Notes: generated by a model from the letters alone, not told the origin. Positions 1 through 64,000 are shown, counted from the first letter of the stretch. The stretch: DNA of 64,000 nucleotides from Candidatus Sysuimicrobium tengchongense (GCA_031460175.1 JAVKGW010000004.1:59303-123302), one strand, 5' to 3'. Program-made: numbers and translations.

Positions 1-2
1 CG

Positions 3-494
3 GACTCCCCCGTCACCATCACCCCGACCCTCCGGGAAGCGGAGGAGGCCATCGGGGCGGGCGCCCACATCCTCGCCCTGGACGCCACCGGCCGGCCCCG
101 ACCCGGAGGGGTCCCGCTTCCACAGCTCGTGCGGGAGATCCGCGGGCGCTGGGGGATTCCCCTCTGGGCGGACGTGAGCAACGTGGAGGAGGGAGTGGAG
201 GCGGCCCGGATGGGATTCGACGTGGTGGCCACCACCCTGGCGGGGTACACGGAGGCCCCCGGACCCCGTGATCCCTATGCTCCGGATTTCGCACTGCTCA
301 AGCGCTTGGTGGAGACGGTGACGGAGCGGTTCGGGGTCCCCGTGGTGGCGGAGGGTCGGATCTGGGAGCCGCATCAGGCGCGGCGGTGTTTGGAGCTGGG
401 CGCATTTGCGGTGGTGGTCGGAAGCGCCATCACCCGCCCTCAGCTCATCACGCGGCGGTTTGTGACGGCCATGAAGGGAGGAGAGCATGCGTAG
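3..494 (+). CDS. nanE: N-acetylmannosamine-6-phosphate 2-epimerase, 5' end runs off the window start
   Basis: The frame is open from the window edge. Its translation, DSPVTITPTLREAEEAIGAGAHILALDATGRPRPGG...VATTLAGYT...DFALLKRLV...VAEGRIWEP...LELGAFAVVVGSAITRP...RRFV, matches the characteristic NanE blocks (ALDAT-RPRP, GTTLSGYT, AEGRI, VVVGSAITRP). Confidence 0.85.
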   Translation, partial: DSPVTITPTLREAEEAIGAGAHILALDATGRPRPGGVPLPQLVREIRGRWGIPLWADVSNVEEGVEAARMGFDVVATTLAGYTEAPGPRDPYAPDFALLKRLVETVTERFGVPVVAEGRIWEPHQARRCLELGAFAVVVGSAITRPQLITRRFVTAMKGGEHA

Positions 495-1728
495 GACCCT
501 GGGCATCGCCATCGCGTCCCTCCTGCTGACCGCGTCGGTCCAGGCGGGAGCGCCGGAGATCCGCCTGGAGTTCTGGACCATCTCCCTGCGGCCTTTCTTC
601 ACGGACTACATCACGGAGCTCGCCCGCACCTACGAGCGGCAGAACCCCGGCGTGCGGGTGCGGTGGGTGGATCAGCCCGTGGGCGCCGTGGTGCAGAAGC
701 TCCTGGGAAGCCTCGCGGCGGGAACCCCCCCGGACGTGGTAAACCTCAACGTCCCCATGACCGCGGAGCTGGCCCAGCAGGGGGGGCTCTTTCCGCTCGG
801 GGATCTGTTGCGGCCCGAGGACCGCGACCGGTACTTCGAGGGGATGCTCCGGTCCTTCGAGATCGCGGGGAAGCTCTACGGCCTCCCCTGGTACGTGGCG
901 CCCCCCGTGGTGGCCTACCACGTGGGGATCTGGCGGCGGGCCGGGCTGGACCCGGATCGCCCGCCCCGCACCGCGGAGGAGCTGGTCGCGTACGCGAAGC
1001 GGATCAAGGACCGCACGGGCCTGTACGGGTTTATGCCCAACGTGGACGGCACGAACCTCCTGCAGCGGTTCCAGGAAGCGGGGCTTCCCATCCTGGCGGG
1101 AGGACGGGCGGTTTTTCACTCCGACCGTCACGTGCGGGAGCTCGAGCGGTGGGTGCGGCTCTTCCGGCAGGACTACTTCCCCGAGGAGACCCTGCGCCGG
1201 GGGTATCTGGGGGCCACGGAGCGCTACACCGCGGGACAGCTCGGCATGCTCATCACGGGCCCGCAGTTCCTGCTCCGGGTGCGGCACGACAACCGCGCGG
1301 TCTACGACCAGACGCGGGTGGGGCCCTATCCCCTCGACCGGGGCCGGGTGATCCACGCACCCCTCATGGGCCTCGCGGTTCCCAGGACCACCCGGCACCC
1401 GCGGGAGGCGGTGCGGTTCGCCCTGTACGTGACGGAGGACCGCAACCAGCTGGCCTTCTGCCGGATCGTCACCATCTTCCCCACCACCAAGGCCGCGGCC
1501 CGGGATCCCTTCTTCACCCGGCTTCCGCCGAAGCCCACCCCGGAGGACCACGCGCGCGTCCTCGACGCCCGCCAGCTCCCCTATGCCCGGGACCTCACCG
1601 TGGTGGTGCCGCACCAGGGGGAGCTCATGAAGGCCTTCCGGGACAACGTGGAGGCCGCCTTCTTCGGCCGCAAGACACCCAAGCAGGCCCTGGACGACGC
1701 GGTGCGCTTTTGGAATGCGCGGCTCTAG
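487..1728 (+). CDS. Sugar ABC transporter substrate-binding protein (CUT1-type, extracellular solute-binding family 1)
   Basis: The N-terminal signal peptide MRRTLGIAIASLLLTASVQA is followed by a fold typical of CUT1 sugar-binding proteins. It overlaps the nanE stop and the downstream permease start. Confidence 0.85.
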   Translation: MRRTLGIAIASLLLTASVQAGAPEIRLEFWTISLRPFFTDYITELARTYERQNPGVRVRWVDQPVGAVVQKLLGSLAAGTPPDVVNLNVPMTAELAQQGGLFPLGDLLRPEDRDRYFEGMLRSFEIAGKLYGLPWYVAPPVVAYHVGIWRRAGLDPDRPPRTAEELVAYAKRIKDRTGLYGFMPNVDGTNLLQRFQEAGLPILAGGRAVFHSDRHVRELERWVRLFRQDYFPEETLRRGYLGATERYTAGQLGMLITGPQFLLRVRHDNRAVYDQTRVGPYPLDRGRVIHAPLMGLAVPRTTRHPREAVRFALYVTEDRNQLAFCRIVTIFPTTKAAARDPFFTRLPPKPTPEDHARVLDARQLPYARDLTVVVPHQGELMKAFRDNVEAAFFGRKTPKQALDDAVRFWNARL

Positions 1729-2638
1729 AGCCCTCTCCCTCGCCCCGGCCCGCTCCCTCGCGGGGCCGCGGCTGCGCACCACCCTCACGGCCTACCTCTT
1801 CCTGGCCCCGGCCCTGGTGCTGCTCGGGGCCTTCACCTTCGCACCCCTCGCCTTCGGCACCCTCCTTGCCTTCGCGGACTACAACGTCCTTGCCCCGCCC
1901 CGGTGGGTGGGAGCGGAGAACTTCCGGACCCTCGCGCGGGATCCCGCCTTCTGGGTGGCCCTCCGGAACTCCCTCCGCTACCTCCTGGTGGTGCCCGCCA
2001 TCCAGGTCGCAGCCCTGGCGCTGGCGCTCCTGGTGAACCGCCGGCTCCCGGGGATCACCCTGTTCCGGGCCGCCTACTACGTCCCCGTGATCACCTCCTT
2101 CGCGGTGGCGGGGTTGATGTGGAACTGGATGTACGCCCAGCACGGGGTGGTGAACTGGGTGGGGCTCCGCCTGGGCCTGCTGGCGCGGCCCTTCGACTGG
2201 CTCAACCACCCCACCCTCGCCCTCTACGCGGTAATGCTCGTCACCTTCTGGAAGGGGATCGGGTACTACATGGTGCTGTACCTGGCGGGCCTGCAGGCGG
2301 TCCCGCAGGAGCTCCTGGAGGCCGCCCGGGTGGACGGCGCGGGTCGGGTTCAGGCGTTCCTCCTCGTCACCCTCCCCCTGCTGCGGCCCACCCTGCTCCT
2401 GTGCACCCTCCTCTCCACCCTGGCCGCGGTGAAGGTCTTCGAGGAGGTGTACGTGATGACGGGAGGAGGGCCGTTCGGGCAGACCACCACGGCCCTCCTG
2501 TACGTCTACCAGAAGGCTTTCCAGGAGTTCCGGTTCGGGCTCGCGGCCGCCGCGGGGCTGTTCGTGGCCGCCCTGGGCCTCGGGCTCTCGCTGCTATACG
2601 TCCGCCTCTTCCGGGAAGGGGGGCTGCGGCCGTGGTGA
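1715..2638 (+). CDS. Sugar ABC transporter permease (MalF-like)
   Basis: Multiple TM segments and an EAA loop (QAVPQELLEAARVDGAGRVQAFLLVTLPLLRPTL). It overlaps the binding-protein stop. Confidence 0.85.
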   Translation: MRGSRALSLAPARSLAGPRLRTTLTAYLFLAPALVLLGAFTFAPLAFGTLLAFADYNVLAPPRWVGAENFRTLARDPAFWVALRNSLRYLLVVPAIQVAALALALLVNRRLPGITLFRAAYYVPVITSFAVAGLMWNWMYAQHGVVNWVGLRLGLLARPFDWLNHPTLALYAVMLVTFWKGIGYYMVLYLAGLQAVPQELLEAARVDGAGRVQAFLLVTLPLLRPTLLLCTLLSTLAAVKVFEEVYVMTGGGPFGQTTTALLYVYQKAFQEFRFGLAAAAGLFVAALGLGLSLLYVRLFREGGLRPW

Positions 2639-3459
2639 GGAAACTCCGGGTCGCCCTGGGTCACGCGCTCCTGTACGGGCTGCTCTGCGGGATCGCCCTG
2701 CTCACCCTCTTCCCATTCCTGTGGACCCTCAGCACGGCCCTGAGCACCGCGGGAGGCGTCTTTACGTTCCCGCCCCGCCTGATTCCGGAACGCCCGGGGC
2801 TTGCGAACTTCGTGGAAGTGGTCCAGGCCCTCCCGGTGGGCCGCTACTTCCTAAACTCCGTGCTCCTCACCGTCTACGGCGTGCTGGGGACGCTTCTCGT
2901 GTGCAGCCTCGCCGCCTACCCGCTGGCCCGGATGGACTTTCCGGGCCGGGACGCGATCCTCGCCGCCCTGCTGGGCACGCTGCTCCTGCCGAACGAGGCC
3001 GGGTTCGTGGTGAACTTCCTCACCCTCGGAAGGCTGGGGCTTGTGAACACCTACACGGGCGTGGTCCTGCCCTCCCTGGCCTCCGTGGTGGGCATTTTCC
3101 TGCTGCGCCAAGCCTACCTCGCCATCCCCCAGGAGCTACTGGATGCGGCCCGGGTGGATGGGGCTTCGGAGCTCCGGATCTGGGCGCGGGTCGTACTTCC
3201 CCTCAGCCGCCCCGCCCTCGCGGCTCTGGGGATCCTCTCCTCCGTGGCCTACTGGAACGCCTTCATCTGGCCCCTCGTGGTCCTCCGGGACCCGGACCGG
3301 TACCCGCTCGCGGTGGGGCTGCTGTACCTGCAGGGGCTGTTCGCCCACAACACCCGTCTCATCGCTGCGGGCACAGTGCTGGCCATGCTGCCGATCCTGG
3401 CGATGTTCGTGTTTGCCCAGCGATCCTTCATGCGGGGACTGGAGGGGGCGGTTCGATGA
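2632..3459 (+). CDS. Sugar ABC transporter permease (MalG-like)
   Basis: The EAA motif (AIPQELLDAARVDGASELRIWARVVLPLSRPAL) is present. Only the 3' part of the long ORF 1903..3459 is protein-like; I chose the GTG start overlapping the upstream permease stop at 2636-2638. Confidence 0.8.
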   Translation: MVRKLRVALGHALLYGLLCGIALLTLFPFLWTLSTALSTAGGVFTFPPRLIPERPGLANFVEVVQALPVGRYFLNSVLLTVYGVLGTLLVCSLAAYPLARMDFPGRDAILAALLGTLLLPNEAGFVVNFLTLGRLGLVNTYTGVVLPSLASVVGIFLLRQAYLAIPQELLDAARVDGASELRIWARVVLPLSRPALAALGILSSVAYWNAFIWPLVVLRDPDRYPLAVGLLYLQGLFAHNTRLIAAGTVLAMLPILAMFVFAQRSFMRGLEGAVR

Positions 3460-4826
3460 CGACACCGCCGATCGTGGAGGTGGACCGGACCTGGGACGTG
3501 ATCGTGGTGGGCGGGGGCACCGCGGGGGCCATGGCGGGAATCGCGGCCGCCCGCATGAAGGCCCGCACCCTGGTGGTGGAGGCCTTCGGGTTTCTGGGCG
3601 GGACCGCCACGGGGGCCCTCGTCACCCCCATGATGCGCAACACCGCGGGCGGGGCGAACCTCAACCGGGGGCTCACGGAGGAGCTCAAGGCCCGGCTACG
3701 AGCCCGCGGAGATGCCGGGATCAGCCCCGACGGCAACGACAACTGGTTCAACCCCGAGGGGATGAAGTTCGTGCTGGAGGAGATGCTGCTCGAGGCCGGC
3801 GGGGAGGTGCTCTACCACACCCACTTCGTGCACCCGGAGGTGGAAGGGGGATGGGTGCACGGGATCCTGGTGCACAACAAGGGGGGGCTATGGCGACTGC
3901 GGGCCCGGGTGTTCGTGGATGCCACCGGGGACGCGGACCTGGCGGCGCGGGCGGGCGCGCCGTACGCAGGCGGGGATGAGGCCGGGGTCCACCAGGCGAT
4001 GACCCTCCGGTTCCACCTGGGCCACGTGGATCTATCCCGCCTCCACGACTTCCTTGTGGGGATCGGCATGCCGCAGCTGGGCCCGCGGTTCCTGCACCTG
4101 TGGATGGTGTGGGGCCGGGGCTCGCCGCTGGAACCCCTCTTCCGGCGGGCCGTGGAGGAGGGGGTGCTGCTCGAGCGGGACGGCGATTACTTCCAGGCCT
4201 TCAGCGTGCCCGGCCGGCCCGGGGAACTCTCCTTCAACTGCCCCCGCATCCGATCCGACCTCCACGACGGCACGGACCCCTGGCAGCTCTCGGCGGCCCA
4301 GGTGGACGGGCGCCGGGCCATCGAGCGGCTCGTGGCGTTTTGCCGTCGTTACCTCCCCGGCTGCGAGCACGCTTACGTGGTGATGGTGGCGCCCATGGTG
4401 GGCGTGCGGGAGACCCGGAGGATCGTGGGCGACTACGTGCTCACCCTGGAGGACATCCTCCAGTGCCGTACCTTCCCGGATGCCATCTGCCGCAACCATT
4501 ACCCCGTGGACATCCACCCGGTGCGGGGCGAGCGGCTCCGGTACGAGGACCGGGGGGAAGCTCCGTACTTCCGGCCCGAGGCCTACCATGAGATCCCGTA
4601 TCGGTGTCTGATCCCGCGGGGGCTGGAGAACGTGCTGGTGGCGGGGCGGTGCATCTCCGCCACCTTCGAGGCCCAGGCTTCCATCCGCATCCAGCAGAAC
4701 GCCCATGCCATGGGCCAGGCTGCGGGCGTGGCCGCGGCTCTCGCGGCCCTGCGGGGCGTGGGCGTGCGGGAGGTGGACGGCCGGGCGCTCCGGGAGCTTT
4801 TGCGGCAGCAGGGGGCGTACCTGTGA
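3456..4826 (+). CDS. FAD-dependent oxidoreductase (GIDA/FAD_oxidored-like Rossmann protein)
   Basis: The N-terminal dinucleotide-binding motif DVIVVGGGTAGAMAGIAAAR is present. The ATG at 3456 overlaps the permease stop (ATGA). The upstream part of ORF 2721..4826 is non-protein-like. Confidence 0.8.
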   Translation: MTTPPIVEVDRTWDVIVVGGGTAGAMAGIAAARMKARTLVVEAFGFLGGTATGALVTPMMRNTAGGANLNRGLTEELKARLRARGDAGISPDGNDNWFNPEGMKFVLEEMLLEAGGEVLYHTHFVHPEVEGGWVHGILVHNKGGLWRLRARVFVDATGDADLAARAGAPYAGGDEAGVHQAMTLRFHLGHVDLSRLHDFLVGIGMPQLGPRFLHLWMVWGRGSPLEPLFRRAVEEGVLLERDGDYFQAFSVPGRPGELSFNCPRIRSDLHDGTDPWQLSAAQVDGRRAIERLVAFCRRYLPGCEHAYVVMVAPMVGVRETRRIVGDYVLTLEDILQCRTFPDAICRNHYPVDIHPVRGERLRYEDRGEAPYFRPEAYHEIPYRCLIPRGLENVLVAGRCISATFEAQASIRIQQNAHAMGQAAGVAAALAALRGVGVREVDGRALRELLRQQGAYL

Positions 4827-6337
4827 CCGTGCTGTTCGTCCCGCCCGATACCCGGCCTCATCCCCTGGACCTTCCCCTGCAGCTGGCGCGGATCGCGGGG
4901 CTGGATGTTCGCACGCCGCCTGCTCCCTGCCTTCCCCGACTCAACGAACCCGGAGATCTCGAGGCCCTGCACGGATGGCTAATGGAGGGGGCCCAGGAGG
5001 CCACGGCAGCCGTGGTGAGCCTTGAAACCCTCACCCTGGGCGGCCTCATCCCCTCCCGGCGGGTGGAGACGCCTGTGGAGGAGGCGGTGCGGAGGCTGGA
5101 AGTGCTCGAGACGCTGCGGGCCCGGGGCGTGCGCATCTACGCGCACGCCACCATCCCCCGGGTGGCCACGGGGGACGATCCCTTCGAGGAGAGGCCGTAC
5201 TACGCGCGATTCGGCCCGCAGCTGCGGTCGTACAGCCTGTGGGCGGACCGGGCCGCGCGAGGAGACCCCGGGGCGGCACAGCGGCTAGAGGAGGTGAGAC
5301 ACGCCCTCCCTCCGGAAGTCCTCGCGGACTTCCTGGTTCTACGGGAGCGCGGCCGAAGGATCCACCTGGAGGCCCTGGAGCTCGTGCGGCGGGGGGTTCT
5401 CAAGCGGCTGCACCTCACCCTGGACGACACCGCGCCCGAGGGCCTTTCCGTGATGGACCGCCGGTTCCTCTCCGAGCGCGTCCGAGCCCTCGGCCTCCAG
5501 GACCGCGTGCGGATCTACCCGGGCGCAGACGAGGTTCCGTGCACCCTCCTTGCCCGGTTGCTGCTGGATGAAGTCGCCCGCAGGCCGCGGGTCCGGGTGA
5601 TCTCCCCCGTGGCAGACCTTGAGCGGATTCCCACCCGGTACGAGGACGAACCCCTGGGAAGATTGCTGCGCGGTCACCTGGAGGCCGCGGGCCTCCGGGA
5701 GGCCGGGCCGGGGGAGGAAGCGGATCTCGTGGTGGCCCTGAACGCGCCGGGCCGGGCCCAGGGCGAGGCCGCGCATCAGCCAGATCCCGGGTGGGTGGAC
5801 ACCCCGGAGCGGGACCTGGGAGCCTTTGTGGACCGCATCGGGGAAGCCGTGCGCGCCGGCTTACCGGTGGCGGTCCTGGACGTGGCCTACGCGAACGGCG
5901 CGGACGACCGGTTCGTGCGCCTCCTGTTGGACCGGGTGGACCCCACCCGGCTTGCGGCCTACGCGGGGTGGAACACCGCGGGAAACACCCTCGGAAGTGG
6001 CCTTGGACTCGGGGTGGCGACCCTGCTCGGGACGAATCCCCTGCCCCGACTGGAGGCGCTCCTCGTGCGGCTCGCGGAGGACTGGCTCTATCAGGCCCGG
6101 GTGCGGCAGGAGGCGGACCGGGCCCTGGAACACCCCGACCCTTACGACCTCGGGCCCCTCTGGCCCCGTGCCCAGGAGGAAGTGCGTGGACGCCTCGTTC
6201 CCCGCATCGAGGCCCTGTGGCGGGAGCACTTCGCCCCGAGGCTTCCTTCTGTCGCCCTCCGCCTGGAGCCGCCGGAGCTCAGTTGGCCTCGGCTGCACGG
6301 CGTCCGGGTCCGGCTGCGGATCGTGCCCGGAGGGTGA
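4823..6337 (+). CDS. Conserved hypothetical protein, about 500 aa (possibly DUF4127 family; recalled, not verified)
   Basis: The GTG at 4823 overlaps the oxidoreductase stop (GTGA). The protein-like translation starts VTVLFVPPDTRPHPLD... The upstream part of ORF 4604..6337 is low-complexity. Confidence 0.6.
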   Translation: MTVLFVPPDTRPHPLDLPLQLARIAGLDVRTPPAPCLPRLNEPGDLEALHGWLMEGAQEATAAVVSLETLTLGGLIPSRRVETPVEEAVRRLEVLETLRARGVRIYAHATIPRVATGDDPFEERPYYARFGPQLRSYSLWADRAARGDPGAAQRLEEVRHALPPEVLADFLVLRERGRRIHLEALELVRRGVLKRLHLTLDDTAPEGLSVMDRRFLSERVRALGLQDRVRIYPGADEVPCTLLARLLLDEVARRPRVRVISPVADLERIPTRYEDEPLGRLLRGHLEAAGLREAGPGEEADLVVALNAPGRAQGEAAHQPDPGWVDTPERDLGAFVDRIGEAVRAGLPVAVLDVAYANGADDRFVRLLLDRVDPTRLAAYAGWNTAGNTLGSGLGLGVATLLGTNPLPRLEALLVRLAEDWLYQARVRQEADRALEHPDPYDLGPLWPRAQEEVRGRLVPRIEALWREHFAPRLPSVALRLEPPELSWPRLHGVRVRLRIVPGG

Positions 6338-6340
6338 GCC

Positions 6341-7216
6341 GTGAGCTCGGTGATCCTGGCCCTGGACATCGGCGGCACCAAGATCGCCGCGGCCCGGGTG
6401 GTGGAAGGGGTTGTGCTGGAGCGGCGGGAGGTCCCCACCCCCGCTCGGGAAGGGCCCCAAGCGGTGATCCGCACCGCCCTGAGCCTCCTCGAGGACTGGA
6501 GGCGGGGGGCCGTGGGGCTCGGGGTGGCGAGCGGAGGGGTCGTCCACCGGGGTCGGGTGGTCCACGCGAACCCCCGCGTCCTGCCCGACTGGGAAGGGTT
6601 GGACCTGAGGGCGGTGTTCCGGGCAACCACGGGGCTACCGGTGGAGGTTTTGAACGACGCCCAGGCCGCGGCCTGGGGGGAGTACCGATACGGCGCGGGC
6701 CGGGGTCTTGAATCCCTGGCCTTCGTCACCGTCTCCACGGGGATCGGCGCGGGGCTGGTGCTCGGAGGCCGGCTCCTCTTGGGTACCGCGGGGCTCGCGG
6801 GCCACCTGGGGCACACGGTCTGCGAGCCGGAGGGGGAAGCGTGCGGGTGCGGCCGGAGGGGGTGCCTGGAGACCGTGGCCTCCGGGATGGCCCTCGCGGA
6901 GGCCGCCCGCCGGCGGTTCGGAGTCCCCCTCGACGCCCGGACGGTGTTGGAGCGGGCTCAGCACGGGAATCCGGAAGCTTGCGCGCTCGTGGACCGTGCG
7001 GCCGAAGCCCTCGCGCAGGCCCTGGGAGATCTCCAGGCCCTCGTGGACCCCCAGGCCGTGGTGCTGGGAGGAGGCGTGGGTCTCAACCCCTATTACCGGG
7101 GGCGCCTGGAGGCCGCCCTCTCCCGCCTTCCCGGTCCCTTCCGCCCCCGCTTGCTCCCCTCCGCCCTGGGACCGGACGCGGGCCTGCTGGGGGTGGCGGA
7201 CCGGGTAGGACTTTGA
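6341..7216 (+). CDS. ROK family sugar kinase (probable N-acetylmannosamine/N-acetylglucosamine kinase)
   Basis: The translation shows LALDIGGTKIAAA, the Zn motif CEPEGEACGCGRRGCLE, and a length of 291 aa as in NanK. It sits 3 nt after the upstream gene. Confidence 0.8.
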   Translation: MSSVILALDIGGTKIAAARVVEGVVLERREVPTPAREGPQAVIRTALSLLEDWRRGAVGLGVASGGVVHRGRVVHANPRVLPDWEGLDLRAVFRATTGLPVEVLNDAQAAAWGEYRYGAGRGLESLAFVTVSTGIGAGLVLGGRLLLGTAGLAGHLGHTVCEPEGEACGCGRRGCLETVASGMALAEAARRRFGVPLDARTVLERAQHGNPEACALVDRAAEALAQALGDLQALVDPQAVVLGGGVGLNPYYRGRLEAALSRLPGPFRPRLLPSALGPDAGLLGVADRVGL

Positions 7217-7553
7217 GGCCGCAATCCCCTAACTCGTTACAACGCGGTCAGGAGGAGGGCTACGGATGGCGGTCCGAATCGACCTGCCCCACATACCCGG
7301 ACCGTGCAGGCCTACCGTCTGGGCCGTGAGGCGGAAGTCCACCACGCCCCCGAGCGGGTGGGCCTGGACCCGGAACTCCCCGGGTTCGAGCTGGAGCCCG
7401 GGCCCGTGTTCGAGGACTGAAAAGGCGAAGCACCCTGAAGGGAGTCTGCTTCTCGGCATCGTGGTCTCCTTAGGCCGGCTCCAGAACCCCTCCATGACCT
7501 CGTCCAGCTCCGCGATACCTCGCCGCGACTGGTAGCGGTACAATCGTCCTGCG

Positions 7554-8327
7554 ATGCCGTTCACCGTGGAGGACTTCCAGGATCTCCTCCGGCTGCTGGA
7601 ACAACAGCCCCACTGGAAGAGTGCCCTGAGGGCGGCTCTGCTGGGCGAGGAGTTCCTGCAGCTCCCCGTCCTGGTCCGGGACCTGGTGGAAGCCCAGCGG
7701 CGCACCGAAGAGGAGTTGCGGCGGCTCGCGGACGCCCAGCGACGCACGGAGGAGCGGCTGGAGCGTCTGGAGCAGGCGGTGGCTCAGCTCGCGGAAGCCC
7801 AGCGGCGCACGGAGGAGCGACTGGAGCGCCTGGAGCAGGTGGTGGCTCAGCTCGCGGAAGCCCAGCGACGCACGGAGGAGACCGTGCGAACCCTTGTTCG
7901 GGAGGTCGGGGCGCTCAAGGGCGAGACTCTGGAGCGCCGCTACCGGGAGAGGGCTGCGAGCTACTTCCAGCGGATCCTCCGTCGCATCCGGGTGGTGGAT
8001 CACCAGCAGCTGGGACTGCTCCTGGACGATGCGCTGGACGCCGGCCACATCAGCCCGGAGGAGCGGGCGGACGTGCTGGAAGCGGACGTGGTGGCGGTGG
8101 GGCTTCGAGACGGCGAGGAGGTGTACCTCCTGGCGGAGGTCTCCGGTACGGTGACCGCCCATGACGTCCGACGTGCCCGGCGCAGGGCCGAGGTCCTGCA
8201 GCGGGCCGTGGGAAGGCCGGTCTTGAGCGCGGTCGCCGGAGAAGTCCTCTCCGACGATCCGGAGACGCTGGCAGAGGCCATGCAGGTGTGGCGCGTCCTG
8301 GACGGTCGGGCCGACCCCCCGGTTTAA
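7554..8327 (+). CDS. Hypothetical coiled-coil protein with tandem 21-aa repeats and a C-terminal restriction-endonuclease-like (Uma2/DUF820-like?) region
   Basis: The translation contains the repeats AQRRTEERLERLEQ[A/V]VAQLAE, then a C-terminal block ...EADVVAVGLRDGEEVYLLAEVSGTVTAHD... A TACAAT box lies 9 nt upstream of the ATG. Confidence 0.6.
   Translation: MPFTVEDFQDLLRLLEQQPHWKSALRAALLGEEFLQLPVLVRDLVEAQRRTEEELRRLADAQRRTEERLERLEQAVAQLAEAQRRTEERLERLEQVVAQLAEAQRRTEETVRTLVREVGALKGETLERRYRERAASYFQRILRRIRVVDHQQLGLLLDDALDAGHISPEERADVLEADVVAVGLRDGEEVYLLAEVSGTVTAHDVRRARRRAEVLQRAVGRPVLSAVAGEVLSDDPETLAEAMQVWRVLDGRADPPV
7691..7885 (+). repeat. In-frame 63-bp tandem repeat, about 3 copies (gcccagcgRcgcacggaggagcgRctggagcgYctggagcaggYggtggctcagctcgcggaa)
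   Basis: Near-identical 63-nt units appear at about 7733-7795 and 7796-7858, with diverged or partial copies on either side. They encode the 21-aa coiled-coil repeat. Confidence 0.8.
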
Positions 8328-8352
8328 GAGCGCCCCACAAACGCGGAGCCTG

Positions 8353-8372
8353 GGGTCCCCTTTGGGGGACCC
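8353..8372 (+). terminator. GC-rich hairpin (GGGTCCCC-TTTG-GGGGACCC) 26 nt after the 7554..8327 stop; possible terminator without a clear U-tract
   Basis: The sequence shows a perfect 8-bp inverted repeat. Confidence 0.3.
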
Positions 8373-8616
8373 GCCCAGTACCAGGGATGTTGGCTGGCTC
8401 TGAGCGGTTTTGTCAGGCGCTCCAGGTGTCGGATGCGCGAACCGGGAGGCTCAGCGCAGGGCCGATGCGGTCGGGCCATTCCAGCTCAAGCGCCCGCATC
8501 CCGGCCCGTAGCGCTTCCCGCAGCCGGGCCCGGCTGCGCGTAGATCCTCGCGATGGCGGATCTGATCCGACAGAGATCCTGGAGGGATTTGCGGGCGCAG
8601 GCTTCTCAGGCCGGAA

Positions 8617-8691
8617 TGGAGCCGGCGGCGGGATTCGAACCCGCAACCTGCGGATTACAAATCCGCGGCTCTTCCCTTGAGCTACGCCGGC
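8617..8691 (-). tRNA. tRNA-Thr (anticodon UGU), CCA encoded
   Basis: The reverse complement is GCCGGCGTAGCTCAAGGGAAGAGCCGCGGATTTGTAATCCGCAGGTTGCGGGTTCGAATCCCGCCGCCGGCTCCA. It folds as a cloverleaf with anticodon loop TTTGTAA. Confidence 0.85.
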
Positions 8692-8810
8692 CCCGTTCCG
8701 AAGTGTAGCACGAGTACAAGGGACCTGGATTCCAGGAATACGTGCGCTTTACAGGCCGCGTCCTCCACGGGTATGGTGTGGGGGAAGATGCAGGGGAGGA
8801 GGAGCATCCC

Positions 8811-9503
8811 ATGTGGAAGACCCTTCGGCATCTGGTACTCGCCGCGGAACCCCGGGGAGATGCGGACGCGGTCCACAGACTCGTGAAGGCAGCCACTGAG
8901 GGAGGGGTGGACGCCATCGCGATGGTCGGGGACCTCACCGGTCCGAACCCCACCGCGGAGACCCTTGCATCCCTCTTCAAGATCCTGGGATCCGCCAACC
9001 TGCCCACCTATCACGTCCCGGGGCCGGACGACGCGCCCATCGTGGACTACCTGCGGGAAGCCTACAACGTCGAGCTCGTCTACCCGTTCATGCACAGTGT
9101 GCACGGCACCTTCTCCATCGGCCCCGGACACGTGGTGTTCGCAGGGATGGGCGGGGAGATCATAGACGAGGCGACCCGCACCCGGGAGGAAGTCACCCGC
9201 CTGCGCTACGAGGCGTGGGAGGTGGAGTACCGCTTGAAGGTGCTGCAGGAGCTGAAGGACTCCCTCAAGGTTTTCCTGTTCACCACCCCGCCCGCGCACC
9301 GAGGTTTGGGGGAAGCGGGAAGCCAGGAGCTCGCCCAGCTCGTGAAGACCTATAACCCGCAGCTCGTGGTGGTGCGCACCCCGGAGTTGCGCACGGAGAC
9401 CCTGGGCGCCTCCCTCGTGGTGAGTCCAGGATTCCTCATCCAGGGATCGGCGGCTCTGTTTGACTTCCGGGAGCGTCGCGTGGAGCGTTTCTCCCTGTCG
9501 TAG
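8811..9503 (+). CDS. Hypothetical protein, possibly a metallophosphoesterase-like (YfcE/MJ0936-type) fold
   Basis: This takes the internal ATG (MWKTLRHLVLAAEP...) of ORF 8742..9503. The translation contains a VGDLTG motif. Start coordinate is ±1: the ORF-track frame implies ATG at 8811-8813 but it reads at 8812-8814 in the displayed sequence, consistent with an extra g near 8760. Confidence 0.5.
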   Translation: MWKTLRHLVLAAEPRGDADAVHRLVKAATEGGVDAIAMVGDLTGPNPTAETLASLFKILGSANLPTYHVPGPDDAPIVDYLREAYNVELVYPFMHSVHGTFSIGPGHVVFAGMGGEIIDEATRTREEVTRLRYEAWEVEYRLKVLQELKDSLKVFLFTTPPAHRGLGEAGSQELAQLVKTYNPQLVVVRTPELRTETLGASLVVSPGFLIQGSAALFDFRERRVERFSLS

Positions 9504-9526
9504 CCCTACACGGGTTCCTCTCCCGC

Positions 9527-11017
9527 TCAGTCCACGGCGGTGAGGACCGCCCACGCCAGATCGGGTTCCAGGTGCTCCTCCCGGTCGTCGATGCGCACCC
9601 GGATGCCCCCCTCGCGTACCTCCAGCACCTCGAGGCGGATTCCCGGAAGGACCCCCTTCTCGGATAGACGACGCAGAACCTCCGGATCCTCGTCCTCCAC
9701 CTCGAGGACGTCCACCACCTCCCCCTCCTGCCGTTCCATCAGCCGCCGGACCGGTTCGAAGGGTTCCCGGACATCTCTCGGAATGCGGGCACCGTGGGGA
9801 TCTCGAACCGGACGACCCAGGGCCTCGTCCAGCTCTGCCGCGAGCTCCCGGGGAGCTAGGTGCTCCAGGCGCTCCGCCTCCGCGTGCACGTCGGTCCACG
9901 GCACGCCCCCGCGGTCCACCAGGTACCGCTCCCACAGGCGGTGGGAGCGCACCAGGGCCACCGCCTGCTCCCGGCCCCGGGAGGTGAGCCGGACCCCACC
10001 GTCCCGCAGTTCCACCAGCCCCTCCTGCGCCGCCCGCCGGGCAAGGGCGAGCACCGCGGAGGGCGCAAGGCCGAGTCGCCGGGCCAGGAGGTCCACGGAG
10101 GCTCCTCCCCCGCGGTCCGCGAGGTAGGCCTGCTTCAACAGGTCCTCCCGCGCCACCCGCCGGGCGGCCTGACGTCGCCGCACCGCGTCCCACAGGACCC
10201 CCTCCCGCGGCCCCAGGAGCACGGCCAGGAGGAAGAGGACGGTGGCCACGAGCACCATGGTGGGGCCGGAAGCCACGTTCAGGTGGTAGGAGAGGTACAG
10301 GCCGCTCAGGCCGGAGACCACCCCCACCCCGACCGCCAGGGGGATCATGCGGGACATGCGGTCCGCCAGGAGGTAGGCGGTCGCCCCCGGTGTGATCAGC
10401 ATGGCCACCACCAGCACGATCCCCACCGCCTGCAGGGACGCCACGATGGTGACGGACAGCAGAAGCATGAGGGTGTAGTGGAGGGCTGCCACCGGGACCC
10501 CCATGGCGCTCGCCGCGGTGGGATCGAACGTCCACAGTACGAGCTCCTTGTAGAAGAGCGCCACCACCCCGAGCACCAGGACACCGGTTGCCGCGGTGAG
10601 CAGGAGGTCGACATCCGAGACGCCGAGCACGTTTCCGAACAGGATGTGGAAAAGGTCAATGGCGCGGCTGCGGATGCGGCTGATGAGCACAAAGCCCAGG
10701 GCGAAGGCTCCGGTAAACAGGATCCCCATGGCGGAGTCTTCCTTGATGCGGGTGTGCCGCTCCACCGCGGAGATCCCGAGCGCCGTCGCCATGCCCGTGA
10801 TCACCGCTCCCAGGAAGAAGGGAAGGTTCAGGAGGTATGCGAAGGCCACGCCAGGCAGCACCGCGTGGGAGACGGCATCCCCCAGCAGGGCCCACCGCTT
10901 CACCAGCAGAAAGCAGCTCAAAACCGCGCAGATCCCGCCCACCATCACCGCGGCCAGGAGGGCTCGCTGCATGAACGCGTACTGCATGGGGGCCACGAAG
11001 ATCTCGTGAAGGATCAT
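9527..11017 (-). CDS. Metal (Mn/Zn/Fe) ABC transporter permease fused to a C-terminal DtxR/MntR-like repressor (HTH + metal-binding + FeoA domains)
   Basis: The N-terminal ~290 aa are a typical ABC-3 permease (MQYAFMQRALLAA...LLGDAVSHAVLPGVA). The C-terminal ~200 aa read ...VDLLARRLGLAPSAVLALARRAAQEGLVELRDGGVRLTSRGREQAVALVRSHRLWERYLVDRGGVPWTDVHAEAERLEH...DPHGARIP... plus an SH3-like FeoA block. Confidence 0.8.
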   Translation of the reverse strand: MILHEIFVAPMQYAFMQRALLAAVMVGGICAVLSCFLLVKRWALLGDAVSHAVLPGVAFAYLLNLPFFLGAVITGMATALGISAVERHTRIKEDSAMGILFTGAFALGFVLISRIRSRAIDLFHILFGNVLGVSDVDLLLTAATGVLVLGVVALFYKELVLWTFDPTAASAMGVPVAALHYTLMLLLSVTIVASLQAVGIVLVVAMLITPGATAYLLADRMSRMIPLAVGVGVVSGLSGLYLSYHLNVASGPTMVLVATVLFLLAVLLGPREGVLWDAVRRRQAARRVAREDLLKQAYLADRGGGASVDLLARRLGLAPSAVLALARRAAQEGLVELRDGGVRLTSRGREQAVALVRSHRLWERYLVDRGGVPWTDVHAEAERLEHLAPRELAAELDEALGRPVRDPHGARIPRDVREPFEPVRRLMERQEGEVVDVLEVEDEDPEVLRRLSEKGVLPGIRLEVLEVREGGIRVRIDDREEHLEPDLAWAVLTAVD

Positions 11018-11772
11018 GGCGCCTCCCCCCCTCTCTGATGTGCGGCCTCCAGCAGGGTGAGACGGCCGCCGTAGGTGCGTTGCAGGAGCTCGGGAGTGAA
11101 GACCCGCTCGGGCGGCCCGTAGGCCACCAGCACCTGGTTGAGGAGCAGGAGGCGATCGAAGGCGGTCTGCGCCCGGCTGAGGTCGTGGGTGGCCACCACC
11201 ACCGTTCGTCCCTCCTGCTGCAGTCGGCGCAGCAGGACATAGATGGTTTCCTCCGTGGCCGCGTCCACTCCCACGAAGGGTTCGTCCAAAAGCAGCACCC
11301 GGGCCTCCTGGGCCAGGGCACGGGCGAGGAAGACCCGTTGCTGCTGGCCGCCCGAGAGCTGCCCGATCTGGCGATCCGCGAATCCCTCCATCCCCACCTG
11401 GCGCAGGGCCTCCCGGGCGATCCTCCGGTCCTCCGGTCCGGGCCGGCGGACCAAGCCCAGGTGGACGAACCGCCCCATGAGGACCACCTCCTCCACCACG
11501 ATGGGGTAGTCCCAGTCCACCTCACTGCGCTGGGGCACGTACGCCACGAGGCGTCGGGTCTGCGAGATGGGTTGGCCGAAGATCCGCACCGCCCCCGTGT
11601 CCGGCACGACCAGCCCCACCAGGGCCTTGAGGAGCGTGGACTTCCCGGCTCCGTTGGGGCCCACGAGGCCCACGAGGAGACCCGGCTCGATCTGGAACGA
11701 CACGTGGCGGACGGCGGGTTGCTCCCGGTAGGAGACCGTAAGGTTGCGAACCTCGATGGCCGGTCTGCTCAT
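11014..11772 (-). CDS. Metal ABC transporter ATP-binding protein (MntA/ZnuC-like)
   Basis: The Walker A motif GPNGAGKST, the LSGGQQQR signature and Walker B LLLDEP are present. There is a 4-nt overlap with the downstream permease. Confidence 0.85.
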   Translation of the reverse strand: MSRPAIEVRNLTVSYREQPAVRHVSFQIEPGLLVGLVGPNGAGKSTLLKALVGLVVPDTGAVRIFGQPISQTRRLVAYVPQRSEVDWDYPIVVEEVVLMGRFVHLGLVRRPGPEDRRIAREALRQVGMEGFADRQIGQLSGGQQQRVFLARALAQEARVLLLDEPFVGVDAATEETIYVLLRRLQQEGRTVVVATHDLSRAQTAFDRLLLLNQVLVAYGPPERVFTPELLQRTYGGRLTLLEAAHQRGGEAP

Positions 11773-12662
11773 CGCAGCGCCTCCACGATCGTCTTCACGT
11801 TGTGGCGCATCATCCCGATGTAGGTGTCCGCCCCCCTCCCCGCAGGTCCCAAGGAGTCCCCGTAGAGCTTGCCGCCGATGCGCACCCCGGCCTCCCGGGC
11901 CACCCGCTCCATGAGCTTGGGGTTGATGGTGGTCTCCACGAAGACCGCGGGAACCCGCTCCCGCCGGATGCGGTCTACGAGGCGCGCGATCTCCTGGGCC
12001 GAGGGCTCATCCTCCGTGCTGATCCCCCAGATGGTCCCCACCACCTGGAAACCGTAGCGATGCCCGAAGTACCGGAAGGCGTCGTGGGTGGTCACGAGTT
12101 TCCGGCGCGCGGGCGGGATCTGCTGGATCTGCTCCCGGATCCAGCGGTGCAGGCGTTCCAGCTCCTGGAGATACCGACGGGCGTTTGCCTCGTACTCCGC
12201 ACGGCCCGCGGGATCAAAGGCCACCAGGGCATCCCGGATGTTCCGGACGTACACCTGTGCGAACACGGGATCCATCCAGAGGTGCGGGTCGGGATCGCCC
12301 CGGTACGGGCCGGTCTCCTGGACGGCGGGCTGCAGGCCCCGGGTGGCCTCCACCAGGACGAACCTTCCGCCCGCGTTCTCCAGCAGCTTCTCCAGCCACT
12401 TCTCCAGCTTGAGGCCGTTGTAGACCACCACCTGCGCCTCCGCGATCCGCTGCACGTCCCGGGGAACGGGCTCGTAGGTGTGGGGGTCGGCGCCCACGGG
12501 GAGAAGGCTGCTGACCTCCAGGCGGTCTCCGGCCACCTGCCGCGTGAGGTCCGCGAGGATGTTGATGGTGGCGACCACGCGGGGTCTGCCCGATGCCGGA
12601 TCCGCCGCGGGCGCCGCGCAGGCGGCCAGGAGGATGGCGAGGAGGGGAAGGAACCGCCTCAC
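11769..12662 (-). CDS. Metal ABC transporter substrate-binding protein (TroA/ZnuA/MntC family)
   Basis: The GTG start at 12662 gives VRRFLPLLAILLAACAAPAA (a lipoprotein-like signal). The rest of ORF 11769..13250 upstream is low-complexity artefact. Confidence 0.85.
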   Translation of the reverse strand: MRRFLPLLAILLAACAAPAADPASGRPRVVATINILADLTRQVAGDRLEVSSLLPVGADPHTYEPVPRDVQRIAEAQVVVYNGLKLEKWLEKLLENAGGRFVLVEATRGLQPAVQETGPYRGDPDPHLWMDPVFAQVYVRNIRDALVAFDPAGRAEYEANARRYLQELERLHRWIREQIQQIPPARRKLVTTHDAFRYFGHRYGFQVVGTIWGISTEDEPSAQEIARLVDRIRRERVPAVFVETTINPKLMERVAREAGVRIGGKLYGDSLGPAGRGADTYIGMMRHNVKTIVEALR

Positions 12663-13312
12663 GGCACAGCCTCCACGAAGACGCTCTCCGCCACCCGCTG
12701 CCCGAGCCGCACCACGGACCCAGAGGGGAGCTGAACCTCCACCCGACCATCCGGGCGCCGTCCCAGAACCCGGGCCCGCCTGCCGGGAAGCAAGCCCAGA
12801 CCCGAGAGCTTCCGCAAGGTGCGGGCGTCGCTGTCCCGTACCCGGACCACGCACACGGGGCCCTCGAGGATCTCGCTGAGGCGGGGGAAGCGTCGTTCCC
12901 GCAGCTCCCCCTCGCGACTGGGGATGGGATCCCCGTGCGGATCCACCGCGGGGTCGCCCAGGGAGGCCGCGATGTGCTCCTCCAGGAGCTCGGAGAGCAC
13001 GTGCTCCAGCCGCTCCGCCTCCCCGTGCACCGCCTCCACGGGGAGGCCCAGACGGTCCGCCAGGTATCGCTCCACGAGCCGATGGTGCCGGATCACCTCC
13101 AGGGCTGCCCGTTCCCCCTTCGGGGTGAGCCGGACCCCGCGATACGGGGTGTGGGTGACGAGGCCCCGGGCGCTCAGGCGCTTGAGCATCTTGGTGACGG
13201 ATGCCGGGGCCACCTTCATGCGCCGGGCGATGGCGTTGGTGCTCACCCACCCGCTCTGCCCCAGCTTGTAGATGGCCTTCAGGTAGTCCTGGACGGCGGC
13301 GGTGGTGGCCAT
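12659..13312 (-). CDS. DtxR-family metal-dependent transcriptional repressor (MntR/SirR-like, with C-terminal FeoA domain)
   Basis: The HTH reads AIARRMKVAPASVTKMLKRLSARGLV and the metal-site blocks RHHRLVERYLADRLGL...EAERLEHVLS are present. It overlaps the binding-protein gene start by 4 nt. Confidence 0.85.
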   Translation of the reverse strand: MATTAAVQDYLKAIYKLGQSGWVSTNAIARRMKVAPASVTKMLKRLSARGLVTHTPYRGVRLTPKGERAALEVIRHHRLVERYLADRLGLPVEAVHGEAERLEHVLSELLEEHIAASLGDPAVDPHGDPIPSREGELRERRFPRLSEILEGPVCVVRVRDSDARTLRKLSGLGLLPGRRARVLGRRPDGRVEVQLPSGSVVRLGQRVAESVFVEAVP

Positions 13313-13323
13313 GGATCCTCCGG

Positions 13324-13343
13324 AATTTAGCTTATGCTAAATT
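13324..13343. promoter_or_regulatory. Candidate DtxR/MntR operator: inverted repeat AATTTAGC-TTAT-GCTAAATT
   Basis: There are 8-bp perfect arms with a 4-nt spacer. The site lies between the -10 box and the start codon of the repressor-led operon. Confidence 0.5.
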
Positions 13344-13356
13344 CGCCCAGGCTAAA

Positions 13357-13384
13357 ATTATAGCACACGTCACCCACCCCCCAA
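13357..13384 (-). promoter_or_regulatory. Promoter of the mntR-like operon: -35 TTGGGG, 16-nt spacer, -10 TATAAT (minus-strand sense)
   Basis: The reverse complement of 13357-13362 is TATAAT and that of 13379-13384 is TTGGGG. This is an AT-rich island within a GC-rich genome. Confidence 0.45.
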
Positions 13385-13396
13385 GGACAGCCAGGA

Positions 13397-14356
13397 CTAC
13401 GGGGAACCGGAGTCCTCCCCGGGCCCGGGGTCGCCCCGCGAGGGGACGGGCGTGCAGCGGGGGCAGGTGGGGCCGCACGGCTCCACGTGGATGGTGATGT
13501 CCGTACCGGGCAGTTCCTCCCGGATGTCCTCCTCCAGGTGATCGCAGAGGGCGTGGGCTTCCCCCACGGAGAGGGTTCGGTGGAGGACGAGGTGGAGGTC
13601 GAGGAAGCGTTGGGGCCCTACTCTGCGGGTCCGCAGGGCGTGGTAGTCGAGGATCTCGTCCCGGTGTGCCTCGAGGATGGCCCGGATCCTGGCCTCCTCC
13701 GGCTCCGGAAGCGACCGGTCCATGAGGCCGCCGAGGGCTTCCCGGTACACCCGCACGCCCATTGCCACGATGTTCAGGCCCACGGTCCCGCCCACCACAG
13801 GATCCAGCCACACCACGCCCGTGAGCCAGACCAAGCCCACGCCTCCCAGGGCCGCGAGGGAGGTCAGGACGTCCGCCAGCAGGTGCCGGGCATCCGCCTC
13901 CAGGGCCAGGGACTCCACCTCGCGGGAGACGCGCAGGAGGAACCGGGCGGTCAGGTAGTTCGCGAGGGTCGCGATGGCCACCAGGCTGAGCCCCCAGTCC
14001 AGGGCCTGGAGGGGCACGGGACGCAGGAGGCGTCTGAAGGCGGTGATCACCACCCATGCCCCGGTCACGGCCACGAGGGCCCCTTCCGTGGCCCCGCTGA
14101 TGTACTCCGCCTTCCCGTGGCCGTACGGGTGCCCCGCGTCCGGAGGCCTTGCGGCCACGGCCAAAGCCACCAGGGCGATGTTCGCCGCCACCACGTTCAC
14201 CACGGACTCCGCGGCATCCGAGAGAAAGGCCACGGACCCCGTGAGGAGGTAGGCGGCGGCCTTCAGCCCCAGGATCCCCACGCTCACGCTCACGGAAACG
14301 AGGGCGGCCCGCAGCGGCGTCGCCCGGTGGCCCGGGCTGGATGGAGGAGGCAACAT
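13397..14356 (-). CDS. Cation diffusion facilitator (CDF) family divalent metal efflux transporter
   Basis: The translation has six TM segments and a C-terminal cytoplasmic domain, and resembles CzcD/MntE-type proteins (...DAAESVVNVVA...HPYGHGKAE...). Confidence 0.85.
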   Translation of the reverse strand: MLPPPSSPGHRATPLRAALVSVSVSVGILGLKAAAYLLTGSVAFLSDAAESVVNVVAANIALVALAVAARPPDAGHPYGHGKAEYISGATEGALVAVTGAWVVITAFRRLLRPVPLQALDWGLSLVAIATLANYLTARFLLRVSREVESLALEADARHLLADVLTSLAALGGVGLVWLTGVVWLDPVVGGTVGLNIVAMGVRVYREALGGLMDRSLPEPEEARIRAILEAHRDEILDYHALRTRRVGPQRFLDLHLVLHRTLSVGEAHALCDHLEEDIREELPGTDITIHVEPCGPTCPRCTPVPSRGDPGPGEDSGSP

Positions 14357-14419
14357 CGTCCTATGCCAGGGGGCGCGTGCGGTCCGGACTCCTCCGGGCG
14401 CCAGGGGAAAAAGCCCGTG

Positions 14420-15475
14420 CTACAGCCACACCAGCCCCGCAATTCGGCGCCAGCGGCGGTCCAGCCGCCACAGCCCGGCCTCCCGGGCGTAGCGGTAGGC
14501 CTGCTCCAGCTCCTCCGGGAAGATGCGGCGGTTGATGTCCCGGTACTTCGGGTCCGTCTTCGCCTTCCACGCAGGATGGTACTGGTCCATGACGTTCACG
14601 TAGGTGTCCCGAGACAGCCGCCCCAGCCAGCGCAGGATTTCCCGGGTGTCCTCCAGCATGCCCGGCATCACCAGGTGCCGCACCAGCAGACCCCGCAGGG
14701 CGATCCCGTCCTCGTCCACCGTGAGGTCCCCCACCTGGGCGTGCATGGCGGCGATCACCTGCCGGGCCACCTCCGGGTAGTCGGGAGCAAGGAGGTAGCG
14801 CCGGGCCCGCTCCCGGTCCCACAGCTTGAAATCGGGCATGTAGATGTCCACCACCCCGTCCATGAGCCGGATGGAGTGGAGACTGTCGTAGGCGCTGGTG
14901 TTGTATACGATGGGGAGTCGCAACCCCTTCTCGATGGCGTACGGAAGGGCCTCGAGGATCTGCGGCACCACGTGCTCGGGGGTCACGAGGTTGATGTTGT
15001 GGCAGCCCAGCTCCTGCAGCCGCAGCATCATGGCCGCCAGTTCCTGAGGCGTCACATCCACCCCTTCCCCGATCTGGCTGGTCTCGAAGTTCTGACAGAA
15101 GACGCATCTCAGGTTGCACCACGAGAAAAAGATGGTCCCGCTTCCCCGCCAGCCCCGCAGCACGTCCTCCTCCCCGAAGTGGGGGAAGAAGGCGGAGACC
15201 CGGGCGTATCGGCCCACCCGGCACACCGCGAACCGGTTCTCCAGGCGGTTCGTGTGGCAGTTCCGGGGGCAGAGCGTGCAGTCGCGCAGGGCCTCCAGGG
15301 CCTCCTCCACCTTCTCCCGCAACCGCCCTTCCTCGTAGGTCCGCAGGTAGGCGGGGGTGAACTCCCGGCGCACGAACCGGCCGTCTCCGTGGACCTCCCG
15401 GGGAATCCCACGCTGTGCGAGCAGCACGTCAACCCCTCCCCTCGCATTCTCCGCGGATCTGAACCCCCGGGGCAA
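14420..15475 (-). CDS. Radical SAM protein, PflX-like (homolog of pyruvate formate-lyase activating enzymes, COG1313-type)
   Basis: The translation shows a CNLRCVFC (CxxxCxxC) cluster motif, GGE-like residues and a length of about 350 aa. Confidence 0.75.
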   Translation of the reverse strand: MPRGFRSAENARGGVDVLLAQRGIPREVHGDGRFVRREFTPAYLRTYEEGRLREKVEEALEALRDCTLCPRNCHTNRLENRFAVCRVGRYARVSAFFPHFGEEDVLRGWRGSGTIFFSWCNLRCVFCQNFETSQIGEGVDVTPQELAAMMLRLQELGCHNINLVTPEHVVPQILEALPYAIEKGLRLPIVYNTSAYDSLHSIRLMDGVVDIYMPDFKLWDRERARRYLLAPDYPEVARQVIAAMHAQVGDLTVDEDGIALRGLLVRHLVMPGMLEDTREILRWLGRLSRDTYVNVMDQYHPAWKAKTDPKYRDINRRIFPEELEQAYRYAREAGLWRLDRRWRRIAGLVWL

Positions 15476-15490
15476 GACGGCTCGATAGGT

Positions 15491-16624
15491 TCAGGGCCTC
15501 AGGGGATCCACGGGGCGCCCCCTGAACCGGACCTCGAAGTGGAGGTGCGGACCGGTGGTGTAGCCCGTACTGCCCACCCGTCCCAGCAGGGCGCCGGCGG
15601 GGACCCGCTGGCCCGGGGAGACCAGGATGGCGGAGAGATGCCCGTAGAGGGTGCTCACCCCTCCCCCGTGGTCCACGAGCACGATCTTCCCATACCCCCC
15701 GAACCACCCTGTGTAGATCACCGTACCCGGGGATGCGGCGCGGACCGGGCTCCCCCAGGGAGCCGCGATGTCCACGCCCGTATGCATCCTGCGGATCCGG
15801 AAGAGGGGATGCAGGCGGACCCCGAAACCGGAGACCACCGGACCCCGGGCCGGCCAGACGAGCCCGGCCCGGATGCGTAGGCTGATCCGCGTGGGCGCAG
15901 CACTCCCCTGCAACCGGCGGATCAGGGCCTCCAGGCGTCGGGAGTCCTCCTCCAGCTCCTCCACCGCCCGCTCGTACAGGGCACGCTCCCTGGAGATGCG
16001 ATCGAGGAGCATGCGCTTGTCCCGCTCGTGCTCCCGGAGGGCTCGGTCCCGGGCCGCCAGGGCCTGCGCGAGGGCCTCCATCTCCCGTCGCCGTGCCCCG
16101 AGCTCTGCCCGGAGCTCCCGCCACGCCCCGTACTCCCGGCGTGTCCGGTCGAGGAGTGCTGTATCCGCCCGCACGATGCGGCTCAGGAACCGGAAGCGGT
16201 TGAGGAACTCCGGAAAGGTGCGGGCTCCCAGGAGCACATCCACGTACCCCGCACGGCCGGCCCGGTAGATGTCCCGGAGCCGCCTTGCAAGCCGCGCCCT
16301 GCTCTGTCGGAGACGGACCTCCGCGGCGATCAAGCGCTCCTGCGTGCGGCGCTCCTCCGCGCGGACCCTTTGGAGCCGGGCCGCCAATCTCTCCCGCTCC
16401 CGCTCCAGAGCTTCCCGGGTGCGCTCGATGCGCTCCAGTTCCGCGAGGACCCGGCGCTCGCGGGCCCTGGTGGCCACCAGGGCCCGCCGCTTTTGGGAGA
16501 GGGCCTCCCGGAGCTCCTGCAGCTTCCGGTCCACGCTCACCGGAAGCCCCAGGGCCGGGGAGGCTAGAAGCACGCCCAGGAGGAGGCCAAGAACTCCCCG
16601 GAACCCGCCCTGCACCGGTCTCAC
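15491..16624 (-). CDS. M23 family peptidase with N-terminal coiled coil (EnvC-like murein hydrolase activator)
   Basis: The C-terminal M23 motifs HTGVDIAAPWGSPV...VDHGGGVSTLYGHL are present. The GTG start at 16624 overlaps the ftsX stop (GTGA). The upstream part of ORF 15491..16999 is artefactual. Confidence 0.8.
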   Translation of the reverse strand: MRPVQGGFRGVLGLLLGVLLASPALGLPVSVDRKLQELREALSQKRRALVATRARERRVLAELERIERTREALERERERLAARLQRVRAEERRTQERLIAAEVRLRQSRARLARRLRDIYRAGRAGYVDVLLGARTFPEFLNRFRFLSRIVRADTALLDRTRREYGAWRELRAELGARRREMEALAQALAARDRALREHERDKRMLLDRISRERALYERAVEELEEDSRRLEALIRRLQGSAAPTRISLRIRAGLVWPARGPVVSGFGVRLHPLFRIRRMHTGVDIAAPWGSPVRAASPGTVIYTGWFGGYGKIVLVDHGGGVSTLYGHLSAILVSPGQRVPAGALLGRVGSTGYTTGPHLHFEVRFRGRPVDPLRP

Positions 16625-17577
16625 GTCCGCGGAAGCCTCAGGGTGCTGACCGCGCTTGCCCCTCCCGCGATCCCGACCCCGCCTGCCAGGAGCACCGCGG
16701 CCAGGAGGGGGATCGCATCCCTCGGGGGAACCACGGGCCAGATGGGCCAGGAGGCCGTGAGCATCCGCACCCCAAGGACGTACCCCACCCCCAACACCCC
16801 CAGGGCCAGCAACGCGGCCACCCCGCCGTGGAGGATTCCCTCCACGAGGAAGGGAGCCCGGATGAAGCCCTCCGTGGCGCCCACCAGCCGCATGATCTCG
16901 ATCTCCGGCCGCCGGGCGTGGATGGCGAGGCGCAGGGTGTTCATGATCACCACCACGGCCACCACCCCCAATACCGCGGTAGCCCCTCCCCCTGCCCACC
17001 GCACCAGGCGGGATGCCGCCAGCACCCGGTCCACCACGTCCCCGCCGTGGACCACCTCCTCGACCCCGGGGACGGATCGGAGGGCCCGGACGATCCGTGG
17101 GAGATCCCCGGGTCTAGATGGGTACACCTCGAGGGTGTCCGGGAGCGGGTTGGTCCGCACCAGGTCCCGCAGATCCACCCCCAGGGATTCCTGGAGCCGG
17201 CGCAGGGCCTCCTCCCTCGTGACGAAGACGACCCGATGGCCCACGCGTTCCGCAGCCTCCACCGCCTTCCGGACCTCTCCGGGGCTCAGCCCCTCCCGGA
17301 GGTAGGCCACCGCCACCAGCTGTCCCTCCACGTGGGCGGCCAGAAGCCGGAGATTGAGGAGCACCAGGAACGAGCTCCCCAGAGCGAGGAGGGCGGCCAT
17401 GAGGGTGGTCATGGAGGCCACGCTCATGGCCGCGTGCCGCCGGACCCCCTGCCATCCGGCCTCCAGGGCGTAACCCGCGGTGGCGAGGACCGCAGCCGCC
17501 CGTTGCCGGAACCCCGGGGACACGGGCTCCTCGACGACACCGATCCACGGGGGCTCACGGACGCCCGAGGTATTCAC
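16621..17577 (-). CDS. ftsX: Cell division ABC transporter permease FtsX
   Basis: The translation has four TM segments and a periplasmic loop. It directly follows ftsE. Confidence 0.85.
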   Translation of the reverse strand: MNTSGVREPPWIGVVEEPVSPGFRQRAAAVLATAGYALEAGWQGVRRHAAMSVASMTTLMAALLALGSSFLVLLNLRLLAAHVEGQLVAVAYLREGLSPGEVRKAVEAAERVGHRVVFVTREEALRRLQESLGVDLRDLVRTNPLPDTLEVYPSRPGDLPRIVRALRSVPGVEEVVHGGDVVDRVLAASRLVRWAGGGATAVLGVVAVVVIMNTLRLAIHARRPEIEIMRLVGATEGFIRAPFLVEGILHGGVAALLALGVLGVGYVLGVRMLTASWPIWPVVPPRDAIPLLAAVLLAGGVGIAGGASAVSTLRLPRT

Positions 17578-18247
17578 CCCACGCCTCGTCCCGAACGACC
17601 CGGCCCTCGCAGAGCTCCACGACCCGGCGGCGGAGGATGTCCACGAGGAGGCGGTTGTGGGTGGCCATCACCACCGTGGTGCCGTGGAGGTGGATGCGCA
17701 CCAGCAGCCGCATGATTTCCCACGAGGTCTCCGGGTCCAGGTTCCCCGTGGGCTCGTCCGCGAGCAGGAGTCCCGGCCGCAGGGCGATGGCCCGGGCGAT
17801 GGCCACCCGCTGCTGCTCCCCTCCCGAGAGCTCGTGGGGGAAGGCATCCGCCCGGTCCAGTAGCCCCACCGTCTCCAGGGCCCACCGGATCCGGGAAGGG
17901 ATCCACCCGGGAGGCACTCCCGTCACCCGGAGGGCGAACCCCACATTCTCGGCCACGGTCCGGTCCCGGAGCAGCTTGAAGTCCTGGAACACCACCCCGA
18001 TCCGGCGCCGGAGGCCGGGCACCTCCCGGGGCCGCAGCCGGTTGACCTCCACCCCGCCCACCCACACGGTGCCCTCCGTAGGGACCTCCGCCCGGTACAG
18101 GAGCCGCAGGAGGGTGGACTTCCCGGCCCCAGAGGCCCCCACCAGGAAGACGAACTCCCCCGGCTCGATGGAGAGGGAGACCCCCCGGAGGGCTGCGACG
18201 CCGTTCGGATACACCTTCGTGACGTTCTGGAGGACGACGCGTGCCAT
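17555..18247 (-). CDS. ftsE: Cell division ABC transporter ATP-binding protein FtsE
   Basis: The Walker A motif GASGAGKST, the LSGGEQQR signature and Walker B LLADEP are present. Confidence 0.9.
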   Translation of the reverse strand: MARVVLQNVTKVYPNGVAALRGVSLSIEPGEFVFLVGASGAGKSTLLRLLYRAEVPTEGTVWVGGVEVNRLRPREVPGLRRRIGVVFQDFKLLRDRTVAENVGFALRVTGVPPGWIPSRIRWALETVGLLDRADAFPHELSGGEQQRVAIARAIALRPGLLLADEPTGNLDPETSWEIMRLLVRIHLHGTTVVMATHNRLLVDILRRRVVELCEGRVVRDEAWGEYLGRP

Positions 18248-18291
18248 GGTTCTCCGGATCTCCGTACGGCACCCTTCTGTTTGAGTTATCC

Positions 18292-18309
18292 GGGAATTCC
18301 CGAAATTCC
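18292..18309. promoter_or_regulatory. Perfect 10-bp palindrome GGGAATTCCC followed by the half-site repeat GAAATTCC, upstream of ftsE
   Basis: The palindrome and repeat are read directly from the sequence at 18292-18309. This is a candidate regulator-binding site. Confidence 0.25.
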
Positions 18310-18359
18310 TCTCGTAGGGGGGTTGGGGAATTTGGGCTCTGATCCCGCCCGCAGCCCCG

Positions 18360-18677
18360 TCAGCGGGCGGCCACGGAGTCCACCAGCCAGGCGAGGTAGT
18401 CGGGGTTCCCCCCCTCGATGGGGAGGGCCACCACCTCGGGCACCGTGTAGCTGTGGAGGGCCCGGACCCGGTCCACGAGGGCGGGAAGGCGCTCCCGGGT
18501 GGTCTTCACCAGCAGCAGGGACTCCTCCGCCTCCTCCACCGCGCCCTTCCACCAGTAGATGGAGTGGAGGCCATGGAGGAGGTTCACGCAGGCCGCGAGG
18601 CGCTCGTGGACCAGGGTCCGGGCGATGCGCAGGGCTTCCTCCTTCGTGGCGCAGGTGATGAGGCAAACGAGGTGCAT
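18360..18677 (-). CDS. cutA: Divalent-cation tolerance protein CutA
   Basis: The protein is 105 aa and its translation is CutA1-like (LVHERLAACVN...YWWKGAVEEAEE...). Confidence 0.85.
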   Translation of the reverse strand: MHLVCLITCATKEEALRIARTLVHERLAACVNLLHGLHSIYWWKGAVEEAEESLLLVKTTRERLPALVDRVRALHSYTVPEVVALPIEGGNPDYLAWLVDSVAAR

Positions 18678-19895
18678 CTAGTCCTGCTCCCGCCACCAGT
18701 CCGCGGAGACGTCCCGCCCCTTGAACACCCGTACCGTGGGTTTGGCGGGTGCTCCGGCCCGCTCCCGGGCAACCCGGGAGCGGAGCGCCTCGTACTCCCG
18801 GAGGTCCGTGAGGACCTTGATGGTGTTCCAGATCGCCTCCTCCAGCTGGCCCGCGCCCTTCGTGAGCAGGGCGAGCAGGGGCTCGATCACGCTCTTGTCG
18901 TGGAGCTTCCCCAGGAGCTTGATGGCGATCCGGCGCACGTCCAGGTCCTCGTCCTCCAGCAGCCGCAGCAGCTCCTCTTTCGACCGGGCTCCCGCCACGT
19001 CGAACAGGGCCCGCATGGCGAACTTCCGCACCTTGGGGTTCGGATGTCCCAGGGCGGCCCGGAGGCTCTCCTCCGTCTGGGGGGAGGCCAGCTTGCGGAA
19101 CGCGGCGGCCACCTGCGGCGGCAGCTGCGCCTCCCGGTCCCCGTGGGGGGGCTCGATCACGCCCCGCTCCTCCAGGCGGGGCAGATGGTTCACCACCGCC
19201 TCCTGCATCCGGCCATCCGCGAGGAACAGGCGGACGAGGGGTTCCACCACCCGCTCGTCCCCCAGCCGGCACAGCAGGGCGATGGCGGACTCCCGGATGT
19301 GGACGTTCTCGTCCTGGAGGGCCGCGAGCAGCGGCTCCACCGCCCGACCGCGGAGGTCCATGATGATGCGCAGGGCCAGGTTCTGCACCCGGCGCCGGCT
19401 GCCGCGGTCCCGGAGGGTTTCCAGAAGCGGCCGGACCGCGGCGGGACCGACGCGCTTGAGGGCGTCCACGGCCGCGGTCTGCAGGTTCCGCTCGCGCCTG
19501 CCCAGCACCCGGACCAGGCCGGCGACCGCCCCGGGATCGGGGGCCTGCAGGATCTGGTTGAGGGCCTCCTGCACCACCTGTTCGGACCGGTCTCCCAGGG
19601 CGAACCGGATGCCCTCCAGGGCCCGGGGATCCCGGTGCCGCAGGCGTCCCAAGGCGTGCACCGCGCTCTTGCGCACGTACTCGTCGGGGTCGTCCAGGAT
19701 GCGGCTGAGGGCCTCGATGGCCCGTCCCACGAGTTCCGCGGGCGCTTCGGGAGCCTCCAGCTTGCCCAAGGTGAGGGCCGCGTCGCTGCGCACCGCCGCA
19801 TCGGGGCTCCGCAGGTTCTCCAACGCGCGTCCGACCATCGCTTCCCAGTTGGCCATCGAGATCGTCCTCCTTTGGGCCTGATCCCATTCTCGCAC
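18678..19895 (-). CDS. HEAT-repeat (PBS lyase-like) protein
   Basis: The translation shows repeated (E/D)xxVRxxAxxALGxL-type HEAT units. The real start may be the internal ATG near 19856 (MANWEAMVGR). Confidence 0.7.
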   Translation of the reverse strand: MREWDQAQRRTISMANWEAMVGRALENLRSPDAAVRSDAALTLGKLEAPEAPAELVGRAIEALSRILDDPDEYVRKSAVHALGRLRHRDPRALEGIRFALGDRSEQVVQEALNQILQAPDPGAVAGLVRVLGRRERNLQTAAVDALKRVGPAAVRPLLETLRDRGSRRRVQNLALRIIMDLRGRAVEPLLAALQDENVHIRESAIALLCRLGDERVVEPLVRLFLADGRMQEAVVNHLPRLEERGVIEPPHGDREAQLPPQVAAAFRKLASPQTEESLRAALGHPNPKVRKFAMRALFDVAGARSKEELLRLLEDEDLDVRRIAIKLLGKLHDKSVIEPLLALLTKGAGQLEEAIWNTIKVLTDLREYEALRSRVARERAGAPAKPTVRVFKGRDVSADWWREQD

Positions 19896-19954
19896 GGGTC
19901 CTTCCCGCTAGGCAAACGCCCTTCGGTTGCAAGGAGGCCCGCGCCCGGGTACAT

Positions 19955-20317
19955 ATGGGAGGGGTGAGCCCTGTGGCTTCTGCGCCGAGCCGGACCACAC
20001 CGCCCAAGTTCGCGAACGCCGTGGAGGCGGAGTTCGCCCGGATCCTGGATTACTACGGGATCCGGTGGGAGTACGAGCCCCGCTCCTTCGTCCTCTCCTG
20101 GGACGAGGAGGGACGTCCCAAGGAGCGGTTCACCCCCGATTTCTACCTCCCGGACTTCGACCTCTACATCGAGCTCACCACCCTCAAGCAGCGGCTGGTG
20201 ACCCGCAAGAACCGCAAGCTCCGGCGGCTGCGGGCCCTCTACCCGGAGGTCCGGATCCAGCTGTGGTACGCCCGGGACGTCCGCAACCTCCTCCGCAAGT
20301 ACGGCATCGTCTCATGA
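19955..20317 (+). CDS. Small hypothetical protein with a PD-(D/E)XK/Vsr-DUF559-like pattern
   Basis: The translation reads ...RWEYEP...RFTPDFYLPDFDLYIELTTLKQ...RKNRKL... Its stop overlaps the hpt start (ATGA). Confidence 0.5.
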   Translation: MGGVSPVASAPSRTTPPKFANAVEAEFARILDYYGIRWEYEPRSFVLSWDEEGRPKERFTPDFYLPDFDLYIELTTLKQRLVTRKNRKLRRLRALYPEVRIQLWYARDVRNLLRKYGIVS

Positions 20318-20873
20318 GCGCGCATCTGGAAGCAGACATCTCCGAAATCCTGATCCCCCCCGATCGGCTTCAGGAGCGCGTCCAGGAGCTTGCCCGGCAG
20401 ATCGAGCGGGACTACGCGGACCTCCGCCCCGTCCTGGTGGGGGTCCTCCGCGGCTCCGTATACTTCCTCACAGATCTCACCCGCCACCTCCGCATCCCAC
20501 ACGAGATCGACTTCATGGCCATCGCCGCCTATGGAACCCGCCACGCCACCACGGGGGCCGTGCGCCTCCTCAAGGACCTGGAGGACGAGATCACGGATCG
20601 CCACGTGATCCTGGTGGAGGACATCGTGGACACCGGCCTCACCGCAGCATACCTCACGCGCCTGCTGCGCGCCCGCAAGCCTGCCAGCTTCACCATCTGC
20701 GTCCTCCTGGACAAGCGGGCCCGCCGGATCGCGGAGGACCTCCCCTTGGGATACATCGGATTCGAGATCCCCGACCGGTTCGTGGTCGGCTACGGGCTGG
20801 ACTTCCGCCAGCTGTACCGGAACCTGCCGTACGTGGGCGTGCTGCGGGAAGAGGTCCTCGCCCAGGAGCCCCC

Positions 20874-20886
<13 letters not shown>
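20314..20886 (+). CDS. hpt: Hypoxanthine-guanine phosphoribosyltransferase
   Basis: The PRPP-binding motif [13 protein letters not shown] is present. The ATG at 20314 lies within ORF 19927..20886. Confidence 0.9.
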
Positions 20887-23339
<2,453 letters not shown>

Positions 23340-23477
23340 CTGCTCCCTGCCCTTCTCCCCTCACCGGATCCCTCCACCAAATCTCCCGATCCTTCCCCTC
23401 CCTTGCATTCCGCGTGCCGGTTCCGGACCCCTCATCCGGAGAAACGAGCCCGGTGGTCTGTTTCTGCCCGCTGCTCC

Positions 23478-23507
23478 AAAACAGAAACCGCCGGAGTTCC
23501 CGGCGGC
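23478..23507 (-). terminator. Intrinsic terminator after greA: hairpin GCCGCCGG-GAACT-CCGGCGGT followed by TTTCTGTTTT (minus-strand sense)
   Basis: The inverted repeat and U-rich tract lie 30 nt downstream of the greA stop. Confidence 0.5.
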
Positions 23508-23536
23508 AGGACCCTCCCCTCCACATCCCCGTGTCC

Positions 23537-24013
23537 TCAGGTCAGGATCTGGACGACCTCGTAGACCGCCCTGCCGCCGGGGGTCTGAACCTCCACCACC
23601 TCTCCGGGACGTCGCCCGAGCACGGCCTGCCCCACCGGGGACTTGTGGGAGATCCGGTTCTGCGCGGGATCCGCCTCCGCAGACCCCACGATCTGGAACT
23701 CGAACTCCTCGCCCGTGCCGAGCTCCCGCAGCCGCACCCGCGAACCGATCTCCACGGTGCCGTTGGAACCGTTCTCCGCGATCACCCGGGCGTTCCGGAG
23801 CAGCGTCTCCAGCTCCCGGATCCTCCCCTCCACGAACGCCTGCTCGTTCTTCGCGTCCTCGTACTCCGAGTTCTCGCTGAGATCCCCGAACTCCTTGGCC
23901 TGCCGGATCCGCTCGGCCACCTCGCGGCGCCGGACCGTCTTGAGGTACTCCAGCTCCTCCTCCAACTTCCTGAACCCGATGGGCGTAAGGAAGATCTCCT
24001 CCATCCGCGTCAC
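23537..24013 (-). CDS. greA: Transcription elongation factor GreA
   Basis: The protein is 158 aa and shows typical GreA blocks (LTPIGFRKLEEELE...SENSEYEDAKNEQAF). Confidence 0.9.
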   Translation of the reverse strand: MTRMEEIFLTPIGFRKLEEELEYLKTVRRREVAERIRQAKEFGDLSENSEYEDAKNEQAFVEGRIRELETLLRNARVIAENGSNGTVEIGSRVRLRELGTGEEFEFQIVGSAEADPAQNRISHKSPVGQAVLGRRPGEVVEVQTPGGRAVYEVVQILT

Positions 24014-24014
24014 C

Positions 24015-25190
24015 TCACCCGGAAAAGAAACACCGTGGACGATCCTCGCCCACAGTGTCGCCGTTGCCCCCGGTGGACCGGGCTGCCCCCATTATAGGGG
24101 ACCGGGAAGATCCTGCCAAGCCCACCCCCCGGGCCCGATCCCGGATGCGATCCACCTCCTCGTCGGGGAGGGTCCGCTCCAGCCGGCGGAAGGCCGCGAG
24201 GCGGAACCCGTGCTTGTCCGCCAGCCGCGCGATCTCCTGGACCTGCTCCACCGTGAGATCCCGCCCCAGGCTGAAGTTCTCGTAGCGGCCCTCCAAGGCG
24301 AGGATCATGGTCTCCGCCATGCAGGCCTCACAGGTGCCCGGCGGATACCCGAAATCGAACCCGAACTCCGCCTCCCCCGGAACCTCGATCACGCTCCCGT
24401 CGATGACCAGCACGTCGTCCCGGTGCTGGTACACAGCCGGGGAGACGTTTCGGGGCCGTGCCACGTCGCACACCACGGCTCCGGGCTTGAGGTCCTCGGG
24501 CTCGATGAGGACCCGGGGGGCGCTCGTGACCGCGAGGACGATGTCCGCATCCGCCACCCCGGTGCGGGGGTCCGTGCTCACCGTCACCTCCGCGTCGGAT
24601 TCCCCCTGAATCCGCTCCCGGAGGGATTCCAGGCGCCTGCGGCTTCTGGCCACGAGCACCAGGGAGGGGACCTTGCGGGCCAGGATGCGGGCGCACACGG
24701 ATCCGATGGACCCGGTGGCGCCCACCACCGCGGCCCGGGCCTCCGAGAGGGGGATCCCCATCCGGTCCGCGGCCCGCAGGGCCCCCTCGATGGCGGTGGC
24801 GGCGGTGTAGGAGTTCCCCGTGGTGACCGCAAGCCGGGTGTTCGCGGCAACCGTCACCCCCGCGTCTCCCACCACCTTCGTGAAGGCCCCCAGGCCCAGG
24901 ATCTTCGCCCCTAACCGCTCTGCCAGCCGAGCACACTGGATGAGCCGGTGGTACACGAACCGGAGGTCGGATTCCAGCAGGGTGCGCGGGGTGAGGGGGA
25001 GCCCGATGAGCCACCCTTCCGCCCGGGAGCCGACGGGGGAGCGGATGCCCGTGATGTGGGAGAGCTCCATGGGGGGGAGGCGCTTGAAGACCTCCTCCAC
25101 CCAGCGGGGCGGAAACCACCGGGTGAAGGCAAACCGCCAGCTGAAGTGCACGGGCTCCAGCGGGTGGAGGACGAACGCGAACCGTTCCAT
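24015..25190 (-). CDS. NAD(P)-dependent oxidoreductase resembling cyanobacterial acyl-ACP reductase (AAR)
   Basis: Several blocks align by eye with AAR: FAFVLHPL, TTGNSYTAA, VAVVGATGSIGSVCARIL, AETMILALEGRYENFSLGRD, EIARLADKHGFR. The start is chosen at the internal ATG (MERFAFVL). Confidence 0.6.
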   Translation of the reverse strand: MERFAFVLHPLEPVHFSWRFAFTRWFPPRWVEEVFKRLPPMELSHITGIRSPVGSRAEGWLIGLPLTPRTLLESDLRFVYHRLIQCARLAERLGAKILGLGAFTKVVGDAGVTVAANTRLAVTTGNSYTAATAIEGALRAADRMGIPLSEARAAVVGATGSIGSVCARILARKVPSLVLVARSRRRLESLRERIQGESDAEVTVSTDPRTGVADADIVLAVTSAPRVLIEPEDLKPGAVVCDVARPRNVSPAVYQHRDDVLVIDGSVIEVPGEAEFGFDFGYPPGTCEACMAETMILALEGRYENFSLGRDLTVEQVQEIARLADKHGFRLAAFRRLERTLPDEEVDRIRDRARGVGLAGSSRSPIMGAARSTGGNGDTVGEDRPRCFFSG

Positions 25191-25215
25191 GGGGGATCCG
25201 CCCCTCCTCTCCATC

Positions 25216-26184
25216 TTAGCGCTCCATGGGCGTGGACCGCGCGGCCTCCCACACCCTCCGGAGGGGGTCGGAGCGAGGCGCGTTCAGCCAGCTCACCCGC
25301 GGCCGGAAGCCGAACCGGTGCATCCACGTCATGTACTCCTCCGGGGTGATGGTCTCCGGATCCTTCCCGGCGAACGCCACCACCAGGGCCTGGAGCACGT
25401 TGGTGGCGAAGGAACGCCCTCCGAGTTCCGGGCCCGTGGTCACCAGCAGGGCCACCCCGCGTTGCCGCAGATCCTCCACGTCCTCCGGGGTGACGGTCTG
25501 CGTCAGCACCACCCGGTCGGGGAGCTCCCGGGGCATGTAGCGCCGGATGTAGTGGAAGTCCCCGCACACCACCTCCGCCCACCGGAAGGCCCAACCGAAC
25601 CGCGGCCGGCGGCGCTCCTGCTTTTCCCCCGTGGGGTAAAACCAGCGGAAGGGCAGGCGGGAGATCACGGGGAGGAGCAGCGCCCCCAGGATCTGGACGC
25701 TGCGCAGGGAGCGTAGGGGAATCGGAAGCCCCAGAGCGAAGAGGAAGTCCCCGTACAGGACCTGCGCCCCGACCTCCGCCAGGGCCTCCGCCATCCCGTA
25801 CCGGTCCACGGAGTTCACCTGGAGCACCCTCCTCCCCCGCAGGGAGAGCCCCACCTCCCGGGGCAGGAACTCCCGCACCAGGTACCGCTCCCAGGTGTGC
25901 TTGATGCCGTTCCCGTCCACCACGGGCGTGTGCCGGACGTCCCGCACCAGGCGCACGATGTCCCGGAGGTAGTAGCGCCGGCGGCCCGTTTCCACGAAGA
26001 GATCCGCGCCTCCGATCCCGATGGCGTCCACCTTCCCGTCCAGCTCCCGGAGCCACCGGCGGAACCGTGCGTAATCTCCGTCCGTCCCGATGCGCTCGAT
26101 GCGCACAGGCTCTCCCAGGAGCACCAGCTCCACCCGGGCGTCCCGCCGGGAGGAGCCCAGGCTCAGGCTGACCACCCGCTTCAT
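25216..26184 (-). CDS. Conserved hypothetical protein (N-terminal VVSLSLGSSRRD block; family not recognised)
   Basis: The ORF is 322 aa. It lies 25 nt upstream of the AAR-like gene on the same strand. Confidence 0.5.
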   Translation of the reverse strand: MKRVVSLSLGSSRRDARVELVLLGEPVRIERIGTDGDYARFRRWLRELDGKVDAIGIGGADLFVETGRRRYYLRDIVRLVRDVRHTPVVDGNGIKHTWERYLVREFLPREVGLSLRGRRVLQVNSVDRYGMAEALAEVGAQVLYGDFLFALGLPIPLRSLRSVQILGALLLPVISRLPFRWFYPTGEKQERRRPRFGWAFRWAEVVCGDFHYIRRYMPRELPDRVVLTQTVTPEDVEDLRQRGVALLVTTGPELGGRSFATNVLQALVVAFAGKDPETITPEEYMTWMHRFGFRPRVSWLNAPRSDPLRRVWEAARSTPMER

Positions 26185-26232
26185 CCCGGGAGTAGGGTAA
26201 CACGGCTCTCCCCCCGCGGGGGGAGAGCCGGT

Positions 26233-27027
26233 TTAGGGAACGCGGAGCTCCGTGCGGTTGCGCAGGTACAGGATGCGCAGGCCCTCCAGCGTGAGGAGAG
26301 GGTCGTGGTGGTCGATGCAGGAGGCCTCGTGGAGGACGAGCTCCGCCCACCCACCGGTGGCCACCACCGTGGCCTTCCCGCCCAGCTCCGCCTTCATGCG
26401 GGCCACAATCCCCTCCACGAGGCCCACCGCGCCCCAGAAGATCCCCGCCTGCATGGCGGCCACGGTGCTGCGGCCGATGACACTTCGGGTGCGGACGAAC
26501 TCCACCCGGCGCAGCTGCGCCGCGTGCTCCACCAGGGCCTCCGCGGAGACCCCGATGCCGGGCGCGATGGCACCGCCCAGGAAATCGCCCTCCCGGGAGA
26601 CCGCGGTGAAGGTGGTGGCGGTCCCCAGATCCACCACGATGGTGGGACCTCCGTATCGGGCGTAGGCGGCCACCGCGTTGCAGATGCGATCCGCGCCGAC
26701 CTCCCGGGGGTTCTCGTACAGGATGCGCATGCCGGTCCGGATCCCCGGCCCCACCATGAGGGGCTCGCATCCGAAGTATTTCTCGCTCAGCCGCTCCATG
26801 GTATCCACCAGGGGCGGGACCACACAGGCCACCGCCACGTGCCGGACGTCCCCGGTTCGAAGGCCATGGTGGTGGAAGAGGGCACCCAGCAGCATCCCGT
26901 ACTCGTCCTCGGTCCGGGCGGGGTCCGTAGCGATCCGCCAGTGCACGACCGGAGGGCCTTCCCGCTCGGGCGGATCGTAGACCGCGGCCTTGATGAGGGT
27001 GTTGTTCACGTTGAGGGCGAGCAGCAT
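26233..27027 (-). CDS. coaX: Type III pantothenate kinase
   Basis: The N-terminus MLLALNVNNTLIKAAVY and the ASKHA fold blocks are present. Confidence 0.9.
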   Translation of the reverse strand: MLLALNVNNTLIKAAVYDPPEREGPPVVHWRIATDPARTEDEYGMLLGALFHHHGLRTGDVRHVAVACVVPPLVDTMERLSEKYFGCEPLMVGPGIRTGMRILYENPREVGADRICNAVAAYARYGGPTIVVDLGTATTFTAVSREGDFLGGAIAPGIGVSAEALVEHAAQLRRVEFVRTRSVIGRSTVAAMQAGIFWGAVGLVEGIVARMKAELGGKATVVATGGWAELVLHEASCIDHHDPLLTLEGLRILYLRNRTELRVP

Positions 27028-27028
27028 C

Positions 27029-27817
27029 CTACACCAGCCGTGCGGCCCTCAGGGCCCGGTACACGGGCACGGTCACCACCACCGCCAGCAGGGCCTCCGG
27101 GAGTCCGTGGGTGGCCCCCACCACCACCGCGGCGCCGGGGGGCATGAGCTGAGGGAACCGCAACACGATCAGTCCCAGCACCCCCACGGTATTCGTGAGC
27201 GTGCCCACCACCGCGGCCGCGGCCACGGGCGCGTGCTCGCCCCGGAGCAGGAGGTACGCCACCCCGGCCACCCCGAGCCCGCCCAGGACCGCCGCCAGGG
27301 GGTGCGGAGCTGTGGTCGAGGTCACCGCGTGGTAGAGGTTCACGAGCCAGCTCGGCTGGATCTTTCCCGCGCGGAAGGCCGCCTCGAAGGCTTTGGCACC
27401 TGGTCCCAGCACCGCATACACCGCGGCCCCACACGCCAGGCACGCGACTCCCCGGGCGGCGCGGCGGCTGAGGACCGCGAAGGCGTAGGCGGCGAGCACC
27501 CCGATGAGGATCCTCGGCCCGAAGGCGATGAGGGGATCCTTGAAGAAGGGGAGGGTGGCGCGGCTGAAGCTGAAGAAGCCGAACACCGCCCCCACCAGTG
27601 CCCCGGCGGCTGGACCCCGCGCGATGCCCGCGAGGATGGCGGGGAGATGCATGGTGGTGGCGGCTCCCGCCGGCGTGGGCGCGGGGATGAAGCCGATCCC
27701 GGGGACGAGGCCCATGACCGCGCTGATGGCCCCCAGGACCCCAACCACGGTGAGATCCCGGGTCTGCAAACGAAACCCCCTCCGCAGCTGCGGAGAGGGC
27801 AGGTCTCCTGCACCCAT
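27029..27817 (-). CDS. Integral membrane protein, possibly an ECF-transporter S component (substrate unknown; adjacency to coaX suggests pantothenate)
   Basis: The translation has multiple TM helices and is Gly/Ala-rich. It is 1 nt from the coaX start. The start codon is uncertain. Confidence 0.45.
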   Translation of the reverse strand: MGAGDLPSPQLRRGFRLQTRDLTVVGVLGAISAVMGLVPGIGFIPAPTPAGAATTMHLPAILAGIARGPAAGALVGAVFGFFSFSRATLPFFKDPLIAFGPRILIGVLAAYAFAVLSRRAARGVACLACGAAVYAVLGPGAKAFEAAFRAGKIQPSWLVNLYHAVTSTTAPHPLAAVLGGLGVAGVAYLLLRGEHAPVAAAAVVGTLTNTVGVLGLIVLRFPQLMPPGAAVVVGATHGLPEALLAVVVTVPVYRALRAARLV

Positions 27818-27974
27818 GCTGCACCTCCGTTCCAGTCTGGATCTTCCAGTACCGGACGGACCGAATCTCCTTCGGTTCGCCGGGTCCGGCTCCTCCGGGA
27901 GGATGCCGGCCAGTTCAGACTAAACCATACCACACCATACCACCGGAATCAGGGGTTGAGCAAGACCGCGGGCT

Positions 27975-28937
27975 TTACCCGGAGACCCCCTCGCCCCGGT
28001 CCCCGAGCCCCGGAACCCCGTGCAGGCCCCGGGCGAGCCGGACGGCCCGCCGGATCGCCTCTGCCACCACCTCCGGGATCACCGCGGCCACCGCGTCGTA
28101 GGCGGCCTCCATCGTCCCCGTGGCGAGGGCGAAGACCACGTCCCCGTCGAGGGAGGTGTGGGAGGGGGAGACCGCCCGGCCGATGCCGTGATGGGCCAGG
28201 CGGGCGAGGCGGTTCGCCGCCACCTTGTCCAGCCGGGCGTTCGTCGCGACCACGCCGATTACCGTGTTCCCCAGCGGCCGAAACCCAACGCCCCGCTTCA
28301 AGAGGGATCGGGAGCCCACAAATGCCCCGGTTTGCGGATCCCGGGTGCCCGCGAGGACCGTCCCGTCCTCCTCCACCACGTCTCCGACCGCGTTCACCAC
28401 CATGAGGGCGCCCACCACCACCCCATCCCCGAGCCACGCAGACCAGCTTCCCACCCCACCCTTCATGGCCCCCGCAGGCCCGAGAAGCTTGCCCACCGTG
28501 GCCCCGGTCCCCGCCCCCACGCTTCCCTCCTCCGCGGGCCCGGAGGTCGCGGCCTCACAGGCCCGGTAGCCCATCTCCGGTCCCGGCCGGACGTCCGACC
28601 GGCCCAGGGCCAGGTCGTAGATCACCGCGGCGGGTACGATGGGTACCCGTGCGACCCCGGTCTCGAACCCCACGCCTCGCTCCTCGAGGTACCGCATCAC
28701 GCCGTCCGCCGCGGCTAGACCGAAAGCACTCCCTCCGGTGAGGAGCACCGCGTGCACCTCTTGCACCGTCGCGAGGGGATGCAGGAGATCCGTCTCCCGG
28801 GTCCCCGGAGCAAATCCCCGGACCTCCACCCCGGCCACAGCCCCCCGCTCGCAAAGCACCACGGTGCACCCGGTGGCCGCCTCGCGGTCCGTGGCGTGCC
28901 CCACCCGGATTCCTTCCACGTCCGTGATGCCCGGCAT
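27975..28937 (-). CDS. P1/S58 family peptidase (DmpA/L-aminopeptidase-like)
   Basis: The ATG at 28937 gives MPGITDVEGIRVGHATD... The upstream part of ORF 27975..29240 is artefactual. Confidence 0.8.
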   Translation of the reverse strand: MPGITDVEGIRVGHATDREAATGCTVVLCERGAVAGVEVRGFAPGTRETDLLHPLATVQEVHAVLLTGGSAFGLAAADGVMRYLEERGVGFETGVARVPIVPAAVIYDLALGRSDVRPGPEMGYRACEAATSGPAEEGSVGAGTGATVGKLLGPAGAMKGGVGSWSAWLGDGVVVGALMVVNAVGDVVEEDGTVLAGTRDPQTGAFVGSRSLLKRGVGFRPLGNTVIGVVATNARLDKVAANRLARLAHHGIGRAVSPSHTSLDGDVVFALATGTMEAAYDAVAAVIPEVVAEAIRRAVRLARGLHGVPGLGDRGEGVSG

Positions 28938-28938
28938 C

Positions 28939-29700
28939 TTACGCCTCCCCCGGGGCGAGCTCCCCCGCCACGACGCGCATGGCGGACCCGTCCGGGAGGC
29001 GCAGGAGGAGGGCTCCATCCCCGTCCACGGCCTCCGCGATCCCCTCGTAGGTTCCGCTGGGGAGGTGGACGCGCACCCGCCGGCCCAGGGTGGTGCTGCG
29101 GTCGCGCCACCACCGGAGGACGGTGGCGAAGTCGTCGCCCCGAAACGCCTCGTACACGACCTCCAACTCCCCGCACACCGCGCAGAACAGGTCCCCGAGA
29201 TCCACGGGTGTGCCGAGTTCCGCGGCAAGGGAGGTGGCACCTTCCGGGAGGTCCGAGGAGGGGTTGGCGTTGAGGCCGATCCCCAGGACCACCCACCGCG
29301 CGTCTGGTCCCGCCTCCGCGAGGACCCCCCCCACCTTTTTCCGGCTCACCAGGAGGTCATTGGGCCAGCGCAGTCCCACCGTCAGCCCGCATGCGCGCTC
29401 GATGGCCCGGGCCGCGGCCACCCCGCCCACGAGGCTGAGTTTGGGGACCTCCGGGGGGGAGACGGGGGGACGGAGGACCACGGAGAGGTAAAGTCCGCCC
29501 CGGGGTGAGACCCAGGGACGGCCCAGGCGGCCCCGGCCCGCGGTCTGCACCTCCGCCACCACCACGGTCCCCTCGGGAGCCTGGGCCGCGGCCAGCTCCC
29601 GGGCCAGATCCTGGGTGGAGGAGACCACCTCGAACACGTGGAGGAGACGTCCCACGTACCGGGTACGCAGCCGGTCACGGATGCCTGCGGCGAGGCTCAC
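28939..29700 (-). CDS. birA: Biotin--[acetyl-CoA-carboxylase] ligase, catalytic and C-terminal domains only (no N-terminal HTH)
   Basis: The translation contains the GRGRLGRPW motif. The GTG at 29700 overlaps the folB stop (GTGA). Confidence 0.8.
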   Translation of the reverse strand: MSLAAGIRDRLRTRYVGRLLHVFEVVSSTQDLARELAAAQAPEGTVVVAEVQTAGRGRLGRPWVSPRGGLYLSVVLRPPVSPPEVPKLSLVGGVAAARAIERACGLTVGLRWPNDLLVSRKKVGGVLAEAGPDARWVVLGIGLNANPSSDLPEGATSLAAELGTPVDLGDLFCAVCGELEVVYEAFRGDDFATVLRWWRDRSTTLGRRVRVHLPSGTYEGIAEAVDGDGALLLRLPDGSAMRVVAGELAPGEA

Positions 29701-30065
29701 GGTGCGGGCTCCCTCAACCGCTCTACCCGTACCGCGGCGTATCCCAGGGCTCCCCCCAGTCGCACGTGCGGCTTGCGGACCTCCACCCGCACGCCCTGGA
29801 CCCTCTCCAGCGCCAGCAGCCGCCGGGCGATCTCCTCCGCCAGCGCCTCGAGGAGCTGACGGGGCGGCCCCTCCACGACCTCCCGCACGGCCCGATACAC
29901 CTCCCGGTAGTCCAGGGTATCCTCCAGGCGGTCGGAGGCACCGGGCCCTCGGAGGTCGCAAACCACCTCCACGTCTACGAAGAAGGGCTGGCCGCGCTCG
30001 CGCTCCTCCGGCCGAACCCCGTGGAACCCGTAAAAGGCCATGTCCTTGAGGAGGATCCGGTCCAC
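29697..30065 (-). CDS. folB: Dihydroneopterin aldolase
   Basis: The protein is 122 aa and shows FolB-like blocks (MDRILLKDMAFYGFHGV...). Confidence 0.9.
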   Translation of the reverse strand: MDRILLKDMAFYGFHGVRPEERERGQPFFVDVEVVCDLRGPGASDRLEDTLDYREVYRAVREVVEGPPRQLLEALAEEIARRLLALERVQGVRVEVRKPHVRLGGALGYAAVRVERLREPAP

Positions 30066-30066
30066 C

Positions 30067-30978
30067 TCACACCTCCGGATCCCGCCACCCCCGGAGCACC
30101 GCGTCCGCTACCCGCATGGCCCGGACCACCGCCCGGACATCGTGCACGCGCACGAGATCTGCCCCGTTCGCCGCGGACAGGACGCAGAGGGCGATGGTCC
30201 CCTCCACCCGCTCCCTGGGAGGTGCGTCCTGGAGGATCCGGCCGATGGTGGACTTGCGGGAGGGACCCACGAGGATGGGGCATCCCAGGGCCCGCAGCTC
30301 TCCGAGCCGTCGGACCAGCTCCAGGTTGTGCTCAGGCCGCTTGCCGAAACCGAACCCCGGGTCCACCACGATCCGGTCCGGGGAGATGCCCTGCTCTCGC
30401 GCGAAGGCGATGCGCTCCGCGAGGAATGCCCGGATCTCCCCCATGACGTCCTCGTAGCGGGGATCCCGCTGCATGTCCCTCGGGGTCCCCTTCATGTGCA
30501 TGAGCACCACGGGACACCCGAACTCCGCCACCACCCGACTCATCTCCGGATCCGCCCGAAGGGCACTGGTGTCGTTCACCATCCAGGCTCCCGCCCGCAG
30601 GGCCCTTCGGGCCACCTCGGCTTTCTGGGTGTCCACGCTGATGGGAACGTCCACGGCCGCGGAGAGGGCCTCCACCACGGGAATCACCCGCCGCAGCTCT
30701 TCCTCGAGAGGCACCGGATCCGCCCCGGGCCGGGTGGACTCGCCGCCCACGTCCAGGAGGTCCGCGCCCGCCGCCACCATCTCCTGAGCCCGGCTCAGGG
30801 CGGCTTCCACGGGATCGGGGAGGCGGAGCAGGCCGTCCCCGCTGAAGGAGTCCGGGGTCACGTTCAGGATCCCCATCACGAGGGTCCGCTCCCCCAACCG
30901 CAGCCGGTATCGGCCGTAAGCGAGCTCGCGCACGGTTTCCAGCATCCCTCTCCCGTGGGCGGCAGACGGAAGCGTCAC
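30067..30978 (-). CDS. folP: Dihydropteroate synthase
   Basis: The motifs GILNVTPDSFSGDG and DVGGESTRPGA are present. Confidence 0.9.
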   Translation of the reverse strand: MTLPSAAHGRGMLETVRELAYGRYRLRLGERTLVMGILNVTPDSFSGDGLLRLPDPVEAALSRAQEMVAAGADLLDVGGESTRPGADPVPLEEELRRVIPVVEALSAAVDVPISVDTQKAEVARRALRAGAWMVNDTSALRADPEMSRVVAEFGCPVVLMHMKGTPRDMQRDPRYEDVMGEIRAFLAERIAFAREQGISPDRIVVDPGFGFGKRPEHNLELVRRLGELRALGCPILVGPSRKSTIGRILQDAPPRERVEGTIALCVLSAANGADLVRVHDVRAVVRAMRVADAVLRGWRDPEV

Positions 30979-31322
30979 TCGCGAATGGGGGAGAAGTGCA
31001 CCACGGTGACCCAGTCGTCCAGGGTGATGGGCCGCCCGTAGATGGCGGAGAGGAACTCTATAAGCTCTTCGTGCCGCCGGAACTCGGGGTTCTCCCGCTC
31101 GATCTCCCGCGGGGTGAGGTCCCGGAGCTGCTTGTACTCCGTCCGGTCGATGACCGCGCAGAAGATCTTCTGGCGTTCCCCGAACTTCCGCCCCACGGTG
31201 ACCCAGACGACCTGCCCCTCCCGGTACTTGTCCCGCTTGTCACCCAGACGCACCGTGGCCGTCTTGCGCCCCTGGCGCAGCTGCTCCGCGAACACGGGGG
31301 AGTAGAAATTCAGCGCATACAC
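30975..31322 (-). CDS. ASCH domain protein
   Basis: This is the C-terminal 115 aa of ORF 30975..31517 starting at a GTG; the N-terminal part of the ORF is low-complexity. It overlaps the folP start by 4 nt. Confidence 0.55.
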   Translation of the reverse strand: MYALNFYSPVFAEQLRQGRKTATVRLGDKRDKYREGQVVWVTVGRKFGERQKIFCAVIDRTEYKQLRDLTPREIERENPEFRRHEELIEFLSAIYGRPITLDDWVTVVHFSPIRE

Positions 31323-31324
31323 GG

Positions 31325-31786
31325 CTACGGCCCTACCAAGGTGATGTTCGCCTGGCGCTGCGTCCGCCTCCGCTCCCCCACCGCCACCTCCCTCTCCCTC
31401 AGGTGGTACCGCACCCGGACCGTCTGGATCTCCGGCGGGTCCGAGGTGAGGAGCGGAAGAACCTGGAACACCCGTTCGGCAACCACCTCCGTGACGTCCG
31501 AGAAGAAGGCCCGCCACCGCTTCCGATCCTGGGGGACCGCCTTGACCCCGTCCAGCACCACCCGGAAATCCGCGGTCCCCGCCTGCAGGCGCACCTCCCG
31601 CACCGTGCCCTCTCCCACCACCCCCTCCACCAACCGCCTCGCGACCACCTCGGGGGGCGGAGGGCGCCGGGCCTGCTCGTAGCGGATCTGCCAGATCGCC
31701 ACCACCACGGCCAGGAGGACCACCATCGCGGCGTATGCCGCGGCGGTCCGCCAGGGAACGTCGGATCTGGATGATCGCTTCGGCAA
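31325..31786 (-). CDS. Hypothetical membrane-anchored protein
   Basis: The translation has an N-terminal TM helix (AAAYAAMVVLLAVVVAIW) and no recognisable domain. Confidence 0.5.
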   Translation of the reverse strand: MPKRSSRSDVPWRTAAAYAAMVVLLAVVVAIWQIRYEQARRPPPPEVVARRLVEGVVGEGTVREVRLQAGTADFRVVLDGVKAVPQDRKRWRAFFSDVTEVVAERVFQVLPLLTSDPPEIQTVRVRYHLREREVAVGERRRTQRQANITLVGP

Positions 31787-31866
31787 CCGGGCACCTCCGT
31801 CCGCCTAGACACCCACTATACTACAGGCGGAAACACCTGCGGAATCTCGTCCGAGGGGGTGGCAGC

Positions 31867-32445
31867 ATGGAGCGCGGCGCGCTCATCATCGTGGATCTCC
31901 AGAACGACTTCTGCCCAGGCGGAGCGCTCCCCGTGCCGGGAGGGCACGACATCGTGTCCGTGGTGAACGCGCTCTCCCTGCGCTTCCAGGAGGCGGGACG
32001 ACCCGTGATCGCCACGCAGGACTGGCACCCCGCGGACCACGTCTCCTTCCAGACCCGGGGAGGCCCTTGGCCCGTGCACTGCGTGCAGGGGACCCCGGGC
32101 GCGGACCTGCATCCGCTCCTGCGTCGGGAGCCCATCACGCACCTCGTCCGGAAGGCGTACCGTCGGGACGAGGAAGCCTACTCGGGCTTCCAGGGGACGG
32201 GGCTTGCGGAGCTGCTGCGGGCCCTGGGGGTGGAGGAGGTGTACGTCTGCGGCCTTGCCATGGACGTGTGCGTGAACTTCACCGCCCTGGATGCGGCGCG
32301 GGCCGGATTCCGCACCACCATCCTCGAGGACGCCACCCGGCCCGTGTTCCCCGAGCAGCTGGAGGAGAAGCGCCGGGCATGGCAGGAGGCCGGGGTGGTG
32401 GTCCGGAGGGCCCAGGACCTGCTGGGGGCTCCGGTGGGGGGATAG
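31867..32445 (+). CDS. pncA: Nicotinamidase/pyrazinamidase (isochorismatase family)
   Basis: The translation reads ALIIVDLQNDFCPGG...VCGLAMDVCV. The ATG is at 31867. Confidence 0.8.
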   Translation: MERGALIIVDLQNDFCPGGALPVPGGHDIVSVVNALSLRFQEAGRPVIATQDWHPADHVSFQTRGGPWPVHCVQGTPGADLHPLLRREPITHLVRKAYRRDEEAYSGFQGTGLAELLRALGVEEVYVCGLAMDVCVNFTALDAARAGFRTTILEDATRPVFPEQLEEKRRAWQEAGVVVRRAQDLLGAPVGG

Positions 32446-32457
32446 GCCCCGTAGAGG

Positions 32458-33171
32458 ATGGAGGAGATCCGGGTCGGCTGCTGCGGGCTCCCGCGCGGCC
32501 TTGCGGAGTATGCCCGCACCTTCCCGGTGGTGGAGATCCAGCAGACCTTCTACCATCCCCCGCTTCCGGGGACCGCGGCCCGATGGCGGACACAGGTCCC
32601 TGAGGAATTCGAGTTCACCCTGAAGGCATGGCAACTGATCACCCACCCGCCCTCCAGCCCCACGTACCGGCGCCTGCGCCAGCCGATTCCGCCCGGAGCG
32701 GAGGACCGGTACGGGTTCTTCGCGCCCACGGAGGAGGTCCGGCAGGCCTGGCAGCGAACCCGGGAGACCGCGGAGGTGCTCCGGGCGCGGATCGTGGTCT
32801 TCCAGTGCCCGGCCCGGTTCACGCCTGACCCGCCGCACCTCCGAAACCTCCGCTCCTTCTTCACCCAGGTGGACCGCGGGGGGATCCGGTGCGCGTGGGA
32901 GCCCAGAGGGAACTGGCCCGCGGAGCTGGTGGCGCAGCTGTGTCAGGAGCTGGACCTCCTCCACTGCGTGGACCCCTTCGTCACCCCTCCCGTGTACGGG
33001 CAACCCAGGTACTTCCGGCTCCACGGCCGCGGGGGATACCGCTACCGGTACACGGACGAGGATCTCCGGGCCCTCCGGGACATGTGCTCAGGAGCCGCAT
33101 ACGTGCTGTTCAACAACGTGCACATGTGGGAGGACGCCCTCCGGTTCCGGGCCCTCCTGCAGACCCCGTGA
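32458..33171 (+). CDS. DUF72 family protein
   Basis: The translation reads IRVGCCG...FPVVEIQQTFYHPP...FEFTLKAWQLITH. Confidence 0.75.
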   Translation: MEEIRVGCCGLPRGLAEYARTFPVVEIQQTFYHPPLPGTAARWRTQVPEEFEFTLKAWQLITHPPSSPTYRRLRQPIPPGAEDRYGFFAPTEEVRQAWQRTRETAEVLRARIVVFQCPARFTPDPPHLRNLRSFFTQVDRGGIRCAWEPRGNWPAELVAQLCQELDLLHCVDPFVTPPVYGQPRYFRLHGRGGYRYRYTDEDLRALRDMCSGAAYVLFNNVHMWEDALRFRALLQTP

Positions 33172-33179
33172 CGGCGAGC

Positions 33180-34196
33180 TCAGAAGAGCTCCCCGCTCCT
33201 CCGGAGGGAGATTCCCAGGTGCGCACAGGCGGCGGGCGTGATGCGGCGGCCCGCGGGGGTGCGCACGAGGAAGCCGATCTTGAGGAGATAGGGTTCCACC
33301 ACCTCCACCAGGGTGTCGGGTTCCTCCTGGAGGGAGGCGGCGATGGCCTCGATCCCCACGGGCCCTCCCCCGTACACCTCCGCGATGACCCGCAGGAAAT
33401 CCCGATCCAGGGCATCCAGGCCCAGCTCGTCCACCCCCTCGAAGGCCAGGGCCTCCGCGGCCACCTCCTGGGTAATCCGGCCGTCTGAGCGCACCTGCGC
33501 GAAGTCCCGCACGCGCCGCAGCAGGCGGTTGGCGATCCGGGGCGTGCCCCGTGAACGGCGGGCGATCTCCATGGCTCCTTCCTGCGCGATCTCCACCCCC
33601 AGGATCCGGGCCGACCTCCGCACCACCTGAGCCAGCTCCTCCGGGGTGTAGAAGTCCAGGTGGAAGAAGATCCCGAACCGCTCCCGCAGGGGGGCGCTCA
33701 GCATTCCCGCCCGGGTGGTGGCGCCGATGAGGGTGAAGGGACGCAGCCGGTACCGGAGGGTACGGGCGTGCACGCCGCGGTCGAGCACGAAGTGCACGCA
33801 GAAGTCCTCCATGGCAGGGTACAGGAGTTCCTCCACCGCCCGGGTCAGCCGGTGGATCTCGTCGATGAAGAGGATATCCCCCTCCTCCAGGTTCGTGAGG
33901 ATGCCCATGAGGTCTCCGCCCCGCTCCAGGGCCGGTCCGGAGGTCTGCACGAGGTTCGCGTGCATTTCCGCGGCGATCACGTGGGCCAGGGTGGTTTTCC
34001 CGAGACCGGGAGGGCCATGCAGGAGGATGTGGTCCAGGACCTCCCCTCGATCCCGGGCGGCCTGGATGGCGATGCGCAGACCCTCCCGTACCCGGGACTG
34101 CCCCACGCACTCGTCGAGGGTGCGGGGCCGGAGGGAGCGCAGAAAGGTCGTGTCCTCCGGAGGCAAGGAAGCGCTCGTGAACCGCTCCCGACTCAC
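33180..34196 (-). CDS. ruvB: Holliday junction branch migration helicase RuvB
   Basis: The Walker A motif [11 protein letters not shown] and the RuvB C-terminal domain are present. Confidence 0.95.
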
Positions 34197-34807
34197 GACC
34201 GAGCCTCCCGCTGCGCCCGGTACACCTCCTGGAAGAGCTCCTCCGCGCTTCGGACCGCGGGGTTACGGCGGAGGGCTTCCTCCACCATGCGCCGGGCCTC
34301 CCCGGGCCGGTGTCCGAGCTGCTTGATGAGGATCTCCAGCACCTCCTCCCGGAAGTCCACCTCCACGGGCGTCCTCGGGATCTCCGGGCGCAGCAGGGCG
34401 AACTTCCCCATCTTCCCGTGGAGGGCCGCCACCACCTTCTCCGCGGTGCGGGCTCCCAGGCCCGGAAGCCGTTTGAGAAAGCCCACGTCGCGCCGTTCGA
34501 TGGCGTCCGCGATCTCGTGCACGGGACGGGCCATGGCCCTCACCGCCCGGGCCGGGCCGAGGCCGTCCACGGTGATGAACCGCTCGAAGAACTCCCGCTC
34601 CACCCAGGTGCGGAATCCCACCAGGAAGGGTTTGGGTTGGTTCGGGCTCGCCTGGTACGAGATGTACAGGGCCACCTCCTCTCCTTCCCGGATCCCCGCG
34701 TCCGCGAGATAGGCGGGGAGCACCACCTCGTACCCCACGCCCCCGCACTCCACCACCACTCCCCCCTCCATCCGGTGCAGGACCTTCCCCCGCAGGTAGC
34801 TGATCAC
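34193..34807 (-). CDS. ruvA: Holliday junction DNA helicase RuvA
   Basis: The N-terminus MISYLRGKV and the HhH domain are present. It overlaps ruvB by 4 nt. Confidence 0.9.
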
Positions 34808-35286
34808 GGTCCCCCCTCCCCCACCCTCCCCAACAGCGCCAGGGCCAGGGCCAGGGCATCCGCGGCGTGATGCGGGAGGTTTCCCTCAACCCCCAGCCGG
34901 GCGCACACGGCGGCCTGCACCTGGGCTTTCGGAGCCCGGCCGTTTCCCGTGATGGCCCGCTTCACCTCCGCGGGCGGGAGGGAGACGACCCGGACTCCCG
35001 CGTGTGCGGCCGCCAGGAACAACACCCCCTGCACGTGTCCGATGCGGATCCCCGCATGCGGGAACCGGAGATGGCTGAAGGCATCCTCCAGGACCGCCAT
35101 GTCCGGCCGGGTCTCCTCCATCAGGGCGCGGGCGTCCGCGTAGATCTCCCCCAGACGCGCCTCCAGGGATCCCTCCAACCGCGTGCGGATCACCCCGGCT
35201 TCCACCAGCACGGAGGCCGTTCCCTCTGCCCGGACCACCGCGTACCCCGTGGCCCGTAAACCCGGATCGAACCCCACCACGATCAT
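34804..35286 (-). CDS. ruvC: Crossover junction endodeoxyribonuclease RuvC
   Basis: The N-terminus MIVVGFDPGLRATGYAV is present. It overlaps ruvA by 4 nt. Confidence 0.9.
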   Translation of the reverse strand: MIVVGFDPGLRATGYAVVRAEGTASVLVEAGVIRTRLEGSLEARLGEIYADARALMEETRPDMAVLEDAFSHLRFPHAGIRIGHVQGVLFLAAAHAGVRVVSLPPAEVKRAITGNGRAPKAQVQAAVCARLGVEGNLPHHAADALALALALLGRVGEGGP

Positions 35287-35351
35287 GGCCGGATGGGCGA
35301 ACCTCTGTTTGATTCTCCGGCCAACCGGATCCTCCCCGCAAGGGGAAAGTT

Positions 35352-36098
35352 TTAGCCCACCCGCTGGAGGATCTCCTCGGGGATGTCGAAGTTCGCGTAA
35401 ACCTGTTGGACGTCGTCCAGGTCCTCCAGGGCCTCCAGGAGCCTCAGGACGCGCTCGGCCTCCGGGCCATGCACGGGGACCGTGGACCTGGGAAGGAGGG
35501 TGATCTCCGCCCGGCCGATCTCGATGCCGGCCCGGGTGAGGGCTTCCCGAACCCGGTTGAGGTCCTCGGGGGCCGTGATCACCTCGTAGACTCCGTCGTC
35601 CGGCCGCACGTCCTCCGCTCCTGCCTCGAGGGCGACCAGCAGGAGGTCGTCCTCAGAGATCCGGCCTCGATCTACCTGGATCACGCCCTTCCGGTCGAAC
35701 ATCCAGGCCACGGCGCCTGCCTCCGCCATGCTCCCCCCCAAGCGGTGGAAGACGGAGCGGATCTCCGCGGCGGTGCGGTTGCGGTTGTCCGTTGCGGCCC
35801 GGACCAGGATGGCCACCCCACCCGGCCCGTACCCCTCGTAGGTCACCTCCTCGTAGTGCTCCCCACCTCCGGCTCCGGCGCCCCGGGTGATGGCCCGCTG
35901 GATGTTCTCGTTGGGCATTCCGGCCTCCCGGGCCCGCTCGATGGCGCTGCGCAGCCGCGGGTTGGCGTCCGGGTTACCGCCTCCCTCGCGGGCGGCCACG
36001 ATGATCTCCCGCGTGAGCTTGCTGAAGAGCTTACCGCGCACGCGGTCCATCTTCTCCTTCTTGATCCGGATGTTGTGCCACCTGGAGTGTCCCGCCAT
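35352..36098 (-). CDS. yebC: YebC/PmpR family DNA-binding transcriptional regulator
   Basis: The N-terminus is MAGHSRWHNIRIKKEKMD... Confidence 0.9.
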   Translation of the reverse strand: MAGHSRWHNIRIKKEKMDRVRGKLFSKLTREIIVAAREGGGNPDANPRLRSAIERAREAGMPNENIQRAITRGAGAGGGEHYEEVTYEGYGPGGVAILVRAATDNRNRTAAEIRSVFHRLGGSMAEAGAVAWMFDRKGVIQVDRGRISEDDLLLVALEAGAEDVRPDDGVYEVITAPEDLNRVREALTRAGIEIGRAEITLLPRSTVPVHGPEAERVLRLLEALEDLDDVQQVYANFDIPEEILQRVG

Positions 36099-36146
36099 AG
36101 CCTTAAACCCCTTTTCCCTTTGGGCTCGAGACCATTGTAGCGCCTG

Positions 36147-38375
36147 CTACCGCTCCGTGACCGTGACCCCGGCGGTGGCCTGGGCACCCCCCGGGCTCCA
36201 GGCGGTCACCGTGATCACGTACCGGGCTCCCAGAAACCCCAGGGGAGAGCCCACGGTGAGGCGAAAGGTCCCGTCCGGTCCTGCCGAGAGCCACTCATCC
36301 CGGAGGAGCACGGGCGTGGCCCCCCCTTCCAGGGTGACGACAACCCGCACCCGGCTTCCGGGCGTGGTCTTCCCCGCCACCTCGAAGGGGGAGGAGACGG
36401 AATCCCCTGCCGCTGGGGCGTGGAGTTTGACCACGTGCCCCGACCCCTCCTCCGGGCCCGTCCGGCCCGCGGGGCCCGGCTCCCCAGGGGCGGGGACCCC
36501 TTCGGGACGCGGGAAGTCCACCGGAGGCCGGTTGACGAGGGCCTCCCTCATGAACCGGGCCCACAGGCGGGCGGGGACGGTCCCTCCCACCACCCCGCGC
36601 ATGGGGGTGTTGTCGTCGTTGCCCACCCACACCGCCGCCACGAGATCCGGGGTGTAGCCCACGAACCAGGCGTTGCGGTAGTCGTCCGTGGTCCCGGTCT
36701 TCCCCGCGGCCGGACGTCCGATGTCCGCGGCGCGTCCGGTTCCCCGGAGGATCACCCCCCGGAGGATGTCCGTCATGGTGTACGCCACCTCCGGTCGGAG
36801 AGCGAGACGGCGCTCCGGGCTGAACTCGTCCAGCACGCGGCCCGCGGCGTCCGTCACCCGGATGATGGCCATGGGCTGGGCGTGAACGCCGTTGGCCGCC
36901 AGGGTGCCGTAGGCGGAGGCCATCTCCAGCACCGTGACCTCCGAGGTGCCCAAGGCGAGGGAGAGGTTGGGTCGGAGGTCGCTCTGGATCCCCATGCGGC
37001 GGGCGGTCTCGATCACCGCCTGCGGTCCCAACTCCGCCAGCACCCGGACCGCGGGCACGTTCCGGGAGTGCTCCACCGCCCGACGGAGGGAGAGGGGACC
37101 CCAGTATGTCCGGTCGTAGTTCTTCGGCTGCCACTCTCCGAATCCCGGGACGCGGTAGCGGACGGGCTCATCCCGGAGGATGTCCTCCGGGGAGGCCCCA
37201 TGTTCCAGGGCGGTCACGTAAATGAAGGGCTTGAAGGCGCTTCCGGGCTGACGGCGCGCCTGCCAAGCCCGGTTGAACTGCGACCGGTGAAAGTCCACGC
37301 CGCCCACCATGGCCTTGATGTGGCCGGTACGCGGATCCAAGGCAACAAGGGCTCCCTGGGAGACCCTGCTTCCCCGGGCTTCCGCGATGCCCTGCGCGAT
37401 GATCCGCTGGGCCAGCTCCTGGAGGCGCACGTCCAGGGTGGTGTAGACCCGCAGACCCCCCCGGTACACCCGTTCCTCCCCGTACCTCTGGAGGAGAAAG
37501 GGGAGGAGATAGGAGACGAAGTACGGGGCGCGGATTCCCACCAGGCCTGCGTTGACCGGGGTCCGGCGAAGCCCCAGGGGAGCCCGCAGGGCGGCCTGCG
37601 CTTGCTCCTCGGAGAGGAAGCCCACCTCCACCATCTTGCGCAGCACCTGCTCCTGCCGGCGTTTGGCGGCTGGGAAGTTCCGGAAAGGATCGTAGCGGGA
37701 GGGGGCCTGGATCAGCCCGGCCAGCAAGCTCGCCTCTGGTAGACCGAGTTCTCCCACCCTCCGGTTGAAGTACACCTGGGCCGCCATCTCCACCCCGTAG
37801 GCGCCGTTCCCGAAGTACACCTGGTTCAGGTAGCGCTCCAGGATCTCGTCCTTGGTGAGGTGGCGCTCCATCTCCAGGGCGAGCAGCATCTCGTGCAGCT
37901 TCCGGGTCAGGGTGCGCTCGGGGGTCAGGAACAGGGTGCGGGCCAACTGCTGGGTGATGGTGCTCCCCCCCTCCAGGATCCGGTTCCGGGTGAGGTTCAC
38001 CCAGAGGGCCCGCGCCACCCCGATGGCGTCCACGCCACGGTGCCGGTAGAACCGCTCGTCCTCGATGGCGATCACCGCCTGCTGCAGGACCCGGGGGATG
38101 GCGGAGAGGGGCACGTAGACGCGGTTCTCGCGGTAAAGGCTCGCGATGAGCTCCCCGTTGGCCGCGTAGATGCGGGTGGCCTGGCTTGGCGGGTGGTAAA
38201 GGACGGAGACATCCGGGAGGGAGGCCCGAGCCGCCAGGAGCAGGGCGGCCACCCCCGCGAGGGACGCCACGGAGAGACTCGCGAGCAGGGCCGAACCCAC
38301 CACCACCCATCGGGCTCTCCCCCGAGGCCGCCTTCGGGAGGACCGGCCATGGCCCTTCATCCGGAACCTCCTCAC
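36147..38375 (-). CDS. Class A penicillin-binding protein (transglycosylase + transpeptidase, PBP1A-type) with a C-terminal β-rich extension
   Basis: The transglycosylase motif EDERFYRHRGVD, the transpeptidase motifs SAFKP and KTG, and an N-terminal TM anchor are present. Confidence 0.9.
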   Translation of the reverse strand: MRRFRMKGHGRSSRRRPRGRARWVVVGSALLASLSVASLAGVAALLLAARASLPDVSVLYHPPSQATRIYAANGELIASLYRENRVYVPLSAIPRVLQQAVIAIEDERFYRHRGVDAIGVARALWVNLTRNRILEGGSTITQQLARTLFLTPERTLTRKLHEMLLALEMERHLTKDEILERYLNQVYFGNGAYGVEMAAQVYFNRRVGELGLPEASLLAGLIQAPSRYDPFRNFPAAKRRQEQVLRKMVEVGFLSEEQAQAALRAPLGLRRTPVNAGLVGIRAPYFVSYLLPFLLQRYGEERVYRGGLRVYTTLDVRLQELAQRIIAQGIAEARGSRVSQGALVALDPRTGHIKAMVGGVDFHRSQFNRAWQARRQPGSAFKPFIYVTALEHGASPEDILRDEPVRYRVPGFGEWQPKNYDRTYWGPLSLRRAVEHSRNVPAVRVLAELGPQAVIETARRMGIQSDLRPNLSLALGTSEVTVLEMASAYGTLAANGVHAQPMAIIRVTDAAGRVLDEFSPERRLALRPEVAYTMTDILRGVILRGTGRAADIGRPAAGKTGTTDDYRNAWFVGYTPDLVAAVWVGNDDNTPMRGVVGGTVPARLWARFMREALVNRPPVDFPRPEGVPAPGEPGPAGRTGPEEGSGHVVKLHAPAAGDSVSSPFEVAGKTTPGSRVRVVVTLEGGATPVLLRDEWLSAGPDGTFRLTVGSPLGFLGARYVITVTAWSPGGAQATAGVTVTER

Positions 38376-38501
38376 AGGATCCCACGCGTCCCCATGGTAC
38401 CAAACAATTCCGACGCCTACCCGGCCCGAAGAGGGGACGAGAGGACTGGCACGGGAGTTGCTTGCAGCGGGAGTGAGGGGATGAGCACGGAACGCACTCC
38501 C

Positions 38502-38577
<76 letters not shown>

Positions 38578-38738
38578 ACGCCGCCCGTGATTTTACCGAA
38601 CCCGCGGGAATCCCGCAACGCCCCGGAACAACCCGTCCTGAGTTCCCGTTAGCAAGGAAGGTGCGGACGAGCTTCGCGGATCCCTTGCCCTCCGTGGTAT
38701 GCTGGGGGCTTGGTGAGAGCCGGGAGGAGGCGGACACC

Positions 38739-39755
38739 ATGAATCCTTCTGCCGCGCAGCTGGTCACCCTGAACGCTCCTCGCCTGGAGCGTCATCCTGA
38801 GAACCCCATCCTCCAGCCCACCACCCACTGGTGGGAGTGCCGGTGGGTGTTCAACCCCGGGGCCGCGGTCCACCGGGGGCGGGTGCACCTCCTGTACCGG
38901 GCCCAGGGGGAGGACTGGATCTCCCGGTTCGGGCTGGCCATCTTGGAGGAGGATGGGGTCCGGGTCGCGTACCGGAGCCCCCTTCCAGTGTTCGAGCCGG
39001 ACGTGAACAACCCCTGGGAACGGCTGGGGGTAGAGGATCCCCGGATCACCCGCATCGCGGATCAGTACTACGTGTGCTACACCGCCGCGAGCCTCTACCC
39101 GGCCCTCAAGCCCAGAACTTACCGGCGGCCGAGCCCCTTTGGGGACACTGGGGTACCGTGGCGTACCCGGATCGCCATCGCCACCACCCGGGACTTCCGG
39201 AACTTCCGGCGACGGGGAATCGCCTTCGGGCAGTGGGAGAACAAGAACGGCGCCCTCTTCCCCACCCGGTTCGAGGGCCGGTACCTGCTGCTCCACCGGA
39301 TCTTCCCGGACATCCACCTGGGATCGAGCAAGGACCTACGCCACTGGCACAACTACGGGCCCCTCCTCCGACCCCGGCCCGGTATGTGGGACAGCAACCG
39401 GGTAGGCGCAGGAGGCCCACCCCTCCGGACCCCGTACGGGTGGCTTCTGATCTACCACGGGGTGGACGAAAACCGGGTCTACCGGCTCGGCGCGGCCCTC
39501 CTGGATCTTCACAACCCCCGACGGGTTCTGGGCCGTTCCACGGAACCCATCCTGGAACCCGAGGAGCCGTACGAGCGGGAGGGACTGGTGCCCAACGTGG
39601 TCTTCACCTGCGGAGCGGTGTTCTACCGAGGCCGGCTCATGGTCTATTACGGGGGTGCGGACCGGGTGGTGGCTGTGGCCTCCGTCCCCACGGGGAGGAT
39701 CCTGACCTGGGCTCGGGAGGTGGCCCTTCGCGCTCAGCGGGACGGCCGGGTCTAA
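38739..39755 (+). CDS. GH130 family glycoside phosphorylase/hydrolase (β-mannoside phosphorylase-like)
   Basis: The ATG at 38739 is preceded by GGGAGGAGG. The translation reads ...ERHPENPILQP...NPGAAVHRGRVHLLYRAQG...EDPRITRIADQYYVCYTA. Confidence 0.8.
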   Translation: MNPSAAQLVTLNAPRLERHPENPILQPTTHWWECRWVFNPGAAVHRGRVHLLYRAQGEDWISRFGLAILEEDGVRVAYRSPLPVFEPDVNNPWERLGVEDPRITRIADQYYVCYTAASLYPALKPRTYRRPSPFGDTGVPWRTRIAIATTRDFRNFRRRGIAFGQWENKNGALFPTRFEGRYLLLHRIFPDIHLGSSKDLRHWHNYGPLLRPRPGMWDSNRVGAGGPPLRTPYGWLLIYHGVDENRVYRLGAALLDLHNPRRVLGRSTEPILEPEEPYEREGLVPNVVFTCGAVFYRGRLMVYYGGADRVVAVASVPTGRILTWAREVALRAQRDGRV

Positions 39756-39757
39756 GC

Positions 39758-40792
39758 TCAGCGCCCTTCCCGCAGGACCCGCTCGTAGGCCCGGAGGTGG
39801 TCCTGCACCATCCGTCGGGCGCTGAACCGTTCCTCCACCCACGCGCGGCAGGCCTCCCGGGAGAGCTCCCGGACCCGCCCGACCGCCTCCACAGCCCCTT
39901 CCAGGTCCTCCACCACGAAGCCCGTGCGGCCGTGGGCCACGACTTCCGGGACCGCGCCCCGTCGGGTGCCGATCACCGGGAGGCCGCATGCCATGGCCTC
40001 GATCATGGTGAGCCCGAAGGCCTCCTCGTATTCCACCAAGTGCAGAAAGGCCAGGGCCTGGCAGCTGAGCCGGTTGCGCTCCTGGGCGGTTACGGGGCCG
40101 ATGAACCGAACGAGGTCCCCGTCCAGGTAGGGCTCTACCTCCTGCGCGAAGTAGGCCTCTTCCTCCGGCGGCACGATCCCCCCGATGACCAGGGGGATCC
40201 GGGTTCGCCGCGCGAGGGCGATGGCGGTGTGCACCCCCTTCACCCGGGCGATCCGTCCCACGAAGAGCAGGAAGTCGCCCGGGGTGTCGCTGAAGGGGAA
40301 GCGCTCCACCTCCACCCCGTGGTGGATGGTGGCCACGTAGCGGAGCTCCGGGAGGAGACGGCGCTCCGCGTGGCTGACGGCGATGTAGGGAAGGTGGCGG
40401 AAGGACCGGTAGAGGACCGCGCTGTCGGGTTCCGCGCCTGAGCCGTGGAGGGTGGTCACCACGGGTCTCGGCACGAAGGGCGTGTACGAGACCACGAAGG
40501 AGCCCGCGTGGTTGTGCACGAGGTCAAAGGCCTCCGCCTGCTCCAGACACCGCACCGCGTGCAGGATCTCATACCCCCGCGCGGCCCGCCGGAGCTCGGG
40601 ATCCTCCATAAGGGGACGGGGGACGACGCTCTCCAGTCTCGCCCGCGTGAGGGAGTCCCCGGTGGCGAACAGCGTGACCTCCACCCCGGCCCGGACCAAT
40701 CCCTCCACCAGGGTGCTGGTGGCCTGCTCCCACCCCCCGTAGTGCCGGGGCGGGCACCGCCAGGCGATGGGCGCGAGGACGGCCACCCGCAT
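39758..40792 (-). CDS. GT4 family glycosyltransferase
   Basis: The C-terminal E-x7-E block (EAFGLTMIEAMACGLPVI) is present. Confidence 0.8.
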   Translation of the reverse strand: MRVAVLAPIAWRCPPRHYGGWEQATSTLVEGLVRAGVEVTLFATGDSLTRARLESVVPRPLMEDPELRRAARGYEILHAVRCLEQAEAFDLVHNHAGSFVVSYTPFVPRPVVTTLHGSGAEPDSAVLYRSFRHLPYIAVSHAERRLLPELRYVATIHHGVEVERFPFSDTPGDFLLFVGRIARVKGVHTAIALARRTRIPLVIGGIVPPEEEAYFAQEVEPYLDGDLVRFIGPVTAQERNRLSCQALAFLHLVEYEEAFGLTMIEAMACGLPVIGTRRGAVPEVVAHGRTGFVVEDLEGAVEAVGRVRELSREACRAWVEERFSARRMVQDHLRAYERVLREGR

Positions 40793-41776
40793 CTAGGCCT
40801 GCAGGCTCAGGGCGGCCAGGAGATAGGCGAGGCACGCCTCGGCTCCGCAGTTCTCGTTGGGGCCTCCGGGGCCGAGGCCGTCCCGGCAGGCTCCGTCCTC
40901 ATCCACGAGAGGCACCCCCAGGAGGTTCTCCCCCAGGAACCATCCCCATGCACGGAGCGCGGCCTCCCGATACCACGGACGTCCCGTCCACCGCCACGCC
41001 TCCATACATGCCTCCACCAATGCCCCGGGATCCACCGGCTGCTGATCCCAGCGGGCCTTGCGTCCTCCCCGCGGATACCACCCTCGGTTCCCGACCGGGA
41101 CCACGATCCCGTCCTCCATCACCACCTCCAGGAGGAAGTCCAGGGTACGCAGGGCCGCATGGGCCCACTCCCCGCGGAGGTGGGCCGCCCGCAGCAGGGC
41201 CAGGGGAACCCGACCCAGCTCGTACGTGAGCACCGGCTCCGGCCACGGCCAGTCCTCCGGGGTGTCCCGCATCTGCCGGTAGAGGGCTTGACCGACTTCC
41301 TCCGCCGCATCCTCAACCCCCGCAGCCAGCAGGCCCAGCAGGGCATTGGCCCGACCGCGACAGGTGCGGAGGCTCCGGACGGTGAACAGAGATCGCCCGA
41401 ACAGCGTCTGCGCCGCCCGTCGCAGGGGGTCCGGCAGGGGCGAAACGATGGTCTCGCCCAGGGCCCACACGCACCGGCCCTGGCAGTCCTCCGAGACCTC
41501 ACAGGCGAGCGGACGACCATCCCCATCCCACAGGTTGTGGAACCACCCGTCGGGCCGCAGGCTACGGGCCAGGAAGTCCAGATAGATCCGGCCCAGCTCC
41601 ACCTGGCCGATCCGGGCCGCCACCACCAGGCCCCGCGCGTTGTCGTCCGCGGTGTAGCCGCTCCCTCGGTCCGGCCGCTTGCCCCGGGCGAACTGGATGA
41701 GCCCGAAGGCGTCCGTGAGGCGTCTCAGGTGAACCCACCGGACCGCTACGAGCGTGGTCCGCTCCGTCCGGCCCAT
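40793..41776 (-). CDS. Hypothetical protein, possibly an (α/α)6 six-hairpin glycosidase-like fold
   Basis: The ORF is 327 aa and Trp-rich, with no firm family match. It is tightly packed between two GT4 genes. Confidence 0.5.
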   Translation of the reverse strand: MGRTERTTLVAVRWVHLRRLTDAFGLIQFARGKRPDRGSGYTADDNARGLVVAARIGQVELGRIYLDFLARSLRPDGWFHNLWDGDGRPLACEVSEDCQGRCVWALGETIVSPLPDPLRRAAQTLFGRSLFTVRSLRTCRGRANALLGLLAAGVEDAAEEVGQALYRQMRDTPEDWPWPEPVLTYELGRVPLALLRAAHLRGEWAHAALRTLDFLLEVVMEDGIVVPVGNRGWYPRGGRKARWDQQPVDPGALVEACMEAWRWTGRPWYREAALRAWGWFLGENLLGVPLVDEDGACRDGLGPGGPNENCGAEACLAYLLAALSLQA

Positions 41777-41785
41777 GGGTCCGCC

Positions 41786-42967
41786 CTACACCGCCGCCTC
41801 CACCTGCACCTGCCGCGCGACTTCCTGGAAGAGGGCCGCGTACGCTTGAGCCACCACGGACCAGCGCATCTGCTGGGCGAACCGCCAGGTCCGCTCCCCG
41901 ATCCGCTCCCGCCGGTCCGGATCCGAGAGGAGGTCGGTCACCGCGGCCGCGATGGCGGCAGGCGACCGGAAGGGCACGAGAACCCCGCGGCCGTCCCCGA
42001 GCACGTCCTGCGCGTAACGGTACGGGGTGCTCACCACCGCGCACCCGCACGCCAGCGCCCAGGAGAGGGTGCCGCTCACGATCTGCTCGGGGTTGAGATA
42101 GGGAGTGAGGTAGACGTCCGTGGCCTGAAGATACCCGATGAGCTCCTCGTCTCCCATGTAGCGGTTCTCGAACCGCACCAGGTCCCCGATCCCCAGGCGC
42201 TGCACCCGCTCCACCAGCATGTTCCGGTACCACTCCCCCTCCCGGCGCCGCAGGTTCGGGTGGGTTTCCCCCAGCACCAGGTACAGCACGTTCGGGAAGA
42301 CCCGGGCCACGGAAGGCAGGGCGTCCAGAACGTCCTCGATGCCTTTGCCGGGGCTCACCAACCCGAAGGTGGTGAGTACCCACCGATCCTCCAGACCCAG
42401 CCGCGCCTTCGCCTCCGACCGGGGAACCCTCTCCACCGCGGGGACTCCGTGCCAGATCATGCGCACCCGACTGCGGGACACCCCGTATCGCTCCTCGAGG
42501 AGATCCACCGCGGAGGGGCTCAGGACCACCACGGCCGCGGAGCGGCGGCAAAGGGTCCGGATGATCTGTCGGGCCCTGGCCGGCGGATTCGAGAGCACCG
42601 TGTGAAGGGTGGTCACCACGGGACGCTCCAGATGATCCAGGAGCTCCAGCAGGTCCTCCCCCCACTCTCCCCCGAAGATCCCGAACTCGTGCTGGATGTT
42701 CACCACGTCCACCCGCTCCCGGTTGAGACGCAACGCCGCGGAGCGGTAGTCCTCCCGGCAGTTCTCCCGGATCTCCCCCATCACCTCCGGGCCGTACCGG
42801 TACGGCCCGTTCTCATCGTTCATGGCCACCACCCTGGGGCACACCCCCAGCTCCCGCAGCCCGCGGGCGAGGTCCCGGCTGAAGGTGGCGATCCCGCACT
42901 CCCGGGGAGGATAGGTGGAGAGGATGACGACGTTCAGACGGTCTTGATTCTCCCGCGCGTTGCGCAC
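41786..42967 (-). CDS. GT4 family glycosyltransferase
   Basis: The GTG at 42967 is preceded by AAGGAGGTGA. The N-terminal ~200 aa of ORF 41786..43582 are artefactual. Confidence 0.8.
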   Translation of the reverse strand: MRNARENQDRLNVVILSTYPPRECGIATFSRDLARGLRELGVCPRVVAMNDENGPYRYGPEVMGEIRENCREDYRSAALRLNRERVDVVNIQHEFGIFGGEWGEDLLELLDHLERPVVTTLHTVLSNPPARARQIIRTLCRRSAAVVVLSPSAVDLLEERYGVSRSRVRMIWHGVPAVERVPRSEAKARLGLEDRWVLTTFGLVSPGKGIEDVLDALPSVARVFPNVLYLVLGETHPNLRRREGEWYRNMLVERVQRLGIGDLVRFENRYMGDEELIGYLQATDVYLTPYLNPEQIVSGTLSWALACGCAVVSTPYRYAQDVLGDGRGVLVPFRSPAAIAAAVTDLLSDPDRRERIGERTWRFAQQMRWSVVAQAYAALFQEVARQVQVEAAV

Positions 42968-43245
42968 ATCTCTCACCTCCTTTGCGAACCGAGTCCGTAG
43001 CCTCGAGTGCCGCAGCGAAGGTGGTGCGACGTCACGCGGGGCCGCGGGCGAAAAGCCCTCTGTCCACTGGAGCGGCCCCCATGGACCGGCCTTGGACAGA
43101 TTGAGACGCGTCTTTAGTATACCGAAATGGTGGCCCGATGGCCACGGAAGGAGGAGAGCACAGAATCGTCGAACATCTTCCCGGGTGATGGATGGCACAC
43201 GCGGCCGACACCAGGTCCTGCTGGATGCGAAAGGAGGAGCGTCCG

Positions 43246-44271
43246 GTGCGGGTCTGCGTGTATTACGAGTACCGTCCCTCCCTTCTTCCCAGTGGCGGGA
43301 TTCGCACCGCATACCGGAACCACATGGAGGCGCTGCGTCTGGCCGGGGTTGAGATCGCCCTCCGGCCCCGAGACCCGCACGACCTCCTGCACCTCCACTC
43401 CACGGGTCCTCTCTCCCTGCTGCTCCTGGAGCGCACCGCGGGCACGCGGCCCGTGGTGGTACACGCCCACACCACCGCGGAGGACTTCGCGAACTCTTTC
43501 CGGTTGAGCGATGCAGTGGCGCCCATGCTGGGACGCTACCTCCGGTACTTCTACAACCGGGCGGACCTCGTGATCGCCCCAAGCCCCTACACGGCCCGGA
43601 TCCTCCGACGGCATGGCGTGGAGGCGCCCGTGGAGGTGGTGAGCAACGGGGTGGACGTGCGACGGTTCACCCCGGATCCCCGGCGGCGCATCCGGGGCCG
43701 GTCCCGGTATCGCCTCAACGGCTTCGTGGTGTTCGCGGTGGGATTGGTGCTCCTGCGTAAGGGGATCGAGCTCTTCTGCGAGACCGCGAGGCGGGTGCCG
43801 GAGGTTCGATTCGTGTGGTTCGGTCCCATCCACAAGGCGGTGAAGTCCGAGACCCTGAGGGTCCTGGAGCGGGCACCCGAGAACGTCCGGTTCACGGGGT
43901 ACGTGGAGAACGTGCTGGACGCTTACGCCGCGGGGGATGTCTTCTTCTTCCCCAGCGCGGTGGAGAATGAAGGGATCGCGGTGCTGGAGGCAGCCGCCTG
44001 CGGAAAGCCCCTCCTGCTGCGCGCGGTGGACTGCTTCCGCGACCGGTTCGCCCACGGGGTGAACTGCCTAATGGCCAACGACCCGGATGCCTTCGCCGCG
44101 TACATCCGCCAGCTCCGGGACGACCCCGAACTCCGGGAACGGCTCGCGCGGCAGGCCCGGGCCTTCGCGGAGCAGCACCGGCTGGAAGTGGTGGGCATCC
44201 GGCTACGGGACCTGTACCAGGACCTGCTCCTCCAGCGCACGGGCGCCCCCCGCGCGAACCCGGTTCCCTGA
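43246..44271 (+). CDS. GT4 family glycosyltransferase
   Basis: I prefer the GTG at 43246, 6 nt after AAGGAGGAG, giving VRVCVYYEY... The alternative ATG is at 43225. The translation includes EGIAVLEAAACGKPLL. Confidence 0.75.
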   Translation: MRVCVYYEYRPSLLPSGGIRTAYRNHMEALRLAGVEIALRPRDPHDLLHLHSTGPLSLLLLERTAGTRPVVVHAHTTAEDFANSFRLSDAVAPMLGRYLRYFYNRADLVIAPSPYTARILRRHGVEAPVEVVSNGVDVRRFTPDPRRRIRGRSRYRLNGFVVFAVGLVLLRKGIELFCETARRVPEVRFVWFGPIHKAVKSETLRVLERAPENVRFTGYVENVLDAYAAGDVFFFPSAVENEGIAVLEAAACGKPLLLRAVDCFRDRFAHGVNCLMANDPDAFAAYIRQLRDDPELRERLARQARAFAEQHRLEVVGIRLRDLYQDLLLQRTGAPRANPVP

Positions 44272-44280
44272 GGCCGGCAC

Positions 44281-45771
44281 CTATGCGGATCGGAGCACGA
44301 GGGAGGTGTTCCCCTTCTGGATGGCCACGTACCGCACCTGAGGCTGCGCGCTCAGGCGCTCCAACAGCACGGCCAGGGAGTTCCGGGAGGCCCCGGCCGC
44401 CCGGCCGCCGTTCCCCTTCACCCCCTGTACCTCTCCCTCCCCCTTCATGATGCAGTGCAGGAGCAGGGTCTCCTCGTCCGCGTGCACCATTCCCAGCTTC
44501 TGCCGGACCACCTCCAGGGGGGCCTCTTCCTCCTCCCGCAGCGCCTCCAACTGGGCGGCGATCTCCCGCGCCCGGGCCCGTCCGAGGATCCGATCCTTCA
44601 CCTCCGGATCCATCCAGGTGTACCCCGAGTCTTCCCCAAAGGCCCCGAGGGCGAACCGGATCACCTCGTCCGTCACCAGCTGGTATCGCTCCCCCGTCAG
44701 CACGTTCAGAGCCGCCTGTGTGGCCACGTGCTGGGAGTAGGGCGTGATCATGATGGGGTACCCGAGGTCTGCCCGGACCCGCACGATCTCCTCCAGGACT
44801 TCCTGCAACCGGTGCTCCATGCGCAGCTCCCGCAGCTGGAACCGCAGGTTGGAGATGACCCCTCCCGGGACCTGGTGCACGTACTGGCCGTAGTCGTACT
44901 CCAAGGGCATCCCCACGGGCCTCCCCTCCCTTCGGGCGAACGCCCACAGCCGCTCCGAAGCCGCCCGCACCGCCTCCTCCTTTACCCGCACCGGCACTCC
45001 CACATACCGGGCGTTGTGCATCACGTTGAACACGGAGGGCTGCGAGGACCCGTTCGCGAGGGGCGGGATGGCGGTGTGCACGACCCGGACTCCCAGCTGA
45101 ATGGCCTCCAGATAGCAGAGGGGCGCGAGCCCCGTGGTGCAGTGCGAGTGGAGCTCCACCGGGACATCCCCCGCGGCCTCCAGGATGGCGGGCAGCAGGG
45201 TCCGGACCCGGTCCGGCGTGAGGAGTCCCCCCTGATCCTTGAGGTAGATGGCATCCGGTTTGAAGGCCAAGAGCTCCCGGGTCTTCTCCGCGTAATACGC
45301 ATCCGTGTGCCGGGGGGAGAGGGTGTACGAGAGGGCGAAGACGATCTGGTAGTTCAGGGATCGCAGGAAGGGGACCAGCCACGGGAAGAGCCGTTTGGGC
45401 TGGTCCATGGTGTTGGCCGTGAGCTGGGCCCGGTTCAACGCCCCGAGGGCCGCCACCCGCTCGAAGAACAGCATGGTCAGGCAGCGGGGATTGACACCCG
45501 CGAAGGGGTTGAGGCTCACGGCGCCCATGCACGCCTTGGTCACGTCCCGGAGGACCCGTGCCACCACCCGACACATCTCCCACGGATCCTCCCGGAGATC
45601 CCGTACGAACTTCTTGAAGTAAATGGGATTTACCGGCACCTCCACCGCCTGGAACTCCGCCCGGACCAGATCCTCCGCCACCTCCGCGATGAGCCGCGTG
45701 GGGATGTCGGAGGCCCACAGGCTTTGGGCTCCGTCCCGAAGCGTCGTGTCCACAAGCCGTACCGGATCCAT
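44281..45771 (-). CDS. Carboxyltransferase (5S subunit-like) of the pyruvate carboxylase subunit B / oxaloacetate decarboxylase alpha family, lacking a biotinyl (AMKM) domain
   Basis: The N-terminus is MDPVRLVDTTLRDGAQSLWAS, a TIM-barrel carboxyltransferase, followed by the PYC_OADA-like region. The C-terminus has no AMKM biotin attachment motif. Confidence 0.7.
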   Translation of the reverse strand: MDPVRLVDTTLRDGAQSLWASDIPTRLIAEVAEDLVRAEFQAVEVPVNPIYFKKFVRDLREDPWEMCRVVARVLRDVTKACMGAVSLNPFAGVNPRCLTMLFFERVAALGALNRAQLTANTMDQPKRLFPWLVPFLRSLNYQIVFALSYTLSPRHTDAYYAEKTRELLAFKPDAIYLKDQGGLLTPDRVRTLLPAILEAAGDVPVELHSHCTTGLAPLCYLEAIQLGVRVVHTAIPPLANGSSQPSVFNVMHNARYVGVPVRVKEEAVRAASERLWAFARREGRPVGMPLEYDYGQYVHQVPGGVISNLRFQLRELRMEHRLQEVLEEIVRVRADLGYPIMITPYSQHVATQAALNVLTGERYQLVTDEVIRFALGAFGEDSGYTWMDPEVKDRILGRARAREIAAQLEALREEEEAPLEVVRQKLGMVHADEETLLLHCIMKGEGEVQGVKGNGGRAAGASRNSLAVLLERLSAQPQVRYVAIQKGNTSLVLRSA

Positions 45772-45780
45772 CCTCCTCCC

Positions 45781-46488
45781 TCAAACCGCAAGATAGGCCT
45801 GCTTCAGCGACTCGTCCCCCAGGAGGGCCTCGTACGTGCCCTGGAACTGTACCTGACCCTTGTCCAGGATGTAGATCCTCGAGCTGAGGCCCGCGGCGAA
45901 CCATAGGTTCTGCTCGGAGAGCAGGATCGCCAGTCCCGTCTCCTTGAGCTTCCGGACCTGTTCCCAGAGGGCCTGGACCACCAAAGGGGCCAGGCCCTCG
46001 GAAGGCTCGTCGAGCAGCAGGATCCTGGGATCCCCCATGAGGGCACGGGCGATGGCCAGCATCCGCTGTTCTCCCCCGCTGAGGGATCGGCCGGGCCGGT
46101 TCTGCAAGGGCTCCAAGGCGGGGAAGAGCTCGAAGATCTTCTCCACCGTCCACCCTTGGCCGCCCCGGGCTTGGGGGCGTCCCTCCGCGCCCACCAGCAG
46201 GTTCTCCAGAACCGTCAACCCGGGGAAGATGCGGCGGTCCTCCGGCACGTACCCGATCCCCATGCGCCGGATGGTATGGGGGGGACGCCCGACCAGGTTC
46301 TGCCCGCGGAAGAGGATGCGCCCTTCCACCTGCGGGACCAGGCCCATGATGGACTTCAGGGTGGTGCTCTTGCCGGCCCCGTTCCGTCCCAGGAGGCACA
46401 CGACTTCTCCTTCCTGGACGGAGAGGGCCACGTCCTGGAGAACCCAGCCGTGGCCATACCCCGCGAACACCCGCTCCAGCACCAGCAT
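45781..46488 (-). CDS. Branched-chain amino acid ABC transporter ATP-binding protein (LivF-like)
   Basis: The Walker A motif GRNGAGKST and the LSGGEQ signature are present. Confidence 0.85.
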   Translation of the reverse strand: MLVLERVFAGYGHGWVLQDVALSVQEGEVVCLLGRNGAGKSTTLKSIMGLVPQVEGRILFRGQNLVGRPPHTIRRMGIGYVPEDRRIFPGLTVLENLLVGAEGRPQARGGQGWTVEKIFELFPALEPLQNRPGRSLSGGEQRMLAIARALMGDPRILLLDEPSEGLAPLVVQALWEQVRKLKETGLAILLSEQNLWFAAGLSSRIYILDKGQVQFQGTYEALLGDESLKQAYLAV

Positions 46489-46494
46489 GGTTCC

Positions 46495-47283
46495 TTACCG
46501 TCCCTCAGGCCTCCCGCTTCCCCGGACCCCCTCCCCGAGGTAGACCCGCCGGACCTCCGGATCCGCCCGGATCTCCTCCGGACGCCCCTCCGCGATCACC
46601 GTGCCCCGGTTCAGCACGGTGATGCGGTCCGCCACGGAGAACACCACGTCCATATCGTGCTCGATGAGCAAGGTGGTGATCCCCCGCGCCTCCACCACCC
46701 TCCGCACCAGGGCCATGAGCGATGGACGCTCCGGGACCGGGATCCCGGAAGTGGGCTCGTCCAACAGCAGAATCTCCGGATCACACGCGAGGGCCAGGGC
46801 CAGCTCCAGCTTCTTGCGGTCTCCGTGCGGGAGCTCCCCTGCCCGTCGGTGGGCCTGCTCCTCCAGGTGCACCTGCCGGAGGATGTCCCACGCCTTCTCG
46901 ACCGCCACCCGGCGGAAGGGCGCGAACGGCTGCCACAGGTGGCCCCCCAGGACCGCACAGGCCAGCTGCACGTTTTCCAGAGCGGTGGCGGTCGGAAAGA
47001 CGCTCGTGATCTGGAACGTCCGTGCGACCCGCTTCTGCACCACCCGATGTGGGGCCAATCCCGTAACGTCCTCCCCCCGGATCCAGATCCGGCCCCGGTC
47101 CGGCCGCAGGAATCCCGTGAGGAGGTGGAAGAGGGTGGTCTTGCCCGCCCCGTTGGGACCGATGATGGCGTGGACGGTCCCCTCGCGCACCGCGAGGTTT
47201 ACCCCGGCCACCGCGGCCACTCCCCCGAACCGCTTCCAGAGGTCCTCGGTGTGAAGGACCCACTCGTGCAAGGCTTCCTTCAC
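46495..47283 (-). CDS. Branched-chain amino acid ABC transporter ATP-binding protein (LivG-like)
   Basis: The Walker A motif GPNGAGKTT is present. Confidence 0.85.
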   Translation of the reverse strand: MKEALHEWVLHTEDLWKRFGGVAAVAGVNLAVREGTVHAIIGPNGAGKTTLFHLLTGFLRPDRGRIWIRGEDVTGLAPHRVVQKRVARTFQITSVFPTATALENVQLACAVLGGHLWQPFAPFRRVAVEKAWDILRQVHLEEQAHRRAGELPHGDRKKLELALALACDPEILLLDEPTSGIPVPERPSLMALVRRVVEARGITTLLIEHDMDVVFSVADRITVLNRGTVIAEGRPEEIRADPEVRRVYLGEGVRGSGRPEGR

Positions 47284-48242
47284 CCCCGCCGTCTACCCCA
47301 CACCTCCACAAGCCCCCTGGGGGCCAGGAAGGCCGCCAACACCAGCAATCCCCCGAGGAAGAACTGCCAGTAGGGCGTGGCCCGGGGAGCCAGGAACGTC
47401 AGGGTTTTGATCACCACGGCCCCCAGTACAGGACCCGCGAACCGGTCTGCCCCTCCCAGCACCACCATGAGGGCCGCTTCCGCAGAGCTCTGCCAGCCCG
47501 CCACCTTGGGGAAGATGCTCCCGTGGTGGAAGACGAACAGACCTCCCGCGAGTCCCGCGAGTCCTCCGGAGAGGGTGAACGCCGCCCACTGCACCCGTCG
47601 CGCGGGGATCCCGATGGCCTCCGCCCGGTGCGGGCTATCCCGCACGGCCCTCAGGGCAGCGCCGAAGGGGGACTCGCAGACCCGCCAAAGCCCCCAGAGG
47701 GCGAGCCCGACCACCACCAGCACCAGGTAGTAGTACATCAGGGGCTCCGTCCAGGGAGCCGGCGGAAACACATCCGTGAGGCCATCGTCGCCGCCCGTCA
47801 ATTCCTTCCACTTCCAGAACACGGTGTACAGGAGCTGGCCGAAGGCGAGGGTGAGCATGACGAAGTAGGCGCCCGCCAGCCGGACACAGAAGTACCCGAC
47901 CCCTGCGGCCGCGAGGATGGCCGCCACGGTCCCCACCCCCACGGTGGCGAACCACGGGAGCCCCACGCGCTTCACGAGGATCCCCGCCACGTACCCGCCG
48001 ACCCCAAAGAAGGCCGCGTGTCCCAGGCTGAGCATGCCGCCGTATCCCACCAGGAGGTTGAGGCTCGTGGCCAGGAGGGCCGCCAGCAGCACGTCCACGG
48101 CCTGCACCACATAGGGGGAGGGGAGGACCAGGGGCACCGCGAGGAGTCCCACAATCCCCACCGTCCCGATGAGGAGCCGTCCCCACGTCCCTGGGCGGGC
48201 GGCCGCGAGCGTCTGTGCGTCCCACAAGCGCTTGGCCTCCAC
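47280..48242 (-). CDS. Branched-chain amino acid ABC transporter permease (LivM-like)
   Basis: The translation is an integral membrane protein. It overlaps the LivG-like start by 4 nt. Confidence 0.85.
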   Translation of the reverse strand: MEAKRLWDAQTLAAARPGTWGRLLIGTVGIVGLLAVPLVLPSPYVVQAVDVLLAALLATSLNLLVGYGGMLSLGHAAFFGVGGYVAGILVKRVGLPWFATVGVGTVAAILAAAGVGYFCVRLAGAYFVMLTLAFGQLLYTVFWKWKELTGGDDGLTDVFPPAPWTEPLMYYYLVLVVVGLALWGLWRVCESPFGAALRAVRDSPHRAEAIGIPARRVQWAAFTLSGGLAGLAGGLFVFHHGSIFPKVAGWQSSAEAALMVVLGGADRFAGPVLGAVVIKTLTFLAPRATPYWQFFLGGLLVLAAFLAPRGLVEVWGRRRG

Positions 48243-48257
48243 GGCTCCCCTCGCCCC

Positions 48258-49127
48258 TCAGTCCACCCCGAACAGCCCTTTCGGTCGCACCATCAGCACC
48301 AGGGCCATGAGGGCGAAGACAAAGGCGATGGCGAACTGCGGAAGCACGAGGATGCCGAAGGCCTGCGTGAGCCCCACCAGGACCGCGGTGGCCGCCGCCC
48401 CGAGAATGCTCCCCAATCCGCCCACCACCACCACCACGAAGGCGTCGATCACCGCGCTCACGTCCATCCCCAAGCTCGCCCCGGAGATGGGCACCACCAG
48501 AACGCCCGCGAGCCCCGCCAGGGCGGTCCCCACCGCGAACACCTGGGTCGCGAGCCGCGATTCGTCCACCCCGCATGCGGCCGCCATCTCCCGATCCTGG
48601 GCCACAGCCCGCACCAGCCGTCCCCACCGGGTACGCTGCACGATCCATCCAAGGACCAGTGCCACCCCTCCGCTTACCCCGATCACCACCGCGTAGTAAC
48701 CGGGGAAGGTTACTCCCCCGATGGAGATCGTCCCGAACCGCCCCAGGACGGGAACGCTCTTCGGGAACTCCCCCCAGATGTACCGACAGAGGTCGGAGAT
48801 CATGAAGATGAGCGCCACCATGGGCAGGAGCTGGACACGGAGGGGCGCCCCATAGAATCTACGGATGAGCACGCGCTCCAGTCCTGCCCCCACAAGACCC
48901 GTGAGCAGGGGGACGGTCCCCATCAGGATCCAGAAGCCTCCCGCCCGATGGAGGAGCAGTTCCCCCAGCGCATACGCCAGGAACCCCGAGAGCATGAAGA
49001 AGGATCCGTGGGCGAGGTTCAGGAACCGGGAGACGCCGAACACAAGCCATACCCCGGCCGCCAGCAGGAACAGGAAGGAGGCGGAGACCAGGGCGCTGAT
49101 GAGCTGGAGGCCCAGGAGGGCGTGCAT
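48258..49127 (-). CDS. Branched-chain amino acid ABC transporter permease (LivH-like)
   Basis: The translation is an integral membrane protein. Confidence 0.85.
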   Translation of the reverse strand: MHALLGLQLISALVSASFLFLLAAGVWLVFGVSRFLNLAHGSFFMLSGFLAYALGELLLHRAGGFWILMGTVPLLTGLVGAGLERVLIRRFYGAPLRVQLLPMVALIFMISDLCRYIWGEFPKSVPVLGRFGTISIGGVTFPGYYAVVIGVSGGVALVLGWIVQRTRWGRLVRAVAQDREMAAACGVDESRLATQVFAVGTALAGLAGVLVVPISGASLGMDVSAVIDAFVVVVVGGLGSILGAAATAVLVGLTQAFGILVLPQFAIAFVFALMALVLMVRPKGLFGVD

Positions 49128-49133
49128 GCCGCG

Positions 49134-50387
49134 CTACCGGCCCAGGGCCCGGAGCCGCTTGATCTGCTCCTCTCCCAGGAGGTACTTCTCCCCCTCCACG
49201 TACCGCGGGTCCGCAAGCCCTGCCCGACCGTAGGTAGAATCCCAGGTGAGCCGCCCGAACCACCAGCCCGCGGTGGACTGGTTGTCGAACGGCCGCAGCC
49301 GGACCCAGCCGTGGGAGGGATGGAGGTAGGTCATGCCCACGAGCGCCTTGGCCAAGGCCTCCCGGTCCACCCGCTTCGCCTTCTCCAGCCCCGCCTTCAG
49401 GAGGTACACGGAGGCGTAGGCATGCACCGCGGCTTCCGTGGGCAGGTGGTTCCACCGCCGCCGGTAGGCCTCCACGAAGGCCCGGAGCTCGGGCCGCGGA
49501 GGGGGATACGGGAGGTCCGAGCCCGTGAGGATCCCCTCCGGGATGTCCTCCCGCCGCAACCCCGCGCTGTTCCCGGGCATGGCCAGGGTGGGATGGAGCC
49601 CCTGGACCTGCTCGAAGAGCCGGAACGCCTTCGCCTGCTTCACGAAGGCCTCCCCCGGCAGCGCCACCATCCCGGCGAACAGCAGGGCGTCCGGCTTCTG
49701 CCCGAGGATGGCGGTGATGTAGGGCGTGAAATCCAGCTGCCCCACAGGGACCCAGTACTGGCATCCGGGGAGCACCTCCACGTCCCGACGGAGGGCCCGG
49801 AGGCTGCCCAGGATCTGGGCCGTGCCGCTCCGGCCGTAGACGAAGTCCACCGCGATGGTGCAGTACCGCCGGGCCGGCAGCTTCGCGATCATCTCCGCGA
49901 AGGCCCGGGTGAAGACCCGTTCGTTCGTGAAGGTCCGGAAGATGTAGGGGTGCCCGTCCTTCTCCGTGATCTCCGCGGTGTAGCCCATGTTCACGAGGTA
50001 GGGGATGTGCAAGTCCCGCGCGAGCGGCGAGGAGGCCAGGACCGTAGCCGCGAAGGAGTGCCCGATGATGGCCACCACTCCCATCCCCGCCAGCTCCCGA
50101 AACGCCTTCACCCCTTCCTCCCCGGAGGACTTGTCGTCCCGGGTGATGAGCTGCAGCGGCCGACCCAGTACCCCGCCCTTCGCGTTGATCTCCTCCACCG
50201 CGAGGGCGGCTCCGTGCTGCCCGTGGTGGTGCACCGCGAAAGCCCCGCTGGCGGAGACGATCTCCCCCACCAGGATGGGCTCCCGCTGCTGGGCCACCGC
50301 GCTCCCCGTCCGCAGCAGGGGAACGGTCAGGACGCCCACCAGCCCGAGGAGGACGCAAACCGCTTCCCACCCCGACATCCGTCGCAT
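49134..50387 (-). CDS. Branched-chain amino acid ABC transporter substrate-binding protein (LivK/LivJ-like)
   Basis: The ATG at 50387 gives MRRMSGWEAVCVLLGLVGVLTVPLL, a signal peptide. The upstream part of ORF 49134..50810 is artefactual. Confidence 0.85.
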   Translation of the reverse strand: MRRMSGWEAVCVLLGLVGVLTVPLLRTGSAVAQQREPILVGEIVSASGAFAVHHHGQHGAALAVEEINAKGGVLGRPLQLITRDDKSSGEEGVKAFRELAGMGVVAIIGHSFAATVLASSPLARDLHIPYLVNMGYTAEITEKDGHPYIFRTFTNERVFTRAFAEMIAKLPARRYCTIAVDFVYGRSGTAQILGSLRALRRDVEVLPGCQYWVPVGQLDFTPYITAILGQKPDALLFAGMVALPGEAFVKQAKAFRLFEQVQGLHPTLAMPGNSAGLRREDIPEGILTGSDLPYPPPRPELRAFVEAYRRRWNHLPTEAAVHAYASVYLLKAGLEKAKRVDREALAKALVGMTYLHPSHGWVRLRPFDNQSTAGWWFGRLTWDSTYGRAGLADPRYVEGEKYLLGEEQIKRLRALGR

Positions 50388-50504
50388 GGCCCCTCGCCTC
50401 CTTTTCCCGGTTTCTGGAACCGCCCCGGCCGGCCACACCCGAGAACGCCCGCACACCCCCGACGCACCCCGGTCATCCGGTCTGTCTATACAAATCCACA
50501 GCAC

Positions 50505-50534
50505 CACTCTATGGAGGTCCTCCCCTCCCGTCAA
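50505..50534 (-). promoter_or_regulatory. Candidate promoter for the liv-like operon: -35 TTGACG, 18-nt spacer, -10 TAGAGT, preceded by an A/T-rich stretch
   Basis: This is the minus-strand reading of the AT-richer segment between tRNA-Pro and the livK-like start. Confidence 0.35.
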
Positions 50535-50580
50535 TCCAAAAAGTTTATCCGGAGGCTGCGAGGGGCCGGAAGGCTCGTGG

Positions 50581-50655
50581 TGGTCGGGGCGGCCGGATTT
50601 GAACCGGCGACCTTCGGCTCCCAAAGCCGACGCGCTGCCCCTGCGCCACGCCCCG
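50581..50655 (-). tRNA. tRNA-Pro (anticodon UGG), C1:G72, CCA encoded
   Basis: The reverse complement is CGGGGCGTGGCGCAGGGGCAGCGCGTCGGCTTTGGGAGCCGAAGGTCGCCGGTTCAAATCCGGCCGCCCCGACCA. Confidence 0.8.
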
Positions 50656-50748
50656 GGGCCGTTCCCACTGTAGCCCTCACCTTCCGGGCCGTCAACGGCC
50701 AGGATTTCGCCCCCGACTGCTCGAATCGCTCGGGAAAGATCCCGCGAA

Positions 50749-52398
50749 ATGGAGAGGGGAACCGTGCGCGGAACTTTTGAGGCGTTGGTGGAGGAAATCC
50801 TACAAGCCACTTTCGACTTCTACCCCCTGTGGGCGAGCGGGCTTGGGCTTCACGCCTACGACGGGGTCGCCGGCAGGTACGACCCGGCCTCCCGGGACGC
50901 TCGCCTGCGAGCCCTCCGGGCCGCCCGGCGGGCGCTGGAGGCCGTGGATCCGCACGTCCTCTCCCCGGAGCAGGTCCTGGACCTCCAAGTGCTGCGGGCC
51001 GCGGTGGAAAAGGAGTGCTTTGAGCTCGAGGAGCTGCGGGAGTTCGAGCGCAACCCCATCCTGTACAGCACCTTTCTCGACACCACCCACTATCTCAAGC
51101 GCGCCTACGCGCCCCTGGATCAGCGCCTGGAGCGGCTGGCAGAGTACCAGCGGCAGGTACCGGGTCTCCTCCAGACGGCGCGGCGGAATCTGGTGGGGCC
51201 CTACGCGAGGCCGCACGTGGAAGTGGCCATGGAGATCTTCCGGGGGATGCTGCGTTACCTGGAGCAGGACCTCCCGCGGGCAACGGCAGCTGCCTCCCCT
51301 GCCGTCCGCCACCGGCTGCTGGCGGCCAATGCCCAGGCCGCGGCCGCGGTTCGGGCGTTTCTGGAATTCCTCCAGGAGGAGGTCCTGCCGAAGGCCGTGG
51401 AGACGTTCGCCCTGGGAGAGACCCTCTATCGCCGGATGCTGTGGGTGGGAGAAAGGCTGGAGATGGACCTCCCCACCCTTCTGAAGATCGGCGAGCAGGA
51501 GATCGTCCGGCTCCGCGAGGCCTGTGAGGAAGTAAGCCGCCGCATCGCTCCCGGTCGCCCTCCGGCGGAGGTGGTCCGCATGCTGGGCGAGGAGCACCCT
51601 CCCGAGGAAGGGTTGATCCCCCTCGCGGGCACCCTCCTCCAGGAGCTCCGGGTCTTCCTGGAAGAGCGAGAGGTGGTCCCCCTCCCCGTGGGAGATCGTC
51701 TGCACGTGGAGCCCACCCCGCCGTTCCTGCGCTGGGCCTTCGCCCTCATGGACACCGCGGGTCCCTTCGAGGAGGTCAGCACGGACTCCTACTACTACCT
51801 CACCCTTCCGGAGGCGGACTGGCCCGCCGAGCAGAAGGAAGAGTGGATGCGGCGGTTCGATCCGTACACCCTGCGGAACACCAGCGTGCACGAGGTTTAT
51901 CCCGGGCACTATGTCCACTTCCTGTACATGCGCCGCGTGCCCAGCAGGGTCCGGAAAGTCTTCCACGCGTACTCCTTCGTGGAGGGATGGGCGCACTACG
52001 CGGAGGAGATGATGGTGGAGGAGGGATACGGGGACGAGAGGCTGCGGCTCGCCCAGCTCTTAGACGCCCTCCTCCGGGCTGTCCGCTTCGTGGTGAGCAT
52101 CCAGATGCACACGGAGGGAATGACGGTGGCACGGGCGGCACGGAGGTTCGTGGAGGACGCGTATCTTGAGCCCCTCCCCGCCTACCGGGAGGCGCAACGG
52201 GGGACCTTCGATCCCGGCTACCTGAACTACACCCTCGGCAAGCTCATGCTCCGGAAGCTGCGGCGGGACTACGAGAGGGAACGTGGGGGCGCTTTCCGAC
52301 TCCGGGAGTTTCACGATCGGTTGCTCCAGCTGGGCGCTCCGCCGATTCCCGTGGCCCGCCAGGTCCTGCTCCGGAATCCGGAAGGATCACTCCTCTGA
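50749..52398 (+). CDS. DUF885 family protein (HExxH-like HEVYPGHY metallopeptidase-type motif)
   Basis: The ORF is 549 aa. Characteristic DUF885 blocks are present. The exact start is uncertain. Confidence 0.75.
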   Translation: MERGTVRGTFEALVEEILQATFDFYPLWASGLGLHAYDGVAGRYDPASRDARLRALRAARRALEAVDPHVLSPEQVLDLQVLRAAVEKECFELEELREFERNPILYSTFLDTTHYLKRAYAPLDQRLERLAEYQRQVPGLLQTARRNLVGPYARPHVEVAMEIFRGMLRYLEQDLPRATAAASPAVRHRLLAANAQAAAAVRAFLEFLQEEVLPKAVETFALGETLYRRMLWVGERLEMDLPTLLKIGEQEIVRLREACEEVSRRIAPGRPPAEVVRMLGEEHPPEEGLIPLAGTLLQELRVFLEEREVVPLPVGDRLHVEPTPPFLRWAFALMDTAGPFEEVSTDSYYYLTLPEADWPAEQKEEWMRRFDPYTLRNTSVHEVYPGHYVHFLYMRRVPSRVRKVFHAYSFVEGWAHYAEEMMVEEGYGDERLRLAQLLDALLRAVRFVVSIQMHTEGMTVARAARRFVEDAYLEPLPAYREAQRGTFDPGYLNYTLGKLMLRKLRRDYERERGGAFRLREFHDRLLQLGAPPIPVARQVLLRNPEGSLL

Positions 52399-53073
52399 GG
52401 GGGGAGACTTGCGGGCCGCGGCCCGGGCCCGGGCCTCCTCGAGGATCCGGCGCCGCTCCGCCGCCCGGGGATCCTCGTCCCCGGGATTTGCCGCGGCCAG
52501 CTCTGCGCTCCGGGCCGGAGCCGGGGCCTCCGGCCTTGCCTGCGGCCGGGCTTCCCGGGCGAGCTCCGTGGTGCGCTGCATGGCGGTCTCGTCGCCCAGC
52601 CACTCCAGCCGCATGAACCGCTCGACCCGCTCCCGGACCTCCCGCACCTTCTCCGCGTCCCCGGCCCGGGCCTCCTGGGCCAGGGTCTTGTCCAACCGGT
52701 AGCTCACCAGCCGCTGCCCATCCGTGAGGTGGATGAGGGGATGCCCCCTGGAGTCCTCGTACACGAGGATGCGCGCCCGGATTCCCAGTCCGTGGGCGAC
52801 GGGTGCCACCTGGTCGTACACCCACTGCAGGTGGGGCGGGAGCATGCGGTTGCGGCCGGGATCCAGGGTCTGCGCCACCGTCCGGTCCCCGAGGGGATTC
52901 TCGAACCGGGGCTGCACCCGGCCACGCCGCTGCTGGGCCTTGCGCCGGGCCTCCGCGAGCTCCTCCCGGACATCCATGCCCGCCACCACGAAGGAGAAGA
53001 GATAGATGAGGAAGACCGCAAAGGTCAAGGCCCAGTAATTCCAGAAGGGATTGTCGAAGAACACCCGCTCCAT
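52387..53073 (-). CDS. Hypothetical membrane protein
   Basis: The internal ATG gives MERVFFDNPFWNYWALTFAVFLIYLFSFVVAG (a TM helix), then a charged and low-complexity tail. It overlaps the DUF885 3' end convergently. Confidence 0.45.
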   Translation of the reverse strand: MERVFFDNPFWNYWALTFAVFLIYLFSFVVAGMDVREELAEARRKAQQRRGRVQPRFENPLGDRTVAQTLDPGRNRMLPPHLQWVYDQVAPVAHGLGIRARILVYEDSRGHPLIHLTDGQRLVSYRLDKTLAQEARAGDAEKVREVRERVERFMRLEWLGDETAMQRTTELAREARPQARPEAPAPARSAELAAANPGDEDPRAAERRRILEEARARAAARKSPPSEE

Positions 53074-53109
53074 CGTTCCCTCCCCGCGCAAGCTCCGGGT
53101 AGGATGGTA

Positions 53110-53706
53110 TCATCCCGCAAGGCTTCTCAGGAACTCGCGGGCCTGCGCCATGGCCTTTCCCCGATGGCTGATGCGGTCCTTCTCGTAAGGAAGGAGCTCC
53201 GCCACCGTCCGCCCCAGGTCCGGGACGTAGAAGATGGGGTCGTAGCCGAATCCCCCGCTCCCCCGGGGCTCAAGGGCGATCCTCCCCTCGCACGTTCCCT
53301 CGAACGTCCTCACGGTCCCGTCTGGCAGTGCCACGGCCACCACCGCCCGGTAGCGGGCGGTGCGCCGCTCCCAGGGAACCCCGGCAAGGCGCCGCAGGAT
53401 CTCCGCGTTGCGCTCCGCGTCCGTGGCATCTTGCCCCAAAAACCGGGCGGAGTGGACGCCGGGCTCCCCGTCCAGGGCGTCCACCTCAAGCCCGGAGTCA
53501 TCCGCGAGGGAGATCTCCCCCGTGGCCTGGGCCACCGCGAGGGCCTTCCGGGTTGCGTTCTCCGCATAGGTGGAGCCCTCCTCGGGCACCGGTGGGAGGT
53601 GCGGGTAGTCCTGGAGGGACCGCAGTTCGAAGGGCAGGTCCTCCAGCAACCGCCGCAACTCCCGGAGCTTCCCCTCGTTGCGGGTGGCCACCACGAGGAC
53701 CCTCAT
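53110..53706 (-). CDS. rdgB: Non-canonical purine NTP pyrophosphatase (RdgB/HAM1)
   Basis: The N-terminus is [16 protein letters not shown] and the FGYDPIF block is present. Confidence 0.9.
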
Positions 53707-54470
53707 CCGCTCCGTTCCTGGAGGACGGCCTTCTGCACCTCCACCAGCCTGCGGATCCCCGCCTCCCCCAGGGTCAGGAGCAGGTCGAGCTCCTCCCGCC
53801 GGAACGGCCGGCCTTCCGCGGTCCCCTGGATCTCCACGAGCTCCCCGGTGTCCGTCATCACCAGGTTCATGTCCACCTGGGCCCGGGCGTCCTCCTCGTA
53901 GTTGAGGTCCAGCATGGGGATCCCGTCCACGATCCCCACGCTCGTGGCGGCCACGAAGGCCCGCACGGGCCAGGCGTCAAGCGCCTGGGTGCGGTACAGA
54001 AGGGAGAGGGCGTCCACCAGCGCCACGAATCCGCCGGTCACCGCAGCGGTCCGGGTTCCGCCGTCCGCCTGGATTACATCGCAGTCCAACCAAATGGTCC
54101 GCTCTCCCAGCTTCTTCAGGTCCACGGCCGCCCGCAGGGACCGACCGATCATCCGCTGGATCTCCGCGGCCCGGCCTCCCGGTTTTCCGCCCTCCCGAGG
54201 CGTGCGCTCCCGGGTGGAGCGGGGGAGCATCCCGTACTCCGCGGTGATCCACCCGGAGCCGGAGCCCCGCAGCCACGGAGGCACCCGTTCTTCCACGGTG
54301 GCGGTGCACACCACCCGGGTTTCCCCCAGCTGGATGAGGGCAGACCCCTCCGCGTGCTTGATGTAGTTGCGGGTGATGCGCACCGAGCGCAGCTCATTGG
54401 GGGCACGTCCATCCGCCCGTCGGATCACGGACTCCCTCATGACGCCCCTCAGCGTACCTCGTAGGTGCAC
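53703..54470 (-). CDS. rph: Ribonuclease PH
   Basis: The translation reads [11 protein letters not shown]...[11 protein letters not shown]. It overlaps rdgB by 4 nt. Confidence 0.9.
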
Positions 54471-55204
54471 AGCTCTTCCGCGCAGACGGTCTGGGGAAAG
54501 ACCGCACGCGCGGCGTTGGCGAGCTCTTCAGGGTCCACGGTGGGGAAGAAGTGGCTGAGGAGCAGCCTGCGCACCCCGGCCGCCTCCGCCAGCTCCCCCG
54601 CCAAGCGGGGGGTGAGGTGCCCCACTTCCCGGGCCACCTCTTCCAGGCCGTCGGGGAAGGTGCACTCCGCCACCAGCAGATCCGCTCCCCGACACAGGCC
54701 CACCACTTCCCCGTCGAAGGCGGTGTCCGCGGTGTAAGCCAGCACCCCGCCGGCCCCCTCCAGGCGGACCGCGTAGGTCTCCAGGGGGTGTCGGGTCCGT
54801 GCGAACCGCACCCGGAACCCGCAGAACTCCCCCTCCTCGCCCGGAGCGATCCGCCGTAGGTCGAACACCCGGAGGCCCCGCTCGGACTGCATGGTGCACG
54901 CGAGGTAGCGCTCCGCATCCGTGGGCCCGAGGGCGGGGAGCCGCCCCTGCCAGGGCTCGGGCGGAAAGCAGCTCCACTCCAGGGCCAAGCGCAGGGCCGG
55001 GACGTCCGCCACGTGGTCCGGGTGCAGGTGGGTGAGGATGAGCCCATGGAGGTCGTAGACGTCCACCCGCTGGAGCAAACGGGAGAGCACCCCGTGACCA
55101 CAGTCCAGGAGGATCCGGCGTCCGTCCTCCTCCACCAGGTATCCGGAGCAGGCGCCGCCCGCGGGAGGAAACCCTCCCCAACGTCCCAGGACCGTCACCC
55201 GCAT
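54449..55204 (-). CDS. MBL-fold metallo-hydrolase (RNase Z-like)
   Basis: The motif LTHLHPDH is present. Confidence 0.75.
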
Positions 55205-55238
55205 GCCACTCCCACTCTACCAGGCGCGCCCCCACCCG

Positions 55239-56999
55239 TCACGGTGCCGGAGGGGGCAAGGAACGGAGGAACCGCAGGATGCCGCGGCCGATGGCCTGAG
55301 CCACGGCCTCCCGGAAGTCCGGAGTGCGCAGGAGGGCTTCGTCCATGGGATTGGTGAGGTAGCCGATCTCCACGAGGACCGCGGGAACGGGGCTGTCCCG
55401 GAGCACCTTGAAGTTCGCGGTGCGGATCCCCCGGTCCGGGATGCCCAGGCTACGGGCCAGCTCCTCCTGGATCAGGGTCGCGAGCCGCATCCCATCGGGT
55501 TTCAGGTAGTACGTCTCCACCCCACGGATGACACTCCGGACGCTGGCGTTCGCGTGGATGCTGACGAACACGGTGGCCCCTTCGCGCAGGGCGATGGGCA
55601 CTCGGGCGCCCAGATCCACGAAGAGGTCCGTCTCCCGGGTCATCACCACCCGGATTCCTTGCCGCTCGAGAAAGGCCCGCAGCCGGAGGCCCACGTCCAG
55701 CACCACGTCCTTCTCCGCAAGCCCCGTCCCCCCGATGGCGCCGGGATCCGTCCCCCCGTGGCCGGGATCGATGGCCACCACGTGCCCGGAGGGAGGACCG
55801 CGGGGCGGTTCGGCCGCGTCGATCAAGATCACCACCCGCCGCCCCCCGTCCTCCGTGGAGATCCGGTAGGGGGCGGGAGTCCGCCACTGGATCACCACCC
55901 GGGTGATCTCCGGGCCTACCTGGAACTGGGCGGCCCGGACCACCTCCACCGGCCCCCCCACCACCAGCTCCTGCTTGACGGGGACGAACACCCCTGAAAG
56001 GTCCACCACCAGGCGCGGCGGATCCCGCAAGGTGGACTCCTGGTAGCGCAGGGGCCGGTCCCCCTGCACGACGATGCGGAACCCGCTCACGTCCCGCACC
56101 GCCCGCACCTCCAAGATGCGAGGTGGATCTTCGGCAGGGCCACCCGCGGGGGAGGGGCCCTCGGATCGAACCGGAGCGGGGCTTTGGGGGTTCGGAACCG
56201 GCGGTTCCGCGGACGGTGGGGAGGGATCCGGAGGCCCGCCGAAGGGTCTCGGCCGAAGCAGCACCTGGAGGTCAAACCCTGCTCCGGGCCTTACCTCAAC
56301 CTCCAGGGAGTTTTCCAGGTCGAGGACCACCCGGGTGATGTAGGGCTTGACCTGCAGCTGCCCCACGCGGATCCGCCGGACCCCCACCTGCCCGATCTCC
56401 TGCTCCCGGGCCTCGATCCGGGAGGCCGCGTGCAGGAGGTCGAGGACCAAGCGGTCGGGATCCCGCAGCCAAGAGGTCCGCGCCTCCACCGGTCCCGTGG
56501 CCTCCACCGTCAGCCGCGCGCCCGAGATCCCGGAGCGCTCGAAGACGAGTCGGACCACCTGGGCGGCCACGTGCAGGGTCTGCTCCTCGGGCTCCCATCT
56601 CACCCAGGCCCCGAGCGCCCGGTACACGAACTCCACGGGCACCATCAGGCGGTCCCCGAGGACGAAGGGAGCGGCGGGGAGTCGGTGGAGGTCGGAGCCC
56701 ACGGAAGCCAGGGGGTCTCCAGCCCGGAGAACCACCACCTCCCCCCGTATCCCACGGACCTCCGCCACGCGGCGCGCGGGGTTCCAGTCGACCGTGACCC
56801 GGTAGGGAACGAAGGCCTGGTCTACGGGAGCGAAGACCACCCCTTCCCGCAGGAGCACCGGGGGATCGGTGGGCAACTCCTCCCCGAGGACCACCAAGCG
56901 CGGGGCGGGCCGTCCCAGGGCCGGCAGGTGGGAGAGCAGGAGGAGGCCAGCGCAGGAGAGCGCGAGCAGGGTGGGTCTGCGAGTTCGGCCAGCCGTCAT
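55239..56999 (-). CDS. N-acetylmuramoyl-L-alanine amidase (Amidase_3 catalytic domain, Pro-rich linker and N-terminal AMIN-like repeats)
   Basis: The C-terminal block reads IDPGHGGTDPGAIG...VSIHANA. The ATG at 56999 is followed by a signal peptide. Confidence 0.8.
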   Translation of the reverse strand: MTAGRTRRPTLLALSCAGLLLLSHLPALGRPAPRLVVLGEELPTDPPVLLREGVVFAPVDQAFVPYRVTVDWNPARRVAEVRGIRGEVVVLRAGDPLASVGSDLHRLPAAPFVLGDRLMVPVEFVYRALGAWVRWEPEEQTLHVAAQVVRLVFERSGISGARLTVEATGPVEARTSWLRDPDRLVLDLLHAASRIEAREQEIGQVGVRRIRVGQLQVKPYITRVVLDLENSLEVEVRPGAGFDLQVLLRPRPFGGPPDPSPPSAEPPVPNPQSPAPVRSEGPSPAGGPAEDPPRILEVRAVRDVSGFRIVVQGDRPLRYQESTLRDPPRLVVDLSGVFVPVKQELVVGGPVEVVRAAQFQVGPEITRVVIQWRTPAPYRISTEDGGRRVVILIDAAEPPRGPPSGHVVAIDPGHGGTDPGAIGGTGLAEKDVVLDVGLRLRAFLERQGIRVVMTRETDLFVDLGARVPIALREGATVFVSIHANASVRSVIRGVETYYLKPDGMRLATLIQEELARSLGIPDRGIRTANFKVLRDSPVPAVLVEIGYLTNPMDEALLRTPDFREAVAQAIGRGILRFLRSLPPPAP

Positions 57000-57116
57000 G
57001 GGTTGCTGCAGGAGCGCTCCCTCCCTCCGGTTCGATCCGGCGGAGCAAGACTCCTGCCGCAAGCCGCGCGATTCAGAAAAAGAAAAGGGCCCCGGCGCTG
57101 CGGGGCCCAGGTCCCC

Positions 57117-57608
57117 TTACCCGCGGCGGCGCTTAGCGCTCAGGGCTTCCAGGAACTCCTCGTGCCGCACCTCGTCTGCCAGGAGCTCCGTGGCCAACTG
57201 GTAGGTGACGGGGTCCTTCCCGAAGGTCAGCTTCGCGAGGCGGTTGTAGACCTCGATGGCCTGCCGCTCTGCCCGGAGCTGGTCCTCCACCATCCCGTCC
57301 GCATCCGACCAGTCCCCCCGGGGAGCCGTCCACGGGGCGTTCGCGCCGGCCTCCCAATCCTTGGGATGCACCACGGGGTCGCCCCCCAGCTCCACGATGC
57401 GAAGGGCCAGCTTCTTTGCGTGCTCCAGTTCCTCCCGGGCCTCCTGCTCGAAGTGCTCCACCAGCTCCTCCCCGTGCCACCCCTCCGCCACCTGCGCGGT
57501 GAGCCAGTACGAGTAGAAGGCGAGGAGTTCGTCCAGGTACGCCCTCTTCAGTTCCTGGACGAGCTGCTCCACATCCAGCTCCACGATGGCGCGACCTTTC
57601 TGTCCCAT
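57117..57608 (-). CDS. dps: Dps family protein (ferritin-like DNA-protection protein)
   Basis: The translation reads ...FYSYWLTAQ...HFEQEAREELEHAKKLALRIVELGGDP...ELLADEVRHEEFL. Confidence 0.7.
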   Translation of the reverse strand: MGQKGRAIVELDVEQLVQELKRAYLDELLAFYSYWLTAQVAEGWHGEELVEHFEQEAREELEHAKKLALRIVELGGDPVVHPKDWEAGANAPWTAPRGDWSDADGMVEDQLRAERQAIEVYNRLAKLTFGKDPVTYQLATELLADEVRHEEFLEALSAKRRRG

Positions 57609-57682
57609 GGGATCCCTCCTTGTCCGGGCGTTCTCTCAACATCGTCTTACAGATGAGCCGACCGCGGAAGCCCCCGGATCGA

Positions 57683-58387
57683 TCAGGTCCTGTCACGGAG
57701 GTGGTCCAAGAGCCGCATCAGGACCTCGCAGTCCTGGCACTCCGGATGGCCCGGAGGGAGCGTGGGGCGCGTCAGAATCTCCCGGGCCCGGCGCAGGAGG
57801 GGCGGGATGATGCCCTCGGGATCGAGACGAACCCGCCGACGAACTGCCCGAAACAGGAGCGCCACCCGGGAACCATCCCGGGTCGGGTGAAACCGCCGGG
57901 GCTCCAGGTACACCAGGGAGAGGCCGGAGAGGGGCGTGTAGCCCAGGCGCTCCGCGATGTACGCGTACCCGTTCAGTTGCACCTCGTAGGCGGCAAGGGC
58001 CCACTCCTGGCTTTCCGTGAGCCGAGCGGTCTTGTAATCCACGATGTGATACGAACCGTCCGCCAATCGGAAGATCTCGTCGGGCTCCCCCCGGAGCACA
58101 AGGCCCAGGCGGCGATCCTCCACCTGGAACACCTGCCACCGGAGCCGATGCGGGGCCACATACCCCACCACCCGGCCCAGCCGGGGAAACCAACCGGGCA
58201 GCGTCCCGTGCCGGTCCACGTGGTCCCGGATGACCTGCTTGGTGGCCCGGTCGATCTCGCCCAGCACTCCGGGGAAGGGCATCTGGTAGGGGACCGGCAG
58301 GTGGTACGTGATCCAGAAGCAACGGGGGCAACCTCCCTCCGTCACCTCCGCCAGGCGCCGCACGGAGATCCGGATCGGCCCGCGCAT
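57683..58387 (-). CDS. PD-(D/E)XK nuclease, RecB/Cas4-like, with 2+2 Cys (CPRC...CQDC)
   Basis: The active-site-like residues ADGSYHIVDYKTARL (D...DYK) and the Q..Y motif QEWALAAYEVQLNGYAY are present. The ATG at 58387 is preceded by GGAGGAGG. The ORF-track TTG start is at 58432. Confidence 0.6.
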   Translation of the reverse strand: MRGPIRISVRRLAEVTEGGCPRCFWITYHLPVPYQMPFPGVLGEIDRATKQVIRDHVDRHGTLPGWFPRLGRVVGYVAPHRLRWQVFQVEDRRLGLVLRGEPDEIFRLADGSYHIVDYKTARLTESQEWALAAYEVQLNGYAYIAERLGYTPLSGLSLVYLEPRRFHPTRDGSRVALLFRAVRRRVRLDPEGIIPPLLRRAREILTRPTLPPGHPECQDCEVLMRLLDHLRDRT

Positions 58388-58480
58388 CCCCCTCCTCCGC
58401 CCGTGCCAAAATTCGAACGCCTGTACGTCCAAATTTTCTCCAACTCTGGCCAGGGTTCCTGCTGGGAGATTCCTGGCGGG

Positions 58481-59560
58481 TCAGGGGCGGGCGGACCGGA
58501 CGAACCGGTGCAGGCGGCGGAGGGCCTCGAGGCGCTCGGTTTCTCCCGTACGGGCACGGCGCAGGGCGTCTTCCAGCACGGCCACGGTGCGGTCGTAGGT
58601 GGGCCGATCCACGGGATAGGGATGGCCGTCCTTTCCGCCGTGGGCGAAGCTGTAGCGGGCCGGATCCCGCCACGAGAGCGGGGTGCCTGCCAGGAGCTCC
58701 GAGAGCAGCGCGAGGGCCCGCAGGGTCTTTGCCCCGAGACCCGGGATCTCCAGAAGGCGCTCGAAGTCCGGAGCCTGAGCCTCGTACGTGCGGAGGAGGA
58801 CGGTGCGCAGTCGTCGGGGGTGGACATCTTCCGGCCGCAGCGCGTGGCGTGCAGGCATCGCCAGAACCCGCGGGAACTCCCGCAAGATCCGCTCTGGGTT
58901 CGCCCGGGCCAGGTCTGCCACCGCCTCCCGGACGGGCTGGGCCTCCTCGGCCACCAGGTTGAGGGTAGGGGTTTGCACATCGCAGCACACCGCGGCGTGG
59001 GGCTCGCACACGAATGACCGGACCGTCTCGCCCAGCCAGTGATACCGCCGGGCGGTGCGGTCTTGAGGGCGCATCCCCTGCTGGATGACGGCCCAGGACC
59101 CATCCAGCGTGGCAAAGAGGGTGTGGTGGTAGAGCTCGTAGCCGTCCTGGACCGCACTGCTGTCCACCTTGGCAGAAAGGCGGCTGCAGCGGGTCAAGAC
59201 GTCCCCGTCCACCCCCAACCGGTCGCCGTAGTGCCGCACTTCCTGCGGGGTGGCCCGGGCGGCTCGTCCCTTGCCCCCGGCCACGAGGAGCCCCAGGTCC
59301 TTCTCCGCGCCCCGCACCGCTTCCTTGAGGGCCCCGCACACGGTGGTGGTGAGGCCGCTGCTGTGCCAGTCGAAGCCCAGTAGACACCCGAAGGCCTGAA
59401 ACCAGAACGGATCGCTGAGCCGGCGCAGCACCCCCCGGGGGCCGATGTCCTCCACCAGGGCCGCAAGCACCGCCCGGCCGAGCCGCACCATGCGCGCGAA
59501 CAGCCACCGGGGGACGGAGCCGGAGTGGAGGGGGAGGATCGCGGTCCCGGTCCGGCGCAC
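58481..59560 (-). CDS. Conserved hypothetical protein with an HhH-like motif (possibly DUF763 family; recalled, not verified)
   Basis: The ORF is 359 aa and contains LLEIPGLGAKTLRALALLSELL. It lies immediately upstream of the nuclease and is co-directional with it. Confidence 0.5.
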   Translation of the reverse strand: MRRTGTAILPLHSGSVPRWLFARMVRLGRAVLAALVEDIGPRGVLRRLSDPFWFQAFGCLLGFDWHSSGLTTTVCGALKEAVRGAEKDLGLLVAGGKGRAARATPQEVRHYGDRLGVDGDVLTRCSRLSAKVDSSAVQDGYELYHHTLFATLDGSWAVIQQGMRPQDRTARRYHWLGETVRSFVCEPHAAVCCDVQTPTLNLVAEEAQPVREAVADLARANPERILREFPRVLAMPARHALRPEDVHPRRLRTVLLRTYEAQAPDFERLLEIPGLGAKTLRALALLSELLAGTPLSWRDPARYSFAHGGKDGHPYPVDRPTYDRTVAVLEDALRRARTGETERLEALRRLHRFVRSARP

Positions 59561-59581
59561 GCCTCTACCTCCGGGCCCAGT

Positions 59582-60640
59582 TTAGCGGGTGCCGGCAAGT
59601 CCCCGTAGGCGGAGGATCCGGAAGGCGTTTCCCGAGAAGATCTGCCGTTTCTTCTCCGGGGGGATGGGCAGGGCGTCCACCGCGCGGATGGCCTCTTCCA
59701 GGTAGGCCCAGCCCTCCTCCGGACCGAAGGGCATATCAGACCCGAACAGCAGACGATCCTCCCCGAAAAACGAGAGGGCACATGCGAGGGCGGGAGCGTT
59801 TCCAAACAGCGCCGTGTCCGCGTAGAACATCCGGAGATCCCCCCAGACCGGCCGCCGCAGCCCCTCCCATGCGGCGAGGTCCCCGGAGTGAAGCACCGCT
59901 CGCTCTAGCCCGCTGCGGGGCCCAAGACGGCCGGCCACGTAGGGCAGGACCCCACCCGCATGGTGCGTGATGATCTTCAGGCTGGGGAACCGGTCGAAGA
60001 TCCCGGAGAAGGCCAGGCGAACCATGAAGGCCGCGGTTTCGTACGGCCAACCCAAGGCCCACCAGATCCCAACCCTCGAGCGTCCCTCCGTGGGATAGTC
60101 CGCGGCCGCCGGTCCCCGGGTGGGGTGGACCCAGATGGGGAGGTCGTAGGCGGCCATGCGCTCAAAGAGGGGCAGGAACTCCGGTCGGTCCAGGGGCTTT
60201 CCGAGCACGTTGGTGAAGATCTGGATCCCGGTGGCGCCCAGCTCCTCCACCGCCCGCTCCGCCTCCCGCACCGCGGCCTCCACGTCGTCCAGGGGCAGGG
60301 AGGCCACGAAGCCCGCGAACCGGTCGGGATAGCGATCTACCAACCGTGCCATCTCATCGTTCGCAAGCCGAGCCAGCTCCGCTGCCTGCACCCCCCGAGC
60401 GAGAACCTCGATGGGAGGGCTTGCCAAGCACAGGACCTGTACATAGGGGTGGACGCGGTCCATGAGCCGGAACCGGGTATCCAGATCCACGAGGGGCGCC
60501 ACGTGGCGGACGGGAGGCTGAAAGGCTCCGGAACCCCCACCTTCTCCGAGAATCCTGGCGACACGGCGGTAGAAGGCTTCCGGGTAGATGTGGCTGAAGA
60601 TGTCCACCTTCAGCGTCCCCGGCGCGCTCTCCCCGTCCAT
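59582..60640 (-). CDS. Amidohydrolase-2 family protein (ACMSD/LigW-like metal-dependent decarboxylase or hydrolase)
   Basis: The ATG at 60640 gives MDGESAPGTLKVDIFSHIYPEAF... The translation contains the HHAGG block. The upstream 500 aa of ORF 59582..62188 are artefactual. Confidence 0.75.
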   Translation of the reverse strand: MDGESAPGTLKVDIFSHIYPEAFYRRVARILGEGGGSGAFQPPVRHVAPLVDLDTRFRLMDRVHPYVQVLCLASPPIEVLARGVQAAELARLANDEMARLVDRYPDRFAGFVASLPLDDVEAAVREAERAVEELGATGIQIFTNVLGKPLDRPEFLPLFERMAAYDLPIWVHPTRGPAAADYPTEGRSRVGIWWALGWPYETAAFMVRLAFSGIFDRFPSLKIITHHAGGVLPYVAGRLGPRSGLERAVLHSGDLAAWEGLRRPVWGDLRMFYADTALFGNAPALACALSFFGEDRLLFGSDMPFGPEEGWAYLEEAIRAVDALPIPPEKKRQIFSGNAFRILRLRGLAGTR

Positions 60641-62412
60641 CCGGATCCTCCCCAACGGCCCGCGGCGTACACCGTGGCCAGCAAGATTCCCACCACCAAC
60701 AGTCCCAGGGCGCTTGCCTCGCCCATGCGCCCGGCGTCGTACAGCTGCCAGATGCGCACACCCGCCACCACGCTCTCCGGCTGATACAGCAGCAGGGCCA
60801 GGGTGCTCTCCCGGTAGTGGGCCACGAAGTGCAGCAGCCACCCCCCGAGGATTCCCGGCAGGATCACGGGGATCAGCACCCGCCGCAGGACCGCGGTCCC
60901 GCTTGCCCCGTAGACCCAGGCTGCCTCTTCCAGCTCCCGACTCACCTGCATCACCGCGGCCCGGGCCGAGCGGCTCACGATCCCCGTGCGGGCCGCGTAC
61001 ACGAGCCCCAGCATCCACACCGTCCCGTACACCCCGTGCCCCACCCAGAGGTACAGAAGCATGGCGGCCAGCCCGAGGACCACGGAGGGAAGGGTGACGG
61101 AGGAGAGCAGCACGTAATCCATGCCGCTCCACACCCGGCCTCCCCGGCGCACATCGAGCCACGCCACCACCACCCCCAACCCCATGGCCAGGGTGGCCCC
61201 GAGCCCGCTCGCCAGGGCACTGTTCCCCAGGGCCCTCCAGGTGGTCTCCTCCCTCAGCACCTGCATCCAGGCCCCCGGATCCCACCGCCCCAGCCGTTGG
61301 AAACCGGTGCTGAAGGCCTCCGGGAAGCCACTCATGACGCCGAGAAGAACGATGGGGCCGAGGGCGAGGAGGGCGGCGAGGATCGTCAGGTATGCAAGGC
61401 CCAGGGCTTGCCCCACCGGCCCCAACTGCACCCCGCCCCCCTGAAATCCCTTGCCCCCGATGGTGGTGTACCGCTCGCTCGCACCCATCCACCGTCTGAG
61501 CCCGGCGAGCGCCGCAAACCCCAGGATCAGTCCCGGAACCGCGAGGGCCGCCACCTTCCCGTACTCCGGCAGGGCGGAGATGGAGTGCACGGCGAAGTAC
61601 AGGGTGCTGCTGTATACCCGGATTCCCGCGGGTGCCCCGAGCAGCAGCGGGATCTCGAAGCTCTCTAGGGCGATGAGGGCGGAGAGGATCCCGGCGGCGC
61701 CGATGGCCGGGCGGAGGAGGGGCCAGACGACCCGCCTCAAGGTCGCTGGCACGGTGGCGCCGGAAACCCAAGCGGCTTCTTCCAGCCGCAGATCCAGTCC
61801 CCGGAGGGCCCCGGAGATGAGGATGAACGTGAGGGGTGCTAGGCCAAGCCCCTGGGCCAGCACCATGCCCGGCATGCTGAAGGCATTGAGGAGGCCTCCC
61901 GAAATCCCCAGCCTCCGGAAGAGCACGTTCACGAGCCCGGTTCCCGGCGCGAACAGGAGGATCCAGCTGATGCTGTGCACCACGGGCGGGACCATGAGGG
62001 GAGCCACCATCAAGGCATAAAAGGCCCGCCGGCCGGGCACGTCCGAGCGCTCCACGAGCCACGCGGCGCTCCCCCCGGCCAGGAGGGCCACGCCCGTGGC
62101 ACCCACCACGTACACGAGGGTGTGCCCGAGCATCCGGCCGTAGGCGGGACCACCACCCAGCAGCTCCTGGTAGTTCCCTAGACCCCACCGGGCCGCCCGC
62201 TCGAAGGGCAGGAGGTTACTGCCCACCCGCAGGCTGCTCAGGACCAGGGTCAATAGCGGCATGAGGAGGAGCCACCCGGCCGCGAGGAGGACGAGGGCCT
62301 CAAAGGACCTCCGGCCGAGCACCTCCGTGAACGTCTTCGCCCGGGCCGGCCAGCTCAGTCCGGAAACCGGTTCCTCGCGGGCTTGGATCCTCAGCTGCAC
62401 TTCCTGCCCCAC
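60610..62412 (-). CDS. Iron(III)/thiamine-type ABC transporter permease (fused double permease, 12 TM)
   Basis: The translation contains two EAA-loop permease modules. Confidence 0.8.
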   Translation of the reverse strand: MGQEVQLRIQAREEPVSGLSWPARAKTFTEVLGRRSFEALVLLAAGWLLLMPLLTLVLSSLRVGSNLLPFERAARWGLGNYQELLGGGPAYGRMLGHTLVYVVGATGVALLAGGSAAWLVERSDVPGRRAFYALMVAPLMVPPVVHSISWILLFAPGTGLVNVLFRRLGISGGLLNAFSMPGMVLAQGLGLAPLTFILISGALRGLDLRLEEAAWVSGATVPATLRRVVWPLLRPAIGAAGILSALIALESFEIPLLLGAPAGIRVYSSTLYFAVHSISALPEYGKVAALAVPGLILGFAALAGLRRWMGASERYTTIGGKGFQGGGVQLGPVGQALGLAYLTILAALLALGPIVLLGVMSGFPEAFSTGFQRLGRWDPGAWMQVLREETTWRALGNSALASGLGATLAMGLGVVVAWLDVRRGGRVWSGMDYVLLSSVTLPSVVLGLAAMLLYLWVGHGVYGTVWMLGLVYAARTGIVSRSARAAVMQVSRELEEAAWVYGASGTAVLRRVLIPVILPGILGGWLLHFVAHYRESTLALLLYQPESVVAGVRIWQLYDAGRMGEASALGLLVVGILLATVYAAGRWGGSGWTGRARRGR

Positions 62413-62419
62413 GGCCGGA

Positions 62420-63448
62420 TCATCGCTCTTCCCCGAGGACGATCCGGCGGATCCGCTCGAAGAGCTCTACCCGGCGCAGGGCGCGCCGTTCATCCTCCAG
62501 GACGATGCGGATGCCGCGCTGGTCGTAGCGCTTGCGGATGAAGGTGCCGCTTCCCGGCGCCACGTCCCAGAAGCCCTCCCGCTCCAGGGCGGCCCGGCCC
62601 TCCCGGGTCATGTACCAGATGGCGAACAGCCGCGCGGCCTCCGGGTGGGGCGCCCCCTGGAGGATGGCCAGGGCGAACTGGGAGGCGTACGTCACGGGCC
62701 CCACGGGAGCCCACTCGAGGGCTACCCCTGCCATCTTCCGCTGCTCCACCTGGTGGGCGAAGGCGCCCACCCAGAGATCCCGATCCCCGCGCAGGACCAG
62801 CTGCTCCACCGCGGTGGGCTGCGGCACCACCGCGAGCCCCATCTCCCGCAGACGGCGGGCGTACTGGAAGGCCCACTCCTCTCCCCGGAGGACCCCGAGC
62901 CCCGCGATCCAGTTCCCCACCGCGATGGCGTCCCCGACCAAGCGGTTCCGCCACCGCTCCTGAAGGAGGTCCTCCCAGGTGCGCGGGACTTCCTCCGCCC
63001 GGATCCGTCCCGGCCGGTACGCCACCGCGTACACCCCGCTGATGAATCGCAGCCCGTACCCGTCCAGGGTAAGCACCCCCACGGGCACCCCGTGCGGCGC
63101 CAGGTCCTCCCGGGCCACGTAGGGACGCAGAAGTCCCCGGCCGCGCACCAGGCTCAGTCCCGGCAGGCTCCAGAGGAGCACGTCGTAGTTCCGTCTCCCC
63201 GCAAGGGCCTCCGCCACCACCCGGCTTGGCGCGTTCGGATCCAGCACGAGCTGCACGCGGACCCCGGGATTGCCCTCCTCGAACCGAAGCCGGAGGGGTT
63301 CCCCGAGCTGGGAGACGCTGGTGAGGAACACCACGGTCCCTTCCCTCCGGGCCCGCTCCCGGAGCTCCGGGAGCGGGGCTGCTCCCTGAACCGCCGCTGC
63401 CCACCCCAGGAGACACACACCAACCAGCAGGCCCAGCCACTTCCGCAT
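62420..63448 (-). CDS. Iron(III)-type ABC transporter substrate-binding protein
   Basis: A signal peptide MRKWLGLLVGVCLLGWAAAVQG is followed by a periplasmic-binding fold. Confidence 0.8.
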   Translation of the reverse strand: MRKWLGLLVGVCLLGWAAAVQGAAPLPELRERARREGTVVFLTSVSQLGEPLRLRFEEGNPGVRVQLVLDPNAPSRVVAEALAGRRNYDVLLWSLPGLSLVRGRGLLRPYVAREDLAPHGVPVGVLTLDGYGLRFISGVYAVAYRPGRIRAEEVPRTWEDLLQERWRNRLVGDAIAVGNWIAGLGVLRGEEWAFQYARRLREMGLAVVPQPTAVEQLVLRGDRDLWVGAFAHQVEQRKMAGVALEWAPVGPVTYASQFALAILQGAPHPEAARLFAIWYMTREGRAALEREGFWDVAPGSGTFIRKRYDQRGIRIVLEDERRALRRVELFERIRRIVLGEER

Positions 63449-63482
63449 CGCCGATCTCTCCCTCCCTCGGACTCCGGAATTC

Positions 63483-63959
63483 TTACGGTACCGGGACCTT
63501 CCGTCCCGTCACTGGGTGCGGGTAGTGGAAGGGGACCACGTAGGGCTCCGGCCACATCCGGGGCGGATCCGCCATGAGCTCGTCAGGGCCGTGGGGATCC
63601 TCGGGATAGGTCTTGGTGAACACGAACACGGGAGGATCCGGCCACTGCGCCCAGCCCCGCTCGTAGTTCGCGATCCAGTACGGCCGATAGTCCAGCACCT
63701 TGATCTTCCAGATCCCGTTCTCCCTCACGTACTCGTTCTCGTATACCCCACCCTCCCACCACTGCCGCCGCACCTGCTCCGCCCGACCGGGCGGGGTGCT
63801 CTCGTGTCGTCCGCCCTGCAGAAAGCACCGGAACCTTCCCCAGGCCCGGCCCGCCTCCACGTCCACGTCGATCACGTCCTGCACGATGATGTGGTCCAGC
63901 AGCACCCCGTACTGCGGCCCGTTGCTCCCGCCCCCGAACCGCTCCCGGAACCGTCCCAA
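63483..63959 (-). CDS. Hypothetical protein, possibly NTF2/SnoaL-like; the frame stays open to the window end, so the true start may lie beyond 64000
   Basis: The frame is open from 63483 through 64000 on the minus strand. The ATG at 63959 is the only in-window start. Confidence 0.4.
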   Translation of the reverse strand: MGRFRERFGGGSNGPQYGVLLDHIIVQDVIDVDVEAGRAWGRFRCFLQGGRHESTPPGRAEQVRRQWWEGGVYENEYVRENGIWKIKVLDYRPYWIANYERGWAQWPDPPVFVFTKTYPEDPHGPDELMADPPRMWPEPYVVPFHYPHPVTGRKVPVP

Positions 63960-64000
63960 GTAGAGCCTCCGTGCCCCTTCCTTGCCCAGGAACCGGCCGC

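What the first reader, a model, noticed from the sequence alone, without database searches (positions are those of the whole stretch)
38739..44271. tRNA-Ala-flanked glycan locus: GH130 phosphorylase, three GT4 glycosyltransferases and a Trp-rich six-hairpin-like unknown
A GH130 (β-mannoside phosphorylase family) gene is divergently paired with a tightly packed GT4 / unknown / GT4 block. Those are separated by 0-9 nt, and all have strong SDs. A further divergent GT4 sits across a 278-bp regulatory spacer. A phosphorylase combined with retaining GTs suggests synthesis and salvage of a mannose-containing glycolipid, glycan or compatible solute. The 40793..41776 protein has no family assignment. 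Its location immediately 5' of tRNA-Ala marks it as a possible accessory island.
Basis: partly seen in the sequence, partly recalled or inferred. Interest (0 to 1): 0.5.

Follow-up and report, generated by a model that had tools for sequence, protein, structure and literature searches.

The report
Conserved mannoside cassette with unknown six-hairpin enzyme
The locus is a stable chromosomal copy of a four-gene sugar-metabolism cassette found across Bacteria and Archaea; its core is an uncharacterised glycosyltransferase paired (in many lineages fused) with an unannotated six-hairpin barrel protein, next to a beta-mannoside phosphorylase, and it is not a mobile island.

Summary
The unknown (UNK, 40793-41776) is a confident (alpha/alpha)6 barrel.

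- **Corrections.** GH130 and the GT4 block are convergent, not divergent. Only three of the five genes have a strong SD. The third GT4 (GT4C) is an unrelated neighbour. The tRNA-Ala "island" idea fails.
- **Main result.** UNK and the upstream GT4 (GT4B) form a conserved pair. They are adjacent in almost all of 85 related loci and fused into one ~750-820 aa protein in about half. The family has at least 4,900 representatives at 50% identity, no Pfam or NCBIfam model, and no characterised member.
- **Partners of the pair.** They are GH130 (55% of loci), GT108 (the Leishmania mannogen enzyme family), GDP-mannose pyrophosphorylase-type genes, and a homologue of glucosylsucrose synthase (GT4A here).
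- **Link to known work.** The same GT4B-UNK pair is Teth514_1786/1785, beside the characterised Thermoanaerobacter beta-1,2-mannoside phosphorylases.
- **Best reading (inferred).** The cassette makes and phosphorolytically recycles a soluble cytoplasmic mannose-containing oligosaccharide. UNK's reaction is unknown.

The parts
38502..38577 (-). tRNA-Ala(CGC). It is flanking context, not part of the module and not an integration site.
   Evidence: Found by ARAGORN and Rfam (68.1 bits). It sits in the same position in relatives L083 and L084. No att-like repeat of it occurs in 38300-46000.
38739..39755 (+). GH130 enzyme, phosphorylase-type, closest to the beta-1,2-mannoside phosphorylases. It is convergent with the GT4A-UNK-GT4B operon.
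   Evidence: Pfam PF04041, E 1.2e-63. PDB 9fj8 (Teth514_1788), E 4e-69, 46% identity; 7fip (Teth514_1789), E 2e-61. NCBIfam beta-1,2-mannobiose phosphorylase scores 285 bits, below the 450 cut-off. D100, R158, R187, H240 and D308 are conserved in at least 90% of 47 module-linked GH130s. SD GGGAGGAGG lies upstream.
39758..40792 (-). GT4A, a homologue of glucosylsucrose synthase TeGSS (a UDP-Glc alpha-1,2-glucosyltransferase), with a different acceptor rim.
   Evidence: PDB 7fg9/8x3q, E 4e-81, full length, 42% identity. TeGSS residues Y18, R179, K184 and E256 are conserved. W10, Y70, Y97, R117, T119, N122 and W254 are mostly not. Present in 20 of 85 related loci.
40793..41776 (-). UNK, an (alpha/alpha)6 barrel protein of an unannotated family. 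It is the obligate partner, and in many lineages the C-terminal domain, of GT4B.
41786..42967 (-). GT4B, a GT4 retaining glycosyltransferase and orthologue of Teth514_1786. It is the first gene of the GT4B-UNK-GT4A operon. Its donor is probably GDP-mannose (inferred).
   Evidence: GT4-type Pfam families. 42% identity, E 7e-118, to the Thermoanaerobacter gene. Lies immediately upstream of UNK, or fused to it, in almost all related loci. Starts at GTG 42967 with AAAGGAGG 8 nt upstream, giving 393 aa as in L083.
42968..43245 (.). Divergent promoter spacer between GT4B and GT4C.
   Evidence: One sigma-70-like hexamer pair on each strand (- 43144..43116; + 43093..43120): 2 found, 0.3 expected.
43246..44271 (+). 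GT4C, a neighbouring glycosyl-diacylglycerol-synthase-like GT4. It is not part of the conserved module.
   Evidence: Best NCBIfam hits are IagA/BgsA at 270.6 bits (cut-off 460) and Dgs at 211.6 bits (cut-off 500). Found only in L083 and L084, and in no other related locus. SD AAAGGAGG lies before GTG 43246.

Best explanation
The locus is a core-chromosome copy of a widespread cytoplasmic cassette. It is the same gene set as Teth514_1785-1789 of Thermoanaerobacter.

**Operon (shown).** GT4B, UNK and GT4A form one tightly packed operon (gaps of 9 and 0 nt) read from a promoter in the 278-bp spacer. GH130 is read convergently from its own start.

**Mechanism (inferred).**
- GT4B, a retaining GT4 that probably uses GDP-mannose, works as a two-component enzyme with UNK. 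UNK is an (alpha/alpha)6 domain whose invariant D44-D45, R48, R101, D299 and near-invariant E313 line the usual six-hairpin active site.
- I take UNK to be a glycoside hydrolase or transglycosylase that trims, releases or re-primes the GT4B product.
- GT4A, of the glucosylsucrose-synthase type, adds alpha-linked hexose to a non-sucrose acceptor.
- GH130 interconverts beta-mannosyl units with alpha-mannose-1-phosphate.

Together they would build and phosphorolytically recycle a soluble mannose-containing oligosaccharide that serves as a reserve or stress protectant. GT4C next door is an independent glycolipid-synthase-like gene.
For: **Shown**
- Family assignments.
- UNK fold.
- GT4B-UNK adjacency holds in almost all of 85 loci from more than 20 phyla. 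They are fused in 45-47 loci, and about 40 of the best 150 family representatives are full-length fusions. P0110 is a further fusion.
- Partners within +/-8 kb: GH130 in 47 of 85 loci (18 directly downstream, 9 with a 4-nt overlap); GT4A in 20; Man-1-P guanylyltransferase-type genes in 17.
- Paenibacillaceae-type locus L085 replaces GH130 with a GT108/DUF1861 homologue of the Leishmania mannogen MTPs (E 1.6e-49) and carries ManC.
- The Thermoanaerobacter loci L088 and L090 carry GH130-GH130-NTP_transferase-GT4B-UNK. This matches the cluster in PMC4264767, whose GH130s are proven beta-1,2-mannoside phosphorylases.
- All four module proteins lack TM segments and signal peptides.
- Teth514_1785-1787 is co-transcribed and was among 16 genes induced by 6% ethanol (PMC3751872).
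- Glucosylsucroses made by TeGSS are stress solutes (PMC9909042).
Against: - No member of the GT4B or UNK families has been assayed. Donor, acceptor and product are all inferred from neighbours.
- GT4 enzymes make alpha linkages and GH130 acts on beta-mannosides, so the two need not act on the same bond.
- About 45% of loci have no GH130 within 8 kb, so GH130 is accessory to the core.
- The window itself carries no GDP-mannose pyrophosphorylase gene at the locus.
- GH130 scores below NCBIfam's equivalog cut-off (285 vs 450), and GT4A's acceptor-rim residues differ from TeGSS, so specificities may differ.
- UNK could be a non-catalytic binding domain.
- UNK is also fused to a Gfo/Idh/MocA oxidoreductase and to an alpha/beta hydrolase in other proteins. 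The model does not explain these fusions.
Confidence: 0.5

Rival explanations
1. Catabolic salvage, as Chiku et al. proposed for Thermoanaerobacter. Imported beta-1,2-mannosides are phosphorolysed by GH130 to Man-1-P, which is turned into GDP-mannose. GT4B (with UNK) then spends the GDP-mannose on an unrelated glycoconjugate.
For: The Thermoanaerobacter cluster also carries an ABC sugar transporter and a GH5. Characterised GH130 phosphorylases mostly sit in catabolic loci (PMC7660257).
Against: The window and most related loci have no sugar transporter or secreted glycosidase among recurrent neighbours. The invariant unit is GT4B-UNK, not GH130. The ABC transporter near the window locus is of the branched-chain amino-acid type and is not conserved with the module.
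Confidence: 0.2
2. Envelope glycoconjugate synthesis. The GT4s build a membrane glycolipid, surface polysaccharide or protein glycan. UNK and GH130 would remodel it.
For: GT4C is glycosyl-diacylglycerol-synthase-like and sits divergently next to GT4B. PBP1A lies on the other side. GT4 enzymes commonly serve envelope pathways.
Against: GT4C and PBP1A are not conserved with the module beyond species-level relatives. No flippase, polymerase or polyprenyl-phosphate transferase recurs. All module proteins are predicted soluble. GT4A's closest characterised relative acts on a soluble sugar.
Confidence: 0.15
3. UNK is an AGE-superfamily sugar 2-epimerase or isomerase that feeds GH130, like the cellobiose 2-epimerase plus mannosylglucose phosphorylase pair of mannan catabolism.
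Against: The UNK family has no invariant or near-invariant histidine, whereas AGE enzymes use a catalytic His pair (established knowledge). Profile matches to AGE sequences are insignificant (E about 0.09). UNK is bound to GT4B, not to GH130.
Confidence: 0.08
4. The locus is a horizontally acquired accessory island inserted at tRNA-Ala.
For: tRNA-Ala lies 161 bp from the GH130 start. In the more distant relative L003 the four genes sit in different flanks.
Against: GC content is flat at 0.67-0.72. There is no integrase and no att-like repeat. Relatives L083 and L084 show identical synteny, including the tRNA.
Confidence: 0.03

Closest known systems
Thermoanaerobacter sp. X-514 cluster Teth514_1785-1789 (Chiku et al. 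2014, PMC4264767)
   Same: It has the same gene families: GH130 beta-1,2-mannoside phosphorylase(s), the GT4B orthologue (42% identity, E 7e-118) followed by the UNK homologue (33% identity, E 9e-62). GT4B and UNK are co-transcribed there.
   Different: The window has one GH130, and it is convergent. It has no Man-1-P guanylyltransferase, ABC transporter or GH5. It has an extra TeGSS-like GT4A. Only the GH130s of that cluster were ever assayed; Teth514_1785 was left as 'hypothetical'.
Leishmania mannogen system (GT108 MTPs; Sernee et al. 2019, via PMC10913872 and PMC8950772)
   Same: It is cytosolic beta-1,2-mannoside synthesis and phosphorolysis by five-bladed propeller enzymes. A bacterial GT108 homologue replaces GH130 next to GT4B-UNK in L085.
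   Different: No GT4-(alpha/alpha)6 partner is described for mannogen. No bacterial or archaeal mannogen-like polymer has been shown.
TeGSS/tll1591 glucosylsucrose synthase (PDB 7fg9; PMC9909042)
   Same: GT4A aligns over its full length at 42% identity, with the UDP-binding and catalytic residues Y18, R179, K184 and E256 conserved.
   Different: The acceptor-rim residues are mostly different. No sucrose-phosphate synthase is adjacent, so the acceptor is probably not sucrose.
Mycobacterial methylmannose-polysaccharide pair ManT (GT4) + MmpH ((alpha/alpha)6 endo-mannosidase) (PMC9883506)
   Different: There is no detectable sequence similarity, no methyltransferases here, and no GH130 in the mycobacterial cluster. 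This is an analogy, not membership.
Yersinia pestis YPO2471 (PDB 7tem)
   Different: It is annotated as exported, is 427 aa long, and lacks the WPWPE and DQQP motifs. Its function is unknown and no paper was found.
Cyclic beta-1,2-glucan synthase Cgs (GT84 + (alpha/alpha)6 cyclisation domain + GH94 phosphorylase)
   Different: All three parts belong to different families. In Cgs all three act on one beta-glucan, whereas here the GT is retaining and the phosphorylase acts on beta-mannosides.

Membership tests
GH130 (mannoside phosphorylases/hydrolases) | Match to the family model over the whole propeller domain | tested here: met
   PF04041, E 1.2e-63, 215 bits against a cut-off of 26.
GH130 phosphorylase (as opposed to hydrolase) | Catalytic Asp plus basic phosphate-binding residues retained | tested here: met
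   The EDPR Asp (D100), R158, R187 (LHR), H240 (YHG) and GGAD align with Teth514_1788/1789. They are at least 90% conserved in 47 module-linked GH130s. Activity was not tested.
beta-1,2-mannobiose phosphorylase equivalog (NCBIfam NF052550) | Score at or above the curated cut-off | tested here: not met
   285.1 bits against a cut-off of 450. 46% identity to Teth514_1788. Linkage specificity remains inferred.
TeGSS alpha-1,2-glucosyltransferase family (GT4A) | Full-length homology with catalytic Y18 and R179 and UDP-contact residues K184 and E256 | tested here: met
   E 4e-81, residues 1-341 of 344, 42% identity. All four residues are conserved.
TeGSS alpha-1,2-glucosyltransferase family (GT4A) | Sucrose/glucosylsucrose acceptor site (rim residues W10, Y70, E74, Y97, R117, T119, N122, W254) | tested here: not met
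   Only E74 is kept. W10 becomes A (with a W at the next position) and W254 becomes Y. The remaining residues differ.
GT4 (GT4B) | GT-B Glycos_transf_1 and Glyco_transf_4 domains | tested here: met
   PF00534 3.6e-18 and PF13439 8.5e-17.
GDP-mannose-dependent alpha-mannosyltransferase (GT4B) | Use of GDP-Man as donor | not testable with these tools
   Support is contextual only: Man-1-P guanylyltransferase-type neighbours in 17 of 85 loci and in Thermoanaerobacter. The PimA guanine-contact Asp is present in the window protein but not conserved in the family.
Teth514_1785-1789-type cluster | GT4B orthologue followed by a UNK homologue, linked to GH130 | tested here: met
   The gene order GT4 then hypothetical is as in PMC4264767.
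(alpha/alpha)6 six-hairpin fold (UNK) | Twelve-helix double barrel | tested here: met
AGE superfamily epimerases/isomerases (UNK) | Conserved catalytic histidine pair | tested here: not met
   No His appears among the invariant or >=90% conserved columns of 67 sequences. Profile E is about 0.09 to AGE chains.
Any Pfam/NCBIfam glycoside hydrolase family (UNK) | Significant model match | tested here: not met
   The window protein has none. The Thermoanaerobacter homologue only grazes GH88 and GH127 (33 and 30 bits), which is generic six-hairpin similarity.
IagA/BgsA or Dgs glycosyl-diacylglycerol synthases (GT4C) | Score at or above the curated cut-off | tested here: not met
   270.6 against 460, and 211.6 against 500. 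These are the best-matching clade only.
tRNA-linked genomic island | Integrase, flanking direct repeat of the tRNA end, atypical composition, variable presence among close relatives | tested here: not met
R. baltica MggB (MGPG phosphatase, 324 aa 'unknown hydrolase' next to GT4 MggA) | HAD-like fold and motifs, rare distribution | tested here: not met
   The paper assigns MggB to the HAD superfamily and reports only 12 homologues. UNK is an (alpha/alpha)6 barrel with thousands of members.

The most novel reading that the evidence does not exclude
GT4B-UNK is a prokaryote-wide bifunctional enzyme: a GT4 mannosyltransferase joined to a founding member of a new six-hairpin glycosidase/transglycosylase family. 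Together with GH130 or GT108 it would make and recycle an endogenous cytoplasmic beta-1,2-mannoside, a bacterial and archaeal counterpart of Leishmania mannogen or a new stress solute. That would supply the missing physiological substrate of bacterial beta-1,2-mannoside phosphorylases.
Probability: 0.3. Interest if true: 0.75.

Novelty: new variant of a known kind. Interest (0 to 1): 0.55.

Why it matters
Bacterial beta-1,2-mannoside phosphorylases have been characterised in vitro since 2014. Their authors noted that no natural source of the substrate was known in the organism (PMC4264767).

This analysis shows that those enzymes belong to a cassette spread across Bacteria and Archaea. The constant core of that cassette is an untested GT4 joined to an unannotated (alpha/alpha)6 domain. 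This gives a concrete, testable route to the endogenous glycan.

It also flags a large protein family for annotation and biochemistry: at least 4,900 representatives at 50% identity, present in cultured Paenibacillus, Pelosinus, Thermocrinis and Thermoanaerobacter. PGAP labels many of its members "glycosyltransferase".

Finally, it links the family to the solved but unexplained Yersinia pestis structure 7TEM.

Tried and rejected
- **UNK = MggB** (R. baltica 36-kDa 'unknown hydrolase' next to the GT4 MggA). Rejected: MggB is HAD-like and rare.
- **UNK = AGE-type epimerase.** Rejected on the absence of conserved histidines.
- **PimA guanine-contact Asp as a GDP-donor test on GT4B.** The Asp is present in the window protein but not in the Thermoanaerobacter, L032 or L054 orthologues, so the argument was dropped.
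- **Island test.** No att repeats, flat GC and conserved synteny.
- **Supplement of PMC4264767** for the Teth514_1785 annotation: nothing held. I instead rebuilt Teth514_1788 from the PDB alignment and fetched the locus from metagenomes.
- **Homologue search seeded with the Paenibacillaceae member** to reach Thermoanaerobacter: the top 120 hits were all Paenibacillaceae and relatives.
- **AlphaFold-database fold search:** the library was unavailable.
- **Literature searches** for YPO2471/7TEM and for bacterial GT108 gene clusters: nothing relevant.
- **Defence-system reading.** The GT4-conflict Pfam hits are far below cut-off (16.7 and 18.9 against 26) and were not pursued.
Full report
**1. 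What is in the sequence**

The region 38.4-44.3 kb of this ~70% GC window holds these genes:

| Feature | Coordinates | Strand |
|---|---|---|
| tRNA-Ala(CGC) | 38502-38577 | - |
| GH130 | 38739-39755 | + |
| GT4A | 39758-40792 | - |
| UNK (unassigned ORF) | 40793-41776 | - |
| GT4B | 41786-42967 | - |
| GT4C | 43246 (or 43192)-44271 | + |

- The flanks are a PBP1A (36147-38375, -) and a 5S-type carboxyltransferase subunit (44281-45771, -).
- GT4B most likely starts at GTG 42967 and GT4C at GTG 43246. Each is preceded by AAAGGAGG at 7-8 nt.
- The spacer contains one sigma-70-like hexamer pair on each strand, 2 found against 0.3 expected.
- The gaps are 9 nt (GT4B to UNK) and 0 nt (UNK to GT4A).
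- UNK and GT4A have no obvious SD, so they are probably translationally coupled. "All have strong SDs" is true for three of five genes.
- GH130 and the GT4A-UNK-GT4B block are convergent, with stop codons 2 nt apart.
- UNK has 14 Trp in 327 residues.

**2. Not an island**

- GC content is flat across the locus.
- Direct repeats in 38300-46000 are only low-identity chance matches.
- Two metagenome contigs from species-level relatives (L083, L084) keep the full order ruvB-ruvA-ruvC-yebC-PBP1A-tRNA-Ala-GH130-GT4A-UNK-GT4B-GT4C-carboxyltransferase-ABC transporter-tRNA-Pro at 90-97% amino-acid identity.
- In a more distant relative (L003, a Candidatus Sysuimicrobiota MAG) only the four genes GT4B-UNK-GT4A and the convergent GH130 are kept, in other flanks.
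- The conserved unit is therefore four genes. GT4C is a neighbour only. It resembles the IagA/BgsA and Dgs glycosyl-diacylglycerol synthases, but scores below their cut-offs.
- The nearest named homologues are "Armatimonadota" and Sysuimicrobiota MAGs.

**3. The individual proteins**

*GH130.*
- It matches PF04041 (E 1e-63).
- It is closest to the two characterised Thermoanaerobacter enzymes: Teth514_1788, a beta-1,2-oligomannan phosphorylase (PDB 9fj8, E 4e-69, 46% identity), and Teth514_1789, a beta-1,2-mannobiose phosphorylase (7fip).
- The catalytic Asp and the basic and His residues that align with the phosphorylase templates are kept. They are at least 90% conserved in 47 GH130s from related cassettes.
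- It scores below NCBIfam's equivalog cut-off (285 against 450), so beta-1,2 specificity is inferred, not shown.
- Enzymes of this subfamily (GH130_6) also show weak GDP-mannose transferase activity (PMC12814180).

*GT4A.*
- It aligns end to end (42% identity, E 4e-81) with TeGSS/tll1591. That enzyme is the UDP-glucose:sucrose alpha-1,2-glucosyltransferase that makes the cyanobacterial stress solutes glucosylsucroses.
- Its catalytic and UDP-contact residues are conserved. Most residues of its acceptor rim are not. I expect the same chemistry on a different acceptor.

*GT4B.*
- It is a GT4 with only weak similarity to any solved or curated enzyme.

*UNK.*
- It has no Pfam, NCBIfam or PDB sequence match.
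- With a 67-sequence alignment, AlphaFold gives pLDDT 96.2 and pTM 0.93, with a helical-hairpin barrel.
- A family profile finds 7tem by sequence (E 4.6e-25). The two share the DDxAR, RALWAL and DG..N.N.GAEST motifs.
- The invariant family residues are G40, Y41, D44, D45, R48, R101, W178, Q246, W279, N284 and D299. D97, E180, Y185, N309 and E313 are at least 90% conserved.
- No histidine is conserved. This argues against an AGE-type epimerase and for carboxylate-based glycosidase or transglycosylase chemistry. That last step is inference.

**4. The main finding: GT4B and UNK are one functional unit**

They include Aquificota, Bacillota, Negativicutes, Acidobacteriota, Planctomycetota, Desulfobacterota, Chloroflexota, Bacteroidota, Eremiobacterota, Proteobacteria, Bathyarchaeia, Woesearchaeota and Asgard archaea.
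- An exhaustive HMMER search of 1.84 billion cluster representatives gave 6,613 hits at E<=1e-3 and 4,911 at E<=1e-10.
- Across the related loci fetched, a GT4B orthologue lies immediately upstream of UNK on the same strand in nearly every case.
- In 45-47 of them the two are a single ORF of about 740-820 aa, with GT4 at the N-terminus and UNK at the C-terminus.
- About 40 of the best 150 family representatives are such full-length fusions. P0110 is another.
- The window carries the split form. Cultured carriers include Thermocrinis albus, Paenibacillus, Cohnella, Pelosinus and Propionispira, where PGAP often names the protein simply "glycosyltransferase".

**5. What travels with the pair**

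Clustering all ORFs of the loci gives these recurrent neighbours within +/-8 kb:

| Neighbour | Loci (of 85) | Notes |
|---|---|---|
| Any GH130 | 47 | 37 of 62 loci with at least 3 kb on both sides; 18 directly downstream of UNK; 9 with a 4-nt overlap |
| Long GH130 paralogue with ~260-aa unassigned N-terminal extension | 13 | |
| GT4A | 20 | |
| Man-1-P guanylyltransferase-type genes | 17 | best NCBIfam hit Man-1-P guanylyltransferase, or ManC/GMP-PMI type |
| CBS-pair protein | 7 | Bathyarchaeia |
| GT4B paralogue | 6 | |
| Glycerophosphodiesterase | 4 | |

- A GH130 gene within 16 kb by chance would be expected in well under 1% of loci. This is my estimate from typical GH130 copy numbers.
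- In the Paenibacillaceae-type locus L085 the cassette is GT4B-UNK-ManC-DUF1861. The DUF1861 protein is a clear homologue of the Leishmania mannogen enzymes MTP-1, MTP-2 and MTP-4 (GT108; E 1.6e-49).
- Two unrelated-in-sequence families that both make or phosphorolyse beta-1,2-mannosides thus alternate beside GT4B-UNK. This ties the pair to that chemistry.
- None of the four window proteins has a TM segment or signal peptide.
- No transporter, flippase or polyprenyl-phosphate transferase is a recurrent neighbour.

**6. Link to published work**

- Chiku et al. (PMC4264767) placed Teth514_1788 and Teth514_1789 in a cluster with a Man-1-P guanylyltransferase (1787), a predicted GDP-Man alpha-mannosyltransferase (1786) and a hypothetical protein (1785).
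- I rebuilt Teth514_1788 from the PDB alignment and fetched metagenome contigs 96-100% identical to it.
- Loci L088 and L090 read GH130-GH130-NTP_transferase-GT4-ORF. The GT4 is the GT4B orthologue (42% identity, E 7e-118). The ORF is a UNK homologue (33% identity, E 9e-62).
- The window locus is therefore a variant of that cluster, and "hypothetical" Teth514_1785 belongs to the UNK family.
- In an independent RNA-seq study, Teth514_1785-1787 was transcribed as one operon. It was among 16 genes induced, against 1,583 repressed, by 6% ethanol in an adapted strain (PMC3751872). That is the only expression evidence I found, and it points to a stress role.

**7. Mechanism**

*Shown:* the gene families, the fold, the fusion and synteny pattern, the operon packing and the soluble nature of the proteins.

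*Inferred:*
- GT4B uses GDP-mannose, judged from neighbours only.
- UNK is a catalytic glycosidase or transglycosylase domain that trims, releases or re-primes the GT4B product.
- GT4A adds alpha-linked hexose.
- GH130 exchanges beta-mannosyl units with Man-1-P.
- The product is a soluble cytoplasmic oligosaccharide used as a reserve or stress protectant.

*Useful analogies, not memberships:*
- The mycobacterial ManT (GT4) and MmpH ((alpha/alpha)6 endomannosidase) pair, which recycles methylmannose polysaccharide into primers (PMC9883506).
- Cyclic beta-1,2-glucan synthase, which combines a GT, a six-hairpin transglycosylase and a phosphorylase.

*Weak points:*
- Retaining GT4 and inverting GH130 do not obviously act on the same bond.
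- GH130 is absent near the pair in about 45% of loci.
- UNK is also fused to a Gfo/Idh/MocA oxidoreductase (P0289; also the neighbouring gene in Thermocrinis) and to an alpha/beta hydrolase (P0341). The model does not explain these.

**8. Rivals**

- *Catabolic salvage of imported beta-mannosides* (the 2014 proposal). This fits Thermoanaerobacter's extra transporter and GH5, but not the transporter-less majority of loci.
- *An envelope glycolipid or polysaccharide role.* This rests mainly on GT4C and PBP1A, which are not conserved with the module.
- *An AGE-type epimerase role for UNK.* This fails the histidine test.
- *The island idea.* This fails every test.
- *The MggA/MggB compatible-solute pair.* It looked similar on paper (a GT4 plus a 324-aa "unknown hydrolase"), but MggB is HAD-like and rare.

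**9. Verdict**

The glycolipid and island parts are not.
- The locus is a new variant of a known but only partly characterised cluster type.
- The interest lies in the GT4-(alpha/alpha)6 pair. It is a very large, unannotated, frequently fused family that is systematically linked to beta-1,2-mannoside enzymes. Its product could explain what those phosphorylases act on in vivo.
- Interest 0.55.

Noticed in passing
window 7822-7919 (+): ARAGORN calls a 98-nt 'tRNA-Phe(GAA)' here. Rfam's tRNA model does not report it at gathering score, although it finds the other three tRNAs. It is either a false positive or an atypical or interrupted tRNA.
   Followed up: partly
window 43246-44271 (+): GT4C is closest to the lipoteichoic-acid-anchor and diacylglycerol glycosyltransferases (IagA/BgsA 270 bits, Dgs 212 bits, both below cut-off). 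This hints at a glycosyl-diacylglycerol lipid in this Armatimonadota/Sysuimicrobiota-like organism.
   Followed up: partly
window 44281-45771 (-): A stand-alone 5S-type carboxyltransferase subunit (HMGL-like + PYC_OADA, 496 aa). It sits directly upstream of a five-gene branched-chain-amino-acid-type ABC transporter and tRNA-Pro. The arrangement is conserved in L083 and L084.
   Followed up: no
P0289; L001 9041-10075: UNK is fused to a Gfo/Idh/MocA sugar oxidoreductase in P0289. In Thermocrinis albus the gene after GT4B-UNK is a Gfo/Idh/MocA protein. P0341 fuses UNK to an alpha/beta hydrolase (BD-FAE/Abhydrolase_3). These partners are unexplained.
   Followed up: partly
L021 5452-6930 and 12 other loci (e.g. 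L015 11065-12543): A ~490-aa GH130 paralogue with a ~260-residue N-terminal extension that has no Pfam match. It follows GT4A-GH130 in Desulfobacterales, Asgard, Ignavibacteriales and Bacteroidota cassettes.
   Followed up: partly
L005, L006, L013, L014, L025, L034, L035: In Bathyarchaeia cassettes a small CBS-pair protein sits next to the GH130 gene, between UNK and GH130 in most of these loci. It may be a nucleotide-sensing regulator.
   Followed up: no
L089 10001-20325: In one 3-Mb Thermoanaerobacter-like contig the GT4B-UNK pair lies about 7 kb downstream of the two GH130 genes instead of directly after the nucleotidyltransferase. Something has been inserted into the cluster.
   Followed up: no
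L007, L045, L049, L051, L059, L060: In Brocadiaceae, Phycisphaerae and Hydrogenedentes loci the fused GT4B-UNK is followed by a second GT4 with the same N-terminal SxYPPxxCGIATF motif, a GT4B paralogue, instead of GH130.
   Followed up: no
L088 5334-6383: The Thermoanaerobacter UNK homologue just passes Pfam's cut-offs for GH88, GH127-cat and C5-epimerase C-terminal (33, 30 and 29 bits), whereas the window protein hits none. Automatic annotation of this family is therefore likely to be inconsistent.
   Followed up: no
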